From positions 131,558 to 195,557 of the forward strand of contig JADJBC010000041.1 of the NCBI GenBank assembly GCA_016703945.1: DNA of 64,000 nt, in the 5' to 3' direction. The position numbers and the translations under genes were made by a program. Source of the stretch: Candidatus Aalborgicola danicus (GTDB lineage: Bacteria; Pseudomonadota; Gammaproteobacteria; Burkholderiales; Burkholderiaceae_C). Below the pieces are notes generated by a model. That model ran no database searches. It was given only the letters and a program-made list of their open reading frames with translations, and was not told the origin of the DNA. Positions 1 to 64,000 of this stretch are shown piece after piece; the first letter of the stretch is position 1, and every line of letters starts with the position of its first letter.

Positions 1-1068
1 CAGGGTCAACAGAGCCAGCACCAACACCACCGGCACAAACACGGCGCTGACCTTGTCTACCAGCCGCTGAATGGGTGCCTTGGCGGCCTGGGCATCTTCC
101 ACCAGACGGATGATGCGGGCCAGCACCGTGTCCACACCCACGGCGGTCACCTGCAGCACCACGCGACCTTCGCCGTTGATGGAGCCGCCGGTGAGCTTGT
201 CGCCAACGTCCTTGCGCACCGGCAAAGGTTCGCCGGTCAGCATGGACTCGTCGACCTGGGTCTGTCCCTCACTCAGGGTGCCGTCCACCGGAAAACGTTC
301 ACCGGGTTTGACGGCGATGTGATCGCCCACCATCACATCCGCCACGGGTACATCGACCTCCCCATCGCGTCCCAGCCAGTGCGCCACATCGGGGCGCAGC
401 GCGTGCAAGGAACGGATGGCGGCCGTGGTCTGGCGTTTGGCACGTGCCTCCAGCCACTTGCCCAGCAGCACCAGCGTGATGACCACGGCCGAGCCTTCAA
501 AGTACAGGTGCACCATGGCGCCGTCGGGTGCGGTCAACCACAGCCATACCGACAAGGCCCAGCCAGCGGTGGTGCCGATGGACACCAGCAGGTCCATATT
601 GCCGCTGCGCGCCAGCAGGGCATGCCAGCCGGCCTTGTAAAAGCGCGCACCGAGGATGAACTGCACAGGCGTGGCCAGCACAAACTGCAGCCAGGCCGGC
701 AGCATCCAGTGCTGGCCGAAGAGGTCGCCCACCATCGGCAGCGCCAGCGGTGCCGACAACAACGCGCCGATGGCGACCGGGCCAAAGCCGGCCCAGGGCG
801 AAACGGATTCCAGCGCGTCGACCTGTGCCGGGGTGCGCACCTCATAACCTGCATCGCGCACGGCGCGGCGCAGGCGGGCTGGCATCTGGTCGGCATCTGC
901 GTAGGTGATGCGCGCCGACTCGGTGGCCAGGTTGACAGTGGCTTCCTGCACGCCCGGCACTTTTTTCAAGGCCTTTTCAACACGGCCCACACACGAGGCA
1001 CAGGTCATGCCGCCGACGGCAATGTCCAGACTGAGGTTGGCGGCAGAGGGGGAGGTTATGGTGTCCAT
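1..1068 (-). CDS. copA: Copper-translocating P-type ATPase, N-terminal part (runs off left edge)
   Basis: Minus-strand translation from ATG at 1068 gives [50 protein letters not shown]..., an HMA domain with GMTCxxC. It continues in frame to ...[20 protein letters not shown] at position 1. It is absent from the ORF track because no stop lies in the window. Confidence 0.9.
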
Positions 1069-1075
1069 GGGGCAG

Positions 1076-1106
1076 AGCCTAAACCTTCTCACCATGGAAA
1101 GGTCAA
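1076..1106 (-). promoter_or_regulatory. Candidate MerR/CueR-type promoter-operator for copA (19-bp spacer)
   Basis: On the minus strand: TTGACC (1106-1101), a 19-nt spacer containing the imperfect dyad ACCTTTCCATGGTGAGAAGGT, then TAGGCT. The layout resembles the over-long-spacer promoters used by MerR-family activators. Confidence 0.45.
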
Positions 1107-1133
1107 GGGTTCTCCACAGATTTCACAAGTGGC

Positions 1134-1164
1134 TTGACTCTCCCACCATGGTAAGGTTCACACT
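1134..1164 (+). promoter_or_regulatory. Candidate MerR/CueR-type promoter-operator for copZ-cueR
   Basis: TTGACT (1134-1139), a 19-nt spacer centred on CCATGG as in the divergent site, then CACACT. It lies 30 nt upstream of the copZ start. The dyad is weaker than at the copA site. Confidence 0.35.
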
Positions 1165-1195
1165 ACCGGTTTTGCACACCAACCAAGGAATCACC

Positions 1196-1393
1196 ATGAA
1201 CCAGACTTTTACCGTTACCGGCATGACCTGCGGCCACTGCGAAAAGGCCGTCACGCGCGCGCTGCAGCAGGTGGACCCGCAAGCGCAAGTGGTGATTGAC
1301 CGGGCCCAAAACCGCGTGCAGGTCGAATCCACGCAAGCGCGCGAAGCCCTGGCGCAGGCCATTGCAGAAGAAGGTTATGCCGTCGCCAGCTGA
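1196..1393 (+). CDS. copZ: Heavy-metal-associated (HMA) copper chaperone
   Basis: MNQTFTVTGMTCGHCEKAVTRALQQVD... has the MTCxHC metal-binding motif and is 65 aa long. An AAGGAA RBS lies 8 nt upstream. The 905 start of the tracked ORF is a shadow extension. Confidence 0.9.
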   Translation: MNQTFTVTGMTCGHCEKAVTRALQQVDPQAQVVIDRAQNRVQVESTQAREALAQAIAEEGYAVAS

Positions 1394-1859
1394 AGCCCGC
1401 CTTCCCGGAGACAGCAAGCCTGCGACTGGCGAAAGCACAGGGTCTCTGGTCAATATCGGCCAGGCGGCAAAGTTGTCTGGTGTGTCGGCCAAGATGCTGC
1501 GCCATTACGAGTCGCTGGGCCTGCTGGGCCAGGTGGTGCGCACCGACAGTGGCTACCGCCAGTACACGTCGACAGACGTCAACACCCTGCGTTTCATCAA
1601 GCGCAGCCGCGACCTGGGTTTCTCAATGGCCGAGATTGCGGAGCTGGTGAACCTGTGGCAAGACCGCAGCCGCGCCAGTGCCAGCGTCAAACACATCGCA
1701 CAGAAGCATCTGGACGAACTCGGCACCCGTATTGCTGCCATGCAGGCCATGCAGCGCTCGTTACAAGACCTGTTGCAACACTGCCATGGGGATGCACGCC
1801 CGGACTGTCCGATTCTGGATGACCTGGCGGGGGGGCAGTCCCCTGCGCCCTGCCATTGA
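1377..1859 (+). CDS. cueR: MerR-family Cu(I)-responsive transcriptional regulator
   Basis: VNIGQAAKLSGVSAKMLRHYESLGLL...RTDSGYRQY is the MerR HTH. The C-terminal CHGDARPDCPI matches the CueR metal-binding loop (C-x7-C). The start is uncertain: the ATG at 1377 has a GAAGAAGG RBS and overlaps the copZ end. Confidence 0.85.
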   Translation: MPSPAEARLPGDSKPATGESTGSLVNIGQAAKLSGVSAKMLRHYESLGLLGQVVRTDSGYRQYTSTDVNTLRFIKRSRDLGFSMAEIAELVNLWQDRSRASASVKHIAQKHLDELGTRIAAMQAMQRSLQDLLQHCHGDARPDCPILDDLAGGQSPAPCH

Positions 1860-1875
1860 AGGCTGCCGCCAGTCG

Positions 1876-4032
1876 TCAGTTGCAGCCAGACTGGGCCTTC
1901 CAGATCGCCAGATCACCCAGATTCACCACCCCTTTGCCGGACGACGCGGCGAAGTAGTACAGGCTGTCATCAACACTGGAGCTGGCGAGGAAGGTATTGG
2001 TGGCGGGGTAGTAGCGGTAGTAATAGGGTGCCAGATCACCGGCCGCAGCACCGGCCAGCGGAAACGCACTGGGCACGCTACGCTCGCCCCACGCAAAAAT
2101 GCAATCCGACAGGCTGCCACTGGTCACCATGGTGAGCGGGCGGCTGGGCTCCTCAATGGGCATGCCGTCGCGCCAGAGCTGGGCGCGCAACTTGATGGGT
2201 CGTGCACTATTGGGCGGGAGTGTCAGCGCGGGTGCGGTGTTGGCACTGGTGTCGGCTATGGGCAGGCTTTGAATGAAACCGGTGCCACTTTGGAACCAGC
2301 GAACTTGCAAGCCCGTATTGGCCCCGGCCACGCTGGCGGCAGTGTGGCTGGAAACCATGCGCTTCTGGGTGTTTTGGGCGATGCGCGTGGCCGCCGGAGC
2401 CAAACCGCTGGCGTCTATGGCCTGCGAGATGGACAGGGTGTAGAACCCGCCCGCTGTGGGATTCGGCGGCCTGAGTACATAGAAGCTACGCCAGGTTTCA
2501 CTGTCAGACGACGTGCGTTGGGCGCAGCCTGTGCCAGTCACCCGAAGCAGTGGCCCCACCGCCGTGCCATTGGCATAGACGCCATTGAGCTGGAACTGCC
2601 CGCCCTCGCTGCACAGTTTCAGCGTTGCGGTACCCGCCAATGGCGTAGCCAGTGTGATGGAGTCCACATCATCCGCCTGTGCGGCGACGGGCTCGCTCAA
2701 TTGACCCCGGATGGTGAAGGGCAGCGCCGCCACCTTGGTCCCCGCATTCAGATCGTTCGAGTAGTCACCACCTGCGCTGTCGGCTTCCTTGACGACCACG
2801 TTGTCCACCAGGCCGTCGCAGTCATTGTCCAGACCATCGGCAATTTCGGTTTTCCCCGGTGCGATGGCTGCGTTGTCGTCGCGGCAATCCACAAATCGGT
2901 TGGAGCCGTCGTTGTCGCTGTCCAGACAACCCGGGAATGGCGTTGGATAGGCTGCAGCTCCGGCCAGACCCGGGCCCTGGTACCACTTGAATTGGCTGGC
3001 AATACAGCGCGTGTCCTTCTGTGTCACTTTGGCTAATGACAGCAGCATGGCATCACTGGTCTCTTGCGGCGTGTCATAAAACACACCCGCCAGCGAGCTC
3101 GACACGCCGTCCGCCAGCCAGGCCTTGACTTGCGCGCCTGTCATTTGCTGCGCCACCACAGTAAAGAAGCTGCCGACCAGGTAACGGGCCTCGGCGCTGG
3201 CGCAGGCTGGCACATCGTTGGGTGCAGCGGCGCAGTCGGCCCAGGTCAGCGCCGGGTTGGACAGAAAGGGCTTCCAATAGGTGCCCAACCAGTCGCTCAG
3301 CACCACATTCGGCCGTTTGATTTGCGAGCCGCCGTCTGCCATCTTGGTCTGCACCCGCGCATACCACTCCTGCAACACCGTGGTCCAGTTGTGGCTGGGG
3401 TCGGGGCCATAGGCCCAGGCCGACATCACATCAAAGTTGTGCGCCAGTTCGTGCACAAAAACATTGGTCAGAATATCGTCGTCCAGGCCGATTTCATCCA
3501 GCACGGCATTGCTGTATTCGGTGGAATCCCCCGGGGCAAAGGCCAGACCATAGAAGTTGCTCGGTTCATTGGGCAATATGGCAAATACCTGTTTGCCCCG
3601 TGGGTCACTTTGCAGCGTCGGAGCCCAGCCCAGCAATTCCTTGTAACTGGCGTACAGCATGTCCAGCCGGTCTACCAGGGTTTGGATCCGCACCGCATTC
3701 AGCTTGGCGCTTCTGGGGTGCACCGTGGGGATCAAAAGGGTGACGGCAGCGCCGTCGTAACGCGAGACCGTGAAGGTTTGCACTGGTGTGCTGAAGGTGG
3801 TGTAGCTGATGGTTTCGCCCCAGCACGGCGAACAGGCGGTGGTACCAAAGTTGATGCGGGACGCAGCACTGGTACGGGTCTGAACGTGCGCCTGGGGCTG
3901 TCGCACGTAGTCCGGAGTAGCGCCAGGTTGCGGCAACCGGGGTACGGCGTTGGCACCAGCCACGCCACAGACCAGCAGAAATGCCATGCAAAAGATGGGC
4001 AGTACCCGACGGATGGCTTGGCAAGTGGGCAT
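1876..4032 (-). CDS. Secreted HExxH metalloprotease-like protein with MopE-type DNDCDG metal-binding motif
   Basis: 718 aa. N-terminal signal peptide (MAFLLVCGVAGANA). VHELAHNFD is an HExxH zincin motif. DSDNDGSNRFVDCRDDNAAIAPGKTEIADGLDNDCDGLVDN matches the Cys/Asp-rich repeat seen in MopE-like copper-binding proteins. Confidence 0.75.
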   Translation of the reverse strand: MPTCQAIRRVLPIFCMAFLLVCGVAGANAVPRLPQPGATPDYVRQPQAHVQTRTSAASRINFGTTACSPCWGETISYTTFSTPVQTFTVSRYDGAAVTLLIPTVHPRSAKLNAVRIQTLVDRLDMLYASYKELLGWAPTLQSDPRGKQVFAILPNEPSNFYGLAFAPGDSTEYSNAVLDEIGLDDDILTNVFVHELAHNFDVMSAWAYGPDPSHNWTTVLQEWYARVQTKMADGGSQIKRPNVVLSDWLGTYWKPFLSNPALTWADCAAAPNDVPACASAEARYLVGSFFTVVAQQMTGAQVKAWLADGVSSSLAGVFYDTPQETSDAMLLSLAKVTQKDTRCIASQFKWYQGPGLAGAAAYPTPFPGCLDSDNDGSNRFVDCRDDNAAIAPGKTEIADGLDNDCDGLVDNVVVKEADSAGGDYSNDLNAGTKVAALPFTIRGQLSEPVAAQADDVDSITLATPLAGTATLKLCSEGGQFQLNGVYANGTAVGPLLRVTGTGCAQRTSSDSETWRSFYVLRPPNPTAGGFYTLSISQAIDASGLAPAATRIAQNTQKRMVSSHTAASVAGANTGLQVRWFQSGTGFIQSLPIADTSANTAPALTLPPNSARPIKLRAQLWRDGMPIEEPSRPLTMVTSGSLSDCIFAWGERSVPSAFPLAGAAAGDLAPYYYRYYPATNTFLASSSVDDSLYYFAASSGKGVVNLGDLAIWKAQSGCN

Positions 4033-4143
4033 GAAGTTCCTTGTAGGTGGCTGGTCGGTTCTGCATTCTGGCAGTGCCGTCCTGCGGCGGCAAGGTCTTT
4101 TCCAGACCGTCTTTTTCGGTTTGCCGGCCGCTACACTGCTCCC

Positions 4144-4803
4144 ATGTTGGACCCTTGCTCCCTGTACCCCGCGTTGGCCCGGGTATCACCTTCTCTGCCA
4201 TCGCTGGGGCTCTCTACTGGTCCCATGACGGTGGCGCCTGGCACCGTGTTGTTTGATGAAAACGCATCCTGCCAGGGTTTTCCGCTGGTGATGGAGGGTG
4301 AGGTCAAGGTGTCGCGTCACTCGGCCGACGGACGCTCGCTGGAGCTGTACCGGGTGGTGCCTGGCGAGCTGTGCCTGGCGTCCAGCGCCAGTTTGTTTCG
4401 CAGCCAACCCCTGATGGCCCAAGGCGTTGCCACCAAATCGACGACGCTGTTGCTGATTCCGCCGGTGGTGTTTGCGCAGTGGTTGGAGACGCCTGCATTT
4501 CGTGACCAGGTGTTGGGTCTGTTTGCCGAACGTATGGCGGACCTGACCGGGCTGATTGACGCCGTGGCTTTCCAGAAACTCGACCAGCGTTTGGCGGCGG
4601 CCCTGTTGGGGCGTGGTCAAGACCTGGCTTTGACCCACCAGGAGTTGGCCGACGAGTTGGGCACGGTGCGCGAAATTGTGTCGCGCCTGCTACGTCGCTT
4701 TGAACGGGAAGGCTGGGTGGAGCTGGCGCGCGAACGTATCCACATCAACAACAGTGCCGCTCTGCGCCTGTTGGCCGGCGACGCCAGCAAGGCCCGGCCT
4801 TGA
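4144..4803 (+). CDS. Crp/Fnr-family transcriptional regulator
   Basis: cNMP-binding fold (GTVLFDENASCQGFPLVMEGEVKV) plus a C-terminal HTH (THQELADELGTVREIVSRLLRRFEREGWV). Only the last 220 aa of tracked ORF 3064..4803 are real. The upstream part is antisense to the 1876..4032 gene. Confidence 0.85.
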   Translation: MLDPCSLYPALARVSPSLPSLGLSTGPMTVAPGTVLFDENASCQGFPLVMEGEVKVSRHSADGRSLELYRVVPGELCLASSASLFRSQPLMAQGVATKSTTLLLIPPVVFAQWLETPAFRDQVLGLFAERMADLTGLIDAVAFQKLDQRLAAALLGRGQDLALTHQELADELGTVREIVSRLLRRFEREGWVELARERIHINNSAALRLLAGDASKARP

Positions 4804-4823
4804 CATAAGGCAATCTCGGTTTT

Positions 4824-4846
4824 AAGATGCAATTTATATACATCTT
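4824..4846. promoter_or_regulatory. NsrR-like 11-1-11 inverted repeat upstream of nnrS
   Basis: AAGATGCAATT-T-ATATACATCTT lies 9 nt before the nnrS ATG. It closely resembles the NsrR operator pattern AAGATGyATTT-n-AAATrCATCTT, which I recalled from memory. Confidence 0.55.
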
Positions 4847-4854
4847 AAATTGCC

Positions 4855-6060
4855 ATGTCACCATCCCCCTTGATCCAACTGAAGGAAGCCCCCGCCACGG
4901 ACGGCGGCGCGCCCAATTTGCAGGCATTCCTTGAACTGGGATTTCGCCCGCTGTACCTGGCCGGTATCTCCTGGGCGCTGATCGCCGTTGCCCTGTGGAT
5001 CTACGCACCGTCGGTTTTGACCGGCCCCTTGCAGGGCATCGCCTGGCATGCCCACGAGATGTTGTGGGGCTTTATTGCCACCATTGCTGTGGGCTTTCTG
5101 ATGACGGCGGGCAGCAACTGGACCGGCATCAACCCGCTGCAGGGCCGCGCCCTGGGTGCCGTGTGTGGCCTGTGGCTACTGGCGCGCGTAGGCTTTCTGG
5201 TCAATAGCCGTACTGCTTTTTGGATCGCCATGGCCTGCGAGCTGGCCTTCTTCGGGTTGGCGGCACTGGCCATGATGCGCGCGGTTTACCGCTCCAAAAA
5301 CACGCGCAATTACGCCGTGCCCTGGCTGCTGGTCGGGTTGGCCGTCGGCGACGCACTGTACCTGCTGGCGGCGCTGGCAGGTGACTACGCGCTGCTGATG
5401 GTGCGTTTTAATGCGGCGCTGGTGGTCATGGCCTTGATTGCGCTACTGATCGGGCGCCGGGTGATTCCCTTTTTTGCCATGCGCGCTGTACCAGGGCTGG
5501 ACATTCCCAAACACACGACCTCCGGCCAGGTGCAATTGGGGGCCTGCACGGTGGCGGCGCTCAGCCAACTGGCCGGTTGGCCGGTGCTGACGGCTCTGGC
5601 TCTGGGTTTGGCCGGTCTGCTGGCAGCCGTCCAGGTACTGAGCTGGAAACCGCTGGCGGTGCGGCACAACCCGCTGCTGTGGATTTTGTACGCCGGTTAT
5701 GGCGGTATCGCGCTGGGCCTGTTGAGCGCCGCGCTGGCCAGTGCCGGGGTGGCGCTGCCACGGGTCCTGCCGGTGCACCTGATTGCCATGGCCGGCTTCT
5801 CCGTGCTGATCATTGGCATGGTGACCCGCACATCCCTGGGCCACCTGGGGCGGCCCTTGGCAACCGACGCCAGCATGCGCGCCAGTTATTGGCTGATGCT
5901 GCTGGCAGCGGCCTTGCGCCTGGCTGCCATGGCCGACACCGCCTGGGTCAGTGGTCTTTTGTACCTGGCGGCTGGTGCATGGGTGGGGGGCCTTGGCCCT
6001 GTTTCTGTGGCGTTTTGCACCGATGCTGGTTCGCCCCCGCCTCTAAGGTTGCAGCGCTGA
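4855..6060 (+). CDS. nnrS: NnrS family heme-copper membrane protein (NO-stress associated)
   Basis: 401 aa polytopic membrane protein with the NnrS signature region GIAWHAHEMLWGF...TAGSNWTG. Confidence 0.9.
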   Translation: MSPSPLIQLKEAPATDGGAPNLQAFLELGFRPLYLAGISWALIAVALWIYAPSVLTGPLQGIAWHAHEMLWGFIATIAVGFLMTAGSNWTGINPLQGRALGAVCGLWLLARVGFLVNSRTAFWIAMACELAFFGLAALAMMRAVYRSKNTRNYAVPWLLVGLAVGDALYLLAALAGDYALLMVRFNAALVVMALIALLIGRRVIPFFAMRAVPGLDIPKHTTSGQVQLGACTVAALSQLAGWPVLTALALGLAGLLAAVQVLSWKPLAVRHNPLLWILYAGYGGIALGLLSAALASAGVALPRVLPVHLIAMAGFSVLIIGMVTRTSLGHLGRPLATDASMRASYWLMLLAAALRLAAMADTAWVSGLLYLAAGAWVGGLGPVSVAFCTDAGSPPPLRLQR

Positions 6061-6177
6061 GCCCACACCACGGGAGGCGGGCCAGCGGAGATTTTTCCTC
6101 TGTGACAGATGTCACAGACGGACGGACGGACTCAGCATCTAATACGCCCATTACCCACTCGCTCCAAGGAATTCAGC

Positions 6178-6375
6178 ATGCAATCCAACGTTGGCGGTAT
6201 TGACCGCATTCTGCGCATCGTCGCCGGTCTGGTTCTGATCGGTCTGACCCTCACCGGCAATATCGGCCTGTGGGGCTGGCTGGGCGTGGTGCCGCTGGCC
6301 ACCGGCGCCATCGGTTGGTGCCCTCCCTATGCCATCTTTGGCTGGAGCACCTGTTCCGTCAAGAAACCCGGCTAA
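6178..6375 (+). CDS. DUF2892 (YgaP-like) small membrane protein
   Basis: MQSNVGGIDRILRIVAGLVLIGL...GAIGWCPPYAIFGWSTC is the typical DUF2892 sequence. An AAGGAA RBS precedes it. Confidence 0.8.
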   Translation: MQSNVGGIDRILRIVAGLVLIGLTLTGNIGLWGWLGVVPLATGAIGWCPPYAIFGWSTCSVKKPG

Positions 6376-6382
6376 CGTCAAA

Positions 6383-6431
6383 TGCTACTAATTTGATAGC
6401 TATTAACGCTTATTTCACGGGGGCTACGGCC
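6383..6431 (+). repeat. Family A dispersed ~50-bp repeat, copy 1
   Basis: tgctactaatttgatagctattaacgcttatttcacgggggctacggcc matches the family consensus tGCTAT-n7-ATAGCTGCTnaCGCa-n5-7-CACGAGGGCTAgaGcc. Confidence 0.8.
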
Positions 6432-6439
6432 CCCTTTTT
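6419..6439 (+). terminator. Intrinsic terminator after the DUF2892 gene (built from the 3' end of repeat A1)
   Basis: GGGGGC-tacg-GCCCCC stem-loop followed by TTTTT. Confidence 0.6.
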
Positions 6440-6545
6440 GTCTTTGTAATCGGTTGTTACTGCGGTCAGCCGAGCGCAGACCCTGGTCGTTAAGGGATGA
6501 CAAACCGCTACGTCTAGCGGTAGGGGCTCAGGCCCATCCATCGCC

Positions 6546-6953
6546 ATGCACACCAACCGTGTTTTGCCTACCCCCACTGTTTCACTCCATAAACCCGTGC
6601 TGAACGCCCACTGGTTGGGCCTGTTGCTACTGGCCAGCGGAATGGCTGCGCTGGCACCCCAGGTGCATGCGGAACACCGGTACCCCGCGCAAGGGCCGGT
6701 TGTCCGGGGCTACCAGGGTCCGGACTATCGGCCACTGGTGCGTGTGCAGCCTGCGCCACCGGTGGTGCCGCACCGTTACCTTCGCAGCTACACCGATCCC
6801 CGCCCGGTCGTCATATGGCAACCGCCGCCCAGGCTTGGCCACCGCCACGGGCACTGGTATTCGCCGTACGGCAATGGGCACCGCCATGGATACGAGTCCC
6901 ACTATGCCCCTGTGGTCAAACAGTACGGACCGCCCCGCTATGTTTACCGGTAA
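6546..6953 (+). CDS. Hypothetical secreted Pro/His/Arg/Tyr-rich protein
   Basis: Signal-peptide-like N-terminus (LGLLLLASGMAALAPQVHA) followed by low-complexity PxxHRY/HRHGH segments. No recognisable family. Confidence 0.45.
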   Translation: MHTNRVLPTPTVSLHKPVLNAHWLGLLLLASGMAALAPQVHAEHRYPAQGPVVRGYQGPDYRPLVRVQPAPPVVPHRYLRSYTDPRPVVIWQPPPRLGHRHGHWYSPYGNGHRHGYESHYAPVVKQYGPPRYVYR

Positions 6954-6981
6954 CTGAGACCTTTCAGCGGCTTTGTCTGGG

Positions 6982-7890
6982 TTATGCCGCTGCCATCTCG
7001 CCGCTCAGGGCCTCGATCAAATCCGGGATCAGCTTGCGCAGTTCACCAGTGGCAATGGCCACGTCGGCATCGAAGTTATCGTCCTTGCCATCGGCCGGAC
7101 TGGCCGCAGCGCCTTCAAACACACTTTCCAGAAACGCAAGTTTCTTGAGTTGCAAGGCTTCGGTCAGCACAAAAGAAACCCGGTCGCTCCAGGTCAGCGC
7201 CAGGCGGGTGGGCACCTTGCCCATGGCGATGTGCTGGGTCACTTCTTCGGTGTCGAGGGCATGGCGGGTGTATCGCACCACGGCACGGGATTCGTCCGCC
7301 GCCTTGAGTTCACACTCGCGGTCCACACTGAAGCCCGGGGGTGCCTCCTTGGTCGACAGCCACAGGCCCATGGCCGATGCAGGAGATGTCTGGGTGTTGA
7401 CCAGCTGCACGACCAAGCCGTCCACCGCCTTGATCAGCCAGGTAATGACCTCGTCGGCCTTGGCCTGGCTACCGGCATCGGTCAGCAGGTAACCGGCCGC
7501 CGGATCAACCCACACCTGCACGCTGGACTGTTTGCTGAACGCCATGGGCAGCAGGGCCAGGCGGGCGTCATCGGTTAACTCCCGTGTTTCCTTCTTGCCG
7601 GGCTTGCGTCCGGTGGTCGCTTCGATGTGGTCCAACTGCTCTTGCACCTTGCGTTTGACCACCGAGCCCGGCACTACCTTGACCTCCATCATCAGCTTGA
7701 GCAGCCATTGACCACCCACCACTTCGACCAACGCCCCATGGGCGTGGCCACGCGGCTCGACCCAGCCAACGGACTTTTCCTGTGACGCGCCGCACTCCAC
7801 AAAGTGCGCCTTTTCCAGCGCCGCTTCCAGGGGCTCCGCCACGTTCGGCCAGCCCGACACCAGGCGGTAAATCATCAAATTCTTGAACAC
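6982..7890 (-). CDS. rdgC: Recombination-associated protein RdgC
   Basis: 302 aa. MFKNLMIYRL...FVECGASQEKSVGWVEP...LLPMAFSKQSSVQVWVD is collinear with RdgC. Confidence 0.9.
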   Translation of the reverse strand: MFKNLMIYRLVSGWPNVAEPLEAALEKAHFVECGASQEKSVGWVEPRGHAHGALVEVVGGQWLLKLMMEVKVVPGSVVKRKVQEQLDHIEATTGRKPGKKETRELTDDARLALLPMAFSKQSSVQVWVDPAAGYLLTDAGSQAKADEVITWLIKAVDGLVVQLVNTQTSPASAMGLWLSTKEAPPGFSVDRECELKAADESRAVVRYTRHALDTEEVTQHIAMGKVPTRLALTWSDRVSFVLTEALQLKKLAFLESVFEGAAASPADGKDDNFDADVAIATGELRKLIPDLIEALSGEMAAA

Positions 7891-8137
7891 GTAGTCGCCT
7901 TTTTCAGTTTAGAAACTTGCGGGACAGACCGCAGTCGCGTAGCGACAAGCTCTGTCGCCAACACTTTAGGATTTCGCTTGAGGGCTGTATTGTCATCGCA
8001 ACGCACAAGCAGAGATTTCATGCAACTTTACAAAGCCTTATCGTGGCGCAATCGGAGTGATACACAAGCATTCCATACTTGCAACCAGCCTGATCGCGAT
8101 GTCCGCGTCAGACGCCTACACAGAAAAGGAAGTCACC

Positions 8138-8707
8138 ATGAAATCAGGTTTCAAACCACTCCTCGTATCCGCGTTGTTGGCCAGCGCTGGTTTTGCTGCG
8201 TTCGCGCAACAACCTTCCGCCCAAGACATGAACCGCGCGCACCCCAACCCCATGATGGGCATGGGTGCCCCCATGCAGCAGGGCGGCCCCATGGGCATGC
8301 GCGGGAAAATGGACCCCGCACGCATGGAAGCCATGATGGCCAAACGCCACGCCGAAATGAAGGCCAAGCTCAAGATCACGGCGGACCAGGAAGGCGCCTG
8401 GACCAGCTTTACCGCGGCCATGAAACCCATGGCAGCGATGGACCACAAACAGCCCGACCGCGCCGAGATGGACAAACTGACCACGCCCGAACGCATCGAC
8501 AAAATGCGTGCCCTGCGCGCCGAACGCATGACCGCCATGAATGCTGCGATGGAAAAGCGTGAGGACGCCACCAAGACCTTCTACGCCGCCCTCAACGCCG
8601 ACCAGAAGAAGGTATTTGACGCCGAACATGCACGCATGGGCGCACACCGTGGTGGCCATCGGGCCTATGGCCCCAACCGGGCGGCCAGCAAACCGGCCGC
8701 GCAATAA
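8138..8707 (+). CDS. Periplasmic Spy/CpxP-family (LTxxQ-motif) protein
   Basis: Signal peptide MKSGFKPLLVSALLASAGFAAFA. Repeated xTADQ / LNADQ motifs and a Met-rich region (MMGMGAPMQQGGPMGMRGKM). AAAGGAAG RBS. Confidence 0.75.
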   Translation: MKSGFKPLLVSALLASAGFAAFAQQPSAQDMNRAHPNPMMGMGAPMQQGGPMGMRGKMDPARMEAMMAKRHAEMKAKLKITADQEGAWTSFTAAMKPMAAMDHKQPDRAEMDKLTTPERIDKMRALRAERMTAMNAAMEKREDATKTFYAALNADQKKVFDAEHARMGAHRGGHRAYGPNRAASKPAAQ

Positions 8708-8715
8708 GTCTCTAG

Positions 8716-8797
8716 TTCACCGCCGGGCCGCCCCAATGTGAACTGCGTCCCCCTCTTGGGGCACCGACCCGCGAAGCGGCGCAGCGAGGGGGCTACG
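8716..8797 (-). repeat. Family C GC-rich hairpin repeat, copy 1 (reverse orientation)
   Basis: Its reverse complement, ccgtagccccctcgctgcgccgcttcgcgggtcggtgccccaagagggggacgcagttcacattggggcggcccggcggtgaa, aligns along its length with 60511-60582 plus 59016-59024. It lies between convergent genes. Confidence 0.75.
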
Positions 8798-9164
8798 GTT
8801 TTTCCAGCAGCGTCTTGAGTTCGCCGCTGGTAATCAGTTTCTTCAGGTCATTGGCGCCCCCAATCAGGGTGCCTTTGACGAACACCATCGGAAAGGTGGG
8901 CCAACCGGTCCACAGTTTCAAGGCGTTTCTTTCACGCCACCGGCTGAAATACGTGCCGTAGGTCAGGTAATGGTAGGCGATACCTGCATCGTCCAGCAGC
9001 TTGCGGGCCTGCTTGGGAAAGGGATTCATGCCCATACCCACCACCACCACGGCATGCTGAGCGACAGCCCCCTGTACCTCTTTGACAATGGCCTGCTGGT
9101 GGCTGGCCACCCGCTCTTGGATGGCAGAATGGATTCGGGATTCGTCGAGGATGGAGCGTGGCAT
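8793..9164 (-). CDS. Glutaredoxin-family protein
   Basis: MPRSILDES...VVVVGMGMNPFPKQARKLLDDAGIAYHYL...WPTFPMVFVKGTLIGGANDLKKL shows the Grx fold (TFP...FV.G..IGG). The start was taken at the internal ATG 9164. Confidence 0.75.
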   Translation of the reverse strand: MPRSILDESRIHSAIQERVASHQQAIVKEVQGAVAQHAVVVVGMGMNPFPKQARKLLDDAGIAYHYLTYGTYFSRWRERNALKLWTGWPTFPMVFVKGTLIGGANDLKKLITSGELKTLLEKP

Positions 9165-9294
9165 GCAGGGCCTTTGGCGGAGTAAAACGGCGATTATGAA
9201 CGGACCGGCCACAGCCGCAGGTCTAGGTTTGACAGAAATCAAGGCGCTATAGTGGTTCACGTTTTACACTGCGCGGCGCCTGCGCCACCCCACC

Positions 9295-10137
9295 ATGCCC
9301 CAAGCCACCCCCAATCTCCCTGCTGTGCGCACCATCACGTTGATGCGACCTTTGGTCTGGCTGGTCTACGCCTGGCGCGACATGGCCCGGGTGGGCTGGG
9401 TCAGTTTTGCCCACGGGTTGGCGCTGGCGGCCGTGGGTGCCATCATCGTAGCCATCGCGCACCAGCGGTTCTGGCTGCTGGCAGGCGCGCTGTCGGGTTT
9501 TATGGTGATTGCACCGGTTCTGGCCACCAGTTTGTATGCCTTGAGCCGGGCCCTGGAGCGCGGCGAAAAAGCCGACCTGAGCGTGGTTCTGAAGACCTGG
9601 TTGAACTGGCAAAACAGCCACTTCAACAAATGGGGCAACGACTACTGGTGCATGGTGCAATTTGGCGCCCTGTTGGCCCTGGCCGCCACTGGCTGGGTGG
9701 TCACGTCGGCAGCCCTGATCACACTATTGGCACCCGCACCGATTCTGGGCCCACTCGACTTTGTGCGCCATGTGGTGCTGGCGCAGGACGGCTGGTTGTT
9801 TGAATTGTGGCTGGCCCTGGGGGGCATCATGGCCGCCCCCTTGTTTGCGTCCAGCGTGGTCTCCATGCCCTTGTTACTGGACCGCCGCGTCACGCTGATG
9901 CAAGCCGTGCTGACCAGTTGGCAGGCGGTGTTAGCCAACCCGGTACCCATGGGGTTTTGGGCGGCATTGATCATGGGCTTTACGCTGTTGGGCCTGGGTT
10001 CCTTGTTATTGGGCCTGATTGCCGTGATTCCCATGCTGGGTCACGCCAGTTGGCATGCGTACCGCGATTTGGTGGATGCGTCCAGCTTGCCGCTACGCGA
10101 ACCGCTGCCCACACCATCGAACAGCAGCAGGAACTGA
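9295..10137 (+). CDS. DUF2189-like integral membrane protein
   Basis: 280 aa polytopic protein. The N-terminus LMRPLVWLVYAWRDMARVGWVSFAHGL is typical of the DUF2189/COG5473 family. Confidence 0.7.
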   Translation: MPQATPNLPAVRTITLMRPLVWLVYAWRDMARVGWVSFAHGLALAAVGAIIVAIAHQRFWLLAGALSGFMVIAPVLATSLYALSRALERGEKADLSVVLKTWLNWQNSHFNKWGNDYWCMVQFGALLALAATGWVVTSAALITLLAPAPILGPLDFVRHVVLAQDGWLFELWLALGGIMAAPLFASSVVSMPLLLDRRVTLMQAVLTSWQAVLANPVPMGFWAALIMGFTLLGLGSLLLGLIAVIPMLGHASWHAYRDLVDASSLPLREPLPTPSNSSRN

Positions 10138-10139
10138 GC

Positions 10140-10349
10140 ATGTTTGGTTATTCAGAAGAACAGATTGCCGGCTTTGGCCTCTCCTTTGGGGTGGGCGGCT
10201 TCATGCTCTACATGTTGTTCATCATTGGCCACCTGGCCTGGGAATCCAAGGCCGGCAAATTCGGCACCTTTGTGATTTTTCTAGGCCTGGCGTTTGGCAT
10301 GGTGGGGTTTGTGGCCAAGTTCATCATCCAGTGGTACATGGAGAAGTAG
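10140..10349 (+). CDS. DUF2788 small membrane protein
   Basis: MFGYSEEQIAGFGLSFGVGGFMLYMLFIIGHLAWESKAGKFGTFVIFLGL. The start lies 3 nt after the upstream stop. Confidence 0.7.
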   Translation: MFGYSEEQIAGFGLSFGVGGFMLYMLFIIGHLAWESKAGKFGTFVIFLGLAFGMVGFVAKFIIQWYMEK

Positions 10350-10377
10350 GCCAACCACGGCGGCCACCGCCACATGC

Positions 10378-10956
10378 TCAACCAAAGGGGCGGATGCCGA
10401 TCAACAGCCCGTGTAATTTGAACGCAAACGCCGCCCAGGCAATCAAACCCACTAGCACGGCCACCACGGTGCCTGACACCGTACCGGCCGGGTACTGTGT
10501 GCCGGCAGCCCGGTCACGTCGGCGCGCGGCGATGAAGTCCACAACGGCCCAGGCCAGAAAGGCGCCAAACAACACCAGGTGAGCCAGATTGCCATTCACC
10601 AACACATGTGCCAACGCCCAGGATTTGACACCCAGGACCATGGGGTGGTGTAGCTTCGCCTTGATGCCATTGCGCGGCACATAGGCTGCTGCCAGCAGCA
10701 CAAAAGCCACCAGGGTCAACAGCGACGCGGCATGGCGCATGCCCACCGGCACCGTCCATAACAAGGTGGGGGTTTCACGCGCAATGCCGAAGCCATAAAT
10801 GATGAGCCCGAACCCGACGATGGAGACCACCGAATAAACACCTTTGTAAGTGCCATCACCCACCCGGGCCAGGGTACGGGTGCGCCAGCCGTCCGCCACG
10901 ATGCGCACCGAATGCACACCCAGAAACATCAGCAAACCAGCAATCAGATAAACCAT
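10378..10956 (-). CDS. NnrU family membrane protein
   Basis: 192 aa. MVYLIAGLLMFLGVHSVRIV...HHPMVLGVKSWALAHVLVNG is the characteristic NnrU sequence. Confidence 0.8.
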   Translation of the reverse strand: MVYLIAGLLMFLGVHSVRIVADGWRTRTLARVGDGTYKGVYSVVSIVGFGLIIYGFGIARETPTLLWTVPVGMRHAASLLTLVAFVLLAAAYVPRNGIKAKLHHPMVLGVKSWALAHVLVNGNLAHLVLFGAFLAWAVVDFIAARRRDRAAGTQYPAGTVSGTVVAVLVGLIAWAAFAFKLHGLLIGIRPFG

Positions 10957-11105
10957 GGTGTTGTTCCTTTAAAAAATCATGTCACCAGCCACGCCCAGGG
11001 CGTTCACGTTCACGCGGTATACGCCAGCCCGTTTGAGCCAGGGCTCTGATGGCTGAGATTTTCAAGCGCGGTTTCAAAAGTTTTCTTTATCCATGACACA
11101 ACATT

Positions 11106-11153
11106 TGCTATAAATTAAATAGCGCTTTGCGCATGATTCACAAGGGCTAGAGC
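11106..11153 (+). repeat. Family A repeat, copy 2
   Basis: tgctataaattaaatagcgctttgcgcatgattcacaagggctagagc. Confidence 0.75.
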
Positions 11154-11193
11154 ACTATTTAACCACTAATTATTGAATCGGGTCTCGGGCGTT

Positions 11194-12141
11194 TCACCGC
11201 GCTGACATAAACAATTTGAAGGCCTCGACCGTCTTGGGGCCGTCTTCTTCATGCGGAACATGGCCCAAGTCGTCAAAGATGACCATCTGTGCCCCCGCAA
11301 TATCGGCCAAAAAACGCTGTGCCGTATCCGGCGGAATCAACCGGTCTTTGGCACCCCACATGACCAGGGTTGGCACTTTAAGTCCTTTGAGGGCGGCTTC
11401 ATCACCACTGTGGAGTTGATCCATCCGGTAGGCCAAGGCCTGGCGGTTGCCGGCGCGCAGAGTCAGCTCGTAATACCGGTCCACCAAATCCGCGGTGACC
11501 TTAGCCGGATCACCATAGACGTTGCGCACACTGCTTTGCACGACACCCCGGGGCAATACATATTCCATCACCACACGCAAGCCCGGCGTGCGGGCGATCG
11601 TAAAACCCAAGGGTACCGATGTCGACTGCAACCGGTAGCCCGCCGAATCAATCAGCACCAACTTTTTTACGCGCTGCGGGTGAGCTACTGCAGTACCCCA
11701 GGCAATTTGTCCACCCAGAGAATTGCCAGCCAATACAAATTGCTGCACACCCATCTGGTCCAGAACGGCCACCACAAAACGCACATAGGCGGCAATGGAA
11801 TAGTCGTTGTCGGGATGGGGTCCGGTCAGCCCGAAGGCGGGCAGATCGAACCGGATGACGCGACGTTGGTGCGTCAGCGCCTGGGTCCAAGCATCCCAGG
11901 TGTGCAGACTGGCCGACGTTCCATGCAACAACACAATTGGCAGCGGATCGCCACGTGGGCCTTCGTCGCGCAGATGCACCTGCATGCCCAACACGGGCAG
12001 GAATTGCGATGGGGCTGGCGCCCAGCGGGCCGACAGTTGTTGCACGGAGCGGTCTGGCGCCCAGGTCGCCAATATACCGGCCATCACAAAAATGGCGCAG
12101 GACAGCAGCACAACACCCAGAACACGCAGCAGAAGTTTCAT
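11194..12141 (-). CDS. Alpha/beta-fold hydrolase (membrane-anchored)
   Basis: HGTSASLHTW oxyanion region, GNSLGG nucleophile elbow, and C-terminal DDLGHVPHEE. The start was taken at MKLLLRVLGV (12141). Confidence 0.85.
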   Translation of the reverse strand: MKLLLRVLGVVLLSCAIFVMAGILATWAPDRSVQQLSARWAPAPSQFLPVLGMQVHLRDEGPRGDPLPIVLLHGTSASLHTWDAWTQALTHQRRVIRFDLPAFGLTGPHPDNDYSIAAYVRFVVAVLDQMGVQQFVLAGNSLGGQIAWGTAVAHPQRVKKLVLIDSAGYRLQSTSVPLGFTIARTPGLRVVMEYVLPRGVVQSSVRNVYGDPAKVTADLVDRYYELTLRAGNRQALAYRMDQLHSGDEAALKGLKVPTLVMWGAKDRLIPPDTAQRFLADIAGAQMVIFDDLGHVPHEEDGPKTVEAFKLFMSAR

Positions 12142-12190
12142 GGGTCTGAACTCTACACGGATCTTTGTCGATGTTGTCAACTAGAAAAGC

Positions 12191-12227
12191 TGTGGATAGT
12201 TTTCGCACAAGACCATGGTTATCCACA
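12191..12227. promoter_or_regulatory. Inverted pair of DnaA boxes in an AT-rich ~400-bp intergenic region
   Basis: TGTGGATAG (12191-12199, one mismatch on the complement) and a perfect TTATCCACA (12219-12227), 19 bp apart. The flanking 12181-12579 is non-coding and visibly AT-rich. Confidence 0.5.
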
Positions 12228-12579
12228 GGGTCTTCAGTTTTTGAATAGTTATTCATTTTCGGTGACGTTGGCGAGAGCAGACTCACACACAGGAGTCAAA
12301 CGCATGCAAGTCCTTGATTTAGAAAAGAAATACGACCTTGTGCACAGAAACTGGCGATGCTTACCTACTACTACTATCTTTAAATAGAATAAATAGGAAG
12401 ATAGGTACGAACAGCAGCTAAGAAAAAAAGAAGTTTTCCAGAGCCTGTGTTGTCCTCACAGCGATGGCCGAAAAGAAGCTGTAAGCCGGGGGTTTTTGGC
12501 CGCTGCAATCAAGTAAGATTCGCCGACTTCGGGTTCACCGACCTTTTTCCCCCGCTTTCTCGCGTTCACTTCCCTTTTC

Positions 12580-13389
12580 ATGTCCGTTTCTTCTGCAGGT
12601 ACAAGCCCCAGCCATGTGCCGGCCTCATTCGAAATAAAGAGTGCCCAGTTGCCTTTGGTTGCGCTTCATCTGAAATCCAGTGACTTTGGGAGCGTGGCGG
12701 CCGACGTGTTTGCCAAGTTCGGACCCCAAGGGGAAAGTCCGGATTTTTTTGACCACGATGCCTTGGTCCTGGATTTTTCGCATCTGGACCCGCAAACTCC
12801 GGTATGCGATCTGGTTCCTTTGCTGCGGGTATTGCGCTCCTGCAGCCTGGTTCCGGTGGCGGTTCGAGCGGCCAGTCCTGAGACGATGGCGGCGGCCCTG
12901 GCGGTCGGCCTGGTTGAAGCGGCACCCGAGGTGTACCGTCAACGACCTGCAGTGAAGGATGCCATGCCGCAGGAGGAAAAACCTCTTCCAGTGGCGGAAA
13001 GCATTCGCGAGGTGGTCCATGAGGTCGTGCGGGAAGTACCCGGACCCGGCACCATGGTGGTGGATAAACCTTTGCGATCAGGCCAAAAGATCTATGCCCG
13101 GGGTTGTGATCTGGTGGTGCTGGCCATGGTGAACCAGGGGGCCGAAGTGGTGGCTGACGGCAATATTCATGTTTATGCGCCGCTGCGTGGCAAGGCCATG
13201 GCGGGAGCGCGGGGCAATACCAGCGCCCGTATTTTTTCGCTGTGTCTGGAACCCGAGTTGGTATCCATTGCCGGTGTGTACCGCACCAGCGAGAACCCGT
13301 TGGCACCGAATGTGCGAGGCAAGGCCGCCCAGGTGCGTCTGAGCAACGACGGGCAGGACAAATTGATCATTGAGGCGTTGAACCCTTGA
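12580..13389 (+). CDS. minC: Septum site-determining protein MinC
   Basis: The C-terminal domain [50 protein letters not shown] is the MinC beta-helix. The gene lies upstream of minD-minE. Confidence 0.9.
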
Positions 13390-13441
13390 GGCCCGGCAGG
13401 CGTGCCGATTGACGATATTTCTTAGGGAAGCAAACAAAACT

Positions 13442-14257
13442 ATGGCAAAAATAATTGTGGTGACATCGGGCAAAGGCGGAGTGGGAAAAACCACCACCAG
13501 CGCCAGTTTTGCAACCGGCCTGGCCCTGCGAGGCCACAAGACGGCGGTGATCGACTTTGATGTGGGCCTGCGCAACCTGGACCTGATCATGGGTTGTGAG
13601 CGCCGTGTGGTGTATGACCTGATCAATGTGATTCAGGGGGAAGCCAACCTGAACCAGGCCTTGATCAAGGACAAACAGTGCGACAACCTGTACGTGCTGG
13701 CCGCGTCCCAGACGCGGGACAAGGATGCCTTGACCCAGACCGGTGTAGAAAAAGTATTGACCGACCTGGCCGCCATGGACTTCGAGTTCATCGTTTGTGA
13801 CTCTCCCGCAGGCATTGAGACGGGGGCCTTGATGGCCATGCATTTTGCCGACGAGGCGCTGGTGGTGACCAACCCCGAGGTGTCGTCGGTGCGCGACTCG
13901 GATCGCATTTTGGGCATGCTGGCCAGCAAAACCAAACGCGCCATCGAGGGGCTGGACCCGATCAAGGAACACCTGCTGATCACGCGTTACAACCCGGCCC
14001 GTGTGGACCAGGGGCAGATGTTGTCGCTGGACGATATTCAGGACATTCTGCGTATCAAGTTGATTGGTGTGATTCCCGAGAGTGAGTCGGTGTTGCAGGC
14101 CTCCAATCAAGGGGTGCCAGCCGTGCACATGCAGGGCAGTGATGTGTCCGAAGCCTATAAAGACGTGATTGACCGCTTCCTGGGTGCTGAAAAGCCCATG
14201 CGCTTTACCGAAGCTCCCAAGCAAGGGTTGCTCAAGCGTCTGTTTGGAGGGAAATAG
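13442..14257 (+). CDS. minD: Septum site-determining ATPase MinD
   Basis: MAKIIVVTSGKGGVGKTT deviant Walker A motif. Full-length MinD collinearity. Confidence 0.95.
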   Translation: MAKIIVVTSGKGGVGKTTTSASFATGLALRGHKTAVIDFDVGLRNLDLIMGCERRVVYDLINVIQGEANLNQALIKDKQCDNLYVLAASQTRDKDALTQTGVEKVLTDLAAMDFEFIVCDSPAGIETGALMAMHFADEALVVTNPEVSSVRDSDRILGMLASKTKRAIEGLDPIKEHLLITRYNPARVDQGQMLSLDDIQDILRIKLIGVIPESESVLQASNQGVPAVHMQGSDVSEAYKDVIDRFLGAEKPMRFTEAPKQGLLKRLFGGK

Positions 14258-14260
14258 GCC

Positions 14261-14524
14261 ATGGCATCGTTCCTGTCTTTCCTGTTGGGTGAGAAGAAAA
14301 AAACGGCCAGTGTGGCCAAAGAACGCCTGCAGATCATCCTGGCGCACGAGCGCAGTGGTCGCAACGCTGCAGAGCCCGACTACCTGCCCGCGCTGCAGGC
14401 CGAACTGGTGGCCGTGATTAGCAAATACATCAAGATCAACCCCGACGACATCAAGGTGCACCTGGAACGCCAGGACAACCTGGAAGTGCTGGAAGTGAAG
14501 ATCGAGCTGCCCGAAAACAGATAA
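14261..14524 (+). CDS. minE: Cell division topological specificity factor MinE
   Basis: [31 protein letters not shown]... is the canonical MinE N-terminus. Confidence 0.95.
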
Positions 14525-14529
14525 CTGTT

Positions 14530-15699
14530 TTAGGCCCGCACCAGTCGCAGGTGGGTAATCTCGGACGGGGCACCAAAACGCTTGGGTGGACCCCAGTAGC
14601 CCGTTCCTCGGCTGGTGTAGACCCAGAGGTCGCGCAACTTGTGCAGGCCGGCCGTGTAGGGTTGTTGGAACTGAACAAAATGGTTCCAGGGCCAGAACTG
14701 ACCACCGTGGGTGTGGCCTGAGAGTTGCAGGTCAAAACCAGCGTCGGCTGCCTCAGATGCGCTACGGGGCTGGTGGGCCAGCAGCAGCTTGAATACTGCG
14801 TGGTCGGGAGCAAGGGCGATGGCCTTGTGCGGGTCGCTGCGATGGCTTTCATCAAAATGGTGGGCACTGTAGTCGGCGACACCGGCGATCACCATCACCG
14901 CAGGTTCGGGATCCTGGGTGTCGGTGCTGTGTTGGATCAGCACATGTTCGTTCATCAGCACCTGCACCCCCAGCGCGCGTAAGGTCTCGATCCAGCTGTG
15001 GGCACCCGAGTAGTACTCGTGGTTGCCGGTCACAAAAAACGTACCGTGGGTCGAGCTCAATTGGGCCAGGGGTGCAACATGCTGGCCCAGCTCCTTGACA
15101 CTGCCATCGACCAGGTCGCCGGTGATAGCGACCATATTGACGTTCAGGCCGTTGACCTTGTCCACAATACGCTGCAGGTAGTGGGTCTTGATGGTGGGGC
15201 CGACATGGATGTCGCTGATCTGCGCCATGCTGAAACCCTGCAAGGCCTCGGGCAGGTTGGTGATAGGCACATCCACCTGGACCACGGTGGCGGTGCGCCG
15301 CGCGTTCCAGAAACCCAACATTGTGATGAGTAATGCCAGCACCGGTAAAGCCAGTGCCGTAGACAGCTGCAGCGCGTGCAGGGGAAGGGCATCGACCCAC
15401 AGTGCATTGGTGGCGTGCGCCAGCAGCAGCAGGGTCTCGCGCACGACTGTCAGCACCAGCAGCGACGAAAAAAGGCCCATGCACAAAAGGCCTATCCATG
15501 TCAGCACCTCGGTGGCGGGTGGTTTTGAGACCCGGCGGGCCAGCAAACCCATGGGCATCAAGACCGCCGAGGCCAACAACAGCATCCAGACCAGAGTGAT
15601 TGCCAAGTTGCTGTCGAATGACTCCAGCCCGAGTGACAGACGCCAAGTCACCAGGCCGTGCAAGGCCAATGAGAACGAATAGACCACGGCCAAGGCCAT
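14530..15699 (-). CDS. Membrane-anchored metallophosphoesterase
   Basis: N-terminal TM helices followed by ISDIHVG, GDLVDG, GNHEYY and SGHTHGGQ calcineurin-like motifs. Confidence 0.85.
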   Translation of the reverse strand: MALAVVYSFSLALHGLVTWRLSLGLESFDSNLAITLVWMLLLASAVLMPMGLLARRVSKPPATEVLTWIGLLCMGLFSSLLVLTVVRETLLLLAHATNALWVDALPLHALQLSTALALPVLALLITMLGFWNARRTATVVQVDVPITNLPEALQGFSMAQISDIHVGPTIKTHYLQRIVDKVNGLNVNMVAITGDLVDGSVKELGQHVAPLAQLSSTHGTFFVTGNHEYYSGAHSWIETLRALGVQVLMNEHVLIQHSTDTQDPEPAVMVIAGVADYSAHHFDESHRSDPHKAIALAPDHAVFKLLLAHQPRSASEAADAGFDLQLSGHTHGGQFWPWNHFVQFQQPYTAGLHKLRDLWVYTSRGTGYWGPPKRFGAPSEITHLRLVRA

Positions 15700-15814
15700 A
15701 CGCTGGACCCCACAACAGGGTTGTGGGGTGTAGTAACAATGCCTCTATCTGGTGGGTTTTGGCGAGACTTCAAGTCCTTCCACGTGGTCATGCTCCCTGG
15801 AGAGGGTGCTTTGC

Positions 15815-16819
15815 CTAGATGAGGACAAAGTCGTTGGCAGACACGCTGTTGGGATCGATACCGACCAGTGTGATGCTGTTGCCTTGGCCAAGATCGATGT
15901 GCATGTTGTTTCCCTGGACCGTGATGTGCTCGGACAAGGAGTCGAAATCCTGAATATTGCTGCCGTTGATGCCGCGATCCAGCGTGATGTGGTCGGTTTC
16001 GGCATGGAAGTTCAGAATGGCGTCATTGCCATTTCCACTGTGGATGTGGAAGTCGTTTTCGACCTGGTTGCCAAGCCCATTGCCTACACCATCCACAATA
16101 TTGGCAACACCAGCAAACTTGGTATCGGTGTGGATGACGGTATTCAGTGTGGTATTGGCCGTAAAGAAGTCACTAAAGAAGTCGGTTTTCTGGCCACCTG
16201 CAACCAGGATGTCATCCCCATCACCACCTTCAAAGTGGTTGATACCCTGGTCGTCTCTGCCGCCACCCACCAGAATATCGTCTCCTGTGCCAGCGCGGAG
16301 TGTGTCACTGCCATTGCCACCGTCCAGAACATCGTTGTGGTTGCCACCGGAGAGGATGTCGTCGCCGTCGCTACCCGATATTGCGTTTTGATTCGTCAGA
16401 CTGCCCTGTACTTCGTTGTGGCTGGAGTCGGCGATTTGGTGCTCGTATCCATCACTTTCGATGGAATGCGTTTCAGAATGTGTTTCAGTATCGGAGCCGA
16501 ATTCGTTGTCGTTGCTGTCGTCGAGGTAACTATTGCCCAGCAGGTCGTCATCGCCGGACAGGGTGGCGGTGCCTTGGCTATTGGCGTAGGTTTTGGAAAC
16601 TGCGAAGAAGATACCGTCGCCATTGGCGTCGCTGTAAGTGGTGGTTTCCAGTCGACCATCATCCCACTGTGTTTTGACGACGTTACCGCCATCGAGTGAC
16701 CAGGATTCGTCGTGGTCCATGCCGTCATTCTGGATGCGGCCATTTTCGATTTTGTAGACCGCAGTCACAGTGCCATTGACGATCTGGAACTTGTAGGCTT
16801 TATTGGCAGAGTTGCTCAT
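15815..16819 (-). CDS. RTX-type calcium-binding repeat protein
   Basis: GSDGDDILSGGNHNDVLDGGNGSDTLRAGTGDDILVGGG are GGxGxD nonapeptide repeats. The protein is acidic, has no N-terminal signal peptide, and ends in DFVLI. The local sequence looks more AT-rich than its surroundings. Confidence 0.8.
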   Translation of the reverse strand: MSNSANKAYKFQIVNGTVTAVYKIENGRIQNDGMDHDESWSLDGGNVVKTQWDDGRLETTTYSDANGDGIFFAVSKTYANSQGTATLSGDDDLLGNSYLDDSNDNEFGSDTETHSETHSIESDGYEHQIADSSHNEVQGSLTNQNAISGSDGDDILSGGNHNDVLDGGNGSDTLRAGTGDDILVGGGRDDQGINHFEGGDGDDILVAGGQKTDFFSDFFTANTTLNTVIHTDTKFAGVANIVDGVGNGLGNQVENDFHIHSGNGNDAILNFHAETDHITLDRGINGSNIQDFDSLSEHITVQGNNMHIDLGQGNSITLVGIDPNSVSANDFVLI

Positions 16820-16883
16820 GGTGGATTCCTTGGAAAGTGGTTGGGGAGTGAATGGACTTTAGAAATCCAAACTGAAGCCACGA

Positions 16884-18197
16884 TTAAGTTACCGAACCGG
16901 ATGCAATATTTTTCTCGGGCCAGATCAACTCGACGCAAAACCCCTGGCTGACAACTGGAAGTTCGATGGAACCACCGTGTGCGCGCAGCACCAGGTCGGC
17001 CAGAATCAAGCCCAAACCCTTGAGGCCTTCGCTGGAACTGTAGTCCTGCCGCTCCAAAGCCGCTTTTAACTTGCTGCGTCGCTCGACCGAGCAGCCTTCT
17101 CCATCGTCAACCACGCGAAGGTGGGTTTGGCTACCCAGCTGCGTTACCATCATGTTTACGCGGGTCGCCTGGTGGCGCTGTGCGTTGTCCAAGAGATTGA
17201 GCAAGACGGCGGTCAACAGGTCCGGGTCGACGTTGAGTTGCACAGGGCTGTCGACTTCGATCACCAAGGTGTTGAACGACAGCGGCGCCAGCAGGTCGGC
17301 CAGCACGACGTTTTGGCGTTGCGGCTCGATGCCACTGCGAAACATGGCCAGCAGGGCCTGCATGACGCGGCCCAGACGGGTAGTTGCCTCGCGGGCTCTT
17401 TGCAGCCGCGGACGCAGACTTTCTGGGGCCTCTCTGAGGGCCATCGCGAGTTGAACGTCGAGGCCCGCAACGGGTGTTCGCAGGGCGTGCGCCGCGTGGG
17501 ACGTGAAGGCGCGTTCGCTGATGACGCGTTGCGCCAGTCGTTGACCCAGATCCTGGATCGCGGTTTCAATGGGCTTGAGTTCTTCGCGTTGTGCCGACGG
17601 CGGGGCCGTTGCCGGAACCAGCGGATCGTAAGCCTGTACATCCCGTGACAAAGTGTTGAGTGGGCGCAGTTCTTGCCGCATGCGCCAATTCATCAGCACC
17701 ATGGAGAGCAGGATCATCAATAGCGAACCGATGAAGGTGTAGAACACTGCGTCATTTTGTGCCTCGCCACGCTCCGTTTCACTCTGCGCGACGACCAGAA
17801 TGCGATGCGGGTCGTGTTTGAACCCCAGTGAGATAACCCGCCACCGGCCGTCAGGAGTGGGTAGGGGGTCGGCGGTGACCTCCGTCAGCAAGGCAGTCAA
17901 GGGCGCCTTGTTTGAGCGGGCCAGTACGGCCCCGCTGGAGCTGTTGATCAATTGCCAGACCAGATGTTCTTCGTATTCGGAGTTTCCGGTGCGCGTGACC
18001 GTTGCTGCCGTGTTCACCGGTGAAAGTGCCAGAACATTGTGAATGATTTCAGCAGCCTCGCGCAGCTCCTGGTTCATCAGTTCTTCCATCTCGTGGCTGA
18101 CGATGTAGCGCACCAGCCCAATGGTCATGAGGCCAGTAATCAATGAGACCCACAACAGCGAGAACGCCAGGCGGCGGCGAATGGAGGGCAGCATCAT
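16884..18197 (-). CDS. Sensor histidine kinase
   Basis: Two TM segments, H-box FTSHAAHALRTPVAG, and an ATPase domain (LLNLLDNAQRH, GLGLILADLV). The ATG at 18197 overlaps the regulator stop (ATGA). Confidence 0.85.
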   Translation of the reverse strand: MMLPSIRRRLAFSLLWVSLITGLMTIGLVRYIVSHEMEELMNQELREAAEIIHNVLALSPVNTAATVTRTGNSEYEEHLVWQLINSSSGAVLARSNKAPLTALLTEVTADPLPTPDGRWRVISLGFKHDPHRILVVAQSETERGEAQNDAVFYTFIGSLLMILLSMVLMNWRMRQELRPLNTLSRDVQAYDPLVPATAPPSAQREELKPIETAIQDLGQRLAQRVISERAFTSHAAHALRTPVAGLDVQLAMALREAPESLRPRLQRAREATTRLGRVMQALLAMFRSGIEPQRQNVVLADLLAPLSFNTLVIEVDSPVQLNVDPDLLTAVLLNLLDNAQRHQATRVNMMVTQLGSQTHLRVVDDGEGCSVERRSKLKAALERQDYSSSEGLKGLGLILADLVLRAHGGSIELPVVSQGFCVELIWPEKNIASGSVT

Positions 18198-18868
18198 GCC
18201 TTGGCAGGAGCCGACTCGGATGGCGTCATTCGGTAGCCCAGTCCCCGCACGGTTTCTATCAGTTCTTTGCCGAGTTTGCTGCGCAGTTTGAAAATATGGA
18301 CCTCGATGGCGTTGCTGGCAAGTTCGCTGTCTGAACCAAGAACCAAGGCTTCCAGATCGTTCTTGGAAACCAGACGCCCGGATCGCAGAACCAGGGCTTC
18401 CAGGATGTCCCACTCTCGGGCTGTGAGTTCCATCGCCTGGCCGTTGAGCCAGACGGCTTTGGCGGTGAGGTCGACGTCGACCGCGCCGAAGGCCTTGCGT
18501 TGGGCGACGCCAGCGACCCGGCGTGAAATGGATCGCAGGCGGGCGCAGAGTTCTTCTGGCGCAAAGGGCTTGACTAAAAAATCGTCCGCACCGCTGTCGA
18601 GGCCCTGAATGCGGTCCGTCAGCATGTCGCGGGCGGTCAGAACCAGGGCCGGGACTTTCAGGCCTTTATTCCTGAGGGATTTGAGCCATTCGACGCCAGA
18701 GCCGTCCGGCAGGTTCCAGTCGAGCAGCCAGGCGTCATAGGGCTCATTGACCAGCATTTTTGCCTGCGCGATGGAGGTACACCAGTCAACGACATAACCG
18801 TCGCTTTGCAGAAAGTCCTGCAAGCCTTCGCCCAGGGTGGGATCGTCTTCAAGCAGGAGCAAGCGCAT
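18194..18868 (-). CDS. OmpR-family response regulator
   Basis: MRLLLLEDDPTLG...LLDWNLPDGSG receiver domain plus a winged-helix C-terminus (LTAREWDILEALV...VHIFKLRSKL). Confidence 0.9.
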   Translation of the reverse strand: MRLLLLEDDPTLGEGLQDFLQSDGYVVDWCTSIAQAKMLVNEPYDAWLLDWNLPDGSGVEWLKSLRNKGLKVPALVLTARDMLTDRIQGLDSGADDFLVKPFAPEELCARLRSISRRVAGVAQRKAFGAVDVDLTAKAVWLNGQAMELTAREWDILEALVLRSGRLVSKNDLEALVLGSDSELASNAIEVHIFKLRSKLGKELIETVRGLGYRMTPSESAPAKA

Positions 18869-18963
18869 GGCAGGCGGACAGGGTTGGATGGATGGTTTGG
18901 GGTCTGCAAGGGAAGGCCAGCAGAACCCACCGTGTATTGGGCGCTCTGAAGATTAAGGCAATA

Positions 18964-19737
18964 TTAAGGGCGCAGCGCAAAGTCCTGTTGGTTTTTGAGC
19001 AACAAGCCTTGCGGTCCAAAGCTGTGCTCGGTGAATGTGGCATGTGTGGAGTGAATGGCCAGCACACTGCAGGCACGGGTGCCGTACTCCGCTGTGTGAA
19101 TAAAGCTGGCTGACAAGGCCCGCTCCCATTCGATAGGGACACCGGTGTGGGGCAAAGTCTCGTCGCTTGCCAGGCTGGGGTCCTGCAGCAGGGGCAGCAG
19201 ATCGGGTGTGTTGGTGCGTTGCCGGGTTATCTGGCCCTGCAGCCGCTGGCTCAGTCGGGTCAACTTGGGCCAGGGCGTGTGGAAATCGGCGTTGGAGACG
19301 GCGCCTATGCCGGGTTGCAGGGGCACCAGTTTTGCGCCTCGGCTTTCCAAACCCATCAACGTGCGGCCGTCATAAACTAGCAGATTAAAGGGGTTGTAGT
19401 CGGCAGCGCGTCCTGCCAGCTGCTGCAGGTAAGTGGCTGCGTCCAGGTCGCTGTGCAGAAAACCGGCGACCAGTTCACCACGCGAGGGTGTGTCACTGCG
19501 CAGGGCATCCGCCGAGCGGTAGTTGGTCAAGGCCGCCAGGCGGCCGCTGCGGCTGAGGCCCAGCCAGGTGCCGCCCCCTTGCAGGTCTTTGCCTGCCAAT
19601 ATGGTGGGGCCGTGCCCATCGTCGTCACCCCACCAGTGCAGCGGCATTGCGGGCCGGGCGTAAAACTCGTCGCGGTTGGACAGCAGCAGCAGCGGTTTGC
19701 TGCTGTGGGGCTGCCAGTTCCAAGCGATCAGGCACAT
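18964..19737 (-). CDS. NRDE-family (DUF833) protein
   Basis: MCLIAWNWQP...LLLSNRDEFYARP...GGTWLG...LAALTNYR matches the N-terminal nucleophile Cys and NRDE motif of the family. Confidence 0.8.
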   Translation of the reverse strand: MCLIAWNWQPHSSKPLLLLSNRDEFYARPAMPLHWWGDDDGHGPTILAGKDLQGGGTWLGLSRSGRLAALTNYRSADALRSDTPSRGELVAGFLHSDLDAATYLQQLAGRAADYNPFNLLVYDGRTLMGLESRGAKLVPLQPGIGAVSNADFHTPWPKLTRLSQRLQGQITRQRTNTPDLLPLLQDPSLASDETLPHTGVPIEWERALSASFIHTAEYGTRACSVLAIHSTHATFTEHSFGPQGLLLKNQQDFALRP

Positions 19738-19746
19738 GGGGTTGCC

Positions 19747-20224
19747 CTATTCGGCGCGGGTGGAGACGTCCAGCGCGGTCTTGACCAGTACCTGGCGCAG
19801 CACAAAGCTGGAATGCACACCGGTAACCCCTTCGATGCCGCTCAAGCGGTTCAGCAGCAGGGACTGGTAGTGGTCCATGTCCCGTACGGCAACTTTAAGC
19901 TGGTAGTCGGCTTCCTGGCCGGTGATCAGCAGGCACTCCAGAACTTCCGGCAAGACCTTAACGGCCGCCTCAAAGTTGGCAAAACGGGCCGGGGTATGCA
20001 GGTCCATGGAGACGTGGATCAGAGCCATCAAGGGTCAGGCCCAGCTTCTTGGCGTCCAACAGTGCGCGGTAGGCAACGATCAGCCCCGACTCTTCCAGTA
20101 CACGCACCCGGCGCAGGCAGGGTGAGGGCGACAGGCCAATACGGTCGGCCAGATCCTGGTTGTTGATGCGGCCGTCCTGTTGCAGGATGTCCAGAATCTG
20201 TTGGTCGTAGCGATCCAGTTTCAT
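19747..20224 (-). pseudogene. Lrp/AsnC-family regulator interrupted by a single-base frameshift near 20029
   Basis: The N-terminal HTH (MKLDRYDQQILDILQQDGRINNQDLADRIGLSPSPCLRRVRVLEESGLI...KKLGLTL) is in one frame. The RAM domain (MALIHVSMDLHTPARFANFEAAV...) is in the next frame. Removing one G at about 20029 joins them into a 158-aa Lrp-like protein. Confidence 0.7.
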
Positions 20225-20462
20225 GTCAATGCCGTAAAAATCGGTTTTGTTGGCAGAGTATGCCAAAAACCAGCTATGCAGAGGCTAAAACGCAATCTTC
20301 TGCCGCCTGCGCACGTCTACACTGCATTCAACTGTTACCCACAGCCCAACACAACCCGGTGGACTACTGCCGCCGTTGTGCAGTCCAGGCCCACAAGGCC
20401 ATGCATTGCGAAACCCAACCCCGGGGCATACCCCCGGCCCCGGGGCCGGTCTTTCTTGCATT

Positions 20463-20509
20463 TGCTCTGTTTTTGATAGCTGCTTGCGCTTATTCCACGG
20501 GGGCTAAAC
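20463..20509 (+). repeat. Family A repeat, copy 3
   Basis: tgctctgtttttgatagctgcttgcgcttattccacgggggctaaac. Confidence 0.75.
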
Positions 20510-21225
20510 TAATTTTTGACTGTTGTGTTTTCCAGAAAGGCGACCATCAGGCGGGCGATGTGATGGCCTTCATGTCCGTATTGCAGACTGTCCCGGCTGC
20601 GCTGGTAGTGGTCTTCCCCCAGCGTGTCTTCACGTTTGTCCAGCAGATGGGCGCTAAAGCCCTCATCAAATTCCGGGTGGGCCTGGACACAAAACACCTC
20701 TTGCCCCACCGTGAACGCTGCTACCGGGCAAAAGTCGCTGCTGGCCACCAGTGTGGCGCCAGGAGGTAGCTTAAAAACCTGGTCCTGGTGGCTGGCCAGC
20801 AGGGCGATCCGGGTGCGATCGGCCGAGTAGGGCAGGTCTTGGCGGTGCCAGTCGTAGGTCAAACGCCCGGCACCCCAGCCCTGTGGCGCCCGCCCCACTG
20901 GGGCGCCCATACACAGCGCAATCAGTTGGTGGCCAAAACAGACGCCGACCAATTTCTTGCGTTCAGCCAGCAGCGCAGTGACCTGGCGGCGCAGTTCGAC
21001 GACCCAGGGCTCGTCGGAGAAAGAATCCGCTCCACTGCCGGTCAGCAGCACCGCATCGTAGCCGTCAAAGGAGGCCGGGTACTGGCCCAACGGGGTGTTG
21101 AAAACCTCCATGGTCCAGGTGGCACCGGCATTCTCAAATAGCCGGATAAACATGGCACCAAACCCCCCATAGGCCTGCGCCAGTTCTCCTTCGAGGATGT
21201 CATTTTCAAGAATGCAGAGTTTCAT
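20509..21225 (-). CDS. Class I glutamine amidotransferase-like protein
   Basis: GVCFGHQLIA nucleophile-Cys motif and a C-terminal HPEF. 238 aa. Confidence 0.85.
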   Translation of the reverse strand: MKLCILENDILEGELAQAYGGFGAMFIRLFENAGATWTMEVFNTPLGQYPASFDGYDAVLLTGSGADSFSDEPWVVELRRQVTALLAERKKLVGVCFGHQLIALCMGAPVGRAPQGWGAGRLTYDWHRQDLPYSADRTRIALLASHQDQVFKLPPGATLVASSDFCPVAAFTVGQEVFCVQAHPEFDEGFSAHLLDKREDTLGEDHYQRSRDSLQYGHEGHHIARLMVAFLENTTVKN

Positions 21226-21226
21226 T

Positions 21227-21276
21227 TGCTATACATTTAATAGCTGCTGACGCATGTTCCACGAGGGCTGGAAGCC
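21227..21276 (+). repeat. Family A repeat, copy 4
   Basis: tgctatacatttaatagctgctgacgcatgttccacgagggctggaagcc. It begins 2 nt from the start codon of the amidotransferase gene. Confidence 0.8.
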
Positions 21277-21288
21277 AATATCACTCAA

Positions 21289-22374
21289 TTACTTCTGACT
21301 GGTCCGCCGCGCACGCACCGCGGCGGCAAGCTGCTCCAGCACCGGCACGGTTTGCGCCATGCTGATACAGGCGTCGGTGACCGACACGCCGTGTTTCAAG
21401 GGCTGGTTGGGCGTGATGTCCTGGCGGCCTTCGTTCAAATGGCTTTCGATCATGATGCCGGTGATACGGGCATCACCCGCGGCAATTTGCGCGGCCACTT
21501 CCGCGGCGACGATGATCTGGCGGGCGTGTTGTTTGCTGCTGTTGGCGTGGCTGACGTCGATCATGACCTGCTCACGTAGTCCGGCGGCCTTCAGCAGCGC
21601 GCAGGCTGCGTCCACATCGGAGCGGGCGTAGTTGGTGGTTTTGCCGCCGCGCAGGATCACATGGCAGTCATCATTGCCACGGGTCTCGAAAATCGCGGCC
21701 TGGCCCATCTTGGTCATGCCCATGAAGGAGTGGCTGGCTTGCGCGGCCTGGATGGCGTCGGTGGCGACCTTGATGCCGCCATCGGTGCCGTTCTTGAAAC
21801 CCACCGGGCAGGAGAGGCCGCTGGCCAACTGGCGGTGGCTCTGGCTCTCGGTGGTGCGCGCGCCGATGGCGCCCCAGCTGACCAGTTCGCTGATGAACTG
21901 GGGCGATAGCAAATCCAGAAACTCGGTACCGACCGGCATGTCGATGGCCAAAATGTCCAGCAGCAGCTTGCGCGCCATCTCCAGCCCCTGGTTGATGGCA
22001 AAGCTGCCATCCAGGTGCGGGTCATTGATATAACCCTTCCAACCGACGGTGGTGCGGGGCTTCTCGAAATACACACGCATGACCACCAGCAGGTCGTCAT
22101 TGAAGGCATCGGCCTGCTCCTTGAGTTGCCAGGCGTAGTCCATGGCCTGCTCGTGGTCGTGGATGGAGCACGGACCTACAACGACGATCAGGCGGTCGTC
22201 CCTGCCATGCAGGATGTTGGAAATAGCGGTACGGCTGGTCTCCACCAGGGTCTGGGCCGCGTCCGGGACCGGCAGCTTTTCTTCCAACAGGGCGGGCGTG
22301 ATCAGGGGCCGCACCGCACCAATGCGGGTATCGTCGATGCGGGTCGTGTCGTGGGTGGTGAGTTCGGTCTTCAT
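21289..22374 (-). CDS. 3-deoxy-7-phosphoheptulonate (DAHP) synthase, class I
   Basis: MKTELTTHDTTRIDD...LITPALLEEKLPV...VVVGPCSIHD...KPRTTVGWKG...GAIGARTTESQ is collinear with AroF/G/H. The isoenzyme was not assigned. Confidence 0.9.
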   Translation of the reverse strand: MKTELTTHDTTRIDDTRIGAVRPLITPALLEEKLPVPDAAQTLVETSRTAISNILHGRDDRLIVVVGPCSIHDHEQAMDYAWQLKEQADAFNDDLLVVMRVYFEKPRTTVGWKGYINDPHLDGSFAINQGLEMARKLLLDILAIDMPVGTEFLDLLSPQFISELVSWGAIGARTTESQSHRQLASGLSCPVGFKNGTDGGIKVATDAIQAAQASHSFMGMTKMGQAAIFETRGNDDCHVILRGGKTTNYARSDVDAACALLKAAGLREQVMIDVSHANSSKQHARQIIVAAEVAAQIAAGDARITGIMIESHLNEGRQDITPNQPLKHGVSVTDACISMAQTVPVLEQLAAAVRARRTSQK

Positions 22375-22375
22375 C

Positions 22376-22423
22376 ACTATGAATTTTATAGCTACTAATG
22401 CAATTCGGACGAGGGCTGGAGGC
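22376..22423 (+). repeat. Family A repeat, copy 5
   Basis: actatgaattttatagctactaatgcaattcggacgagggctggaggc. It starts 2 nt upstream of the DAHP synthase start codon. Confidence 0.7.
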
Positions 22424-22504
22424 GTTTTTTTACTGCATCTGCGTGGAGGCAAGTATAGGCACTGGCGACAGGGCTGCACCTTCAAATCCACGACAATTGC
22501 CGCC

Positions 22505-23707
22505 ATGAACAACGATTTGCGCCTTTGGTTTCGTCTGGTGCCAGCCTATGCGGCCGGTTATTTTCTGTCCTATGGTTTGCGCAGTGTCAATGCGGTTATT
22601 GCGCCGGAGTTGATGCAGGAGCTCAACATTACGGCGGCTGGATTGGGCCTGCTGACCTCGGCCTATTTCCTGGCCTTTGGTTTGTTCCAGTTGCCGCTGG
22701 GCTTGCTGTTAGACCGCTTCGGCCCGCGCCGGGTGGAGGCGGTTTTGTTGCTGGTGGCGGCTGCCGGTTGTGCGTTGTTTGCTGTCGGCACTTCCTTGCA
22801 GGCGCTGGCGGTTGCGCGTGCGCTGATTGGCCTGGGGGTGTCGGCCTGCCTGATGGCCAGTTTCAAGGCCTTCAGCCAGTGGTTTCCGTCTGAGCGCCAG
22901 CCGTCGCTCACCGCCACCATCATGGTGGCCGGCGGGCTGGGTGCACTGACCGCCAGCGTCCCGGTGGAGCTTGCGCTGCCACTCCTGGGTTGGCGTGGTG
23001 TTTTTCTGGTGGTGGCGGCTCTGCTGGTGGTGACTGCAGGGTCTTTGCTGACTGTGCCGGATCAGGAGGTGGCGGGCCAGCGCGAGTCGATCGGCCAACA
23101 GTTGCGCAGTTTGGGTGGCATTTACGGCAACCGTGCGTTCTGGCGGTTTGCGCCGCAGGGCAGTTTCACCATGGGCGGTTTCATGGCGATTCAAGGTTTG
23201 TGGGCGGTTCCCTGGCTGATAGAAGTCAACGGTGTTGGCCGGTCGGACGCGGCAGGGGTGCTGTTTTTCATGTCGTTGGCGATGTTGCTGGGTTTTCTGT
23301 TTGTTGCCACCTGCTCGGTGTGGTTGGGGCGCAAAGGCATTTCGCCCATGGTGTTGCTGACCGCTGGCATGGGCCTGGCGCTGGTGGTGGAGTTGGCTAT
23401 CGTTTTGAATCTGGCCCGTCCGCAATGGTTATGGCCCTTGCTAGGGCTGTCTTTTAGTCTTGGAAATATCGCCTATTCGCAGTTGACGGCCTCGTTTCCG
23501 GTGACGTTGTCGGGGCGTGTCAATACGGCCCTGAATCTGCTGGTTTTCATCGGGGCCTTTGGTCTGCAGTGGGGCATTGGTGCTGCGGTGGATGCGTTCA
23601 CCAGCGGTGGCTTGGCCCGTTCGGACGCGTTCCGGGCCACCTTTTCGGCATTGCTGGTGCTTCAGGTTCTGAGTTTTGCCTGGTTTCTGAAACCCGTGAA
23701 AACGTGA
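22505..23707 (+). CDS. MFS transporter
   Basis: Twelve hydrophobic segments. The GLLLDRFGPRR motif lies between TM2 and TM3. The start was taken at MNNDLRLW (22505). Confidence 0.85.
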   Translation: MNNDLRLWFRLVPAYAAGYFLSYGLRSVNAVIAPELMQELNITAAGLGLLTSAYFLAFGLFQLPLGLLLDRFGPRRVEAVLLLVAAAGCALFAVGTSLQALAVARALIGLGVSACLMASFKAFSQWFPSERQPSLTATIMVAGGLGALTASVPVELALPLLGWRGVFLVVAALLVVTAGSLLTVPDQEVAGQRESIGQQLRSLGGIYGNRAFWRFAPQGSFTMGGFMAIQGLWAVPWLIEVNGVGRSDAAGVLFFMSLAMLLGFLFVATCSVWLGRKGISPMVLLTAGMGLALVVELAIVLNLARPQWLWPLLGLSFSLGNIAYSQLTASFPVTLSGRVNTALNLLVFIGAFGLQWGIGAAVDAFTSGGLARSDAFRATFSALLVLQVLSFAWFLKPVKT

Positions 23708-23797
23708 AGATTGCGCAATGTTTGCGCCAACCGGTATTGACATTGGTCATTTGGTGAAAAAATTGCAGATGTCATTGCACTCTTTTCCATTACCACC

Positions 23798-26032
23798 ATG
23801 AAGCATGTTGTCAGCATCAGCCTGGGTTCGAGCACCCAGGATTTCGATTTTGTTACCGACTTTTTGGGCGAGAAGCTGCATGTGCGGCGGGTTGGCACCA
23901 ACGGCAGCACGGCCGCCGCCGTCAAGTTGATAAAGTACTGGGACAAAAAGGCCGCAGCCATCGGCTTGGGTGTGCTCAAGGATCACTACAAAGTAGGGTC
24001 ACGGCGCTTCATCGAGAAGGACAGCGCGCGCCTGAAGCTGGTGGCGACCGAGGTACCGGTGACCACTGGCGGGCGTTTGGGCGACATTTTTCAGGAATGG
24101 GCGGTGCGCCATGCACAAACCCACATGGGGAATTTTTTCAACAACACGCGGGTGCTCTTCTTCTCGGGCATGACGGACTACAAGCTGGCCTTGTCCATGG
24201 GCGAGTTCACCAGCAATCTGCAGTTCGCCGATCCGTTGATGCAGTTGGGTGTACCCAAACTATTGGGTTCCCTGGACGCGCTGAACCTGTATGCCAATGG
24301 TGCGCATTACGTCAAGGACTGGACGTTGCCTGCGGCCATGGCCTCGGGCCCTGTCAAGGAGTGGACGCGGTTTGTGCTGCGCAAGGCCATGCAGAAAGCC
24401 AGTGTGATTGTGGCGCCGGTGCATGAGCTGGACGACTTTGGTCTTGAGGAGCTGGCGGGTAAAACGGTAGTCACCGCCACGGTGAACGACGAGCGTATTG
24501 CCCAGTTTCGGGACAAGGGTGTGGCCACCATCATCGACGGCTCGCCCGTGATGCACGGGCATGTGCTGGGTGCGAATTTGCTGGATGCCATGGTGGTGGC
24601 TGCCCTGGGTAAGCGCCCCAACGACATTCTGGAAGACGACTATCTGGAAATCATCGCTGGTCTGCAATCGGAGCCGCGCATCATCCACCCGAATGGTTTT
24701 CAGCGCGTGAACCGTTTTGCCTTTGTGATTCACCCGCTGTCGCAGGAGTATTTCAAGAAGGTCAAGCCCATAGAGATGTTGTCCCAGGTGTCGCCACCGG
24801 TGCTGATGAACTCTCTGGAAAAAATCATGGCGTATGCGCCACCCTTTGTGTATTCGCGGGTGACAGGCATTCGGTCACCGACCGGTGTGCAAGCCGAGGG
24901 CTGGCTGATTTCGGTCGGGGGTACACCCCGGGAGATCATGCGCCATGACCCTGAATTCACGTATCGGCGCTTGTTGGATGCCGCTGCCATGGCCAAGCGC
25001 CTGGGTGCGCAAATTATGGGGCTGGGTGCTTTTACCAAGGTGGTGGGGGATGCAGGACTTACCGTGGCCAAACGAGCGCCATTACCGATCACCACCGGCA
25101 ATAGTTACAGTGCGTCGGGCGCCTTGTGGGCGGCCCATGACGCGATATTGCGGATGCGTCTGCTGCCAGCACCCAAGGGTAAGGGGCGGGTCAAGTTCAA
25201 GGCCATGGTGGTGGGCGCCACCGGTGCCATCGGTTCGGTTTGTGCGCGCTTATTGGCACGGGCGGCGGAAGAGGTTTACATGGTCTCCCCTGAGACCGCC
25301 AAGTTGTTAGCCCTGAAGGAATCGATTCTGCTGGAGTCGCCCGACGCCAAGATTTTCCTGTCTGCGCACGCGGACAAGGACATTGGCGAGATGGACATGG
25401 TAGTGACCGCGACCTCTGGCGCTGGCAAAAAGGTGCTGGACATCATGCGGGTCAAGCCGGGCTGTGTCATCACTGACGTGGCCCGCCCCTTGGACCTGCC
25501 GCCATCGGAAGTCGCCAAGCGTCCGGATGTACTGGTGATCGAGTCCGGCGAGATTCAATTGCCCGGCGACGTACAGATGAAGAACATCGGCCTTCCAAAA
25601 GGTGTGGCCTATGCGTGTCTGGCCGAGACGATTGTGCTGGCGCTGGAAGGGCGGTTTGAGAATTTCACAGTGGGCCGAGCCATTGAGTGGGAAAAAGTGC
25701 GCGAGATCTACAAGCTGGGCTTGAAACACGGCATGAAGCTGGCTGCAATTTCGGGGGTCAACGGCCCGTTCAGTGATGCCGATATCGAAAAGGTGCGGGA
25801 GTTGGCCTTGGTGGCTAGGGCCAAGGCTGCTTTGGGTCAGCCCATTGTCTTGGAGGTGTCTGATGCCAAGGTCACCGGCAAGGGCAAACCAAAAGCCTTA
25901 CCAACAAATAAACCAAAGGCCAGACCCAAACCCGAAACCGCGGGAGCGCGTCCGGTAGTAGCGAAAACCGTGTCGGTGCGAAAATCGCGTGTTCCGAGCA
26001 AGAGGCGTGTGTCCGCGCCGCCGAAGCTTTAG
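23798..26032 (+). CDS. Two-domain protein: uncharacterised N-terminal domain fused to an acyl-ACP-reductase-like (COG5322) NAD(P)-binding dehydrogenase, with a basic Lys/Pro-rich tail
   Basis: The C-terminal half (RFAFVIHP..., GLGAFTKVVGD, ITTGNSYSA, VVGATGAIGSVCARLL, ACLAETIVLALEG, FTVGR) parallels conserved blocks of cyanobacterial acyl-ACP reductase as I recall them. The tail is KGKPKALPTNKPKARPKPETAGARP...SKRRVSAPPKL. Confidence 0.75.
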   Translation: MKHVVSISLGSSTQDFDFVTDFLGEKLHVRRVGTNGSTAAAVKLIKYWDKKAAAIGLGVLKDHYKVGSRRFIEKDSARLKLVATEVPVTTGGRLGDIFQEWAVRHAQTHMGNFFNNTRVLFFSGMTDYKLALSMGEFTSNLQFADPLMQLGVPKLLGSLDALNLYANGAHYVKDWTLPAAMASGPVKEWTRFVLRKAMQKASVIVAPVHELDDFGLEELAGKTVVTATVNDERIAQFRDKGVATIIDGSPVMHGHVLGANLLDAMVVAALGKRPNDILEDDYLEIIAGLQSEPRIIHPNGFQRVNRFAFVIHPLSQEYFKKVKPIEMLSQVSPPVLMNSLEKIMAYAPPFVYSRVTGIRSPTGVQAEGWLISVGGTPREIMRHDPEFTYRRLLDAAAMAKRLGAQIMGLGAFTKVVGDAGLTVAKRAPLPITTGNSYSASGALWAAHDAILRMRLLPAPKGKGRVKFKAMVVGATGAIGSVCARLLARAAEEVYMVSPETAKLLALKESILLESPDAKIFLSAHADKDIGEMDMVVTATSGAGKKVLDIMRVKPGCVITDVARPLDLPPSEVAKRPDVLVIESGEIQLPGDVQMKNIGLPKGVAYACLAETIVLALEGRFENFTVGRAIEWEKVREIYKLGLKHGMKLAAISGVNGPFSDADIEKVRELALVARAKAALGQPIVLEVSDAKVTGKGKPKALPTNKPKARPKPETAGARPVVAKTVSVRKSRVPSKRRVSAPPKL

Positions 26033-26374
26033 ATCGTGTGGTGAATCGCAAAAATGCAACACATTAGCAGGCTTATGGACATCGTGTTACATTAGTGGGT
26101 CGCTTTTGGCGACTGGTCACGCCTCTGCACTGCGGACAGCGCGGACGCCCCCGGCAGAGGGGCACCAGTCCAGCCCCTCAAATGCGTCCCCACGAAACTT
26201 CTCACGGTCTAGTGGCTTTTTCCCTCTGTTGTTGTCGTCCCTGCTATGGCGCAAAACCTGTTTCCGGTTTTTTGAACCACCAGACGGGTTGACTGAATGG
26301 ATTTCCCGGCATGGGGGCGTGCCTATGAAGACTCGGGTCCCTAGAGCCATATTGCTCACGGCCCATTTGAATTT

Positions 26375-26623
26375 TTGATGACTTTTACTGACACTATTGA
26401 ACAGACGCCTATTACGATGGGCAAATATCGGATTGCAGCTTGCCCCCGTCAACTACCATGTGGGCAGTTTGCCGCACAGGTTTCGATTGCCAGCGGCCGA
26501 GGCAGTGCTTCTACGGATCGTGTGATGCGATTCCACGATGAATTTCCCTCGCTTGACGCTGCAGCGCGCTACGCCATTGCACAAGGGATCGACTGGGTGC
26601 GTGCCATCACTCGCCCACATTGA
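26375..26623 (+). CDS. Hypothetical small protein
   Basis: 82-aa ORF upstream of infA. No recognisable motif. It is called only on ORF integrity and position. Confidence 0.4.
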
Positions 26624-26648
26624 ATTTAGTATTTACAGGAGTACCACC

Positions 26649-26897
26649 ATGGCTAAAGAAGATCTGATCGAAATGATGGGCGTAGTGAATGAAGTTTTGC
26701 CCGATACCCGTTTTCGCGTGACGCTGGACAACGGACATCAATTGATCGCCTACTCTGCTGGAAAGATGCGCAAGAACCACATCCGCATTCTGGCCGGTGA
26801 CAAGGTGTCGCTGGAATTGTCCCCGTACGACCTGAGTAAAGGTCGTATCAACTTCCGCCACATTGAAGGCCGTGGGCCGATGACGCCGCGTCGTTAA
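26649..26897 (+). CDS. infA: Translation initiation factor IF-1 paralogue with short C-terminal extension
   Basis: [71 protein letters not shown] is the IF-1 S1 fold. About 10 extra residues ([11 protein letters not shown]) follow. Confidence 0.9.
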
Positions 26898-26967
26898 ATA
26901 GAGTGAGTTGAACGGGACGCGTTTTGCCTTGGTTGACTTGACGGCAAAATATGCCAAATTGAAAAAA

Positions 26968-26993
26968 GGGCTGCAGACGCGGCCCTTTCTGTT
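26968..26993 (+). terminator. Intrinsic terminator after infA
   Basis: GGGCTGC-agac-GCGGCCC (one G.U pair) followed by TTTCTGTT and preceded by an A-run. Confidence 0.55.
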
Positions 26994-27116
26994 GCGCCCC
27001 ACTGTTGTAGGTTGAGCATGCGGAAGCCGGATAGCTTCGGGCAACGCTGGCTTGAGTAAACTGCAAGCTTTCAATCGCGCTGTTTAGCTTGTTCCAAGCA
27101 GCCAACTTGGTGTTCA

Positions 27117-27635
27117 ATGACATCTTCCGCCTCTATCAGGGACAGCATTCAGAAGTTGCTAAACACCACAGGTTTTGCCGTACTTGCCACTGAAAGTGCG
27201 GGGCAACCACACACCAGTTTAATTGCCATTACACCAGTCGATGAAGGGCATCGGCTAGTTTTTGCCACGTATCGTAACACCCGAAAATTCACCAATCTGC
27301 TGCAAAACCCGCGGGTGTCGGTGCTAATAGATGGCAGTCGCCTTGAGGCAGCAGTCGGCGCAACCAGCCGTTTTGTGTTGAGTGCCGTGGGGCGGGTGCA
27401 AGAATCCAATGCCACTACACACCCCTACTTGCTGAGTGCTCATTTGGAAAAACACCCCGACCTTGGGACGTTCATACAAACGCCAGACTGTGTGTTGCTG
27501 GAGGTGGTGGTGGAGGCCTACCAAGTGGTACACGGCATCGACGATGTCACCTGGTTTTGCATGGAGGAACTGAAAATGCCTCTTAGAGAAAAGGTCAACA
27601 CAGAGTCATCAACAGCCGCCGAAAAGAGCCTGTGA
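27117..27635 (+). CDS. Pyridoxamine 5'-phosphate oxidase-family (FMN-binding split-barrel) protein
   Basis: GFAVLATESAGQPHTSLIAITPVDEGHRLVFATYRNTRKFTNLLQNPRVSVLI is typical of the PNPOx-like family. Confidence 0.7.
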   Translation: MTSSASIRDSIQKLLNTTGFAVLATESAGQPHTSLIAITPVDEGHRLVFATYRNTRKFTNLLQNPRVSVLIDGSRLEAAVGATSRFVLSAVGRVQESNATTHPYLLSAHLEKHPDLGTFIQTPDCVLLEVVVEAYQVVHGIDDVTWFCMEELKMPLREKVNTESSTAAEKSL

Positions 27636-27689
27636 AGGCAAAAAGCTACTTGATTACTCAGCCAAAATCGCTGTTCCAACTCGGCTCGT

Positions 27690-28391
27690 TTAGCTTTTAA
27701 AGTCGAGCGGAGTGTCGACCACAGGCAGGTGCCCGGTCTTCACCAGAATCAGACAGCCCTCCCGACTAAAAGGTTGGTGCTGGCTAAGATGGGGACTGCG
27801 AATCCAGCTCCCTTGATGGTAGCTTCCATATTCGTCAGAAAAGACACCCTCAACGACGAGTATTTCTTCCCCACCGAAGTGGCGATGCGGGTTGAAAAAT
27901 GTTCCAGGTGCCCAGCGCACCATAGCCGTGTGTTGGGTGCCAAATTCGGCCAGTGGCAAAACCGTCAAGCCCTTAACAAGCCCCTGAAGCCAATGCGACT
28001 GTCGGGTGTCTACCACCCGCCGTTCGGCATCTGCCGGGTCGAGATGACGGAGTTTTACAAACAATAGGCAGCCGTCCACTGAAAACGGTGCGTGCCGGGA
28101 GCCTGGTGGGTTTTTCAGGTAAGTGCCGGGTCCATAGGTACCGGCTTCATCGCTGAGCGTCCCATCGAGCACCAAAATCTCTTCACCCAATTCGTGGTCG
28201 TGCGATTCAAAACTTGCCCCGGCAGCGTATCGAACAATAGATGTAGCCTTTGCGGCCTCGGCACCGGCGCGCTCGAGCATCCGGCGGTGTATCAAGGGTG
28301 AAGGCGAGGCTTGCCAGGCCAACGTGCTGCTATCTACGACGCAGCGCCGTGAAAAGTCTGTATTGAGTCGCACGTGGTCCATGTCACTCAA
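27690..28391 (-). CDS. Bicupin protein (ChrR-like cupin domains)
   Basis: Two cupin repeats: HDHELGEEILVLDGTLSDEAGTYGPGTYL...PGSRHAP and HRHFGGEEILVVEGVFSDEYGSYHQGSWIRSPHLSQHQP. Confidence 0.75.
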   Translation of the reverse strand: MSDMDHVRLNTDFSRRCVVDSSTLAWQASPSPLIHRRMLERAGAEAAKATSIVRYAAGASFESHDHELGEEILVLDGTLSDEAGTYGPGTYLKNPPGSRHAPFSVDGCLLFVKLRHLDPADAERRVVDTRQSHWLQGLVKGLTVLPLAEFGTQHTAMVRWAPGTFFNPHRHFGGEEILVVEGVFSDEYGSYHQGSWIRSPHLSQHQPFSREGCLILVKTGHLPVVDTPLDFKS

Positions 28392-28720
28392 TCGGGGTCT
28401 GAATTGCCGGCGGGGGTTGTCAAATCAGGGTCAAAGTTCTCGCGTGGTGGCTCATTTGCGACCGGGCGGCACATTTTTTCGCCATCCCATTGTTGCCCAC
28501 ACCAACACAGGCCGCGGGTGTCAATGATGCACGTTCCCGTGCCACAGCAGCGCTCGTCATCTTGCATGGCTTTATCCCGATAGGTAAGTGAGCGTGGTGC
28601 GTGAATGCGAATGCCCGCAAAATTCCCACAGATAAGGGTGGTGTGGCAGCATTCATTGCTTGAAGTAATTTTGCTCTTTTCTGAATTTCGCCCATTGGCA
28701 TGAGGATATTGAATCGACAT
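28388..28720 (-). CDS. Cysteine-rich small protein (CWC-type motif)
   Basis: ERCCGTGTCIIDTRGLCWCGQQWDGEKMC. Its stop overlaps the start of the bicupin gene (ATGA). Confidence 0.55.
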   Translation of the reverse strand: MSIQYPHANGRNSEKSKITSSNECCHTTLICGNFAGIRIHAPRSLTYRDKAMQDDERCCGTGTCIIDTRGLCWCGQQWDGEKMCRPVANEPPRENFDPDLTTPAGNSDPD

Positions 28721-29078
28721 GACAGCATTGAACGTTCTGGGAGGCCCGCTATTAGCCTGCTCCTATGCTCCGTTGACCGGTTACCTTCGCGATGGTTGCT
28801 GCCAAACGGATGAAAGCGACCACGGCACCCATGTGGTTTGCGCCAGGATCACCAGTGATTTTCTGGCGTATTCACTCGCGCAGGGAAACGACCTGATAAC
28901 GCCCCGACCGGAATACCGATTTGCCGGACTCAAACCTGGCGACCGTTGGTGCCTTTGCGCTGTGCGCTGGAAAGAGGCTGTTTTAGCGGGAGTTGCGCCA
29001 CCGGTACATCTGGACGCAACCCATGCCAAGGCACTGGAGACAGTGTCTCTGGAGCAACTGAAGCGACACGCGCTCTGA
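28719..29078 (+). CDS. DUF2237 family protein
   Basis: NVLGGPLLACSYAPLTGYLRDGCCQTDESDHGTHVVCA...GDRWCLCAVRW is the hallmark DUF2237 sequence. Confidence 0.8.
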   Translation: MTALNVLGGPLLACSYAPLTGYLRDGCCQTDESDHGTHVVCARITSDFLAYSLAQGNDLITPRPEYRFAGLKPGDRWCLCAVRWKEAVLAGVAPPVHLDATHAKALETVSLEQLKRHAL

Positions 29079-29095
29079 ACTGAGGTGACAACGTT

Positions 29096-31983
<2,888 letters not shown>

Positions 31984-31993
31984 CTAATGACCA

Positions 31994-32030
31994 AACCCCC
32001 GGGAGGCCGGGGGTTTGCGCCGTATGGCGC
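31994..32030 (-). terminator. Two adjacent GC hairpins between dnaN and gyrB (possible attenuator/terminator)
   Basis: AAACCCCCGG-gagg-CCGGGGGTTT followed by GCGCC-gtat-GGCGC. There is only a short T-run on the transcribed strand. Confidence 0.35.
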
Positions 32031-32046
32031 TACATTTTCAGTAGCA

Positions 32047-33153
32047 TTAAATTCTCATCGGCATTACCACGTATTTGAACGTGGCGTTGTCCGGAATGGT
32101 GAACAGCGCCGAGCTGTTGCCATCGGACAGTTCCAGCTTGACCATGTCCTGGCTCATATTGGCCAGCGCATCGATCAGGTAGGTCACGTTGAAACCAATC
32201 TCGATGCTGTCGCCGCCGTAGTCGATGTCCAGTTCGTCCACGGCTTCTTCCTGCTCGGCATTGTTGGACGCCACGCGCAGGCTACCGGGGTCGATGTTCA
32301 GGCGCACGCCCTTGAACTTGTCACTGGTCAGAATCGCAGTGCGCTGCAGCGTGGCCAGCAGGGCGGTGCGACCCAGCGTGATGCTGTTCTTGTGGTTCTT
32401 GGGAATGACTCGGTTGTAGTCGGGGAACTTGCCCTCGACCAGCTTGGTCACGAACTCCATGCCGTCGAACACGAACTTGGCCTGGTTGTTGGCGAACTGC
32501 ATCTCGATGGCGCCTTCGGCGTCGGACAACAGGCGCTGCAACTCCACTACGGTCTTGCGCGGCAGGATCACTTCTTGTTTCGGCACTTCCACGTCCAGCG
32601 TGGCGGAGGCAAAGGCCAGGCGGTGGCCATCGGTGGCAACCAGGCTGAGCGTCTTGCCTTCGGCAACAAACAGGATGCCGTTAAGGTAGTAGCGAATGTC
32701 ATGCACGGCCATTGCAAACGACACCTGGCTCAGCAGGCTCTTCAGTGTCTTTTGCGGCACGCTGAACACAGGGCCGAAGTTGGCCGATTCCTGCACCAGC
32801 GGAAAGTCTTCAGCGGCCATGGTTTGCAGCGTGAACTTGCTTTTGCCGCCCTTGAGAATGATTTTGCTCTGACTGGATTCCAGCGACACGGTCTGGTCGG
32901 CTGGCATGGTGCGCAGAATGTCGATGAGTTTGCGCGCGCCAATGGTGGTGGTGAAGTTGCCGGTATCACCACCCAGTTCGGCGGTGGTGCGGATCTGGAT
33001 TTCGAGGTCGCTGGTGGTGACCTGTAATGAAGTGCCGGTTTTGCGGATCAACACATTGGCGAGTATGGGCAAGGTGTGTCGGCGTTCTACAATTCCGGCG
33101 ACGGACTGTAGTACCGAGAGGACTTTGTCCTGCGTTGCCTTCAAAACGATCAT
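32047..33153 (-). CDS. dnaN: DNA polymerase III beta sliding clamp
   Basis: MIVLKATQDKVLSVLQSVAGIVERRHTLPILANVLI..., 368 aa. Located between dnaA and gyrB. Confidence 0.95.
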   Translation of the reverse strand: MIVLKATQDKVLSVLQSVAGIVERRHTLPILANVLIRKTGTSLQVTTSDLEIQIRTTAELGGDTGNFTTTIGARKLIDILRTMPADQTVSLESSQSKIILKGGKSKFTLQTMAAEDFPLVQESANFGPVFSVPQKTLKSLLSQVSFAMAVHDIRYYLNGILFVAEGKTLSLVATDGHRLAFASATLDVEVPKQEVILPRKTVVELQRLLSDAEGAIEMQFANNQAKFVFDGMEFVTKLVEGKFPDYNRVIPKNHKNSITLGRTALLATLQRTAILTSDKFKGVRLNIDPGSLRVASNNAEQEEAVDELDIDYGGDSIEIGFNVTYLIDALANMSQDMVKLELSDGNSSALFTIPDNATFKYVVMPMRI

Positions 33154-33275
33154 GTCAACCTCTTCTTTAATATCTGTTGTCGCAACTCTTTGCGCCACGT
33201 ACCCGGTTTTTCCAGAAACCATCCATTTTCCCAGTTTTGTGCGCTACTTTCGGTCGGCTGGTGTTTTATTCGTGT

Positions 33276-34688
33276 TCAACCTTTAAGCGTTTGTTCCAAC
33301 ACATGCAGTTGCTGGTTCAGTTCGGTCATCTGCTGGCGCTCGCCATTGATTTTGCGCACGGCGTGTAACACTGTCGTGTGGTCGCGCCCGCCAAACAATT
33401 CTCCGATTTCGGGAAGACTTTTTTGTGTCAATTCCTTGGCCAGGTACATGGCAATCTGGCGCGGGCGGGCGATGCTGGCCGGGCGCTTTTTGGAGTACAT
33501 GTCGGCGACCTTGATCTTGTAGTAGTCGGCCACCGTTTTCTGAATGTTTTCCACCGAAATTTGCCGGTTTTGGATGGACAGCAGGTCGCGCAGGGCTTCA
33601 CGGGCCAACTGGATGGAAATTTCCTTCTGATTGAAGCGTGAATAGGCCAGAATTTTTCGCAACGCACCTTCGAGTTCACGCACGTTGGACCGAACGTTCT
33701 TTGCTACAAAAAAGGCTACCTCTTCGGGCATTTCCGTGCCTTCAACGCGGGCTTTATTGATGAGGATCGCCACCCGCATTTCCAGTTCAGGCGGTTCAAT
33801 TGCAACCGTCAGGCCGGAGTCGAAGCGGGACACCAGACGTTCGTGGATGTCGGTCAAACCTTTGGGGTAGGTGTCGCTGGTCATCACGATGTGTGATTTC
33901 TTGGCCAGCAAGGCTTCAAAGGCGTTGAAGAACTCTTCTTGGGTGCGGTCTTTGTTGGCAAAGAACTGCACATCGTCAATCAACAGCAAATCCAAAGAGT
34001 GATAACGCTCCTTGAATTCGTCAAAAGTCTTACGCTGGTAGGCTTTAACCACATCCGATACAAATTGCTCCGCGTGGATGTAGAGAACTTTGGATCCGGG
34101 CTTGTCCGCCAATAGCCGGTTTCCAACAGCGTGCATCAAGTGGGTCTTGCCCAAGCCGACGCCGCCGTAGATGAACAAGGGGTTGTACAAATGACCTGGA
34201 ATGGTCGCTACATGCATGGCGGCGGCACGGGCCATGCGATTGGCAGTTCCTTCCACCAGGTTTTCAAACGTCAAGCTGCTGTTGAGCCGGTTCTTGGGAA
34301 GGCCGGATGGCGTCGGTTCCCCCGCTGCCACACTTTCCTCCGCTGAAACCATTTCGACGATTGGAGAGATAACCACTTTCCGGACAATGGTTTCCCGGGG
34401 AGTGATCGCTAACTCAATCTGAACCGGTTGCCCATACATTTTTTCAAGCATCTGCGCAATGCGCCCGCTGTATTGCGCCCGAACCCAGTCCAGTTTGAAG
34501 CGGTTCGCGATATAAATGGTGACCTTGGAAAAATCTTCCTCCACTTGTGCAATGAGAGGCTTGATCCAGGTGTTGAACTGCTGTTCAGGAAGTTCCTGGG
34601 CAAGTTGGTCAACACAGCTCTGCCACAGACTTTGGCCTATATCGAGCCCGGTAGAAGGGGTTGGGTTAGATGGGTGTCCCTCGGTCAT
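33276..34688 (-). CDS. dnaA: Chromosomal replication initiator DnaA
   Basis: FENLVEG..N, Walker [23 protein letters not shown], and the C-terminal DNA-binding region [16 protein letters not shown]. Confidence 0.97.
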
Positions 34689-34704
34689 TATTCTTTTCAG
34701 CTTC

Positions 34705-34762
34705 TGTGGATAGTTATGGTTTGCTGCACATTGAATTGTAATTTATCAAAACCTTATCCACA
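34705..34762. promoter_or_regulatory. DnaA boxes in the dnaA-rpmH spacer (dnaA autoregulation and/or oriC)
   Basis: TGTGGATAG (34705-34713) and a perfect TTATCCACA (34754-34762) flank an AT-rich stretch (cacattgaattgtaatttatcaaaacc). Confidence 0.6.
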
Positions 34763-34817
34763 ATTTTGCAGTGCAGCAGCAACCTACAGTGCTACGGCGC
34801 GTTCCAGATGTAAGGCC

Positions 34818-34846
34818 TTGCCCTGCCTGAGAAAATTTGCCATAAT
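34818..34846 (+). promoter_or_regulatory. Candidate sigma-70 promoter for rpmH-rnpA
   Basis: TTGCCC, 17 nt, then CATAAT. Confidence 0.4.
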
Positions 34847-34940
34847 CGACGGTTCCCCTGATTGTGTTCAGGGCGATTTGACCGAGAACCGCCGTTTTAA
34901 ATGGTAGTGTTCCGAAACTGAGCCTGTTAGGAATTCCAAA

Positions 34941-35075
34941 ATGAAACGCACTTACCAACCCTCCAAAATCCGTCGTGCCCGCACCCACGGCTTTCTTGTT
35001 CGTATGAAAACCCGTGGTGGCCGCGCGGTCATCAATGCGCGTCGCGCCAAAGGCCGCAAGCGCCTGGCCGTCTAG
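34941..35075 (+). CDS. rpmH: 50S ribosomal protein L34
   Basis: [44 protein letters not shown], 44 aa. It is below the ORF-track length cutoff. Confidence 0.95.
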
Positions 35076-35149
35076 CCGCTGGTTGCGGGTGTATTCCTGC
35101 ACATGCGCCTCGCGGTTTTGCCGGCGTGCGGTTTTGGTAAAGAGCCAAC

Positions 35150-35548
35150 GTGCAGCGATTGAAATCTAGGCCCCAGTTTCAGGCAGTCCTGGCTGGGAGT
35201 ACTGTAGCTCGGACCGCGCACTTTGCCATGCATTGCTGCCCTCTTGAGTTGCCGCAGCCTCTTAGTCATAGCCCGGCTTTGTTTGCCGTGAACGCGGTAT
35301 GGTTCGGTGCTATGGTTCCTAAGCGTTGGGCAAAACGGGCTGTGACCCGAAACACCATCAAACGTCAGATTTACAGCGTCAGTGTTGATTTTGAGTCCGT
35401 GTTATCCACACGGGCGCATGTGGTCCGATTGCGTGCCGGGTTTGATCGGGTGCAGTTTCCAAGCGCGACGTCCGATGCGCTCAAAGCGGCCGTTCGTGCT
35501 GAATTACGGCTGCTGTTTTCGCGGGTTCAAGAGGCTGTTGCCAAATGA
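35150..35548 (+). CDS. rnpA: Ribonuclease P protein component
   Basis: Basic protein with KRWAKRAVTRNTIKRQIY (RNR-like motif). Positioned between rpmH and yidD. Confidence 0.85.
   Translation: MQRLKSRPQFQAVLAGSTVARTAHFAMHCCPLELPQPLSHSPALFAVNAVWFGAMVPKRWAKRAVTRNTIKRQIYSVSVDFESVLSTRAHVVRLRAGFDRVQFPSATSDALKAAVRAELRLLFSRVQEAVAK
35402..35410 (+). promoter_or_regulatory. Perfect DnaA box inside rnpA
   Basis: TTATCCACA. This is the third perfect copy in the window. Confidence 0.4.
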
Positions 35549-35820
35549 TGCGTGTCGCCCTTATGCAAGTTGTCAAAGCATACCGGATGTTTTTGAGCCC
35601 GTGGTTGGGGTCGTCTTGTCGCTTTGAACCCACTTGTTCCCTGTATGCTCTCACGGCCTTGGAGTCGCATGGTGCGGCGGCCGGTAGTTACCTTGCTGCT
35701 ACTCGAATCGCGCGTTGTCACCCTTGGTGTGCGGGAGGTCTTGATCCTGTGCCCAGTGAAGCTCCCAGGTTGTTTGCCTGGCTGACCCCCTCTTCCCATT
35801 CTGAAAAGAAACGCTCATGA
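35545..35820 (+). CDS. yidD: Membrane protein insertion efficiency factor YidD
   Basis: YRMFLSPWLGSSCRFEPTCSLYALTALESHG...RIARCHPW. ATGA overlaps with both rnpA and yidC. Confidence 0.85.
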   Translation: MMRVALMQVVKAYRMFLSPWLGSSCRFEPTCSLYALTALESHGAAAGSYLAATRIARCHPWCAGGLDPVPSEAPRLFAWLTPSSHSEKKRS

Positions 35821-37550
35821 ACGATATTCGCCGCACCATTTTGTGGGTGATTTTTGGCTTCTCCATGGTTCTGTTGTGGGATCAGTGGCAGATACACAAC
35901 GGTAAGAAAGCGACTTTTTTCCCAGCTCCGGCTCAGCAGGTTGCAGTTGCCACCAATGGTACGACCGGTTCTGTTCCAAGTGTGAATTCAGCGGGTGTGC
36001 CCAGCAGCGCGGGGTCGGCGCCCCTTGTGTCCGTAGCGCCTGCTACCACCGGGTCGGCGTTGGTGAACCCGTCCGTGCCCAAAGAACGTTTTGAGGTTAC
36101 CACCGATGTGTTGAAACTGACCTTTGAGTCCGAAGGTGGTTCTTTGGTTCGTACCGAGTTTCTTAAGCACACCGACATGAGCGACAAGAGCAAGAATTTT
36201 GTACTGCTCGATGACAACAAGGAGCGTGTTTATTTGGCGCAGTCCGGCGTGATCGGTGGCGGCGCTGCTGGCAGCCTTCCGACCCACAAGACCCCCATGA
36301 CCATGAGTGGCGCTCGAACGCTCAAAGACGGCGATGACGAATTGGTAGTCAAGTTCACTTCGGGAGAGGTGGGCGGCATCAAGTTGGTCAAGACCTACAC
36401 CCTGCGCCGCGGTGCTTACGATATGGCGGTCAAACACGAACTGACCAATGTGTCCAATGCGCCGCTGTCACCGCAGCTCTATCTGCAACTGGTTCGCGAC
36501 GGCAGCAAACCGCCAGGCGAGTCGTCTTTCTATTCCACTTTCACCGGACCAGCGGTTTATACGACGGCCAAAAAATACCAAAAGGTGGAGTTCGACGAGA
36601 TCAAGAAAAAGAAGGCCGACTACGAAAAGCAGGCAACGGATGGTTATGTGGCGATGGTCCAGCATTACTTCGCCAGCGCGTGGATGCTGCCCGATGGTAT
36701 GGCGCGCACGATTTCTGTCGATGGTGTGGACATTGGCTCCTCAGTTGCCGATTGCTGTTACCGTGCCACGATGATCACGGCCCCCGAGACAATTGCCCCG
36801 GACACCACCAAAGTTATCGAGACCAAGTTTTTTGCCGGCCCACAACAGGAAACTACGCTGGAAAAACTGGCACCTGGCCTGGAATTGGTTAAGGACTACG
36901 GTTGGCTTACCATTTTGGCCAAACCCCTTTATTGGCTGCTCGACAAGTTGCACGGCTTCATCCTGAATTGGGGGTGGTCCATCGTCGCCCTGGTGGTATT
37001 GCTGAAGATCGCCTTCTACTGGCTCAATGCCAAAGCGTATGCAAGCATGGCCAAGATGAAGGCGGTAAACCCCAAGATCATGGAGATGCGCGAGCGCCTG
37101 AAGGACAACCCGCAACAGATGCAGCAGGAGATGATGCGGATTTACCGTGAGGAGAAAGTCAACCCCATGGGAGGCTGCTTCCCCATCATGGTCCAAATTC
37201 CCGTATTCATTGCGCTTTACTGGGTTCTGTTGTCCAGCGTGGAGATGCGCAACGCGCCGTGGATTCTGTGGATCAAGGATTTGTCGTCGCCTGATCCCTA
37301 CTACATCCTGCCCCTGGTCATGACGTTGACGACTTTGCTGCAAACCGCGTTGAACCCCACGCCGCCGGACCCGATGCAAGCCAAGATGATGTGGTTTATG
37401 CCACTGATCTTCAGCGTGATGTTCTTCTTCTTCCCGGCCGGTCTGGTGTTGTATTGGATTACCAACAACATATTGTCCATTGCCCAGCAGTGGATCATCA
37501 ATACCCGTATGGGTGTGCCGCCGCAGTTTAATCTGCCGAAGTTCAAGTAA
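35817..37550 (+). CDS. yidC: Membrane protein insertase YidC
   Basis: 577 aa. C-terminal core GWSIVALVVLLKIAFYWL...MMRIYREEKVNPMGGCFPIMVQIPVFIALYWVL. Confidence 0.95.
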   Translation: MNDIRRTILWVIFGFSMVLLWDQWQIHNGKKATFFPAPAQQVAVATNGTTGSVPSVNSAGVPSSAGSAPLVSVAPATTGSALVNPSVPKERFEVTTDVLKLTFESEGGSLVRTEFLKHTDMSDKSKNFVLLDDNKERVYLAQSGVIGGGAAGSLPTHKTPMTMSGARTLKDGDDELVVKFTSGEVGGIKLVKTYTLRRGAYDMAVKHELTNVSNAPLSPQLYLQLVRDGSKPPGESSFYSTFTGPAVYTTAKKYQKVEFDEIKKKKADYEKQATDGYVAMVQHYFASAWMLPDGMARTISVDGVDIGSSVADCCYRATMITAPETIAPDTTKVIETKFFAGPQQETTLEKLAPGLELVKDYGWLTILAKPLYWLLDKLHGFILNWGWSIVALVVLLKIAFYWLNAKAYASMAKMKAVNPKIMEMRERLKDNPQQMQQEMMRIYREEKVNPMGGCFPIMVQIPVFIALYWVLLSSVEMRNAPWILWIKDLSSPDPYYILPLVMTLTTLLQTALNPTPPDPMQAKMMWFMPLIFSVMFFFFPAGLVLYWITNNILSIAQQWIINTRMGVPPQFNLPKFK

Positions 37551-37562
37551 CCCCAGAGTTTG

Positions 37563-37625
37563 GTAACCCCCTGAAGCGCCTGCGGAGCCTCCCCCCAGGG
37601 GGCGATGCCAGTGGCCCGGCAGAGC
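37563..37625 (+). repeat. Family C repeat, copy 3 (shorter/diverged)
   Basis: gtaaccccctgaagcgcctgcggagcctccccccagggggcgatgccagtggcccggcagag aligns with copy 2 (taGCCCCCT..GCGG..CCCCCC-n-GGGGG..GGCCCGGC). It lies between yidC and mnmE. Confidence 0.55.
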
Positions 37626-37671
37626 CGGTTCCACGGTATCCCTGGCAAGACAACCCTTTCCTCCGTCTCTT

Positions 37672-39078
37672 ATGCTTGCTCGGCACCACGATCCCATCGT
37701 CGCCATTGCCACGGCCCCGGGGCGTGGGGCGGTCGGGATTGTGCGCGTTAGCGGCAAAAGCTTAGGGCCGTGGGTGGAACACCTGTTGGGTCGCAGTCTG
37801 CGTCCCCGTGAGGCGACCTACCTGCCGTTCAACGACGGGAACGGGGTGGCGATTGACCAGGGCTTGGCTTTGTTTTTTCCGGGGCCGCATTCGTTTACCG
37901 GTGAAGACGTTTTGGAGTTGCAAGCCCACGGTGGTCCGGTGGTGCTGCAATTGCTGCTGGCGCGGGCGTTGGAAGCGGGATCCGAGAGTCAAGGAGCCGA
38001 TGGACAAGCGTGGTTGCCTAGCCTGCGATTGGCGCAGCCGGGTGAGTTTTCTGAGCGGGCGTTCTTGAATGACAAAATTGATTTGGCCCAGGCCGAGGCG
38101 ATTGCCGATTTGATAGATGCCAGCACCGAGGCAGCTGCGCGCAGTGCGGCGCAGTCCTTGTCCGGCGCTTTTTCGCGAGAAATCCATTCTTTGCGTGACA
38201 CCTTGGTTCATTTGCGGATGTTGGTAGAGGCGACGCTGGACTTCCCTGAGGAGGAAATCGATTTTCTCGAACGGTCCGATGCCAAGGGGCAATTGTTGCG
38301 TTTGCAACAAGCGTTGCAGCGCGTGGTGCAACGCGCCTTTCAGGGTGCGTTGTTGCGCGAGGGCATCACAGTGGTGATTGCGGGACAACCCAATGCGGGT
38401 AAGTCATCTTTGCTCAACGCCTTGGCGGGTGCCGAGTTGGCTATCGTGACGCCGATCGCAGGTACGACACGCGACAAAGTACAGCAGACCATTCAGATAG
38501 CAGGTGTACCTATCCATGTGGTCGACACGGCTGGCCTGCGACCCAGCGATGATGATGTCGAGAAGCTGGGTATTGCGCGCACCTGGGAGGCGATTAGCAA
38601 TGCCGATGCAGTGCTGTTTTTGCATGACTTGACACGTGTGTATGCTATTGAATATATAGCTGCTGACGCAGCAATCACGAGGGCTATAGCCGAAAAACTC
38701 TCAGAACATGTGCCGGTGATCGATGTTTGGAACAAGGCCGACGCGATGTCTGGCGTGTTACCAGAGTCAGGCATTGTCATTTCCGCTAAAACCGGTGCTG
38801 GTCTGGAGCATTTGCGCCAAAAGTTGCTGGAAGCTGCCGGCTGGCAGGCTCAGACTGGCGGTGTGTTTATTGCGCGGGAGCGGCATTTACAGGCTCTGCA
38901 GCGGGTGACTTTGCACTTGGAGGCTGCGACGCAACACCTAGCCACGGACAACCAGGCCTTGGACTTGCTCGCTGAAGAATTGCGTTTAGGCCAGACTGCG
39001 CTGAATCAAATCACTGGAGACTTCACCTCCGATGACTTGCTGGGCGTGATTTTCTCGAAATTTTGTATTGGCAAGTAG
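37672..39078 (+). CDS. mnmE: tRNA uridine-5-carboxymethylaminomethyl synthesis GTPase MnmE
   Basis: [23 protein letters not shown]-domain [14 protein letters not shown] / DTAGLR / NKAD, and C-terminal FCIGK. Confidence 0.95.
38643..38691 (+). repeat. Family A repeat, copy 6, in frame inside mnmE
   Basis: tgctattgaatatatagctgctgacgcagcaatcacgagggctatagcc is translated as [16 protein letters not shown], between the LFLHDL segment and the NKAD (G4) motif. Confidence 0.8.
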
Positions 39079-39121
39079 CTGGAATACACTGTTTGAGTTG
39101 TCGTACTCGGAAAATCAAAAG

Positions 39122-39853
39122 ATGTCGCTCCTCAACTGGTTCTCCAAAAAGCCCTCTGCGCAGCTACCCGCGCCCATTGAAAGCTCGGGTCTCGGTCATG
39201 TTGATGCAACCGTACCGTTCAATTCTTCTGGGAAAGGGCGTCCTCGCACGACCATCGCGCCGCCCGGCAGTGCAGCGAATCGCAAGAGCGAGCGTTTGGA
39301 GCGCCGGGAAATGCTGTATTCCGTCGTACGCGAAGCCATGATCAAGGCGGGAGTGTTGTCCTCCAGCTACAAGTTCAAGGTGCTGTCTCTGGATTCGCGT
39401 GGCCGCCAGTACTTGATCATGATGGATTTGGCACGCCAGTATGCTGGTGAAACTTCCCGTTTGGCCGAAATCGAGGGGTTGATCGCGCAGCATGCAAAAC
39501 ACCGGCACGACATTTTGGTAACGGCCGTCTATTGGCGTGTTAACGAACATGTCACGGCAGGTCTTAGCCGCAATGCACCGGTTTCAGCTCCAGCGCCCTT
39601 GGTGAGCAAGTCGATGGAGGTCAAATCACCAGCGATGGCACCCAAGACCGGTTACGAGCCACTGCATCCTGATGAGGTCGCTGCGTTCAAGCAAGCTTTG
39701 GCATCGGTACCTTCGGGCGCTACGCTATCCGCGCCAGGAGAAATAGTGCGGTCCGGGCGCCGCAACCCCGCCCCACAACCCAGCTTCGAAGATACGGAAT
39801 TGGATGATCGGCCATCCCCATTGAGTGGCACGCAATACGGGGATTTCAATTAA
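39122..39853 (+). CDS. Hypothetical protein
   Basis: 243-aa ORF from MSLLNWFSKKP. No recognisable domain. Codon usage looks like neighbouring genes. Confidence 0.5.
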   Translation: MSLLNWFSKKPSAQLPAPIESSGLGHVDATVPFNSSGKGRPRTTIAPPGSAANRKSERLERREMLYSVVREAMIKAGVLSSSYKFKVLSLDSRGRQYLIMMDLARQYAGETSRLAEIEGLIAQHAKHRHDILVTAVYWRVNEHVTAGLSRNAPVSAPAPLVSKSMEVKSPAMAPKTGYEPLHPDEVAAFKQALASVPSGATLSAPGEIVRSGRRNPAPQPSFEDTELDDRPSPLSGTQYGDFN

Positions 39854-39887
39854 AGACAGCTGACAGGTCTTGTGGTTGTGGGCGTCT

Positions 39888-40442
39888 TCAATGACCGCTG
39901 AAATCCACCAGGGTAAAGAGCGGCAGGCCGGACTCCCGTAATTTTTGGGAACCACCGAGTTCAGGCAAGTCAACAATCGCTGCACCTTCCATGACGTGGG
40001 CGCCCAGTCTTTCCAACAGCCTTCGCCCAGCCATCATGGTGCCGCCCGTGGCTATCAGATCGTCGATCAGCAGGACCCGGTCGCCTGCCTTAACGGCGTC
40101 GGTGTGCAGCTCGACGGTTGCGCTACCGTATTCGAGTTCATAGGTCTCTTCCACCGTGGTAAAGGGTAATTTTCCCTTCTTGCGGATCGGCACAAAACCA
40201 ACATTGAGTTCGTAGGCCACCACAGCGCCCAGAATGAAGCCCCGTGCGTCCAGCCCGGCCACGATATCCGGGCGCATGCCTGCATCCATGTAGCGGTGGA
40301 CAAACGCATCAATCAGGACGCGGAAAACCCTGGCGTTTTGAAGCAGGGGGGTGATGTCGCGGAACTGCACACCGGGGGTGGGCCAATCCGGTACGGTACG
40401 AATGTTGTCGCGAAGGTACTGGTTGACACTGGTGTTTTGCAT
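39888..40442 (-). CDS. apt: Adenine phosphoribosyltransferase
   Basis: [21 protein letters not shown]...[12 protein letters not shown]...[13 protein letters not shown] (PRPP motif). The start was taken at MQNTSVNQ (40442). Confidence 0.92.
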
Positions 40443-40515
40443 GGTTGAGACGGCGCGTAGGGTTCGTGGGTCGACAGCAGGTTGCATTGTGCCCGTGTCG
40501 GCGCGGCCGCAGGCA

Positions 40516-42501
40516 CTAGGCTTTGAGCAATTTTTGCTCTGCCACAGCCAGCATCTCGGCTTTTCCCGACAACACAAGGGTGTCGCCGGGACTGAGTACC
40601 GTGGCGCCCGTGACGGCTGCAGACTTGCCGTCGGCGTGGCGCAAGCTGACAATGTGCACGTCGAGGGTGTGAAAGGCAAAAGAGTCAATGGTACGGCCCG
40701 CCACCTTGGCTCCCAAGGGCAAGGTCAACGTGGTGAGGCGTTCGTACTGCAGCTCATCCACGGAGTCATCATCCGATCCTCGGAAAAACCCCCGCAGAAG
40801 GTTGTAGCGGGCGTCTCGTTGGTCTTGAACGATGCGAATGACGCGGCGCATGGGAACACCGACGAGTGCCAGGGCGTGGCTGGCCAACATGAGTGATCCC
40901 TCGATGGTCTCTGGCACCACTTCGGTAGCACCGGCAGCACGCAAGACATCGAGGCTGAGGTCATCCTGGGTGCGGACAATGACCGGGACTTGTGGGGCGT
41001 GGGCGCGCGTGTGGCTCAATACGCGCAGAGCGCCAGCGACGTCGAGGTATGTAATGACCACAGCACTGGCGCGTGCCAGGCCCGATGCAATGAGGGCCTG
41101 AAGGCGCGCGGCATCTCCGAACACCACAGAATCGCCGGCCGCGGCTGCCTGGCGGACGCGGTCTGGGTCCAGGTCCAGTGCCATATAAGGTATGCCTTGG
41201 CTTTCCAGCATCTTTGCCAGATTTTGACCACAACGGCCATAACCACAGATGATGACGTGGCGGTTGGCGTTAATGGACTTGCGCGCAATGGTGGTCATCT
41301 GCAGTGACTGCAACAGCCACTCACTGGCGACCAGTTTCATGACGATGCGGTTGCTGTACATCACGATAAACGGTGTGGCGAGCATCGACAACACCATGCT
41401 GGCCAGAATCGGGTTCAACAGGGCCGGTGGTACCAGGGAGCTCTTTTGCGCCAGAGTCAACAGGACAAAGCCGAACTCGCCGGCTTGGGCCAGATACAAC
41501 CCCGTGCGCAGCGATACGCCTGAACTGGCACCCAGTCCCTTGGAAAGGCCTGTGACAAGTGCTGCCTTGAATAACGTGGGCACAATCAGCAGCAGCAGCA
41601 CCAGTGGCCAGCGTTCCAGAACCAGGCGCCAATCGAGCAGCATGCCGATGCTGATGAAGAACAGCCCCAGCAACACATCATGAAAGGGACGGATGTCGGT
41701 TTCCACCTGGTGTTTGAATTCGGTTTCTGAAATCAGCATTCCGGCGATAAATGCCCCCAGGGCGAGACTGAGCCCCGCCAACTCAGTCAGCCAGGCGAGA
41801 CCCAGTGTGATGAAGAGCAGGTTGAGAACGAACAGTTCTTCACTCTTGCGACGGGCGACAACTGTGAGCCAGCGGCGCATGACGTGTTGTCCGCCAACCA
41901 ACAAAACGGAAATGAGCGCGATGGCTTTGACGGCGGCGAGGACCAACGCACCTGCTAGCTGTTCCGCAGACGCTCCGAGGGCCGGAATCAGGATGAGCAA
42001 TGGCACCACAGCGAGGTCTTGAAACAGCAGGATACCCATCACCCGTTTGCCGTGCTCGGATTCGCGCTCCAACCGCTCCACCAACAGTTTGCCAACGATG
42101 GCTGTGCTGCTCATCGCAAGCGCGCAGGACAAGGCCAGCGCGGCTTGCCAGGTCATCGACCAGATGTTGGGCAAAAGTAGGGACAGCGCGATGGTCGCCA
42201 TGGTTGCAATCAAAATGGTCATTGCAACTTGCAACAGGCCCAGACCGAATACATGCTGTCGCATGGCGCGCAGTTTTTGAAGGTTGAATTCCAGTCCGAT
42301 GACGAACATCAAAAACACCACACCAAACTCCCCCAGATGACGCACACCATCGGCGTTTTGCGAGAGCGCCATCGCATTGGGGCCGATGACCACACCAACG
42401 GCGAGGTAACCCAGCATGGGAGGAAGTTGGAAATAGCGACACGCCACCACGCCGATCACTGCGGCAAGGAGGTAGAGGAGGGTGATTTCCAGTCCTGTCA
42501 T
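40516..42501 (-). CDS. CPA2-family monovalent cation:proton antiporter with TrkA-N/TrkA-C (RCK) domains
   Basis: 661 aa. Kef-type membrane domain, then [11 protein letters not shown] (Rossmann GxGxxG) and a C-terminal RCK_C region. Confidence 0.9.
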
Positions 42502-42545
42502 GGCACCATACTAGCAAGAGTCTGTGGGGTCTATAAAATGTCTGC

Positions 42546-43547
42546 ATGTCCACACTCCTAGTCCAGCAATCGGTATCCAAAGCTGAAAGAGCGATTGTGT
42601 TGGCCCGTGAAACTTTTGACATCGAGGCAGCAGCAGTCCTCGGCCTCAAGCAACGGGTCGGTCCGTCTTTTGCACGGACGGTTGAACTGGTCCTTGCCAC
42701 GCGCGGACGGGTGGTAGTGATGGGCATGGGTAAGAGTGGTCACATTGGGCGCAAGATTGCTGCAACGCTGGCGTCGACCGGCACGCCTGCGATGTTTGTA
42801 CATCCCGCCGAAGCGAGCCATGGTGACCTTGGCATGATTACCGCAATAGACTTGGTCTTGGTGATTTCCTATCGTGGTGAGTCTGACGAGATTGCTGTCA
42901 TTTTGCCCGCCCTTAAACGATTGGGCGCTCCCATCGTGGCCATGACAGGCAGCCCGGATTCGACGCTGGCCTTGCACGCGGATGTCTGGCTCGATACGGG
43001 GGTTGACAAAGAGGCGTGCCCGTTGAACCTCGCGCCGACGGCAAGTACCACAGCGCAGTTGGCGTTGGGGGATGCGCTGGCCGTGGCGTTGCTGGACGCC
43101 CGCGGTTTTAAAGCCGAGGACTTTGCCCGCTCCCATCCAGGGGGTGCCTTGGGGCGCAAGCTGTTAACCCATGTCAGCGATGTGATGCGTACCGGCTCGG
43201 ATATTCCGCGGGTGTTGCCCGACGTGATTTTCAGCGACATGATGCGTGAGATGAGTGCCAAGGGCCTGGGTGTTGCTGCGGTCGTGGATGCCAATAATTT
43301 TGTGCTCGGGATTTTTACTGACGGTGACCTACGGCGTCTGGTGGAGCAGGGTGTCGATTTGCGGGCCACGACGGCCCAAGACGTGATGCACCGCTCGCCA
43401 CATTCCATTGGCGCTCAGGCGCTTGCGGTCGATGCTGCGGAGATCATGGAAGCCAAGCGGATTACGTTCCTGCTCGTTGTTGATGAAGCAGGGCATTTAT
43501 GCGGGGCACTCAACAGCAACGACCTGATGCGTGCCAAGGTCATTTGA
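42546..43547 (+). CDS. kdsD: Arabinose-5-phosphate isomerase (KpsF/GutQ family; SIS + 2 CBS domains)
   Basis: GRVVVMGMGKSGHIGRKIAATLASTGTPA...SYRGES (SIS domain), CBS pair, followed by kdsC-lptC. Confidence 0.9.
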   Translation: MSTLLVQQSVSKAERAIVLARETFDIEAAAVLGLKQRVGPSFARTVELVLATRGRVVVMGMGKSGHIGRKIAATLASTGTPAMFVHPAEASHGDLGMITAIDLVLVISYRGESDEIAVILPALKRLGAPIVAMTGSPDSTLALHADVWLDTGVDKEACPLNLAPTASTTAQLALGDALAVALLDARGFKAEDFARSHPGGALGRKLLTHVSDVMRTGSDIPRVLPDVIFSDMMREMSAKGLGVAAVVDANNFVLGIFTDGDLRRLVEQGVDLRATTAQDVMHRSPHSIGAQALAVDAAEIMEAKRITFLLVVDEAGHLCGALNSNDLMRAKVI

Positions 43548-44092
43548 TGGCGCCCGTACTGAACTTTGATCCTGCGTTGTTGTTGCTGGCCCAAGGGGTC
43601 AAGGTTGCATTTTTCGACGTCGATGGGGTCTTGACGGACGGTGGCTTGCTGTTTTCCGAGTCAGGTGAAACACTTAAACGTTTCAACACGCTGGATGGAC
43701 ATGGCCTGAAGTTGTTGCAATTGGTCGGCATTACACCGGTTGTTATCACGGGGCGGGATTCCAAGGCTTTGCGTGCGCGGCTGCTGGGGTTGGGGATTGA
43801 ACGTGCATTTTTTGGCACGGAGGACAAGCGCCCTGCTGCTGAAGAGACGTTGGCCGCTTTGGGTCTCGATTGGAGTGAGGCTGCAGCCATGGGGGATGAC
43901 TGGCCAGACTTACCCGTGATGCAGCGTTGTGCTGTGTCGTGCGCGCCAATCAATGCCCATGCTGAGGTTTTGGCGACCGCCAGTTACGTGACCAAAACAA
44001 GCGGCGGACATGGAGCGGCACGCGAGTTCTGCGATTTGCTGTTGGTTGCCAGTGGGCGTTATGTCGACCTTTTGGAAAAGTACACGCAATGA
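43547..44092 (+). CDS. kdsC: KDO 8-phosphate phosphatase
   Basis: FFDVDGVLTDGGL...FNTLDGHGLKLL...GDDWPDLPVM (HAD motifs). The start overlaps the kdsD stop (TGATG). Confidence 0.88.
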   Translation: MAPVLNFDPALLLLAQGVKVAFFDVDGVLTDGGLLFSESGETLKRFNTLDGHGLKLLQLVGITPVVITGRDSKALRARLLGLGIERAFFGTEDKRPAAEETLAALGLDWSEAAAMGDDWPDLPVMQRCAVSCAPINAHAEVLATASYVTKTSGGHGAAREFCDLLLVASGRYVDLLEKYTQ

Positions 44093-44703
44093 AGAGTTTG
44101 TTGCGGGATGCATGGGATCGATTCCTGCTTTTGTTTCCGCTGGTGTCCATGGGTTTGCTGGCGTTGGGGACTTACTGGTTGGTGCGCAGCACGCCACCTT
44201 CGACCGGGGCGGTCGCAGCGCGCGCAGTGGTTCATGAGCCTGACTACTTCATGAACGAGTTTTCCGTGAAGACCTTTGATGCATCGGGGCGGGTCAAGAC
44301 AGAAGTGAGCGGGTTCATGGCCCGTCACTATCCTGATACACAATGGCTGGAAATTGAAGGGGTGCGTGTGCGCTCTTTTGATGAGCATGGGCGTGTCACG
44401 ACGGCCACGGCGCAACGGGGCCTAACCAATGAAGATGCTTCTGAGGTTCAGTTGATGGGTAATGCGGTTGTTGTGCGCCAGGCTGATCTAGGCAGCATGC
44501 GTCCGGCATTGCCGCGCGTGGAATACCGAAGTGATTTTTTGCATGCCTTTCTGAACACCGAGAGAGTGCAATCGCACAAACCGGTTGAATTGATTCGCGG
44601 CAATGACCGTTTCACCGCCGATCGACTGGAGTTTGACAATGTCGAGCAGATTTTGCAGTTGAGTGGCAGGGTGCGTGGCACGCTCTCGCCGGTTGTGAAG
44701 TGA
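44089..44703 (+). CDS. lptC: LPS export system protein LptC
   Basis: N-terminal TM anchor, then a beta-jellyroll-like sequence (PDYFMNEFSVKTFDASG...). Conserved position after kdsC. Confidence 0.8.
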   Translation: MKSLLRDAWDRFLLLFPLVSMGLLALGTYWLVRSTPPSTGAVAARAVVHEPDYFMNEFSVKTFDASGRVKTEVSGFMARHYPDTQWLEIEGVRVRSFDEHGRVTTATAQRGLTNEDASEVQLMGNAVVVRQADLGSMRPALPRVEYRSDFLHAFLNTERVQSHKPVELIRGNDRFTADRLEFDNVEQILQLSGRVRGTLSPVVK

Positions 44704-44722
44704 CGTCTGTGAAAGTCCTTGC

Positions 44723-45499
44723 ATGTCCAAGTTGATCTTTGTGACTGGCGCGTCCAGTGGTATCGGACAGGCGCTCGCTTGGCGCTATTACCAAGACGGT
44801 TATGACTTGGCGCTGGTTGCGCGGCGTACGCAGGACATGCAGGCCTGGGCCACAAAGCAGGGTCTGGCCGAGTCCCGTTACCAGATTTATGGCGCAGATG
44901 TGGCTGTGATTGACAGCATCGTGGCCGCTGCACGCTTGTGCCTTGAGCGTCAGGGAGTACCCGATGTGGTGATTGCCAATGCAGGTGTCAGTATTGGTGT
45001 GGATACTGCTGTGCGGGGCGACTTGGACGTCCTGGTCCAAACCTTCGCGATTAACAATGTCGGACTGGCCGCCACGTTCCATGCCTTTGTGGAGCCCATG
45101 GTGCAACGTGGTTCCGGTGCGCTGGTGGGCATTGGCAGTGTGGCGGGAATACGTGGATTGCCCGGACACGGTGCTTATTGCGCCAGCAAAGCTGCTGTAA
45201 TCGGCTACTGCGAAAGCCTGCGCGGTGAACTGCGCCATGCCGGTGTCAAGGTCGTCACGATTTGCCCTGGCTATATTGACACGCCACTTACGCAAAAGAA
45301 CCGGTACGCCATGCCCTTTTTGATGCAGCCCGAGGTGTTCGCCGAAAAGGCCTTCAGGGCGATTGGGGCTGGTGCCAGTTACCGCGTGATTCCGTGGCAA
45401 ATGGGATGGGTAGCCAAGGGCTTGCGCTTGTTACCAAACTGGTTGTTTGACAAAGTCCTGTCTGGCCGCCCACGCAAGCGGCGCGCCAATGAAGTGTGA
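44723..45499 (+). CDS. SDR-family oxidoreductase
   Basis: TGASSGIGQALA, NAG, and YCASKAA catalytic motif. Confidence 0.85.
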   Translation: MSKLIFVTGASSGIGQALAWRYYQDGYDLALVARRTQDMQAWATKQGLAESRYQIYGADVAVIDSIVAAARLCLERQGVPDVVIANAGVSIGVDTAVRGDLDVLVQTFAINNVGLAATFHAFVEPMVQRGSGALVGIGSVAGIRGLPGHGAYCASKAAVIGYCESLRGELRHAGVKVVTICPGYIDTPLTQKNRYAMPFLMQPEVFAEKAFRAIGAGASYRVIPWQMGWVAKGLRLLPNWLFDKVLSGRPRKRRANEV

Positions 45500-45546
45500 T
45501 AGGCCACCAGTGAAAGCCCTCACCGCTTTGGGTTGAGTGGGACAAC

Positions 45547-45571
45547 AAAAAAGGACCCGAAGGTCCTTTTT
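45547..45571. terminator. Bidirectional intrinsic terminator
   Basis: AAAAAAGGACC-cgaa-GGTCCTTTTT between the convergent SDR and RRM genes. Confidence 0.7.
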
Positions 45572-45597
45572 GATTGGGGTTAATCCCCAGTCGGTGC

Positions 45598-46017
45598 TTA
45601 GTAGCTGTTGCGGCCACCGCCGTAACCACCACCACCGCCGCCGCCACCACTGCGGCCGCCGCCGGCGCCACCACCGTAGCCGCCACCACCGCCGTAACCA
45701 CCACCGCCGCTACGGCCGCCGCCAGCACCGCCGCCAAAGCCGCCGCCGCCAGTGCGGGGAGGACGAGCTTCCATCGGACGTGCTTCGTTCACCACGAGAC
45801 CGCGGCCACCGAATTGTTGACCATTCATGCCACCGATAGCGGCTTGTGCTTCTGCATCGCTGCCCATTTCCACAAAGCCGAAGCCTTTGGAACGGCCCGT
45901 GTCACGTTCCATCATGACTTTGGCGCTGGAAACGGAACCGTAGGCTGCAAACGCTTGTTGCAAGTCTTCATCACGGAAAGAATAGGGCAGGTTGCCCACG
46001 TAAAGTTTGTTGCCCAT
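45598..46017 (-). CDS. RRM-domain RNA-binding protein with Gly-rich tail
   Basis: MGNKLYVGNLPYSFRDEDLQQAF (RNP2), KGFGFVEM (RNP1), then a GGGGYGGG tail. Confidence 0.85.
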   Translation of the reverse strand: MGNKLYVGNLPYSFRDEDLQQAFAAYGSVSSAKVMMERDTGRSKGFGFVEMGSDAEAQAAIGGMNGQQFGGRGLVVNEARPMEARPPRTGGGGFGGGAGGGRSGGGGYGGGGGYGGGAGGGRSGGGGGGGGYGGGRNSY

Positions 46018-46188
46018 GTAAGGACTCCTCAAAATAACTCTCAAAACGCGATGGTGTCCAAACCCGCAATCAACAAACCAATGAAGACTTAAAGCAGACG
46101 CGAAACTGGTAAATCACCGCAAACCAGTAATACCGAAATTTCGGCAATACTGCGCCATTATGCTGGGTTTTCAGACGTTCGCCAAATT

Positions 46189-46416
46189 TTATTTTGGCAA
46201 AACCCCGTCCTGCTGCGAATCGTCAGCGGCGCGGTAATTGCGCCACTGCTGCATGCTGTTGCGCATGCTCAGTATTTGGCGCTCGAAGCGGGGGCAGGTG
46301 TCGCAGATGAGCATGTGCATGCGCAATGCCAGACGGTCCGGCAGGCCGAGGGCGCGGTCTTCCCGAGCGACCAGCAGGGCGGCGACTTCGCGGCAGGTTC
46401 GGTTGAAAGGAATCAC
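46189..46416 (-). CDS. zf-HC2 anti-sigma factor (short)
   Basis: HMLICDTC is the H-x3-C-x2-C motif. The GTG at 46416 overlaps the sigma-factor stop (GTGA). Confidence 0.65.
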   Translation of the reverse strand: MIPFNRTCREVAALLVAREDRALGLPDRLALRMHMLICDTCPRFERQILSMRNSMQQWRNYRAADDSQQDGVLPK

Positions 46417-46985
46417 GTGGCTTCGGGTTTCATATACCAATGGAGCTCCAGGCACTCCCGCAAACGCAGGCGGGCCCGGTGGAGCTGAACGTACAGGTTG
46501 GTCGGAGTCAGCAGCAACTCCTTACAGATTTCTTCACTGGAAAGCTCCAGCCATTCCCGCATCAGAAACAAGCGACCCTGGGTGGCGGGTAGTTTGTTGA
46601 CGCAGGCTTCGAGGATGGCAAAAAACTGTTGGCTGCTGGCCTGTTGTTCCGGGTTTCCCCAGTCTGCCGGCGCTTCAACGAAATGGCCGTCGGTGTGAAA
46701 GGCGATGGATTCGAGCGGGTCCGCTTGCGCGTCCTCCGATGTTTCGAGGCCGCTGACTTCGCGGTGGTGATGGCGCAGGGCGTCAACGACTTTGTGTTTC
46801 AGAATACCAACCAGCCAGGTCTTGAGCTGCGAGCGGTTACCAAACGATTGCGGTTTGGCCAGTGCCGCCACCACGGTTTCTGATACGGCGTCTTCCGCCC
46901 AGGCGTCGTTGCGCAATTGGAGGCGTGCGAATTTGAGCAGGTAGTCCTGCAGCGCAACGATTTGTTGTTCGAAACTGCTCATCGG
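46413..46985 (-). CDS. ECF (sigma-70 group IV) RNA polymerase sigma factor
   Basis: Region 2 (FARLQLRNDAWAEDAVSETVVAAL) and region 4 (LPATQGRLFLMREWLELSSEEICKELLLTPTNLYVQLHRARLRLR). Confidence 0.85.
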   Translation of the reverse strand, partial: PMSSFEQQIVALQDYLLKFARLQLRNDAWAEDAVSETVVAALAKPQSFGNRSQLKTWLVGILKHKVVDALRHHHREVSGLETSEDAQADPLESIAFHTDGHFVEAPADWGNPEQQASSQQFFAILEACVNKLPATQGRLFLMREWLELSSEEICKELLLTPTNLYVQLHRARLRLRECLELHWYMKPEAT

Positions 46986-47101
46986 GTCCCATTCAATGGC
47001 GCACACGGGTCGCTCGTGAAAAGTGCGATGGTAAACCCGGAGACGAGATAATTTGAATGGTCTGTAAGAAAGCGACCCTGCACCAGACTAAACCGTAACC
47101 A

Positions 47102-47128
47102 GCAACAAGGTGCAATCTGTGTGCGTCT
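47102..47128 (+). promoter_or_regulatory. Weak candidate ECF-type promoter for the DUF2282 operon
   Basis: GCAAC, 17 nt, then CGTCT, about 42 nt upstream of the ATG. It is pattern-only and low information. Confidence 0.25.
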
Positions 47129-47169
47129 CCGCTGGTTTTACTTTAACTGTCCCTTTTAGGAGTTTTCCA

Positions 47170-47442
47170 ATGAACCAACGTGCCATGATCGCTGCCACGG
47201 CAGCCGCTGTGATGTCCCTGTCGATGGTGTCGGTGCCAGCAGCCGCCCAGGAAAAAGAGAAATGTTTTGGTATTGCCAAGGCGGGTCAAAACGATTGCGC
47301 CAGCGTGAATGGTGCCCACTCCTGCGCCGGCCAGTCCAAGGTCGACATGGACAAAATGGAATGGAAATATGTGGCCAAGGGCAGTTGCAAGAGCATGAAG
47401 GGTCTGAGCCTGGATGAAGCCAAGGCCGCAAAAAAGGCGTAA
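47170..47442 (+). CDS. DUF2282 Cys-rich secreted peptide (BufA/GigP-like RiPP precursor)
   Basis: Sec signal peptide MNQRAMIAATAAAVMSLSMVSVPAAA, then QEKEKCFGIAKAGQNDCASVNGAHSCAGQSKVDMDKMEWKYVAKGSCKSM with four conserved Cys. AGGAG RBS. Confidence 0.85.
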   Translation: MNQRAMIAATAAAVMSLSMVSVPAAAQEKEKCFGIAKAGQNDCASVNGAHSCAGQSKVDMDKMEWKYVAKGSCKSMKGLSLDEAKAAKKA

Positions 47443-47472
47443 CGCCCTGGATTGCGTGTATCGCGCCTTTTT
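47431..47472 (+). terminator. Possible attenuator hairpin between precursor and MNIO genes
   Basis: AAAAAGGCG (spanning the last codons and stop) pairs with CGCCTTTTT 24 nt downstream. A T5 run follows. Not energy-evaluated. Confidence 0.3.
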
Positions 47473-47487
47473 CTTGAGTTTGAGGCC

Positions 47488-48456
47488 ATGACACGCCTGA
47501 CCGTGGAAGATGCCGATACGGCAGCCGCCAGCAACGAGAACGAGGCAAATGTGGCGAACGTGGGGAATGTGGGTATCGGCTGGCGGCATCCCCATTACGC
47601 CGAGTTGCTGGAGCGCCTACCAGCCTTGGATTTTCTCGAAGTGCACTCCGAGAATTTCTTTGCGCCGGGCGGAGCGTCCCAGGCCGTGCTGGAGCAAGGG
47701 CGTGCCCACTATCCCGTCAGCCTGCATGGCGTCGGTCTGTCACTGGGCTCGGCCGCGGGCCTGGATGATTGGCATCTGGACCAGTTGCAGCGTCTGGTGC
47801 AACACATTGACCCGGTGCGGGTGAGTGACCATGCCTCCTTTGCGCGCGGCGTTTTCAAAGGCGCCGTCGTGCATGCGGCTGATCTGCTGCCGATCCCGTT
47901 CAGTTCCGAGGCGCTCGACGTGTTGTGCGCCAATGTCAGCCGGGTGCAGGACCGTCTGCAGCGACGGTTCATGGTGGAAAACCTGTCTGCCTATCTGCGC
48001 TGGAAGTTGCCAGACACGGAACGCGTCTGGGCGGAAACCGAATTCCTGACCACCCTGGCCCGCCGTACCGGCTGTCAGCTGTTGGTGGATGTGAACAATA
48101 TTTATGTCAACGCCTTGAACGCGCAGTTGCGCGAAGGCAGTGTGTGTGATCCGGTGCAAGCCTGCCGCGAATGGCTGGATGCCATTCCTGCTGACATCGT
48201 GGGCGAAATGCATCTGGCAGGGCATTGCCGTGTCAGCGACGAACACGGTGACATCGCTATCGACGACCATGGCAGCCAGGTCTGTGACCCGGTCTGGGAC
48301 TTGTACCGACAGGCGGTGTCGCGTTTTGGCGCCGTGCCGACGTTGCTGGAATGGGACACCGATGTGCCAACGCTGGACGTCTTGCTAGACGAAGTGCGGC
48401 GTGCCCGCGGAGTCTGCGCCGAAGTGGCGGCCCTGTCGGTTGGGGTGCCAGCATGA
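47488..48456 (+). CDS. DUF692 / MNIO-family (multinuclear non-heme iron oxidative) enzyme, BufB/GigA-like
   Basis: [10 protein letters not shown]...[11 protein letters not shown]...[12 protein letters not shown]...RVSDHASF...ENLSAY...[12 protein letters not shown]...EMHLAGH...IDDHGS...TLLEWD are UPF0276/DUF692 hallmark blocks. Confidence 0.88.
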
Positions 48457-49250
48457 GCAACCTGGCCCGGCAGCAGCAGGCCCTGCTGGATGCCCTGTTG
48501 GCATGGCCCCCAAAAAATGCTATAAAAAACATAGCTGCTTACGCAATTGATTCGAGGGCTAGAGGCCTAAAAGCCTATCAAACCCATGGACATATGCTGG
48601 CCCAACGCGCGTTGCAAGCAGCCTACCCGGTGGTGGCGCAGATGCTGGGGGAGGAGAGTTTTGCCGACCTGGCCCGTGCCCTGTGGCACGCCCAACCGCC
48701 GGTGCGTGGTGACATCGCGTGCTGGGGCAGTGGTTTGCCGGCCTTTTTGCAAACCAGTGAACAGTTGCAGGACGAGCCATATTTGCCGGATGTGGCGCGG
48801 GTGGAATGGGGGTTGCACCAGTGCGCTGGGGCGTCTGACCGTGCTGCGGACTTGTCGACATTGGCCTTGCTGACCACGGACGACCCCGCCAGCCTCACTC
48901 TGGTGCTGGCGCCGGGCTGTGCAGTGGTGCGCAGTGCCTGGCCTATTGCCAGCATTCTTGGTGCCCACCTGGACGGCCAGCCCTCGTTGCAAGAGGCCGG
49001 GGCTCAACTGAGGGCCGGCGTGGCGCAGGATGTGGTGGTCTGGCGCGCCGGGTTGAAACCCCGCTTTCGGCTGGCGGTAGATGGCGAGGTCGGGGCGGTG
49101 ATGGCGTTGTTGCGTGGAGAGTCCCTGGACCAGGCGTTATCACTGGCGCCTCAACTCGATTTCGCTCTCTGGTTGCCCATGGCCGTGCAAAGCGGTTTGC
49201 TTGTGTCGGTCCAGGTTTTACCAGGTGGACTGGGGAGCACCGCCGCTTGA
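48453..49250 (+). CDS. DUF2063 protein (BufC/GigB-like MNIO partner)
   Basis: [15 protein letters not shown]..., ...[24 protein letters not shown]...[18 protein letters not shown] overlap with the DUF692 gene. Confidence 0.8.
48518..48567 (+). repeat. Family A repeat, copy 7, in frame inside the DUF2063 gene
   Basis: tgctataaaaaacatagctgcttacgcaattgattcgagggctagaggcc is translated as [16 protein letters not shown], in the same repeat frame as the mnmE copy. Confidence 0.8.
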
Positions 49251-49301
49251 TATGGGTGCACCATTGCGCATCCCAACGGCCGCACAGCCCAACGCCTTGC
49301 C

Positions 49302-51506
49302 ATGGAACCTACCCCAACCCATCACACGCCGGTGACGCCTAGCACCACAATGCCGGCTGATTTGCCAGGCATGGCAGAGCAAGCGTGGCAGCGTTGGTGG
49401 CCGCAACGCATAGGCTGGCGGCTGGCGCTGGGGTTTGGTGTGCTGGTGGTCTTGATGCTGGTGGCATTGGCGCAAGCGACCTACCAGATCCGCAACATCA
49501 CCGGTGTCACGCAACGCTTTGCGACCGGTGACATGCAACGTTTGCTGAGGGTGCAGGCCTTGTCCATGCAGACCGAAGGGGTTGGCAACGCGTTGATTCG
49601 GCTAATCAATGCCCCACGTGACAGCCGCGTTGCGGAATATGCCGATGTGGACGAACGCAATCGGCGCATCGACGGCGCGATTGAGTCGCTTGTCCAAGAC
49701 ATGCGGGGCTCTGACCAAGAGGAAAACCTTAAGCGTTTGGTCGAATGCCGTGCGGTCTACGCGGCGGCCTTTATTGCTACAGCCGACGAGATTGAGGCTG
49801 ATAACTCTTCGCAAGCCTGGCGTTTGCTCAACGACCGTGTCAATCCCGCATTAAAAACCATGCTGGTGGAATCGAACGCCTTGTTGCAGAGTGAGCGGCA
49901 ACGGATCGAGTCGCAACTGGACGACGCCCAACGCCAATTCGAGCGCGCTGCGCTGTGGGTGGCGGGTCTGTCGCTGCTGGCTGTGGTGTTGGCCACGTGG
50001 CTGGGGGTACGCACCACCCGCAGCGTGGTGGGCCCGCTGGCGCAGCTCGAAGTGGCGGCCCAGCGCATTGCCGAAGGCGACTACAGCAGCCGTGTGTCCA
50101 CCACCCGCACACAAGAGGTTGACCGCGTTGGCCAGGCCCTGAACACCATGACCGACGCCGTGGCGCAACGTGAACGCGACATCGAACACCTAGCCTTCCA
50201 CGACCCGCTGACCGGTTTGCCCAACCGCACGGCGCTGTTCCAGCCCCAGCAAGCCAGCGCAACCGAACCCCATTGCCTGGCGCTGATGGACTTGGCCCGC
50301 CTCAAGGCCATCAACGAAACCTTGGGCTACACCACCGGCGATACGCTGATCCAGCAAACGGCGCAGCGCGCCAGCCTGGCACTGCAGCAGGCTGCGGCCG
50401 ATGGATTGATAGGCCCGGACCCCATCGTGGCGCGCCTGTCCGGTGGCACCTTTGCTGCGATCTTTTCCGCCCCCAACCGGGCGACTGTGGAGGCTCTACG
50501 CGAACGCATCGAGCAAGCCATGGGCGCGCCGGTGCAATGCAGCGGCCATAGTGTGGATTTGAGCTTGACGTATGGCCTGGCGGACTCTGGCGACCGGGCA
50601 CAGGGTAGCAAAGCATTGCCGGTGGACACGCTGCTGCGCAATGCCGAGGTGGCCCTGCACAGCGCCAAGCGGGCGGCCGTGGGCTTTGCCTGGCACAGCG
50701 AGGCGCAAGAGGCGGCGCGTTTGAGCCACCTGAGTCTGCTGTCGGATTTGCGCCAGGCGGTGGCCACCTCCCAATTGCAGATGTGGTTGCAACCCAAGTT
50801 CTCACTGGCCACGGGCAGGGCCGTCGGCACCGAGGCCCTGGTGCGCTGGCAGCACCCGACACGCGGCTTTGTGTCGCCAGCCGAGTTTGTGCCCTTTGCC
50901 GAACAGGCCGGCTACATCACCTTGGTCACCGAATGGATGCTGCAGCAGGCCCTGCGCACGCTGGCCGTCTGGGCACCCACGCACCCCGAGCTGAGCATTG
51001 CGGTCAACGTCAGCACGCGCGATCTGCAACACAAAGGCTTTGCCGAGCGTGTGGCCCGCATGATTGAGGCCAGTGGTGTGCCCGCCAAACGCCTGCGCCT
51101 GGAGATCACCGAGAGTGGCCTGATGGACGACCCCACGCACAGTGTGGCCCTGCTGTACGAGCTGCGCGAGATCGGTACACCGCTGTCGATTGACGACTTC
51201 GGCACCGGCTATTCGTCGTTGGCCTACCTGCAAAAGTTGCCGGTCAGCGAGCTCAAAATTGACCGCAGTTTCGTTGACAAGCTGGACCAGTCTCCTGGCA
51301 CCCAAAAGCTGGTGCGCGCCATGACCGAGATGGGCCATGGCCTGGACTTGATGGTGACGGCCGAAGGTGTGGAGACCGAGGCCGAGCGCGAAACCATCAC
51401 GCGCCTGGGCTGTGATGTGATGCAGGGTTATCTGGCCAGCAAGCCACTGCATGGGGACAAGCTGCAAGCGTGGTTTGATGCGCTGCCGGTGCATGCCGCG
51501 TCCTAG
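49302..51506 (+). CDS. Membrane sensor with HAMP, degenerate GGDEF and EAL domains (c-di-GMP phosphodiesterase type)
   Basis: TM plus helical sensor. HAMP (VGPLAQLEVAAQRIAEGDY). GGDEF position reads RLSGGTF. EAL blocks EALVRW, LEITES, DDFGTGYSSL, KIDRSF and AEGVET are intact. Confidence 0.88.
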   Translation: MEPTPTHHTPVTPSTTMPADLPGMAEQAWQRWWPQRIGWRLALGFGVLVVLMLVALAQATYQIRNITGVTQRFATGDMQRLLRVQALSMQTEGVGNALIRLINAPRDSRVAEYADVDERNRRIDGAIESLVQDMRGSDQEENLKRLVECRAVYAAAFIATADEIEADNSSQAWRLLNDRVNPALKTMLVESNALLQSERQRIESQLDDAQRQFERAALWVAGLSLLAVVLATWLGVRTTRSVVGPLAQLEVAAQRIAEGDYSSRVSTTRTQEVDRVGQALNTMTDAVAQRERDIEHLAFHDPLTGLPNRTALFQPQQASATEPHCLALMDLARLKAINETLGYTTGDTLIQQTAQRASLALQQAAADGLIGPDPIVARLSGGTFAAIFSAPNRATVEALRERIEQAMGAPVQCSGHSVDLSLTYGLADSGDRAQGSKALPVDTLLRNAEVALHSAKRAAVGFAWHSEAQEAARLSHLSLLSDLRQAVATSQLQMWLQPKFSLATGRAVGTEALVRWQHPTRGFVSPAEFVPFAEQAGYITLVTEWMLQQALRTLAVWAPTHPELSIAVNVSTRDLQHKGFAERVARMIEASGVPAKRLRLEITESGLMDDPTHSVALLYELREIGTPLSIDDFGTGYSSLAYLQKLPVSELKIDRSFVDKLDQSPGTQKLVRAMTEMGHGLDLMVTAEGVETEAERETITRLGCDVMQGYLASKPLHGDKLQAWFDALPVHAAS

Positions 51507-51520
51507 CGCATTGCGCTGTC

Positions 51521-51908
51521 TTATTTGCCAATGTCGGTGGGGTCACCCAGCGATGCGTTCAATGCCACTGCTTCTAGTGTGAGACGGCTGGCAGTAGCCG
51601 AATCCACGCTGTCCCCCGCACGCAGTTCAATAGTGGCCATTTCATATTTGCCGCCAGGTTTGAGACGGGGATTCAGGTGACGCAAGCGCTTGCCGCGCCA
51701 GAAACCGAATAACACCCGTTCTTCCTCCCGCACGGATCAGCAGCACCGGGCCGTTGGACAGGTAGACCAGATGGCCCCACTTGATGGCTTCGTCCAGCTT
51801 TGCACCGCTGCGAACGGCCGCGCGCAAGCTCTCAACACACGTGTGTTGCCAGCCGGTCAGTGCGGCGACATAGGCGTCCGGGTTGGTGGCGGGGGTTGAC
51901 TTCTTCAT
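51521..51908 (-). pseudogene. DUF1801 (YdhG-like) protein interrupted by a single-base frameshift near 51727-51730
   Basis: MKKSTPATNPDAYVAALTGW...KWGHLVYLSNGPVLLIRA is in one frame. EEERVLFGFWRGKRLRHLNPRLKPGGKYEMATIEL... is in the next frame. An extra G in a G-run links them. Confidence 0.6.
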
Positions 51909-51937
51909 CCGTGGGAGGTCGCTGGACCCATTAAAAC

Positions 51938-51987
51938 GCTACAAAAAAATAGTAGCTGACTACGCTATATCCACGAGGGCTAGCGGT
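51938..51987 (+). repeat. Family A repeat, copy 8
   Basis: cgctacaaaaaaatagtagctgactacgctatatccacgagggctagcgg. The first hairpin shows a compensatory change (GCTAC/GTAGC instead of GCTAT/ATAGC). Confidence 0.75.
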
Positions 51988-52030
51988 AAGTTTGATCCAA
52001 GACATTGTGCAGAAACCGTGAAGGGGTATT

Positions 52031-52636
52031 TCAGTTCTTGGCGCAATGTTTGCGCCATTGCTCAGGCGTAATACGGTGCAGGATATGCCTTTTGAGCGGC
52101 CAGTCTGTCGGCACGCGCGGGTGGTCAAAGTCGGCCGCCTCGTCGCGCACCATGCCAATGCGCTCCATGACGCTGTGCGATGGCGTGTTGGTGGTTACGG
52201 ACATGGCGACGACCTGCGGCAGCTCCAGGTGTGTGAACGCGAAGGCCAGCGCGGCCGTGGCGCCTTCGGTGGCGTAGCCCTGGTGCCAGGTCGCTGGGGC
52301 GAGGCGCCAGCCGATCTCTACGGCGGGCATCCACGGTGCTTCATAACCGGGCAGGCTCAGGCCCACAAAACCAGAGAATGGATGGACGCCAGGAATCTCC
52401 AGCGCCCACATGCCCCAGCCGCGTTGCGTGATGCTGGCGCGTATGCGGTCAGCCTCGGCCTGTGCTTCTGCGCGGTTCAGCACGGCGGGGAAAAAGCGGC
52501 GGACCTCGGGGTCCGCATTCATCGCCGCCCAGGCGTCGATGTCGCTGTCCTTCCACTGGCGCAGCAATACACGCGGCGTGCGCAATTCGATTGGCGAGGT
52601 AAAGGTGCGCAGCACCAACGTGGGCACACCGTGCAT
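52031..52636 (-). CDS. GNAT-family N-acetyltransferase (RimJ/RimL-like)
   Basis: LRTPRVLLRQWKDSD...VEIGWRLAPATWHQGYATEGATAAL...NTPSHSVMERIGM. Confidence 0.85.
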   Translation of the reverse strand: MHGVPTLVLRTFTSPIELRTPRVLLRQWKDSDIDAWAAMNADPEVRRFFPAVLNRAEAQAEADRIRASITQRGWGMWALEIPGVHPFSGFVGLSLPGYEAPWMPAVEIGWRLAPATWHQGYATEGATAALAFAFTHLELPQVVAMSVTTNTPSHSVMERIGMVRDEAADFDHPRVPTDWPLKRHILHRITPEQWRKHCAKN

Positions 52637-53244
52637 TACTTGAGCAGCCCTTCCGCTTTCATAGCGGCCACCACGGCAGGACGCGCCGCCACACGGGCGC
52701 GGTAGGCGACGATGTTGGCGTACGGTGACAAATCCAGCCCCACGTACTGCGCCCAGTTGGTAACGGTAAACAGGTAGCCGTCAGCCACCGTGAAGCTGTC
52801 ACCCATCAGGTATTGTTTGTCTGCCAGTTCGCCGTCCACCCAATTCAGGCGTCCTTGCAGTTTGGTGATGGCAGCTGCCTTGGTCTCGGCGGGAGTGGCG
52901 GGGTCAAACAGCGGCGAGAAGCTTCGGTGCAGCTCGGTGCCGATAAAGGTCAACCATTCCTGCAGCTTGTAGCGCGCATAAGTTCCGTTGACGGGTGCCA
53001 GGTTTTTGGCCGGCACCTGGTCTGCAATGTATTGCACGATGGCCGGGCCTTCGTGCAGAGATCGGCCGTCGTCCAGCGTCAGGTAAGGCACGTAGCCCAG
53101 CGGGTTGATGGTGTAGTAGTCAGTGCCGTCGGGCAGCTTGTGCGTTTTGGTGGGTGCGGGGATGGCTTCAAAGGCCAGGCCAGCCTCGTGCAGAGCGATG
53201 TGGGGAGACAGGGAGCATGCGCCGGGGGAGTAATACAGCTTCAT
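52636..53244 (-). CDS. Glutathione S-transferase
   Basis: MKLYYSPGACSLSPHIALHEAGL...INPLGYVPYL...GDSFTVADGYLFTV. The 5' extension of tracked ORF 52636..53517 reads through repeat DNA and was rejected. Confidence 0.9.
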   Translation of the reverse strand: MKLYYSPGACSLSPHIALHEAGLAFEAIPAPTKTHKLPDGTDYYTINPLGYVPYLTLDDGRSLHEGPAIVQYIADQVPAKNLAPVNGTYARYKLQEWLTFIGTELHRSFSPLFDPATPAETKAAAITKLQGRLNWVDGELADKQYLMGDSFTVADGYLFTVTNWAQYVGLDLSPYANIVAYRARVAARPAVVAAMKAEGLLK

Positions 53245-53331
53245 GGGATTCCTTGCTTCTTTTTGACAAATGAATGAGAGGCAGATACTACCTCTCGCAT
53301 TGCTTTTGCGCTGCGTTTGGGTTATAGGCCC

Positions 53332-53426
53332 GCAGCAGGTATGGGGTGGCTGTTCTGCTCCGTGTCCCCCGCCCGCTGCGGGCTCCTCCTTGACCTGCGC
53401 AGAACAGCCACCCCATGCCTGCTGCT
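53332..53426 (+). repeat. Family B nested palindrome, copy a (core forward)
   Basis: Outer arms GCAGCAGGTATGGGGTGGCTGTTCTGC / GCAGAACAGCCACCCCATGCCTGCTGC (26 of 27 complementary) flank the core TCCGTGTCCCCCGC-[ccgctgcgg]-GCTCCTCCTTGACCTGC. Confidence 0.8.
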
Positions 53427-53530
53427 CGAACCTTTGCTCGCAGCAGTTGGTCGTCGAAATCGCCTTGGTCGGTGGAGCGAGATGACGGACTTCTGTCTTC
53501 AGATCAGTACAAACCAAGCCCCGCTGTATT

Positions 53531-53619
53531 CATCGGGTAGTGGGTTTTGCGCAGGTCAAGGAGGAGCAGAGGGCTTCGGCCCTCTGCGGGGGACACGGAG
53601 CAAAACCCGCTACCCGATG
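53531..53619 (-). repeat. Family B nested palindrome, copy b (core reverse)
   Basis: Outer arms CATCGGGTAGTGGGTTTTGC / GCAAAACCCGCTACCCGATG. The reverse complement carries the same core TTTTGCTCCGTGTCCCCCGC-[agagggccgaagccctct]-GCTCCTCCTTGACCTGCGCAAAA. Confidence 0.8.
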
Positions 53620-53682
53620 GATACGAACGTCACGTTGGCACTCACCCCCGGCCTGCCGCTCGACAGCTCGGGGCTTCCCCTT

Positions 53683-55302
53683 TTAGGCCAAAGCCACTTC
53701 CTTGCCGGTCAGGCGTTTGGCCAATCCCTGTGCCAGCCGATTCACATTGCCATAGATGGACAACTGCGGGTTGGCGCCAATGCTGGTGGGGAAGATCGAG
53801 CCATCGTGGATGGACAGATTCTCCAGTTGCCAGTGCACACCGTCGGGGCGGGTGACACCGCGTTTGTCGTCCGCAGACAGACCGCAACCGCCCATCACGT
53901 GGGCGCTGCCGATTTTGGTCAGCAACGGCTTCATCGGCAGAGCATTGATGGCGGCCTTGGTGTCGGCCCAATTCGTCGTGCCCGTGCCCATTTCATGGCC
54001 GGGGTAAACCGTTTTGGCACCGGCTTCGAACTGGATTTCGGCCATGGCCAGCATGGAACGGCGGGCGCCTTCCATCAGGTAGTCGGTCAGCGGGTAGTCC
54101 AGCAAGGGTGAGCCGTTGCCGCGCAACTCGACCTTGCCACCGACCGCTTGGTCATGGAAGCCGTCGCGCATCAGTGCCAGCATGACGTTGGCATGGGGGT
54201 ATTGGCGGAACAGCTGGGCTTGTTTCTCGCCAAAGCCGGGCAGGTTGGCGCCAAAAAATACCGGGTGCAGCGGTGCGACTTCGAGCTTGAAGCCAATCGG
54301 TCCGTCGATCGCCTGGGTATTCAGGAAATGGTCCGAGTAAATGGATTGAGGTGCACCGTCCCACGCGGACACATTGTTGGCCATGATGGCCGTAGTGATG
54401 GCCACCGGGTGCAAAAAGGTGCGGGTGCCCAGGCGTTTGTGCGGGTCAGGGGCGCCCGAGCGCATCAGCAGGGCCGGCGAGTTGATCGATCCACCGGCCA
54501 GTACATAATGTTTTGCTATGATTTGTGTAGGTGGCCCCGCAGTTTTTACGGGGGCTGCATTGGGTTTTACTGCTATACAACTGAGGCTCTGGATGCGTCC
54601 GTTGCTGATTTCGAACTTCTCGGCCCGGGTCTCCACCAACAGGGTGGCGCCGCCGTCCAGCGCAAACGGAATGGTGGTGACCAGCATGGACTGTTTCGCG
54701 TTGGTCGGGCAGCCCATGCCGCAGGAACCCAGGTTGTAACAACCCTTGACGTTGCGCGGAATCACCTCGGCCTTGATACCCAGCTTGGCGGCACCCCGGC
54801 GCAGCAACTCGTTGTTTTCGTTGGGTGGGGTTTGCCAGGGCGCGATATTCAGGCGCTGTTCGGCTTGCTGGAAAAACGGTGCCAGGGCATCGGGGTTGTA
54901 GTCGGTTAGGCCAAATTGTTCTTGCCAGAATTTGAGCGTGGCAGCCGGGGTGCGAAACGAGCTGGTCCAGTTGACGGTGGTGGTGCCGCCCACGCTGCGC
55001 CCTTGCAGGATGGTGATGCCTTTGTCCTTGGTTTGGCGGCCAGCGGCCTCCTGGTACAGCGATGCATAGGCTTCGGGTTCGCGCTGTTTGAAGTCGCTGC
55101 TGCTTTTGAGCTGGCCTTCTTCGATGATGACAACCTTGAGGCCGGCCTTGGTCAACAGCTCGGCGGTGATGCCGGCCCCCGCGCCTGAGCCGATGATGGC
55201 CACGTCACAGGTGATGCTGGTCGGGAGCGCCGCGTGTGCGCCGCCCAATACTTTCCAACCGCGGGCGAGTCCCTCTTTGATGGGGTCCGTTAAGCTGCTC
55301 AT
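53683..55302 (-). CDS. GMC-family FAD-dependent oxidoreductase
   Basis: DVAIIGSGAGAGITAELL (FAD GxGxxG). C-terminal GMC blocks (HVMGGCGL...). 539 aa. Confidence 0.9.
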   Translation of the reverse strand: MSSLTDPIKEGLARGWKVLGGAHAALPTSITCDVAIIGSGAGAGITAELLTKAGLKVVIIEEGQLKSSSDFKQREPEAYASLYQEAAGRQTKDKGITILQGRSVGGTTTVNWTSSFRTPAATLKFWQEQFGLTDYNPDALAPFFQQAEQRLNIAPWQTPPNENNELLRRGAAKLGIKAEVIPRNVKGCYNLGSCGMGCPTNAKQSMLVTTIPFALDGGATLLVETRAEKFEISNGRIQSLSCIAVKPNAAPVKTAGPPTQIIAKHYVLAGGSINSPALLMRSGAPDPHKRLGTRTFLHPVAITTAIMANNVSAWDGAPQSIYSDHFLNTQAIDGPIGFKLEVAPLHPVFFGANLPGFGEKQAQLFRQYPHANVMLALMRDGFHDQAVGGKVELRGNGSPLLDYPLTDYLMEGARRSMLAMAEIQFEAGAKTVYPGHEMGTGTTNWADTKAAINALPMKPLLTKIGSAHVMGGCGLSADDKRGVTRPDGVHWQLENLSIHDGSIFPTSIGANPQLSIYGNVNRLAQGLAKRLTGKEVALA

Positions 55303-55317
55303 GGGTGTTTTTTCCGA

Positions 55318-55848
55318 TCAGAGGGTCTTGGGGCCGGGGTAGCCCAGCACGGCCCAGGATTCCTGGCCGGAGAAATACGAAGCACACACGATATCGTGCA
55401 GGCCCTGGTAGGCCTGTACCCGCAGGGACACGCTGGAGGAGCGCATGGCCTGGAACGCCTCGGTAATGTCAGCCACGCTGGCGTCCGCCCAGCCACTCGA
55501 CAAACCTACAACGCCGCGCCGCCCGGCTACGGTGCCCAACAGACCCAACAGCATGGACAACTCGGCCTGCACATGGTCGGGTGTGCCGCTGAGGAAGGTG
55601 TCGATGCGGTCGAGCAGGGAGTTGATGGCAATCTGGTTCGGCCCGGCCTCCGCTGGCAGGGTACCCGCCAGAATGGTCTGGCCCGCGCGGGAAAAGATCA
55701 GGCGGGAGCCTTCGGTGAGTTTGCCGTTTTGCAGGCCGGGTTGCATCAGCGCAACGGCGCCGCCCGCCACGGCCAGTACCACAGCCGAGGCAACGCCCAG
55801 TTTGAGAAAGGTTCTTCGTTGAAGATGCGGGGGTCCGTAGTGGCTCAT
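55318..55848 (-). CDS. Tat-signal small subunit associated with the GMC oxidoreductase
   Basis: The twin-arginine motif LQRRTFLKLGVASAVV follows the ATG at 55848. Its position directly upstream of the flavoprotein parallels gluconate-2-dehydrogenase-type three-gene systems. Confidence 0.65.
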   Translation of the reverse strand: MSHYGPPHLQRRTFLKLGVASAVVLAVAGGAVALMQPGLQNGKLTEGSRLIFSRAGQTILAGTLPAEAGPNQIAINSLLDRIDTFLSGTPDHVQAELSMLLGLLGTVAGRRGVVGLSSGWADASVADITEAFQAMRSSSVSLRVQAYQGLHDIVCASYFSGQESWAVLGYPGPKTL

Positions 55849-55864
55849 CGGGAGTCCTTGTTGG

Positions 55865-55944
55865 TCAGTTGGGGACAGAGCTGAAGGGCTGTCCCGCAAG
55901 CTTTTTAATCAGTTGAGGACAGAGCTAAAGATCTGTCCCGCAAG
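55865..55944. repeat. Tandem duplicated hairpin (2 x ~36 bp, 44-bp period) between the ALDH and Tat-subunit genes
   Basis: tcagttggggacagagctgaagggctgtcccgcaag and tcagttgaggacagagctaaagatctgtcccgcaag. Each contains GGACAG-n10-CTGTCC. Confidence 0.8.
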
Positions 55945-55948
55945 GTAG

Positions 55949-57391
55949 TTACTTTGTCAAAAAGTCGAGGTATTTGGTGGCGAACTTGCCATAGGGCGGG
56001 TACATGAATTTCACGGCGCTGAAGGGCGCCTGGTAGAACACCGGCCGCATTTTGGAGAAGGTCAGGAACCCCTCGTAGCCGTGGTAGTGGCCCATGCCGC
56101 TGTCGCCCACGCCGCCAAACGGCATGTCGTGTTGTGCGGTGTGCAGGATGCCGTCGTTCACCGTGACACCGCCGGACATCACATGGGTGATCAGGTGGTG
56201 TACCTGTTTCTTCTTGTTGCTGAAAGGGTAGAGCGCCAGCGGGCGCGGACCATTGTTGATGATCGTGATGGTGTCTTCAATGTTGGTGTAGCCAATCACC
56301 GGCAGGATGGGGCCAAAAATCTCGCGGGTGCGCAGCTCGCAGTCGGCCGGTGCGTTCAACACCACGTGGGGGGCGATCTTGCGGGTCTTTTTGTCCCAGG
56401 CTTTACCGGGAATCAGTTGTACCAGGGTGGCGCCGCGTTCCTTGGCGTCTTGCAGTGCGTTGGTGATGCGGTTGAAGGCGCGGTCATCAATAATGGAGGT
56501 GTAGTCGGGTGTGTCCAGGGTGGGGTAGCGTGCCGTGACAATCTCTTTGGCCATCTCGACAAAACCCGCCACCTTGGCCTCGGGAACGAACAGGTGGTCC
56601 ACCGTGGTGCAGACCTGGCCAGCGTTGAAACACTTGCCAAACAGCAGACGCTCGGCGGCCAGCCGCATCGGGAAGTCGTCGAACAGGACTGCAGGTGACT
56701 TGCCGCCCAGTTCCAGCGTGACCGGGCACAGGTTGCTGGCGGCGGCGGCCATCACCGAGCGGCCGGTGGTGCCCGAGCCGGTGAAGATGAGGTGGTCGAA
56801 CTTCAGCTTGGAAAACTCCACACCGACGCCGCCGGTTTCGTCAAAAAAAGCCAGTTTTTCGCGCGGGAAGTAGTCGGGAATTTTTTCCAGCAACAAGGCT
56901 GCGATGTGGCGCGAGTTTTCCGACATCTTGACCATGGAGCGGTTGCCGGCGGCAAAGGTGCAGATCAGGCCGTTGAAACTGGTCCAGATCGGAAAGTTCC
57001 ACGGAATGATGGCGCCCACCACACCCAGAGGTTGTGGGATGACGCGGTTGGATGCGCCAAAGAAACTCTTCAAATCGATATGCCGGTTTTGGGGTTTCAT
57101 CCACAGCTTGAGGTGTTTGAGCGTGTGGCTGACGCCGTCGATGATGCTGAAAATTTCGGCAAACAGGGATTCGTGCCGTGAGCGGTTGCCATAGTCCTTG
57201 TTGATGGCGTCGACGATGGCGTCGCGGTTGTCAATGACAAAGGCCTTGAGTTTGAGCAGGTCGGCCTTGCGCTCAGCAAAGCTGGGGTAGGGGTGCGCCA
57301 TAAAGGCATCGCGCTGGAGTTTGAGGGTGTCTTCCAATTCGATGCGCACGGTATCGATGGGGGTGACAGCGTGGAGAGGGCTTGCAGCCAT
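55949..57391 (-). CDS. NAD(P)-dependent aldehyde dehydrogenase (coniferyl-aldehyde-DH-like subfamily)
   Basis: ELGGKSP, GQVCTTVDH (catalytic Cys), PFGGVGDSGMG. 480 aa. Confidence 0.92.
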   Translation of the reverse strand: MAASPLHAVTPIDTVRIELEDTLKLQRDAFMAHPYPSFAERKADLLKLKAFVIDNRDAIVDAINKDYGNRSRHESLFAEIFSIIDGVSHTLKHLKLWMKPQNRHIDLKSFFGASNRVIPQPLGVVGAIIPWNFPIWTSFNGLICTFAAGNRSMVKMSENSRHIAALLLEKIPDYFPREKLAFFDETGGVGVEFSKLKFDHLIFTGSGTTGRSVMAAAASNLCPVTLELGGKSPAVLFDDFPMRLAAERLLFGKCFNAGQVCTTVDHLFVPEAKVAGFVEMAKEIVTARYPTLDTPDYTSIIDDRAFNRITNALQDAKERGATLVQLIPGKAWDKKTRKIAPHVVLNAPADCELRTREIFGPILPVIGYTNIEDTITIINNGPRPLALYPFSNKKKQVHHLITHVMSGGVTVNDGILHTAQHDMPFGGVGDSGMGHYHGYEGFLTFSKMRPVFYQAPFSAVKFMYPPYGKFATKYLDFLTK

Positions 57392-57465
57392 GGGATTACC
57401 TCAGTAAGAAGAAACAGTTGGGACGGATCGCAGTAGCGAAGATCGGGTGATGGGTCAGTGAATCC

Positions 57466-58224
57466 TCAGGTCTTGTAGCCGGGGTCCAGCCGGTCGGCTT
57501 TGCGCAGCAGAGCGGGCCAGGCAAAGGCACCGCCCAGGCCGCCGGTCTGCACCCGCATGGCCTCGGCCACACCTTTGACGATCAGCGGGTTGACCTGGGT
57601 GAGTTGACCACCACCGGCCTGGGCACTGATCTGGATCTGGCAGGTGGACTCAAATGTGTACATGGACAGAAAGGCGTCGGCGATGGTCTTGCCCACGGTC
57701 AGCAGGCCGTGGTTGCGCAGCATCAGGAAGTTGGCATGGCCCAGGTCGGCTTGCAGGCGGGGCTTCTCTTCGTCGCGGAAGGCTACGCCTTCGTACGCGT
57801 GGTAGGCCAGCGAGCCCAGCACAAAGGTAGATTGCTGGCTGATGGGTAACACGCCATCTTTTTGTGCGCTGACGGCGACTCCGGCGCGGGTGTGGGTGTG
57901 CATGACACAGCCGGCATCTTCGCGCACCTCGTGCACGGCGCTGTGGATCACAAAACCGGCCGGGTTGACCGGGAAAGGCGAGTCGATCAGCTTGTTGCAT
58001 TGCTGGTCCACCTTGACCAGGCTGCTGGCTGTGATCTCGTCGAACATCAGCCCATAGGGGTTGATCAGGAAGTGGTGCTCCGGCCCGGGGATGCGTGCGC
58101 TGATGTGGGTGAACACCAGGTCGCTCCAGCCATAAGCGGCCACCAGGCGGTAACAGGCGGCCAGGTCGACGCGCAACTGCCATTCTTCGGGGCTGACTTG
58201 ATTTTGAATCGAAGGAATGTTCAT
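57466..58224 (-). CDS. Class II aldolase/adducin-family protein
   Basis: FTHISARIP...HSAVHEVREDAGCVMHTHT...LRNHGLLTVG. Confidence 0.88.
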   Translation of the reverse strand: MNIPSIQNQVSPEEWQLRVDLAACYRLVAAYGWSDLVFTHISARIPGPEHHFLINPYGLMFDEITASSLVKVDQQCNKLIDSPFPVNPAGFVIHSAVHEVREDAGCVMHTHTRAGVAVSAQKDGVLPISQQSTFVLGSLAYHAYEGVAFRDEEKPRLQADLGHANFLMLRNHGLLTVGKTIADAFLSMYTFESTCQIQISAQAGGGQLTQVNPLIVKGVAEAMRVQTGGLGGAFAWPALLRKADRLDPGYKT

Positions 58225-58273
58225 GGGAGCGCGATCCTTGGGGTACGGTCTGCCACGTTAACCCGCTGCTCGC

Positions 58274-58297
58274 TGTAAGACTGTTAAAAATCTTACA
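58274..58297. promoter_or_regulatory. Candidate operator: TGTAAGA-n10-TCTTACA
   Basis: Perfect 7-bp inverted repeat in the 101-bp divergent spacer between the aldolase and Crp-family genes. Confidence 0.3.
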
Positions 58298-58325
58298 ATT
58301 TAGGGTAATCACCGGGAAGAAATGG

Positions 58326-59018
58326 ATGGCCGACTCAAAAGACGAATGGCTGGGAATTTTGTCAATGAACCCCTGGTTTGGCGCGTTGCCATTGCCTGAG
58401 CGCAAGGCGATGTTGGCAGCGGCGGACGTGGCGCAGGTGCGTGCAGGCGAGATGCTGTACCGCAAAGGCGATACCTCTGGTGGATTTTTTGGTGTGGTGA
58501 AGGGTGCCTTCAAGGTCTCTACGCTGGGGGAGGATGGGCGCGAAGGTATTTTGTCGGTGGTGGAGGCAGGCAACTGGTTTGGCGAGGCTTCGCTGATCGA
58601 CGGTCAACCACGGCCGCACGATGCCACTGCCGTGTTGGCCAGCACCGTGTTGGTGATTCAGCCCCAAGCTTTCAAACGCCTGATGCAGCGCAGCGTCTTT
58701 GCCCGCGCCATCGCCGCGTTGTTATGTAGCCGGGTGCGGGTGCTCTATGGCTTGGTGGAAGACGCCATGCTGCGCTCGACCCGTACCCGCATCGCCCGCC
58801 GTCTGATCACGTTGGCACGCGGGGATGCGACCATGGCGAACGACGCGCGCAGCAGCGTGGCGGTGTCCCAAGAAGCGCTGGCAATGATGCTGGGCATCAC
58901 GCGGCAGACCTTGTCCAAGGAACTGAAGGTGCTGGTGCGCGACGGGGTGCTGAGCCTGGGTTATGGACGGATTGAGATTGTGTCCATGGCCGAGCTGGAG
59001 CTGCGCGCAGAAATATAG
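58326..59018 (+). CDS. Crp/Fnr-family transcriptional regulator
   Basis: cNMP-binding domain (GEMLYRKGDTSGGFFGVVKGAFKV...NWFGEASLIDG) plus HTH (SQEALAMMLGITRQTLSKELKVLVRDG). Confidence 0.85.
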   Translation: MADSKDEWLGILSMNPWFGALPLPERKAMLAAADVAQVRAGEMLYRKGDTSGGFFGVVKGAFKVSTLGEDGREGILSVVEAGNWFGEASLIDGQPRPHDATAVLASTVLVIQPQAFKRLMQRSVFARAIAALLCSRVRVLYGLVEDAMLRSTRTRIARRLITLARGDATMANDARSSVAVSQEALAMMLGITRQTLSKELKVLVRDGVLSLGYGRIEIVSMAELELRAEI

Positions 59019-59024
59019 CCCCCT

Positions 59025-60510
59025 ACTGGGACTTCCCCCGGTGTCAAGCAATCGCTTGCGTTTGGATATCCCTGGAGACGGTATTTTTTGCACTGGCGTG
59101 AACTGGATTTGCGAGTAAATCAGAAACAGACTGCACATCTACTGTCGGTCTTATTGCACCGTTGACCTTGATCCTGGTGCGGACCCAGATACGAACCGCT
59201 CAGCGGGGCTCCAATCACGCTACGTGGACATTGTCAAAACGCCACTGGGGGCTAGTCGAGCTTGCCCGCTGCCGGTCTGACCTGTTTATTGCATCTTTCG
59301 ATTTACGCCTTGCAAGAAACTATCTATTCAGTTACCCAAATTGTCGTCACCGGCTAGCCATTCACTATCGCCGGTCGCACGCTCACATGGCGCGCATCGA
59401 ATGGCTTACCACGTGTAAACACGGCCCAGAGGATGCGCGCATTCTTGTTGGCCAGCGCTACAGCTGCCTTTTGCCAACCCGTCTTTTCGCGCAACTGATG
59501 CGCCCACTTGGAAATGGGATCATCGCGCCGATGCGCCGTAAATACTGCGGCCTTGGCTCCTTGAATGAGAAGGGATCGCAGGTAGGTGTCCCCATGTTTT
59601 GTGATGCCGCCCAGGTTGCTTTTGCCGCCGCTGGAGTTCTGCCGAGGCGTCAGCCCCATCCAGGCGCCAAACTGTGCGCCATTCTTGAACTGTTTGAAGT
59701 CACCTACCGTGGCAATGAGTGCGGAGGCCCCAAGCGGCCCAACGCCTATGAGTTGCTCGGCCTGTCGAACCTGCTCATTGGCTTTGAGATGGGCAGCAAT
59801 GCGTGCATCGCACCAGCTCAGGTGTGCATCAAGCTCCTGCCACTGCTCCCAGGCCCGCTGCAGTGCCAGGCGGGCCAGAGTTGGAAGTTCGTTACTGGCA
59901 TCTTCAATAACGTCGGGCAAGGCGTGGTGCAGGATCTCGGGCTTTTGCGCTAACACAATGCCAAACTCGCCCAAAAGACCCCGAATGCGATTGGTACAGG
60001 CGATGCGCTCCTTCTTGAAGCCTTCGCGCAAGCGGTGAATGCACAGCATGCTTTGTTGTTCTACGCTCTTGATGGGTACGAAATGCATTTGCGGACGTGA
60101 TGCAGCCTCGCAAATGGCCGCCGCATCATTGGCGTCGTTCTTTCCGTGCTTGCCCTGCATCCGGTAGGGTGCAACCAGATGGGCAGCGATGATGCGCGCA
60201 TCCAACCCAAGCGCGACCAGCTTGCGTGCCCAATAATGTGCGCTGGAGCTGGCCTCCATGACCACCATGCAACCAGCAGGCAATTGAGCGCACCAAGCCG
60301 TGAATTTGTCGCGTGGCAGCGCTCGGCCAACAACCCGCTGATCAGCTCTATCCACTCCGTGAACTTGAATGACCCGCTTTGCCAGATCAACGCCGACTCG
60401 TGTAACCTCATGCATGGGACTTCTCCTTCCAAAGGTTTTAGATTGACTTTTCAAAACCAATCTTGGCACTCAATGCCGTTACCAGGAAGTGGGAAGTCCC
60501 TTCGTATTCA
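59025..60510 (-). mobile_element. IS110-family insertion sequence (IS1111-like layout), inserted in a family C repeat
   Basis: The flanks 59016-59024 (tagccccct) and 60511 onward (cgctccaccgctacgcggg...) together reconstitute a family C repeat, by comparison with copy 1. Subterminal inverted repeats are GGGACTTCCC (59028-59037) and GGGAAGTCCC (60491-60500). The 3' non-coding arm is about 330 bp and the 5' arm about 95 bp. Ends are uncertain by about 10 bp. Confidence 0.7.
59354..60415 (-). CDS. IS110-family DEDD transposase/recombinase
   Basis: MHEVTRVGVDLAKRVIQVHGVD (DEDD N-terminal domain) and LIGVGPLGASALIATVGDFKQFKNGAQFGAWMGLTPRQNSSGGKSNLGGITKHGDTYLR (Transposase_20-type C-terminal domain with catalytic Ser region). 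AAGGAG RBS. Confidence 0.9.
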   Translation of the reverse strand: MHEVTRVGVDLAKRVIQVHGVDRADQRVVGRALPRDKFTAWCAQLPAGCMVVMEASSSAHYWARKLVALGLDARIIAAHLVAPYRMQGKHGKNDANDAAAICEAASRPQMHFVPIKSVEQQSMLCIHRLREGFKKERIACTNRIRGLLGEFGIVLAQKPEILHHALPDVIEDASNELPTLARLALQRAWEQWQELDAHLSWCDARIAAHLKANEQVRQAEQLIGVGPLGASALIATVGDFKQFKNGAQFGAWMGLTPRQNSSGGKSNLGGITKHGDTYLRSLLIQGAKAAVFTAHRRDDPISKWAHQLREKTGWQKAAVALANKNARILWAVFTRGKPFDARHVSVRPAIVNG

Positions 60511-60582
60511 CGCTCCACCGCTACGCGGGTCGCTGCCCCCCGAGGGGGCCGTGTTTCGCCTTGGGGCGGCCCGGCGGCGAAT
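60511..60582 (+). repeat. Family C repeat, copy 2 (major part; its first 9 bp lie at 59016-59024 across the IS)
   Basis: cgctccaccgctacgcgggtcgctgccccccgagggggccgtgtttcgccttggggcggcccggcggcgaa. Confidence 0.75.
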
Positions 60583-60596
60583 TGTCTCCGCGATAG

Positions 60597-61178
60597 TTAT
60601 TGCGCTAGCCGCTCGGCCGCCCACAAAACCTGCTTGACCACCTCCAACACGCTGTCGCGCTGAGCCGGCAGCTGGAGTTCGCCGTTGTCGTCAAAGGCGT
60701 CTCCGGCCCGGCCAAGCGCAAACTGCTTGGGCGCGATCCAGCACTGGGATAAGGTCATCAGCGGGTTCAAGTGGCTTAGCGACCGCAGGCCCCCTAAGGC
60801 GCCGGGTGATGCGCTCATCAGGCCGACGACCTTGCCGCGCATGGAGCGGTCACCGTCGGACCAAATGGGGTCGCCTTTGACCGGGCTGCTGATCCAGTCG
60901 ATGGTGTTTTTCAGCAGGCCGGTGTAGGAGCCGTTGTACTCGGGTGAGCAGATGATCCAGGCCGGGTGGTCATAGGCGATGGCCTTGAGGCGCATCACGT
61001 CGGCCGGTGTGCCCCGGGCTTCCAGGTCGGCGTTGTACAGGGGGACGTCGAAGTCGCTCAATTCGATGTGGGTGACTTCCGCGCCCTCGGCCCGTGCCAT
61101 GGCGGCGGCGGCGTTGGCGAGGCGGCGGTTGAAGGAGAGTTGGCGGGTGCTACCCGCGAAGATGAGTAGTTTGGTCAT
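60597..61178 (-). CDS. NADPH-dependent FMN reductase
   Basis: MTKLLIFAGSTRQLSFNRRLA...SPEYNGSYTGLLKNTIDW. The 5' extension of the tracked ORF reads through repeat DNA and was rejected. Confidence 0.88.
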   Translation of the reverse strand: MTKLLIFAGSTRQLSFNRRLANAAAAMARAEGAEVTHIELSDFDVPLYNADLEARGTPADVMRLKAIAYDHPAWIICSPEYNGSYTGLLKNTIDWISSPVKGDPIWSDGDRSMRGKVVGLMSASPGALGGLRSLSHLNPLMTLSQCWIAPKQFALGRAGDAFDDNGELQLPAQRDSVLEVVKQVLWAAERLAQ

Positions 61179-61260
61179 GGGGCTATTGTCACCAAGTTGT
61201 GGTTTTCCCCCCATACCAGTTACCCCGGGATCAGTCGGTATATTGCGCTCGCCCGCGACA

Positions 61261-61346
61261 GGCAAGGCGCGGGTTTTTTTTGCTCCGTGTCCCCCGCCCG
61301 CTGCGCGGGCTCCTCCTTTACCTGCGCAAAACACCCATGCCTTGCC
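61261..61346 (+). repeat. Family B nested palindrome, copy c (core forward)
   Basis: ggcaaggcgcgggtttTTTTGCTCCGTGTCCCCCGC-[ccgctgcgcgg]-GCTCCTCCTTTACCTGCGCAAAAcacccatgccttgcc. Confidence 0.8.
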
Positions 61347-61412
61347 TGTCGCTGGAGGTTGGTGAAGGACGGGCTGTTTGTATTTTCGGAGCCTGGCCAC
61401 CTGCTACGCCAG

Positions 61413-61503
61413 ATCGGTTGGGCTGTGCGTTTTGCGTAGGTCAAGGGGGAGGCCAAGCTTGCTTGGCCGGAGGACACGCAGCAAAACGTGCAGCCCAACC
61501 GAT
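61413..61503 (-). repeat. Family B nested palindrome, copy d (core reverse, more diverged)
   Basis: Outer arms GATCGGTTGGGCTGTGCGTTTTGC / GCAAAACGTGCAGCCCAACCGATC. The reverse-complement core is TTTTGCTGCGTGTCCTCCGG-[ccaagcaagcttgg]-CCTCCCCCTTGACCTACGCAAAA. Confidence 0.75.
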
Positions 61504-61620
61504 CCCCCACAGCAGCAACCCAACCCAACGAATTCTCCCAACGTGCCAAAAAACCAGGCACCCGGTAAAATCGCTGGCTACACCACACTGGGCGCACGCG
61601 GATTTGCCTTGCGCCCCCGA

Positions 61621-63686
<2,066 letters not shown>

Positions 63687-63687
<1 letters not shown>

Positions 63688-64000
63688 TGCCTACGCACGC
63701 TTTGGATTCAGGCTTGCGCCAAGGCTTGGTTGGGTTGGGTTTGGCACTCAGCGACGCGCAGGTACAGCAGTTGCTGGACTATCTGGACTTGGTCCAGAAA
63801 TGGACCAAGGTCTACAACCTGACGGCGGTGCGTGACCCGGCGGAGATGCTGACCCACCATTTGCTGGATAGTCTGGCGGCAGTAAGGCCGTTGGACCAGC
63901 AGTTGGAAACGCTGGGTTTGGCGCACAAGGCGGTTCGCTTGCTGGACGTGGGCTCGGGTGCCGGGTTGCCGGGCATCGTCATTGCGGTCTGCCGACCGGA
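63687..64000 (+). CDS. rsmG: 16S rRNA (guanine527-N7)-methyltransferase RsmG (GidB), N-terminal part (runs off right edge)
   Basis: MPTHALDSGL...QLLDYLDLVQKWTKVYNLTAVRDPAEMLTHHLLDSLA...LLDVGSGAGLPGI. The start overlaps the mnmG stop (TGATG). Confidence 0.9.

What the first reader, a model, noticed from the sequence alone, without database searches (positions are those of the whole stretch)
59025..60510. IS110-family element with a ~330-bp 3' non-coding arm: candidate bridge/seek-RNA locus with a readable target
The DEDD transposase (59354-60415, minus strand) has only about 95 bp upstream but about 330 bp of non-coding DNA downstream (59025-59353). It also has subterminal inverted repeats GGGACTTCCC/GGGAAGTCCC. 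That is the IS1111-type layout, in which the guide (bridge/seek) RNA described in 2024 is encoded 3' of the recombinase. The insertion site can be reconstructed. The flanks tagccccct | cgctccaccgctacgcggg rebuild a family C repeat, so the element targets a REP-like sequence as several IS110/IS1111 members do. Within the 3' arm, gggggcta (59247-59254) is the reverse complement of the left target flank tagccccc. Also, tcacgct (59215-59221) is identical to the right junction 60508-60514. One sense and one antisense match is the geometry expected for a target-binding loop. However, 7-8-nt matches can arise by chance.
Basis: partly seen in the sequence, partly recalled or inferred. Interest (0 to 1): 0.75.

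Follow-up and report, generated by a model that had tools for sequence, protein, structure and literature searches.

The report
IS1111-type insertion sequence with guide RNA
This is an intact jumping gene of the IS110/IS1111 kind that carries, behind its recombinase gene, a structured guide ("bridge" or "seek") RNA whose loops spell out both its own ends and the 13-base repeat sequence it inserts into; the class was described in 2024, so this is a clear new example rather than a new mechanism.

Summary

- **Element:** window 59024-60509 (not 59025-60510), 1486 bp, minus strand. It is an IS110-family element of the IS1111 type:
  - DEDD recombinase at 59354-60415;
  - 10-bp subterminal inverted repeats;
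  - 94 bp of non-coding DNA upstream and 330 bp downstream;
  - no target duplication.
- **Boundaries and target:** an exact empty site of a sister insertion fixes these. In IS orientation the target is AGCGT|GGGGGCTA, which lies in a REP-like repeat.
- **Guide blocks:** in about 40 relatives (63-82% protein identity) the 3' arm is a conserved scaffold with two hypervariable blocks.
  - In each relative they track that element's own right and left flanks (0 of 20,000 permutations reach the observed match).
- **Structure:** the blocks face each other in an internal loop between two helices supported by compensatory changes.
- **Donor recognition:** a second region matches the element's own ends and co-varies with them.
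- **Promoter:** joining the ends would create a TTGACA-16-TAGAAT promoter.

This layout matches the published IS1111 seekRNA/bridge RNA. RNA expression and transposition activity are inferred, not shown. I rate it a new member of a known kind, of modest interest.

The parts
59024..60509 (-). Complete insertion sequence, 1486 bp. In IS orientation it reads GAATACGAAGGGACTTCCC...GGGAAGTCCCAGTA. There is no target-site duplication.
   Evidence: The identical element occurs at three independent sites. The exact empty site in L095/L131 matches the joined flanks of L002 at 300 of 300 nt. The termini GAAT...GTA are conserved across the family.
60416..60509 (-). Left end, 94-bp 5' non-coding region. 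Bases 60506-60509 (GAAT) supply two thirds of the junction -10 box.
   Evidence: The LE sequence GAATACGAAGGGACTTCCC is conserved in 40 relatives.
60491..60500 (-). Left subterminal inverted repeat, GGGACTTCCC in IS orientation.
   Evidence: pair I22, 100% complementary. The repeat is 11-13 bp in relatives.
59354..60415 (-). DEDD (RuvC-like) recombinase/transposase, 353 aa. It contains GLTPRQNSSG, which fits the GL-P----S(t)G motif.
   Evidence: Pfam PF01548 and PF02371. NCBIfam NF033542 at 321.8 bits. C-terminal similarity to the ISCro4 and IS621 structures. The motif was read from the translation and compared with PMC11187229.
59024..59353 (-). Right end, 330-bp 3' non-coding region that encodes the guide RNA.
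59128..59296 (-). Conserved bridge/seekRNA scaffold, about 169 nt. It is closed by an outer helix (59291-59296 with 59128-59134).
   Evidence: Alignment A1 and its consensus fold. 97.9% of cells are paired. 16 pairs show double-sided changes, against 6.7 +/- 1.6 in shuffles and 2-6 in slid controls.
59256..59271 (-). 5' strand of the helix that closes the target-binding loop (CAGCGGGCAAGCUCGA). Its partner is 59201-59211.
   Evidence: Up to 10 sequences per pair carry compensatory changes (alignment columns 43-55 with 106-115).
59247..59254 (-). Right-target guide. The RNA reads UAGCCCCC, antisense to the top strand of the right flank GGGGGCTA. It lies within the 10-nt hypervariable block 59246-59255.
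   Evidence: 8 of 9 positions match the element's own flank. The block co-varies with the right flank across relatives.
59224..59245 (-). Hairpin that caps the target-binding loop (GUGGC...CCAC).
   Evidence: Three of its four pairs show compensatory changes.
59215..59221 (-). Left-target guide. The RNA reads AGCGU (59217-59221), in the same sense as the left flank and therefore pairing with the bottom strand. It is followed by GA (59215-59216), which equals the first two bases of the left end.
   Evidence: All 5 bases match the element's own flank. The block co-varies with the left flank. In L051 the left end begins with A and the RNA base here is also A.
59201..59211 (-). 3' strand of the helix that closes the target-binding loop (GAGCCCCGCUG).
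59189..59195 (-). Candidate donor guide for the left end. The RNA reads UUCGUAU, antisense to left-end bases 3-9 (ATACGAA).
   Evidence: The sequence shows the match directly. L041 and L044 carry GAATGCGA in the left end and UUCGCAU in the RNA, a compensated change. The L025 group carries the left-end change without compensation. This is the weakest of the four guides, and the consensus fold pairs the segment with 59272-59283.
59147..59186 (-). Hairpin arm between the two donor-matching segments.
   Evidence: The helices at alignment columns 132-135/173-176 and 137-140/163-166 show compensatory changes.
59138..59144 (-). Donor guide for the right end and circle junction. The RNA reads CAGUAGA, in the same sense as the right-end terminus CAGTA followed by GA of the left end.
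   Evidence: The right-end base at position -4 and the corresponding RNA base agree in 39 of 39 elements across three states: A/A 4, T/T 32, G/G 3. In L051 the RNA reads GUAAA, matching its left end AAAT.
59042..59047 (-). TTGACA, a -35 box near the right end. After circularisation it sits 16 nt upstream of TAGAAT, formed from 59024-59025 plus 60506-60509.
   Evidence: The sequence shows this directly. TTGAC is conserved at 90% or more across the family. No sigma-70-like promoter was found in the integrated element. Junction promoters are reported for this family (PMC11187229).
59028..59037 (-). Right subterminal inverted repeat, GGGAAGTCCC in IS orientation.
   Evidence: pair I22.
59016..59023 (-). 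Right half of the target (GGGGGCTA in IS orientation), immediately outside the element.
60510..60514 (-). Left half of the target (AGCGT in IS orientation), immediately outside the element. It is the start of a REP-like repeat that runs to about 60585.

Best explanation
Window 59024-60509 is an intact IS110-family insertion sequence of the IS1111 type.

**What it encodes**
- A DEDD recombinase.
- Downstream of that gene, a structured non-coding RNA of about 170 nt (a bridge RNA or seekRNA).

**How the RNA reads its substrates**
- An internal loop (the target-binding loop) carries two guides.
  - UAGCCCCC pairs with the top strand of the right half-target GGGGGCTA.
  - AGCGU, followed by GA, pairs with the bottom strand of the left half-target AGCGT.
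  - Together they specify the 13-bp site AGCGT|GGGGGCTA, which occurs at the foot of a REP-like palindromic repeat.
- A second, multiloop region carries segments that match the element's own ends.
  - CAGUAGA is in the same sense as the joined right-end/left-end junction.
  - UUCGUAU is antisense to the left end.

**Likely transposition cycle**
1. The element excises as a circle.
2. Joining the ends creates a TTGACA-16-TAGAAT promoter that drives the recombinase gene and the RNA behind it.
3. The recombinase-RNA complex brings the circle junction and the target together and recombines them without duplicating target bases.

**Shown here**
- The anatomy of the element.
- Exact insertion and empty-site pairs.
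- Covariation between guides and flanks, and between guides and ends.
- Helices supported by covariation.

**Inferred from published relatives**
- That the arm is transcribed.
- That the RNA binds the recombinase.
- That a circular intermediate forms.
- That the element is currently active.
For: **Protein family**
- Pfam PF01548 and PF02371.
- NCBIfam 'IS110 family RNA-guided transposase' at 321.8 bits.
- Similarity to the IS621 and ISCro4 structures.

**Recent mobility**
- Copies encoding a 100%-identical transposase, with the same 1486-bp length and matching end sequences, sit at three unrelated loci. All are flanked by AGCGT | GGGGGCT(A/T).
- L095 and L131 are the exact empty site of the L002 insertion, 300 of 300 nt, with no target duplication.

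**Target population**
- 68 of 76 uninterrupted copies matching TAGCCCCCNCGCTCCACCGC have N = A. This is the sequence predicted by the guides.

**Guides**
- In the alignment of 40 3' arms, only two short blocks are hypervariable.
- Each block tracks its element's own flank. Right flank: 6.6 of 9 own against 3.65 non-own. Left flank: 4.4 of 6 own against 1.74 non-own. None of 20,000 permutations reaches the observed totals.
- L039 shares this element's right guide and right flank but has a different left guide (AUCCAC) and a matching different left flank (TTCCAC).

**Structure**
- The consensus has 44 pairs with 97.9% of cells paired.
- 16 pairs show double-sided changes, against 6.7 +/- 1.6 in shuffles and 2-6 in slid controls.
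- The guides sit in an internal loop between helices supported by covariation.
- The single-sequence minimum-free-energy fold reproduces the target-loop arm.

**Donor recognition**
- The right-end base at position -4 and the RNA base agree in 39 of 39 elements over three states.
- In L051 the first base of the left end is A instead of G, and both RNA sites carry the same change.

**Promoter**
- No promoter was found inside the integrated copy.
- The -35 box in the right end is conserved across the family.

**Literature**
- The 3' NCR location, and the top-strand match lying 5' of the bottom-strand match, are the published IS1111 seekRNA layout (PMC11187229).
- Bridge RNAs are predicted in the right end of 93% of IS1111 elements, with donor-binding nucleotides often in a multiloop (PMC11208160).
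Against: - There is no expression data, so the RNA and its ends are unverified.
- Rfam 15 gave no hit, so no curated model confirms the RNA.
- Folding energies of the single sequence are not unusual: z = -1.46 for the whole arm and -1.07 for the core.
- The left-end donor guide is only partly supported.
  - The L025 group changed the left end without compensation.
  - Five relatives have UUGGUAU opposite an unchanged left end.
  - The consensus fold pairs this segment with an invariant upstream segment, so it may not be free.
- In this element the RNA reads GAUU after the left guide, where the left end reads GAAT. Relatives have GAAU.
- A few relatives sit in sites that do not fit their own guides (L053; L022/L028 are near-cognate). 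One contig carrying this element's transposase has a non-cognate left flank (L010).
- No dinucleotide core shared by donor and target, as in IS621, is evident. The donor has GA and this target has GG.
Confidence: 0.9

Rival explanations
1. The element is as described, but the guide acts as single-stranded DNA rather than as RNA. The transposon's own DNA would pair with the target, as IS200/IS605 elements do with their subterminal DNA guides.
For: Sequence covariation between guide blocks and flanks cannot by itself distinguish an RNA guide from a DNA guide of the same strand.
Against: - The guides lie about 230-270 bp inside the right end, not at a subterminal hairpin.
- The scaffold has conserved G-U pairs (for example alignment columns 32/128 and 36/123, GU in 30 of 30). 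These are stable in RNA, and they tie the structure to the recombinase-sense strand.
- The recombinase is a DEDD enzyme, not a HUH enzyme.
- For four IS1111 relatives, an RNA derived from the non-coding region co-purified with the transposase. For ISEc11 the non-coding region also worked when supplied in trans from a T7 promoter (PMC11187229).
Confidence: 0.03
2. The two matches are coincidental. The 3' arm would then be an ordinary untranslated region (terminator or spacer), with target choice made by the protein alone.
For: Matches of 7-8 nt are individually weak. Single-sequence folding z-scores are unremarkable. Rfam gave no hit.
Against: - The two matches coincide with the only two hypervariable blocks of a strongly conserved scaffold.
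- In relatives those blocks match each element's own flanks, with 0 of 20,000 permutations reaching the observed totals.
- The helices are supported by compensatory changes.
- The donor ends co-vary with a second RNA region.
Confidence: 0.02
3. The element is a correctly built IS1111-type element, but this copy is now inert. It would be a fixed relic whose RNA is no longer used.
For: - The same insertion (FMN reductase | Crp-like regulator) recurs in several metagenome contigs (L004-L007, L009), so it may be fixed in a lineage.
- The RNA reads GAUU where the left end reads GAAT.
- The only other repeat copy in the window is unoccupied, but it is not a clean test. It has one mismatch to the 13-bp target, at the T adjacent to the crossover.
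Against: - The ORF is intact.
- The ends, the guides and the junction promoter are all intact.
- Copies encoding a 100%-identical transposase occupy three different loci, and an empty allele of one of them still circulates. This indicates recent movement.
Confidence: 0.1

Closest known systems
IS1111-group elements with a 3' seekRNA (ISEc11, ISPa11, ISKpn4, ISPst6; Siddiquee et al. 2024, PMC11187229)
   Same: - DEDD transposase with the GL-P----S(t)G motif.
- Subterminal inverted repeats.
- Long non-coding region downstream of tnp.
- No target duplication.
- Two short guide segments in that region, with the top-strand match 5' of the bottom-strand match.
- Guide-bearing arm of about 96 nt inside a scaffold of about 170 nt. 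Published short forms are 82-96 nt and long forms 148-172 nt.
- Promoter formed at the circle junction.
- ISPa11 also targets a REP sequence.
   Different: - The target sequence differs (AGCGT|GGGGGCTA), as does the host group (Comamonadaceae-type Burkholderiales, going by where relatives are found).
- The terminal extensions beyond the inverted repeat are 9 nt (left) and 4 nt (right), not the 7-bp left extension described for ISEc11.
- Nothing has been tested experimentally here.
IS621 bridge RNA (IS110 group; Durrant et al. 2024, PMC11208160; structures 8WT6 and related entries)
   Same: - One RNA is bispecific for the target and for the donor.
- Each substrate is read on both strands: the left half through the bottom strand and the right half through the top strand.
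- The target guides lie in an internal loop between two helices.
- The guide segments co-vary with the target and the donor across orthologues.
   Different: - The RNA is encoded 3' of the recombinase, not 5' of it.
- The order of the guides along the RNA is reversed.
- The donor-matching segments lie around a multiloop rather than in a simple internal loop.
- The subterminal inverted repeats are long (10-13 bp).
- No CT-like core dinucleotide shared by donor and target is evident.
- Protein similarity is confined to the C-terminal domain (E = 1.5e-7).
ISPpu9 / ISPpu10 of Pseudomonas putida KT2440 (REP-targeting IS110-family elements; PMC12288879)
   Same: Both insert into REP sequences. ISPpu10 forms a hybrid promoter at the circle junction. 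A small RNA gene lies downstream of tnp in ISPpu9.
   Different: [quoted passage not shown] Here the downstream RNA carries the target-matching and end-matching segments. The window contains no orphan copies of it.

Membership tests
IS110 family, IS1111 group | DEDD (RuvC-like) transposase with N-terminal PF01548 and C-terminal PF02371 domains | tested here: met
   (E = 3e-13 and 2e-23). (NF033542, 321.8 bits against a cutoff of 140).
IS110 family, IS1111 group | Subterminal inverted repeats of 7-17 bp | tested here: met
   10 of 10 bp, 59028-59037 with 60491-60500. Relatives have 11-13 bp.
IS110 family, IS1111 group | The longer non-coding region lies downstream of tnp | tested here: met
   330 bp on the 3' side against 94 bp on the 5' side.
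IS110 family, IS1111 group | Site-specific insertion without target-site duplication | tested here: met
   The empty site in L095/L131 equals the joined flanks of L002 at 300 of 300 nt. Three independent sites share AGCGT|GGGGGCT.
IS110 family, IS1111 group | C-terminal GL-P----S(t)G motif | tested here: met
   GLTPRQNSSG was read in the translation. The motif definition is from PMC11187229.
seekRNA / bridge RNA (IS1111 layout) | Two guide segments in the 3' non-coding region, one complementary to each target strand, with the top-strand match 5' of the bottom-strand match | tested here: met
   59247-59254 is antisense to the right flank. 59215-59221 is in the same sense as the left junction. 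The order along the RNA is as published.
seekRNA / bridge RNA (IS1111 layout) | Guide segments co-vary with the target across related elements (natural reprogramming) | tested here: met
   0 of 20,000 permutations reach the observed totals for either flank.
seekRNA / bridge RNA (IS1111 layout) | Conserved secondary structure that presents the guides in a loop | tested here: met
   16 pairs have compensatory changes, against 6.7 in shuffles.
seekRNA / bridge RNA (IS1111 layout) | Donor-binding segments complementary to both element ends | tested here: met
   The right-end/junction guide agrees in 39 of 39 elements across three base states, and L051 adds a further matched change. The left-end guide is weaker: one change is compensated and one is not.
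seekRNA / bridge RNA (IS1111 layout) | The RNA is transcribed, binds the transposase and is required for transposition | not testable with these tools
   No expression or biochemical data are available. This is inferred from ISEc11, ISPa11 and ISKpn4 (PMC11187229).
seekRNA / bridge RNA (IS1111 layout) | Match to a curated RNA family model | tested here: not met
   Rfam 15 returned no relevant hit at E <= 10 in 58500-61000. The published IS110/IS1111 covariance models are not available here. This is therefore a limit of the library, not evidence against membership.
IS621-type bridge recombination | An identical core dinucleotide in donor and target at the crossover | tested here: not met
   The donor junction is GTA|GA and this target is CGT|GG. 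Across relatives the two target bases 3' of the crossover are AA 16, GA 8, GG 5, GT 2 and GC 1 (counted). They are purine-A biased but not fixed.

The most novel reading that the evidence does not exclude
This subfamily may recombine without the strictly shared donor/target core dinucleotide that IS621 requires, and its guide RNAs may act in trans between co-resident relatives.

**On the core**
- Both 'left' guides are followed by GA, the first two bases of the left end.
- The corresponding target bases are only purine-A biased, and are GG here.

**On trans action**
- The donor ends are nearly invariant across the family.
- Some members sit in sites that match another member's guides rather than their own. 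L053 lies in an L058-type target, and L022/L028 lie in a near-cognate site.

If both points are true, target choice in a genome carrying several family members would be set by the pool of RNAs rather than by each element. The strand-exchange geometry of IS1111 elements would also differ from the solved IS621 mechanism.
Probability: 0.2. Interest if true: 0.55.

Novelty: new member of a known kind. Interest (0 to 1): 0.3.

Why it matters
**Annotation.** The 330-bp arm should be labelled as a guide-RNA gene and the element as an RNA-guided IS1111-type insertion sequence. Its exact ends are 59024-60509 and its target is a 13-bp site in a REP-like repeat.

**Possible use.** The family gathered here provides about 40 natural variants. 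They share a nearly invariant scaffold and nearly invariant donor ends, but carry many different target guides. This is a ready comparative set for two purposes:
- defining which positions of an IS1111-type bridge RNA can be reprogrammed;
- choosing orthologues for genome-engineering tests.

**Limits.** It does not change current understanding of the mechanism.

Tried and rejected
- **Rfam 15 scan of 58500-61000** at E <= 10 gave only a chance snoRNA-like hit at 14.8 bits. No curated model was available for comparison.
- **Megablast of the element against PLSDB plasmids** found no match. A protein-level search found only relatives at 67% identity or less, all annotated generically as 'IS110 family transposase'.
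- **Exact-protein look-up of the neighbouring Crp-like regulator**, intended to find an empty allele of this locus, found nothing on record. The empty site came instead from a pattern scan of metagenomes.
- **Single-sequence folding** gave z-scores of -1.46 and -1.07, which are not informative alone. The comparative structure was needed.
  - It looked supported by the paralogous repeat at 8720-8795, which aligns ungapped at 84% over 76 nt.
  - The exact empty site, the population of uninterrupted repeats and the family-conserved termini all contradict it.
- **A duplicated or shared core dinucleotide at the two junctions** (GT, TA, GA or a single T) was looked for. None is consistent across relatives.
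- **Other copies of the element or its RNA in the window** were sought by blastn and tblastn. None was found.
- **A covariance-model search for diverged orphan RNAs** was not run.
- **A first automatic search for inverted repeats** picked spurious pairs in several loci. It was replaced by anchoring on the conserved end motifs.
Full report
**1. What is in the sequence**

- The minus strand of 59354-60415 encodes a 353-aa protein.
  - It hits Pfam DEDD_Tnp_IS110 and Transposase_20.
  - It scores 321.8 bits against NCBIfam NF033542, now named 'IS110 family RNA-guided transposase'.
  - Its C-terminal half aligns with the solved ISCro4 and IS621 recombinases.
  - It contains GLTPRQNSSG, which fits the GL-P----S(t)G motif of IS1111-type transposases (translation; motif from PMC11187229).
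- A perfect 10-bp inverted repeat, GGGACTTCCC/GGGAAGTCCC, lies just inside both ends.
- The non-coding DNA is asymmetric: 94 bp before the gene and 330 bp after it.
- The window holds a single copy.

**2. Exact ends and target**

- An exact-protein look-up returned copies encoding a 100%-identical transposase, with the same 1486-bp length and matching end sequences, on metagenome contigs in three unrelated gene neighbourhoods.
- In the orientation of the recombinase gene, all three are flanked by ...AGCGT on the left and GGGGGCT(A/T)... on the right.
- About 40 relatives with 63-82% protein identity were recovered from genome assemblies of Rhodoferax, Polaromonas, Variovorax, Malikia and other Burkholderiales. 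They share the termini GAATACGAAGGGACTTCCC...GGGAAGTCCCTGTA. The terminus in this element is CCCAGTA.
- A metagenome scan for the uninterrupted repeat TAGCCCCCNCGCTCCACCGC found 76 copies, and N is A in 68 of them.
- Two of those contigs (L095, L131) are the exact empty allele of one sister insertion. They match its joined flanks at 300 of 300 nt.
- The element is therefore 59024-60509: 1486 bp, GAAT...AGTA, with no target duplication. The target is AGCGT|GGGGGCTA.

**3. The 3' arm encodes a guide RNA**

An alignment of the 3' arms shows a strongly conserved scaffold interrupted by two short hypervariable blocks.

- *First block.* In this element it reads CUAGCCCCCA (59246-59255). Its core, 59247-59254, is the reverse complement of the right flank GGGGGCTA.
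- *Second block.* It reads UAGCGU (59217-59222) and is followed by GA. AGCGU-GA has the same sequence as the left junction AGCGT|GA.

In relatives the same two blocks spell each element's own flanks.

| Element | First block (reverse complement) | Right flank | Second block | Left flank |
|---|---|---|---|---|
| L011 | AAAGGAGGA | AAAGGAGGA | GGCAU | GGCAT |
| L016 | GATTTTTT | GATTTTTT | AGAAU | AGAAT |
| L039 | same as this element | same as this element | AUCCAC | TTCCAC |

- Over 32 elements, the mean match to an element's own right flank is 6.6 of 9, against 3.65 for other elements' flanks.
- For the left flank the figures are 4.4 of 6 against 1.74.
- None of 20,000 random re-pairings reaches the observed totals for either flank.

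**4. Structure**

- The consensus fold of 30 sequences has 44 pairs, and 97.9% of cells form standard pairs.
- Sixteen pairs show changes on both sides that keep the pair. Column shuffles give 6.7 +/- 1.6, and partners slid by 1-3 columns give 2-6.
- The two guide blocks face each other across an internal loop.
  - One side is closed by a helix (59256-59271 with 59201-59211) in which up to 10 sequences per pair carry compensatory changes.
  - The other side is closed by a hairpin (59224-59245), three of whose four pairs co-vary.
- The minimum-free-energy fold of this sequence alone reproduces that arm. The folding energy itself is unremarkable, with z about -1.

**5. Donor recognition**

Downstream of the target loop, two conserved segments flank another covariation-supported hairpin (59147-59186).

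- *CAGUAGA (59138-59144).* It has the sequence of the right-end terminus CAGTA followed by GA, the first bases of the left end. This is the junction that would form in a circular intermediate.
  - The right-end base four from the terminus is A in this element and in L039, G in the L025 group, and T elsewhere.
  - The RNA base agrees in 39 of 39 elements.
  - L051 is the only relative whose left end starts with A instead of G. It has A at the corresponding position both here and after its left-target guide.
- *UUCGUAU (59189-59195).* It is antisense to left-end bases 3-9.
  - One lineage (L041, L044) changed both partners.
  - Another (the L025 group) changed only the DNA.
  - Five relatives carry a mismatching G.
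  - This guide is the least secure, and the consensus fold pairs the segment with an invariant upstream stretch.
- This arrangement matches the published remark that IS1111 donor-binding nucleotides often lie in a multiloop (PMC11208160).

**6. Promoter**

- No sigma-70-like promoter was found within the integrated element.
- A family-conserved TTGACA lies at 59042-59047.
- Joining the right end to the left end would place it 16 nt upstream of TAGAAT (TA from 59024-59025 plus GAAT from 60506-60509).
- Junction promoters of this kind are documented for the family (PMC11187229, PMC12288879). Here the promoter is a prediction from sequence.

**7. Mechanism, and which steps are inferred**

- *Shown here:* element anatomy, precise insertion without duplication, recent mobility, guide-target and guide-donor covariation, and conserved RNA-type structure on the recombinase-sense strand, including invariant G-U pairs.
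- *Inferred from experiments on ISEc11, ISPa11, ISKpn4 and IS621:* transcription of the arm, binding of the RNA to the recombinase, excision as a circle, and RNA-directed recombination of the circle junction with the target.
- A guide acting as DNA rather than RNA cannot be excluded by sequence alone. The enzyme class, the internal position of the guides and the published biochemistry all make it unlikely.

**8. Comparison with known systems**

- The element meets every sequence-level criterion of the IS1111 group and of its seekRNA/bridge RNA. This includes the published order of the two guides, with the top-strand match 5' of the bottom-strand match (PMC11187229).
- It differs from IS621 in four ways: the location of the RNA, the order of the guides, the length of the subterminal repeats, and the absence of an evident core dinucleotide shared by donor and target.
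- On the last point, the donor has GA 3' of the crossover and this target has GG. Across relatives these two target bases are AA 16, GA 8, GG 5, GT 2 and GC 1.
- Like ISPa11 and ISPpu9/10, it targets a REP-type repeat.

**9. Verdict**

- The kind of system has been known since 2024 and is now built into standard annotation models.
- This is a new, well-resolved member with a readable 13-bp target, and is of modest interest.
- The side observations listed separately (elements sitting in another member's target, a partial internal junction in L003, and a duplicated guide in L074) are the only hints of anything beyond the textbook picture.

Noticed in passing
L053 (Malikia sp. MAG), element at about 1410-2890; compare L058: This relative's two guide blocks (reverse complement of the first block TTTGGGTCTA; left guide CCGACU) do not match its own flanks (...TTAGCGTAC | GATTTTTTCCGAATTC). 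Those flanks are the target type matched by the guides of a different family member, L058. Either another element's RNA directed the insertion in trans, or the guide region was replaced after insertion.
   Followed up: partly
L022 and L028 (same MAG as L030 and L047): Copies whose guides fit CCAAAT|AAGGCGGAG (the L030/L047 sites) also sit in GGCAT|AAAGGAGGA repeats. This is a near-cognate site with about three mismatches. It suggests tolerated off-target insertion into a related REP subfamily.
   Followed up: partly
L003, about 4391-4415 (same locus as L001, different sample): Directly after the right-end terminus CCCAGTA come 24 nt identical to the element's own internal sequence that follows the left-target guide (GATTGGAGCCCCGCTGAGCGGTTC). 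These replace 33 nt of the flank seen in L001. The DNA encoding the left guide mimics a left junction (AGCGT|GA), so this could be a footprint of recombination at a pseudo-end. L003 is only 93.7% identical to L001 and has 150 gaps, so an assembly artefact is equally possible.
   Followed up: partly
L010, about 540-600: A contig encoding the 100%-identical transposase has a different, AT-rich left flank (...GCGCACGTTTCAC|GAATACGA) that does not match the left guide AGCGU. The contig ends 97 nt after the stop codon, so the right flank and the guide region cannot be seen. It may be an off-target insertion, a variant with other guides, or a chimeric contig.
   Followed up: partly
L074, about 2720-2770 (Rhodoferax MAG): The segment holding the left-target guide plus the 3' strand of the closing helix is tandemly duplicated (...CGAGCGAATGGGGCCTCACCGAGCGAATGGGGCCTCACCGAGCGG).
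   Followed up: no
L023, about 1470-1530: The 3' arm carries an extra insertion of about 60 nt just after the conserved GAGCGG. The right end reads CCCTCTA instead of CCCTGTA, without a matching change in the RNA. This copy may be decaying.
   Followed up: no
window 8720-8795 (minus strand) and 60510-60585: These are two copies of a REP-like repeat (TAGCCCCC.CGCT.C.CCGCT.CGCGGGTCG.TGCCCC..GAGGGGG...TTGGGGCGGCCCGGCGG). The repeat is abundant in public metagenomes: 75 stretches match a 19-base core exactly. It contains the inverted pair TAGCCCCC...GGGGGCTA, so the right half-target also recurs on the other arm of the palindrome. The copy at 8720-8795 has T where the element's target needs A, and it is unoccupied.
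   Followed up: partly
window 59017-59033 (minus strand): The right-end terminus and the adjoining target (AGTCCCAGTAGGGGGCT followed by ATATTTCT) score as a terminator-like hairpin with a T-rich tail. It sits at the 3' end of the arm and faces the stop codon of the convergent Crp-like regulator gene (58326-59018). Whether it ends the guide-RNA precursor is unknown.
   Followed up: no
A1 alignment columns 30-40 with 119-131 (window 59272-59283 with about 59186-59198): The candidate left-end donor guide UUCGUAUCU is predicted to pair with the invariant AGGUCAGACCG upstream. All of these pairs are invariant, so covariation neither supports nor refutes them. The pairing may be an autoinhibited or alternative conformation, or simply over-prediction.
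   Followed up: no
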